A stretch of 23,526 nt of DNA from NCBI GenBank assembly GCA_043814095.1, contig JBDRKI010000067.1, forward strand, positions 1-23,526. Direction: 5' to 3'. The position numbers were made by a program, and so were the translations under genes. Position 1 is the first letter of the stretch, and every line of letters begins with the position of its first letter. The stretch is from Armatimonadota bacterium (GTDB taxonomy: Bacteria; Vulcanimicrobiota; JACPDS01; JBDRKI01). Positions 1 to 23,526 of the stretch are shown here, piece after piece. Under the pieces are notes generated by a model that was given only the letters and a program-made list of their open reading frames with translations, did no database searches and was not told the DNA's origin.

Positions 1-7430: not shown

Positions 7431-8699
7431 TCAAACTTTTATTGCGGCTACGGTCTTGACTTTGCTCATTGGCATTATCTCCGAATAAGATACAACAGTC
7501 ACATAAGGGAACGTATTTTCAATGATTTTACGCACAAACCTTCTAAGGTAAGGGCTTGTGAGTATGGCTGCTTTTATTCCCAGCGATTCCATGGTTTTCA
7601 GCTTTTCGTCAATGCCTTTTAAAATTTCAAGCGCTTCGCCCGGGTTTATCATTAAAGTGTTGTTTTTTTCGTCAACTTTGTCAAATATAAGTTTTTCCAA
7701 TGAAGGATCAAGAGCAAGAACATTTATATTGTCATCTTTATCTTTAAGTTTTTCGGTAATATACGCTTTGTTGGCTATTCTTATGTATTCCGTAAGTATA
7801 TTGGGATTTGTTGTCGCAGAGAGATTTTCCAGTACTATTTCAAGTATATTTGCAAGGTTCCGTATACTTATTTCTTCCTTTAGTAAATTTTTTAATATCA
7901 GTCTTAAAGAAGCAACCGAAAGATACCGGGGGAAGAGCTCGTTAACCAAAGCCTCGTTTGTCTGTTTTAGGTTTAAAACAAGGTTATATACGTCGGTATA
8001 ACTTAAAAGCCCTGACGCGTTTGAATAAAGTATTTGGCCCAGCTTGTTTTTTATGGTTAAAATATTTTCTTCGCCGCTTATTCCTTTTTCAATCTCTCCT
8101 TTTGAAGCTAAAACTTCTTTGATAAAAATATTATACTGCCATGACCCGAGGGATGTATTAAGTTCCAGTTTAAAAGGAGGAAGGGCAAGCCCCAGGTCCA
8201 ATGCTATTTTTTGTCTCAGATTTAAAAATGATTCTTCCAGGAGTTTTTTTCTGTTGAATATTTCCTGTCCGGCTTCGACCCTGACGGTGTCAATTTCTAA
8301 AGATTTTAACATATCGGATGTCAGCTTTTTATAATCTGTTTCCAGTTTTTTGGCGAGTGGAAGAATATTAACAAACTTTATCTGTTTCGGAGAAGATTTT
8401 GATTTATAAATGAAAGCGAGGGACTGCGCGGCGGGAACGTAAAAGTCCTTGGGAATAGGGTTTCCTTCTTTAAGTTTTGCAAGCATACCCCTGGTAAAAG
8501 TTGAATTTTCTACTACCGGTATGCCTAAGGATTCCGCTTCAAAAAGGAGACCCTCAAATTCGTTTTTAACTGCTTTTTTAAGAACCACAGGGGTTTCATC
8601 TCCTGAATGTTCTAAGGCGACCCCGAAATCTTTGCCGGAAATTATAACTATATCGGCTTTTGACAGGAATGACGCGCTTTTCTTTTTTTCTTTTGCCAT
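7431..8699 (-). CDS. Soluble fusion of an FlhB/EscU cytoplasmic domain and an FlhA/EscV (FHIPEP) cytoplasmic domain
   Basis: aa ~14-99 resemble FlhB-C (ADIVI..FGVAL..PVVLKK..GIPVVEN..GNPIPKDFYVPAAQSLAFIY). aa ~135-422 resemble FlhA-C (RQKIALDLGLALPP, ILKNLLKEEISIRNLANILE, LTEYIR, LDPSLE, LTSPYLRRFVRKIIE, VVSYSEI). No TM segments. RBS GGAGGG. Confidence 0.85.
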   Translation of the reverse strand: MAKEKKKSASFLSKADIVIISGKDFGVALEHSGDETPVVLKKAVKNEFEGLLFEAESLGIPVVENSTFTRGMLAKLKEGNPIPKDFYVPAAQSLAFIYKSKSSPKQIKFVNILPLAKKLETDYKKLTSDMLKSLEIDTVRVEAGQEIFNRKKLLEESFLNLRQKIALDLGLALPPFKLELNTSLGSWQYNIFIKEVLASKGEIEKGISGEENILTIKNKLGQILYSNASGLLSYTDVYNLVLNLKQTNEALVNELFPRYLSVASLRLILKNLLKEEISIRNLANILEIVLENLSATTNPNILTEYIRIANKAYITEKLKDKDDNINVLALDPSLEKLIFDKVDEKNNTLMINPGEALEILKGIDEKLKTMESLGIKAAILTSPYLRRFVRKIIENTFPYVTVVSYSEIMPMSKVKTVAAIKV

Positions 8700-8713
8700 G
8701 TTTTCCCTCCCGG

Positions 8714-10348
8714 TTACATGCTCTCAGGCATATTTACGCCTAAAAGCCTGCCTGTTATGTTTAATACAATCTGTATAGCGGTAATCAAATATATTCTTGC
8801 AAGGGTTAATCCGGGGTTATCCGGATTTAAAACCCTGTGCTTATTGTAAAAAGAATGAAACAGCGATGCCAGTTCCTGGGAATAATGCGTTAACTGATGA
8901 ACCTCAAAGTTTTTGGCGCAGAGAGTGATTAAAAAAGGCAGGGTTTCAAGCTTTTTTATGATATTTATTTCTTCCTTCTGGGTAAGCAGGGTTAAATCTG
9001 CCGAGCTGATATCGGACTTATTCTCGGCTGATTTTAATATGCTGCATATCCTTGCGTGAGCGTACTGGACATAATAAACGGGATTTTCCTGAGACTGCTT
9101 CTTGGCGAGCTCTAAGTCAAATTCCAGATGCGTGTTGGCGGATTTTGTCAAAAATATGAATCTTACGGCATCCTTCCCGACTTCATCGAGCAGTTCCTGG
9201 AAAGTGACCATTTGCCCACTTCTTTTTGACATTTTTACTATCTCCCCGCCCTTGGTAAGCGTAACCAGCTGTCCTATTATGATTAAAAGATCATCCGGAT
9301 TATATCCCAAGCTCTGGAAAGCGCCCTTCATTCTTTTTACGTAGCCGTGATGGTCCGCTCCCCATATATTTATGAGCAAATCAAAGCTTCTCTGCATTTT
9401 GTTAAGGTGATATGCGGTATCGGCCAGGAAATAAGTGCTCTCCCCGTCCTCTTTTATAATAACCCTGTCTTTATCATCGCCGAAATCCGTGCTTTTGAAA
9501 AAGACTGCCCCGTCTTTTTTGTAAGTATGTCCGGATTCTTCCAGCTTCTTTAAAGCTTCATTAACCTTGTTTTCTTTCTGGAGTTGGGATTCATGAAAAA
9601 AGACGTCAAAACGCACATCTGAAGCTTTAAGAGCTTTCAAAATAAGCTTGTTTAACATGTAATCTATGGCGATATTTTTAAATTCACCGGAAGAAGCATC
9701 TTTTAAAGAATCACCCTTTTCTTCTTTAAGCTTATCCGCGAGATCAATAAGATATTCACCGTGGTATCCGTCCTGCGGGAATTCGCATTTTTCCCCCAGG
9801 GACTGGAGATATCTTGCTTTTAATGATTTTCCAAGCAGGTTAACCTGGTTGCCGTAATCGTTAACATAGTATTCCCGGGTTACTTTGTTGCCTGCAAAAT
9901 CCAGGACATTGGCAAGCGTGTCGCCGAGCACAGCCCATCTGCCGTGAGCCAGATGCATGGGACCGGTGGGATTAACGCTTACAAATTCAAGGTTAATTTT
10001 TTTTGCCCCGGGATTATCATGTTGATGCCCGTAATCCAGTTTTTTTTCAAGGACTTCTTTTAATATTTTATGCCATGCATTATTTTTCAGGAAGAAATTA
10101 ATAAAGCCGGGACCGGCAATATCAACTTTCTCAAAAATCCCCTTTTCTATATTTTCTGTAATTTTTGCGGCTATATCACGCGGGTTTATTTTCAGCTCTT
10201 TGGAAAGAATCAAGGCGGCATTAGTGGAAAAATCGCCGTGGGACCGGTCTTTCGGTATTTCAATCTCAGGCGTGAATTCTTCCGGAATTTTATAGCCGGA
10301 TTTTATAAGCGCGTTAATTATGTTTTGTTTTATCTGATCCCTAATCAT
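8714..10348 (-). CDS. argS: Arginine--tRNA ligase
   Basis: HGDFSTN, AGPGFINF, EFVSVNPTGPMHLAHGR (HIGH-like), WGADHHGY, KMSKRSG, YVQYAHARICSI. Confidence 0.98.
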   Translation of the reverse strand: MIRDQIKQNIINALIKSGYKIPEEFTPEIEIPKDRSHGDFSTNAALILSKELKINPRDIAAKITENIEKGIFEKVDIAGPGFINFFLKNNAWHKILKEVLEKKLDYGHQHDNPGAKKINLEFVSVNPTGPMHLAHGRWAVLGDTLANVLDFAGNKVTREYYVNDYGNQVNLLGKSLKARYLQSLGEKCEFPQDGYHGEYLIDLADKLKEEKGDSLKDASSGEFKNIAIDYMLNKLILKALKASDVRFDVFFHESQLQKENKVNEALKKLEESGHTYKKDGAVFFKSTDFGDDKDRVIIKEDGESTYFLADTAYHLNKMQRSFDLLINIWGADHHGYVKRMKGAFQSLGYNPDDLLIIIGQLVTLTKGGEIVKMSKRSGQMVTFQELLDEVGKDAVRFIFLTKSANTHLEFDLELAKKQSQENPVYYVQYAHARICSILKSAENKSDISSADLTLLTQKEEINIIKKLETLPFLITLCAKNFEVHQLTHYSQELASLFHSFYNKHRVLNPDNPGLTLARIYLITAIQIVLNITGRLLGVNMPESM

Positions 10349-10380
10349 AAATATATTTATATCCTTTTGAATTATGATTA

Positions 10381-11376
10381 TTACTGACTTATCTGCTCTA
10401 TAACCAGATTTGTTTTATTCTGTTTGTTTGAGCGCCAGAAAATTACTTCAACAGTGGCTCGGGGCGGGAGTTCGTCTATAATTTTTTTAAGAGTTGCCCT
10501 GTTTGGCACGTGCTTATTGTTAACATATGTAATTATGTCTCCCCTTCTTAAGCCGGCTTTCAATGCGGGGCTTTCTGCGAAAACGGATATTATCAGCACT
10601 CCCTGCTTTACGTTGAAATTATATCTGCTCGCTATCGAAGGAGTCAGGTCTACGGCGTTAATCCCGATCCATGGTTTTAGGCGGGTATCTTTTTTTGTTG
10701 TGATAATATCTCTCGCTATGGAAAGGGCGTCGTTTATGGGTATCGCGAAACCCAGTCCCTGTGCCGGCGCCACGGCAGATGTGCCGGAGTATACTATGGT
10801 ATTTATTCCTATTACTTCCCCTCTTGAATTTATTAACGGTCCTCCGCTGTTCCCGGGGTTTATGGCGGCGTCGGTTTGTATAAGGTTTTTGTATTTTATG
10901 TTCATGACGCCGAATTCGCGTCCCAAAGCGCTTACGACTCCAGCGGTTACTGTCCATGTAAAATGGAGCGGATTTCCTATAGCTATTACGGTCTGGCCCA
11001 GTCTCAAGTTGTTTGAATTTCCGAACTTAGGGACGGGAAGCTTGTTCTGGGCTGTTATTTTTAATATCGCGAGATCCTGTTCGGGAGATGCTTTTACAAG
11101 AACTGCTTTATACTTTTCCCCGTTGCTGAGGGTAACCATTATATTGCTTGCCCTGTTTATTACATGCGCGTTGGTCATAATATAGCCGCTTTCGGTTATT
11201 ATTAAACCGCTGCCTATACCGGTATTTGATCCCTGATAAGTATCAATATTAACGACACAGGGCTTATTAATATCCACCGCTCTTATTATATCTTCTTCGG
11301 TAGAGGAGTACGCGCAAGCGCAAGCCGCCGTAAATATCAGTAAAACTAGGAATATTAAGCGGTAATTTTTTAACAT
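10381..11376 (-). CDS. HtrA/DegP-family serine protease (S1C trypsin domain plus one PDZ), exported
   Basis: Signal peptide; catalytic triad motifs TNAHV, DLAILKI and IQTDAAINPGNSGGPL; C-terminal PDZ (SPALKAGLRRGDII). Confidence 0.95.
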   Translation of the reverse strand: MLKNYRLIFLVLLIFTAACACAYSSTEEDIIRAVDINKPCVVNIDTYQGSNTGIGSGLIITESGYIMTNAHVINRASNIMVTLSNGEKYKAVLVKASPEQDLAILKITAQNKLPVPKFGNSNNLRLGQTVIAIGNPLHFTWTVTAGVVSALGREFGVMNIKYKNLIQTDAAINPGNSGGPLINSRGEVIGINTIVYSGTSAVAPAQGLGFAIPINDALSIARDIITTKKDTRLKPWIGINAVDLTPSIASRYNFNVKQGVLIISVFAESPALKAGLRRGDIITYVNNKHVPNRATLKKIIDELPPRATVEVIFWRSNKQNKTNLVIEQISQ

Positions 11377-11377
11377 G

Positions 11378-12061
11378 CTACACCCGGATGCCTTTCCATT
11401 TTATTCCCGTGGCCCCGCATGAGGAAAGGTTGTTTATAAAATTCTCCTTAGTTATATTAGGAGGAGCATCGGCCGTGATTTTATACGCCCAGTCGCTTTC
11501 GTCCTCTTCTATCTCAACATTCATCGTTACCAGCTTATTATTTTTCATGAATTCTCTTATCTTATCCATGTTTTTCGCGTCCCTCGGGATCTTAAAGTAA
11601 AGCATGATAGGTATTCTTTCGCCTTTGGCGGTTTCCAGTACTTTTAAGAGTCCCAGTACTAATATTACAAGCAGGGTGGAGAAAAGAGATATGCTGTACC
11701 AGCCCACGCCGCATGCCATGCCTATGGCGGCCGCGGCCCATAATCCTGCGGCTGTTGTCAATCCTCTTATCGCGAGCCCATGTCTTAATATTGTTCCGGC
11801 GCCCAGAAAACCTATGCCTGTTACTATCTGAGCGGCGACACGGGCGGGATCCCTTGTTATGGCATCGCTGAAAAAGCCGTATATGCCTACAAGAGTGAAC
11901 AATGCCGAGCCTATTGCCACAAGCGTGTAGGTCCTGAGACCTGCCGCTCTGTGCGAGCGTTCTCTTTCAAGGCCGATTAAAGCTGCCAGGGCAGCTGCGG
12001 CAAAGAGCCTGAAGAAAAGTTCAAACTGTGTTATATCCGTATTTATCTCAAATATATTCAT
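11378..12061 (-). CDS. MgtC/SapB family membrane protein
   Basis: IGLERE..AGLRTYTLV, DPARVAAQIVTGIGFLGAGTI, GLTTAAGLW. Confidence 0.95.
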   Translation of the reverse strand: MNIFEINTDITQFELFFRLFAAAALAALIGLERERSHRAAGLRTYTLVAIGSALFTLVGIYGFFSDAITRDPARVAAQIVTGIGFLGAGTILRHGLAIRGLTTAAGLWAAAAIGMACGVGWYSISLFSTLLVILVLGLLKVLETAKGERIPIMLYFKIPRDAKNMDKIREFMKNNKLVTMNVEIEEDESDWAYKITADAPPNITKENFINNLSSCGATGIKWKGIRV

Positions 12062-12242
12062 AAGACCGTCCTTTATTAACTTATCTTAGGTGTATAAATA
12101 TGTATTATTTATTCTATTATAAAAATACAAACACCTTCCTGCATGATTGTTATTATATTTAAAAATATTATTAATTTTAACATGGCATTTAAAAGGAATT
12201 TGTAAAAAAAGTAGAATATTTAAAGTTAACAATGGAGGCAAT

Positions 12243-12596
12243 ATGCAGAAACCGTTAATTTTGATTGTTTTTTCCGTGGTAATGGGCGTGGCCGGACAGT
12301 ATTTTTTTAAACTCGGCATGAGTAAGGTAGGTATTGTTAATTTTGACTGGCAGATAATAAAATATTTCTTTAAGCCTTTAATCCTCATGGGACTGGTTTG
12401 TTATGCGGCCGCTACGGCTTCATGGCTGGTTGTTCTGTCTAAGTCTGAACTAAGTTTTGCGTATCCTTTAATAAGCCTGGGGTATATATTAGTGGTCCTG
12501 GTTGGCTTAATAATTTTCAAAGAGAAAGTTTCACTTCTCAGATTTTTAGGCGTTCTTTTAATCTGTGGAGGGGTTTTCCTTACGATAAAGAGTTAA
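12243..12596 (+). CDS. Small DMT/EamA/SMR-like 4-TM transporter (ArnE/ArnF-like)
   Basis: GQYFFKLG, LSKSELSFAYPLISLGYI, FKEKVS..RFLGVLLI. ATG 12243 follows GGAGG; the upstream extension in the ORF track is probably spurious. Confidence 0.88.
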   Translation: MQKPLILIVFSVVMGVAGQYFFKLGMSKVGIVNFDWQIIKYFFKPLILMGLVCYAAATASWLVVLSKSELSFAYPLISLGYILVVLVGLIIFKEKVSLLRFLGVLLICGGVFLTIKS

Positions 12597-12615
12597 AAAC
12601 ATACAGTATAATTAA

Positions 12616-12665
12616 ATAATAAATCCTCAGTATATATAAGTACTTAAATGCTGAGGATTTATTAT
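12616..12665. terminator. Bidirectional intrinsic terminator between convergent genes
   Basis: Perfect 15-bp inverted repeat ATAATAAATCCTCAG (12616-12630) / CTGAGGATTTATTAT (12651-12665). Confidence 0.8.
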
Positions 12666-12671
12666 ATTCGC

Positions 12672-13367
12672 TTATTTATTGCCGCTTAATTTATAGGAAA
12701 CAAGGTCCTGAAGCTGTACAAGGTAATTTATAATTTCTTTGAAATTGAATTTGGACGTGCCGGAAGCCCTGTCGGTGAAAACATAAGGCACTTCCGTGAT
12801 TTTTTTCGCCCTGGCTTTAACGAAGATTTCAAGCCCTATTTTGAATCCGATGGGATTTAATTTTACCCCGTCAATACATTCTTTTTTCACGAAGAAAAAT
12901 CCGGAAGTGGAGTCTTTTACATTTGTAACCACCCGCGAGAGAAGTATTGCTCCTTTTGAAGTTACGAGCCTTCTCCACGGCCAGTTTTTTATATCCCCCC
13001 CGGGCACATACCTGCTGCCCACGGATATATCAGCTCCCTGCTCGGTTATCGCCTTTACAAGTCCGGGTATAACGGCAGGATCATGTGAAAGATCCGCGTC
13101 CATAACCCCGAGTATGTCGCCGGAGGCGATCTTAAATCCCTCAAGAACCGCGGAAGATAGACCCAGCTTTCCCCTCCTGTGCACCGTTTTTACATTATAC
13201 TTCTGGCCGAGTTCATCGGCAACAGCGCCTGTCCCGTCGGGAGAATTGTCATCAACGATTATTACTTCACAGTCTATGTCTGCTTTTTTCGCGTGATCAA
13301 AAATTTTAGGGATGAGAAGTTTTATTGAGTTGCTCTCATTGTATGTAGGTATGACAATAGATATCAT
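12672..13367 (-). CDS. GT2 glycosyltransferase, polyprenol-phosphate mannosyltransferase (DPM1-like)
   Basis: SIVIPTYNE, IVDDNSPDGT, VMDADLSHDP, GSRYVPGG, DSTSGFF, EVPYVFTDR..GTSK. Confidence 0.93.
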   Translation of the reverse strand: MISIVIPTYNESNSIKLLIPKIFDHAKKADIDCEVIIVDDNSPDGTGAVADELGQKYNVKTVHRRGKLGLSSAVLEGFKIASGDILGVMDADLSHDPAVIPGLVKAITEQGADISVGSRYVPGGDIKNWPWRRLVTSKGAILLSRVVTNVKDSTSGFFFVKKECIDGVKLNPIGFKIGLEIFVKARAKKITEVPYVFTDRASGTSKFNFKEIINYLVQLQDLVSYKLSGNK

Positions 13368-13368
13368 T

Positions 13369-13854
13369 TTATATGGTTACCACTTTCCAAGCTGTTAAGA
13401 GGTTGTCACATATCGTATGCATGTTTACGTTGTTTCCTATCCTGATCTCTTTTTCCAGCTTTTTTTCTTTTAAGCTTTCTTCACATATTAGTATGCCGAC
13501 TTCCTGTTCAATGAGGGATGTTAAAAACGGCACGGTCTCGGATTCTTTTTTCGCCAGATATACCGCTTCATTCATCAGGATAAGGGCTTTGGGCTTTATC
13601 CTGTTCTGTGATAAAGCCATAAGAAATTTACTCATAAGCATTTTGCCCAGCTTCTCGTCGCTTCGTCCCAGAATGTTTGAGGTAAGAAGTATTACTACGT
13701 TTTTATGCGAAGCCGAAGGCGTTAGCTTTAAGGCCTGGGGTTCGGCTTTTTCGGAAAAATCATTTTTTAAAGTCCTTAGATAATAACTAAGATCTTTTTC
13801 CAGAAAAGTCGGCGGCAGAGTACCCTGTTTTGCAAAAGTTTCTTTTTTAGACAT
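13369..13854 (-). CDS. DsrE/YedF-like sulfur- or selenium-relay protein
   Basis: LGRSDEKLGKMLMSKFL..LILMNEAVYL..L..L...V.ILIC..IG...NM..I resembles the DsrE domain of YedF. ATG 13854 follows TGGAGA. Confidence 0.75.
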   Translation of the reverse strand: MSKKETFAKQGTLPPTFLEKDLSYYLRTLKNDFSEKAEPQALKLTPSASHKNVVILLTSNILGRSDEKLGKMLMSKFLMALSQNRIKPKALILMNEAVYLAKKESETVPFLTSLIEQEVGILICEESLKEKKLEKEIRIGNNVNMHTICDNLLTAWKVVTI

Positions 13855-13998
13855 ATAAAATCTCCAAGATATAAAGATAAATTCTATTGAATTAGAAAAA
13901 ATCCTGTTAAATATCGGCAAATCCTAAATTTTTTAAAGAGGTTTTTTTATTCTTAAAAAGAAAAATTATATTTATCAAAAGCATTATAGAGGTTTTAT

Positions 13999-15927
13999 AT
14001 GAAAAAAGTATTTTTAATCATATTTTTATTCATCCTTTCATTTATTTTATTCGGATGTTCTGGCGGCAGTATGTTTGGCGGCGGCACGTCTCAGGATCAG
14101 GCAAAATCCGGCAGCGGCAGTATGTCAATTACCGTTCACTGGCCGGAGGCCGCAAAGTCCACGGTTCTTTCTTCCGCGTACAGTTTAAAATTTAATGTAT
14201 GCACCCAGATCAGGGATTTATCGGGGGTAACTATCTACAGGCGCGAGATCCCCGCTAATATTATGAAAAGACAGTCTTCTTCGGCCAGCACGGAATCAAA
14301 AAGATTAGAAGCCATACCCGTGGGGCAGAAAGTATTAATAGTTCAGGCGTATGATTCAAACGCAACGGAGTTAGGGTACGCGACTTCCCGGGTAGAGATT
14401 AAGCAGGGCGATAATGATGAAGCGAGCGTTTCGCTTGCAAACGGTGTTTTTGGTTATGATATATTCGGGATCAGTGATGCATCCCCGCCCGTTGAAGGGG
14501 TAACCCCAACTAATCCTTATGTTTTGAGAGTTTATCCCGAACAAGCCTACGCGGGGGATTCGATAGCGATTTCGGGTGACAATTTCGGATTTGAACAAGG
14601 ATCTTCCACGGTAGCGATTAACGGAGCCGAAGCTACCGATATTATTTATTGGGGGAATAAGTATATTAAATGTACGGTTCCTGCAGGCGGTACTCTTTAC
14701 GGGAACATCATAGTGACAGTTGACGGGAACGAATCCAACGGTGTTCCCTTTAAGATCAGTTACCAGACAAACGCCCCTTATATAAACGGGATATCTCCCG
14801 TAAGCGGGCTTGCGGGGGCCTCCGTAACTATTTTGGGCAGCGGGTTTGGCTTTTTGCAGGGTTCATCAACGGTTTCCTTTAACGGTACTGCCACAAATTA
14901 TATTACCGAATGGGGGAACGGGCGTATTGTGTGTGAGGTGCCTTCGGGCGCGACAACGGGGAATGTTGTGGTAACGGTAAACAATGTTTCTTCAAACGGC
15001 GTGTACTTTACTGTTTCGCAAACCGCGGCAGACTGGGTATCGGTATTTATGCCGGCAGGTAAATTTCTTTATTCTGTATGGGTTGCACAGACAGGACAAG
15101 TATATATAGGCGAGAGTTATCCGGATAGATTTGTGCATAAACTTTCCGGCGGCAGTGATGGCAGCATTGTAGCTGTATTTCCGGAGGACGTGACAGTGGT
15201 TAATTCAATATGGGGAACCGGTTATCAAAATATATACGTCGGGCTGACAAGTAATTTGCCGGTTCACCGGCTGTCACATTATACAACTGGAATGTGGCTG
15301 TATCAGACAATTTCGGATATTGAGGGAAGCGCCTCAACAATGAAAATATGGGGCACTTCGGATCAGAACATTTTTGCGGCCGTAAGCAAGCTAGGAGTGA
15401 CAAGCTGGGGGGGCAAAATTTATAAATATGACGGTTTTGAATGGACTGAGGTATCGTCTTCCCAAGAACCGATTTATTCCATACACGGCTATAGTGCGGG
15501 TAAGATATATTATGTGGGCGCGGGAGGCACTATATGTTATTCGGGCAATAACGGCGATACCTGGATTCCCGTAACTTCATCTACTACCCAGAGGCTTAAT
15601 GATGTCTGGGTCAGCGCAACCGGCAAAGTTTATGCCGTGGGCATGGGGGGCACAATAGTTTATTATAACGGGACAGGGTGGGGTGTAATGTATTCCGGCA
15701 CAAACCAGAATTTATACGGCGTATGGGGGACTTCGGATACCAATATTTATGCGGTAGGCGCTTCCGGGACCATACTCCATTATGACGGGAATAACGGTAA
15801 ATTCTGGGGTCAGACTACTTCAGGAACCACAAATAATCTGTATGATATAGAAGGGATATCTTCATCATATATATATGTTGTAGGCAATAACAGTACTATA
15901 CTGCGTTATTCGGGCGGTAATAATTAA
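13999..15927 (+). CDS. Surface lipoprotein with two IPT/TIG domains and a C-terminal beta-propeller
   Basis: Lipobox LFGC; two repeats of P..G.AG.S.TI.G..FG..QGSSTV..NG.....W....I.C.VP.G; repeated blades L..VWG.S..NIYAVG..GTI..Y.G..W. Confidence 0.85.
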   Translation: MKKVFLIIFLFILSFILFGCSGGSMFGGGTSQDQAKSGSGSMSITVHWPEAAKSTVLSSAYSLKFNVCTQIRDLSGVTIYRREIPANIMKRQSSSASTESKRLEAIPVGQKVLIVQAYDSNATELGYATSRVEIKQGDNDEASVSLANGVFGYDIFGISDASPPVEGVTPTNPYVLRVYPEQAYAGDSIAISGDNFGFEQGSSTVAINGAEATDIIYWGNKYIKCTVPAGGTLYGNIIVTVDGNESNGVPFKISYQTNAPYINGISPVSGLAGASVTILGSGFGFLQGSSTVSFNGTATNYITEWGNGRIVCEVPSGATTGNVVVTVNNVSSNGVYFTVSQTAADWVSVFMPAGKFLYSVWVAQTGQVYIGESYPDRFVHKLSGGSDGSIVAVFPEDVTVVNSIWGTGYQNIYVGLTSNLPVHRLSHYTTGMWLYQTISDIEGSASTMKIWGTSDQNIFAAVSKLGVTSWGGKIYKYDGFEWTEVSSSQEPIYSIHGYSAGKIYYVGAGGTICYSGNNGDTWIPVTSSTTQRLNDVWVSATGKVYAVGMGGTIVYYNGTGWGVMYSGTNQNLYGVWGTSDTNIYAVGASGTILHYDGNNGKFWGQTTSGTTNNLYDIEGISSSYIYVVGNNSTILRYSGGNN

Positions 15928-15998
15928 TATGTTGCAGGAAATCCGGTAAATATACTATAATTACACTGTATCTCAATCCTTATATTAACGGGGAATCA

Positions 15999-23526: not shown

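What the first reader, a model, noticed from the sequence alone, without database searches (positions are those of the whole stretch)
7431..8699. Soluble FlhB(C)-FlhA(C) chimera lacking membrane domains, the NPTH autocleavage site and much of FlhA subdomain D2
Seen: one 422-aa ORF joins the cytoplasmic domain of the T3SS/flagellar switch protein (FlhB/SctU) to the cytoplasmic ring domain of the export gate (FlhA/SctV), with no TM helices. NPTH is replaced by SGKD (aa 21-24). Only ~14 aa separate ASKGEI from NKLGQIL, where FlhA carries its EPAFG-containing insert. Established: FlhA-C forms a nonameric ring that docks chaperone-substrate complexes at the D1-D2 cleft, and FlhB-C autocleaves at NPTH. 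Stand-alone FlhB-C proteins exist, but I do not know this fusion as a characterised architecture. It lies directly behind argS with no flagellar genes in the window. Inference: a non-cleavable regulator or decoy of a type III export gate, or a repurposed ring scaffold.
Basis: partly seen in the sequence, partly recalled or inferred. Interest (0 to 1): 0.75.

Follow-up and report, generated by a model that had tools for sequence, protein, structure and literature searches.

The report
Soluble FlhB-FlhA fusion protein family
This gene encodes a conserved, membrane-free protein that joins the cytoplasmic parts of two flagellar export-gate proteins, each stripped of a key working feature, and it is probably an undescribed accessory of flagellar protein export.

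Summary
ORF 7431-8699(-) is a 422-aa soluble protein with an FlhB-C-like domain (aa ~8-100) and an FlhA-C-like domain (aa ~117-422). The NPTH autocleavage motif is replaced by SGKD. FlhA subdomain D2, about 45-50 residues, is replaced by a ~9-residue loop.

It is neither a misassembly nor a remnant. The same genome has canonical flhB-flhA elsewhere. Full-length relatives occur in at least 22 of 401 sampled genomes of the phylum, across 12 families. About 22 clusters at 50% identity turn up in 1.84 billion proteins. In a tree, 35 fusions sit on one side of a branch (SH-aLRT 100). None of 34 has NPTH, and all lack D2.

In 16 of the 22 genomes a 4-TM, double PH-like membrane protein follows directly downstream.

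Function is inferred. The protein looks like a covalent, uncleavable copy of the "FlhB-C on FlhA-C" early-mode arrangement that cannot dock late chaperones, so it is most likely an accessory or regulator of flagellar type III export (about 0.45).

The flagellar link rests on domain ancestry alone. Gene context is housekeeping, and phyletic profiling had no power. Seven literature searches found no paper on this architecture. I class it as a new variant of a known kind.

The parts
7431..8699 (-). Whole ORF, 422 aa plus stop: soluble FlhB-C/FlhA-C fusion
8705..8710 (-). GGAGGG ribosome-binding box 5 nt upstream of the ATG. The argS stop codon is at 8714-8716.
   Evidence: read directly
8400..8678 (-). 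FlhB-C-like domain (aa 8-100). P37 is invariant, and A91 and L94 are conserved in 36 family members.
8628..8639 (-). S21-G22-K23-D24, at the place of the NPTH autocleavage motif
   Evidence: NPTH is present in 0 of 34 family members that have residues here
8295..8399 (-). Linker (aa 101-135), low model confidence at 101-116. It holds the conserved motif [IVL][RK][FYLIV][IVL][KR] (QIKFVN here). Its end aligns with the FlhA linker region.
   Evidence: motif in 35 of 36
8091..8294 (-). FlhA-C subdomain D1-like, first part (aa 136-203)
8064..8090 (-). Short loop EKGISGEEN (aa 204-212) standing where FlhA carries subdomain D2
7434..8063 (-). Rest of D1 plus D3- and D4-like subdomains (aa 213-422). 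E304, R307, R386 and E407 are invariant in 36 members.
6331..7419 (-). Downstream partner gene, 11 nt after the fusion's stop: a 362-aa membrane protein built as two repeats of (TM hairpin + PH-like domain). It matches no Pfam family.

Best explanation
What is shown: the gene encodes a member of an old, conserved family of soluble proteins. The family arose from a single fusion of the cytoplasmic domain of the flagellar switch protein FlhB to the cytoplasmic domain of the export-gate protein FlhA. It is a paralogue, because the same genome keeps a normal flhB-flhA pair.

What the sequence implies: the FlhB-like half cannot autocleave, since NPTH is absent throughout the family, but it keeps the residues of the FlhB-C hydrophobic pocket. 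[quoted passage not shown]

What I infer: the protein is a covalent, non-ejectable imitation of the early-mode arrangement in which FlhB-C sits on the FlhA-C ring. [quoted passage not shown] It could co-assemble with or stack on the FlhA-C ring, or it could bind early substrates or the ruler FliK. Either way it would bias or time the switch from early to late export. In most carriers the co-transcribed 4-TM double-PH membrane protein may hold it at the membrane.
For: Identity and losses are covered.

It is a paralogue and not the only copy. The same genome has full-length FlhA (714-aa frame) and FlhB (367 aa) next to fliQ and fliR on another contig.

Conservation:
- Seven close relatives share 45-67% identity with it.
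- End-to-end matches occur in 20 of 401 sampled genomes at E<=1e-40, and two more were found by tblastn.
- About 22 of the best 150 cluster representatives align as one stretch.
- In the tree, 35 fusions lie on one side of a branch with SH-aLRT 100.
- NPTH is present in 0 of 34 members, the D2 gap is present in all fusions examined, and six residues are invariant in 36 members.

Pocket residues: the equivalents of E. coli A285/P286/A340/L343 are T/P/A/L. P is found in 36 of 36 members, A in 33 of 36 and L in 26 of 36. The role of these residues is recalled from the literature and was not tested here.

Published framework:
- The cleaved FlhB C-terminal domain and the membrane protein Fluke keep the apparatus in early mode until FliK ejects the domain (PMC13344023, abstract and section 14).
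- Chaperones bind between SD4 and SD2 of FlhA-C (PMC8213127, passage).

The gene pair with the membrane protein is directly adjacent in 16 of the 22 genomes.
Against: There are no flagellar genes in the window or beside the relatives examined; neighbours there are housekeeping genes, a GNAT, or the membrane partner.

Phyletic profiling has no power. All 20 carriers have a full-length FHIPEP protein, but so do 360 of the 401 sampled genomes.

The membrane partner also occurs without the fusion. It is found in 48 of 401 genomes, and in one family it sits next to mla-like genes (by recalled resemblance; not scanned). It is therefore not a dedicated anchor.

No expression data, no ring prediction and no binding test are available. 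The linker alignment to FlhA-L is unreliable, and W354 of FlhA-L is not evidently kept.
Confidence: 0.45

Rival explanations
1. Repurposed scaffold. The fusion has left flagellar export and forms its own (possibly ring-shaped) assembly at the membrane with the double-PH protein. It would serve an unrelated process such as envelope or membrane homeostasis, or protein quality control.
For: Gene context is housekeeping throughout. The partner is conserved next to the fusion in 16 of 22 genomes, and elsewhere it lies beside mla-like transport genes (by recalled resemblance). Soluble FlhA-C domains have spread into many non-flagellar-looking architectures, including TPR/HEAT and AAA fusions. Both halves have lost signature functional elements.
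Against: Both fused domains come from the same machine, and published work places them in contact there. The FlhB-C pocket residues and many FlhA-C motifs are retained. Every carrier examined keeps a canonical gate, although that is only weakly informative.
Confidence: 0.3
2. Free cytoplasmic decoy or buffer. The protein does not dock at the gate. Instead it titrates early substrates (through the FlhB-C pocket) or the FliK C-terminal domain in the cytoplasm, and so delays or tunes switching.
For: It is soluble, with no TM segment. The pocket residues are kept. The uncleavable FlhB-C would stay in one conformation (inference and PMC13344023).
Against: This reading does not explain why a complete D1-D3-D4 FlhA-C body is conserved at 300 residues, or why a membrane protein is co-transcribed. 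The genome already has a stand-alone 96-aa FlhB-C protein beside a FliK-like gene.
Confidence: 0.15
3. Assembly artefact, or a decaying remnant of a deleted flhB-flhA locus.
For: Nothing beyond the a priori possibility. No sequencing run could be laid across the junction.
Against: The same architecture, with the same two losses, occurs in at least 22 genomes of 12 families and in about 22 clusters at 50% identity. The frames are intact, six residues are invariant, and the family has a single origin in the tree.
Confidence: 0.02

Closest known systems
FlhA / SctV cytoplasmic domain (FlhA-C; e.g. PDB 3mix, 3a5i, 7amy)
   Same: The D1, D3 and D4 subdomains match in sequence and fold (E 5e-58 to 3mix; Foldseek E 6e-25, TM by target 0.82).
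   Different: There is no transmembrane domain and no FHIPEP loop. D2 is replaced by a ~9-residue loop, so D456 and F459 of the chaperone site are gone. The protein carries an N-terminal FlhB-C domain. It scores 159.6 bits against the 772.1-bit cut-off of the FlhA equivalog model.
FlhB / SctU cytoplasmic domain (FlhB-C; e.g. PDB 6s3l, 3b0z)
   Same: It matches the domain from the strand before NPTH to the C-terminal helix (Pfam profile 244-335 of 335; E 4e-15). Pocket-equivalent residues are retained.
   Different: It has no four-helix membrane domain and no NPTH, so autocleavage into CN and CC parts is not expected (0 of 34 members have NPTH). It is covalently tied to an FlhA-C body.
Stand-alone FlhB-C paralogues (H. 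pylori FlhX/HP1575, B. subtilis YlqH; NCBIfam TIGR00789). Names and the 'spare part' role are recalled, not read here.
   Same: These are also soluble FlhB-C-only proteins that coexist with a full FlhB. This genome has one of 96 aa beside a FliK-like gene.
   Different: They are about 90-100 aa and have no FlhA-C body. The fusion scores 19 bits against the 117-bit cut-off of TIGR00789.
The early-mode 'locks' of Salmonella: cleaved FlhB C-terminal domain plus membrane-anchored Fluke (PMC13344023)
   Same: Both are a pair made of an FlhB-C module and a small membrane protein acting at FlhA. The FlhB-C module defines early-mode export.
   Different: Here the FlhB-C module cannot be cleaved and is fused to an FlhA-C copy. 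The membrane partner is an unrelated 4-TM double-PH protein. No functional data exist. The analogy is mine.

Membership tests
FlhB/SctU (Pfam PF01312 Bac_export_2) | C-terminal cytoplasmic domain recognisable by sequence | tested here: met
   36.6 bits against a cut-off of 24.4. Relatives reach E 6e-17. The PDB profile search gives E 4e-15.
FlhB/SctU (Pfam PF01312 Bac_export_2) | N-terminal four-helix membrane domain | tested here: not met
   The match covers profile 244-335 only, and no hydrophobic segment was found.
FlhB/SctU (Pfam PF01312 Bac_export_2) | NPTH autocleavage motif | tested here: not met
   SGKD stands in its place. 0 of 34 family members have NPTH.
FlhA/SctV (Pfam PF00771 FHIPEP; NCBIfam TIGR01398) | Cytoplasmic subdomains D1, D3 and D4 | tested here: met
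FlhA/SctV (Pfam PF00771 FHIPEP; NCBIfam TIGR01398) | Eight-helix membrane domain with the FHIPEP loop | tested here: not met
   Only profile positions 311-654 are matched. The score is 159.6 bits against a cut-off of 772.1. No TM segment was found.
FlhA/SctV (Pfam PF00771 FHIPEP; NCBIfam TIGR01398) | Subdomain D2 with the chaperone-docking residues (D456 and F459, Salmonella/E. coli numbering) | tested here: not met
   There is a gap of about 45-50 residues against the genome's own FlhA, E. coli FlhA and 3mix. The gap is present in all 36 fusions and in the 4 FliG_N-type relatives.
FlhA/SctV (Pfam PF00771 FHIPEP; NCBIfam TIGR01398) | Nonameric ring assembly | not tested
Stand-alone FlhB-C proteins (NCBIfam TIGR00789 flhB_rel) | Score over the family cut-off, and a size of about 90 aa | tested here: not met
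   19 bits against a cut-off of 117.35, and the protein is 422 aa.

The most novel reading that the evidence does not exclude
The family forms a free-standing 'mock gate': a ring of D2-less FlhA-C bodies, each carrying a permanently uncleaved FlhB-C, held at the membrane by the double-PH protein. Such a ring would capture rod- and hook-type substrates or the FliK ruler. It would thereby set when, or at how many sites, real export gates switch from early to late substrates. That would be a new class of type III secretion regulator built from copies of the machine's own parts.
Probability: 0.12. Interest if true: 0.8.

Novelty: new variant of a known kind. Interest (0 to 1): 0.6.

Why it matters
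How FlhB-C sits on and talks to the FlhA-C ring is a live question. Work from 2026 resolves FlhB-C there only as a low-resolution density and argues that its ejection flips the specificity switch.

A natural protein that ties the two domains together could give a tractable object for solving the FlhB-C/FlhA-C interface, because it cannot be cleaved and cannot dock late chaperones. It could also point to a regulatory layer that is absent from the model organisms.

The finding also shows that the soluble FlhA-C body is a reusable module. It occurs fused to FlhB-C, to an AAA ATPase, to a FliG_N-like region and to TPR/HEAT arrays, and single genomes carry up to 14 FHIPEP matches.

Tried and rejected
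- Public genome contigs. A scan with the family alignment found no relative.
- Taxonomy. A DnaE scan gave only 42-48% identity to many phyla, so it was uninformative. A FlaA (PF04620) search found nothing, but its control genomes found nothing either. I leave the phylum unnamed. Earlier notes of this scan call the genome 'uncultured Armatimonadota', which I did not check.
- Complex prediction of the fusion with the downstream membrane protein returned no answer (score 0.00). That counts neither for nor against binding.
- Sequencing runs. No RNA holder is listed. The one DNA run laid contributed a single 248-nt contig over 8561-8800, with nothing across the domain junction.
- Phyletic profiling. 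I first assumed that the largest family of the phylum lacks flagella, because the fusion's C-domain did not match there. One search showed FHIPEP proteins in 266 of its 297 genomes, so 'fusion only in flagellates' carries no weight.
- Context of the D2-less FliG_N-type relative in G008. Its neighbours are dnaB, rplI, ssb, an aminotransferase, DUF72 and ShlB/TPS, which are not flagellar. The FliG_N match itself may reflect generic helical repeats, since no single stretch passed.
- Downstream partner. There is no Pfam or NCBIfam family at E<=1 apart from a 0.28 chance-level hit. The fold search gave only PH-domain proteins at weak scores, the best being E 9e-4, and EROS with TM by target 0.50.
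- dN/dS was not computed. No DNA is held for the close homologues, and the relatives with DNA are 30-39% identical, which is too distant.
- Supplementary files of papers were closed. They were not needed for any claim made here.

Full report
THE OBSERVATION

The ORF at 7431-8699 on the minus strand encodes 422 residues from an ATG. A GGAGGG box lies at 8705-8710, and the gene starts 14 nt after the stop codon of argS (8714-10348). Its own stop is followed after 11 nt by a 362-aa ORF (6331-7419).

Pfam finds Bac_export_2 over aa 8-97, matching only the last 92 positions of the 335-position profile (E 4e-9, 36.6 bits, above the 24.4 cut-off). It finds FHIPEP in two stretches, profile 311-404 and 455-654 of 657 (E 9e-51). 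NCBIfam gives the same picture, with scores far under the full-length equivalog cut-offs: FlhA 159.6 against 772.1, and FlhB 25.3 against 349.

The highest 19-residue hydropathy mean is 1.13, so there is no transmembrane segment.

Against the genome's own FlhB, residues 14-97 align with FlhB 261-346 (30% identity), and NPTH falls on S21-G22-K23-D24. Against the genome's own FlhA, residues 122-422 align with FlhA 356-706 (24% identity, E 1e-30). There is one large gap, opposite FlhA 444-488.

I used E. coli K-12 FlhA for numbering. On that scale the missing stretch is about 433-483. It includes D456 and F459. T490 is an asparagine here. A 9-residue loop (EKGISGEEN) stands in place of the missing stretch. 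That these residues form the chaperone site is recalled from the literature. A passage of PMC8213127 says chaperones bind between SD4 and SD2.

The AlphaFold2 model built on 16 sequences has mean pLDDT 83.3, with a disordered stretch at 101-116 between the two halves. Its best structural matches are FlhA-C and SctV-C structures: 3mix with E 6e-25, and 75 matches at E<=0.001. A profile of the family hits solved FlhA-C (E 5e-58, with the chain jumping from residue 118 to 171) and FlhB (E 4e-15).

REAL, CONSERVED, AND A PARALOGUE

The window's genome is 2.5 Mb in 129 contigs and 99% complete. It holds a canonical full-length flhA and flhB next to fliQ and fliR on another contig. It also holds a second soluble FlhA-C paralogue of 458 aa that keeps D2, lying between pgi-like and rph-like genes (those two names are my reading of the translations, not scanned). 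Finally it holds a 96-aa stand-alone FlhB-C gene behind a FliK-like gene. The fusion is therefore an extra copy and not the organism's gate.

Seven proteins of 422-437 aa with both Pfam domains are 45-67% identical to it.

Among 40 relatives in the genome collection, nine carry an end-to-end match of 30-39% identity, and one of the nine is cut by a contig end. All seven that I scanned have both domains and the two-stretch FHIPEP pattern.

In a sample of 401 genomes of the phylum, 20 have a match at E<=1e-40. tblastn on fetched loci added two more, G049 and G097. The count is therefore at least 22 of 401, spread over 12 of 21 families.

An exhaustive profile search of 1.84 billion cluster representatives gave 13,849 hits at E<=0.001, mostly ordinary FlhA. 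About 22 of the best 150 align from end to end as one stretch. Two of ten representatives looked up carry NCBI names, 'FHIPEP family type III secretion protein' and 'hypothetical protein', on metagenome-assembled genomes labelled Chloroflexota and Armatimonadota. The protein atlas lists two clusters with both Pfam families, of 54 and 86 members, whose commonest labels are Vulcanimicrobiota and Spirochaetota.

I built a maximum-likelihood tree of the FlhA-C part with the D2 columns excluded. It had 64 rows, which I chose by hand from the hits. In it, 35 fusions lie on one side of a branch with SH-aLRT 100, apart from 13 canonical FlhA and 11 soluble forms that retain D2. One long-branch fusion with an added AAA domain (P0234) fell outside that branch.

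None of the 34 members with residues at the site has NPTH. P37, G170, E304, R307, R386 and E407 are invariant in 36 members. A motif [IVL][RK][FYLIV][IVL][KR] in the linker is present in 35 of 36.

Taken together, these data rule out misassembly and gene decay.

SURROUNDINGS

The window carries hypF, hypD, a DUF3800 gene, hypE and hypA on the plus strand. On the minus strand come the membrane protein, the fusion, argS, an HtrA-type protease and mgtC. Further on are dnaE and a Fic gene. There is no flagellar gene among them.

The argS neighbourhood is not seen in the nine related loci, which had flanks of about 1.5 kb.

What is conserved is the downstream gene. A homologue of the 362-aa protein lies directly after the fusion, on the same strand with gaps of tens of bases, in 14 of the 20 genomes and in G049 and G097.

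Four of the other six genomes (G007, G013, G019, G025) carry a long form of the fusion, 577-610 aa with an N-terminal extension. In the one case scanned (G019), a GNAT acetyltransferase follows it, and the ORFs after the other long forms start alike.

The partner has four hydrophobic helices in two pairs. Its model (pLDDT 86.3) shows two repeats of a TM hairpin followed by a beta-sandwich and a helix. Fold matches are PH-domain proteins at weak scores.

The partner is more widespread than the fusion, occurring in 48 of 401 genomes. In ten fetched loci it stands without the fusion. The pairing is therefore frequent but not obligatory.

HOW IT MOST LIKELY WORKS

Shown: the two domains, the two losses, the single origin, purifying conservation, and the frequent membrane partner.

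From the literature:
- FlhB-C recognises early substrates, and a density of its size sits on top of the FlhA-C nonamer (bioRxiv 10.64898/2026.06.13.732081, passages).
- In Salmonella the cleaved FlhB C-terminal domain and the membrane protein Fluke hold the apparatus in early mode. FliK-driven ejection of that domain flips the switch (PMC13344023, abstract and section 14).

Inferred: this protein is a covalent copy of the early-mode FlhB-C/FlhA-C arrangement. It can be neither cleaved nor ejected, and it cannot dock late chaperone-substrate complexes.

The equivalents of the FlhB-C pocket residues are kept. The equivalents of E. coli A285, P286, A340 and L343 are T, P, A and L. This fits retained binding of early substrates, but those residues may simply be structural.

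[quoted passage not shown] The alternatives are a repurposed membrane-associated scaffold (0.30), a free decoy (0.15) and an artefact (0.02).

EVIDENCE AGAINST MY READING

The link to flagella rests on domain ancestry alone.

All 20 carriers have a full-length FHIPEP protein, two of them cut by contig ends. But 360 of the 401 sampled genomes do as well, so co-occurrence says almost nothing.

Gene context is housekeeping for the fusion and for a related D2-less FlhA-C protein with a FliG_N-like region in G008. That FliG_N match is itself weak.

The partner occurs without the fusion. No expression data could be found, the complex prediction gave no answer, and ring formation was not tested.

COMPARISON AND NOVELTY

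The protein is not a member of the FlhA or FlhB families in the functional sense. The membrane domains, NPTH and D2 were all tested and not met. It is also not a stand-alone FlhB-C protein of the TIGR00789 kind.

Seven full-text searches returned no paper describing a FlhB-C/FlhA-C fusion or soluble FlhA-C paralogues. The library does not hold most subscription journals, and domain-architecture databases may well list the combination.

I class the finding as a new variant of a known kind, with moderate to high interest (0.6).

UNPUBLISHED GENOMES

The 401-genome tallies include 12 genomes flagged as unpublished (G230, G247, G212, G370, G263, G344, G245, G275, G177, G328, G359, G391). None of them carries the fusion or the partner. 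They count only in the denominators and among the 360 FHIPEP-positive genomes.

Noticed in passing
L002 1369-2745 (-) = G000 contig C4: The same genome has a second soluble FlhA-C paralogue of 458 aa. It keeps D2 (DPTF in place of DPAF), has an ~85-aa N-terminal region of no known family and a lysine-rich tail, and lies between pgi-like and rph-like genes (named from the translations, not scanned). It sits on a very long branch in the tree.
   Followed up: partly
Relatives G045, G053, G061, G075, G091; proteins P0141, P0161, P0172, P0201, P0163, P0234, P0148: The soluble FlhA-C domain has expanded strikingly, with 7-14 FHIPEP matches per genome in large-genome relatives. Architectures include TPR-FlhA-C-HEAT (1089-1369 aa), two FlhA-C copies with HEAT repeats, FlhB-C+FlhA-C+AAA ATPase, and D2-less FlhA-C with a FliG_N-like region.
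   Followed up: partly
L007 1468-1758 (-) = G000 contig C55: A stand-alone 96-aa FlhB-C protein, also without NPTH (NKFL in its place), lies directly after a 478-aa FliK-like gene (Flg_hook 24.9 bits, under the cut-off) and before two ORFs that look like rod proteins (by a recalled N-terminal motif; not scanned).
   Followed up: partly
window 4174-4824 (+): A DUF3800 gene is inserted between hypD and hypE in an otherwise ordinary hypF-hypD-hypE-hypA hydrogenase maturation cluster.
   Followed up: no
Largest family of the phylum sample (f12), e.g. G011, G023, G035: These genomes have an FHIPEP protein at about E 1e-190. Yet the fusion's FlhA-C part found no match in them at E<=1e-3. Their gate proteins must have an unusually divergent cytoplasmic domain, or they belong to the injectisome branch.
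   Followed up: no
window 19575-20003 (+) and 20250-21404 (+): A short 142-aa ORF has a weak GGDEF match (24.0 bits). It is followed by a Fic/DOC-family gene with a Fic_N domain.
   Followed up: no
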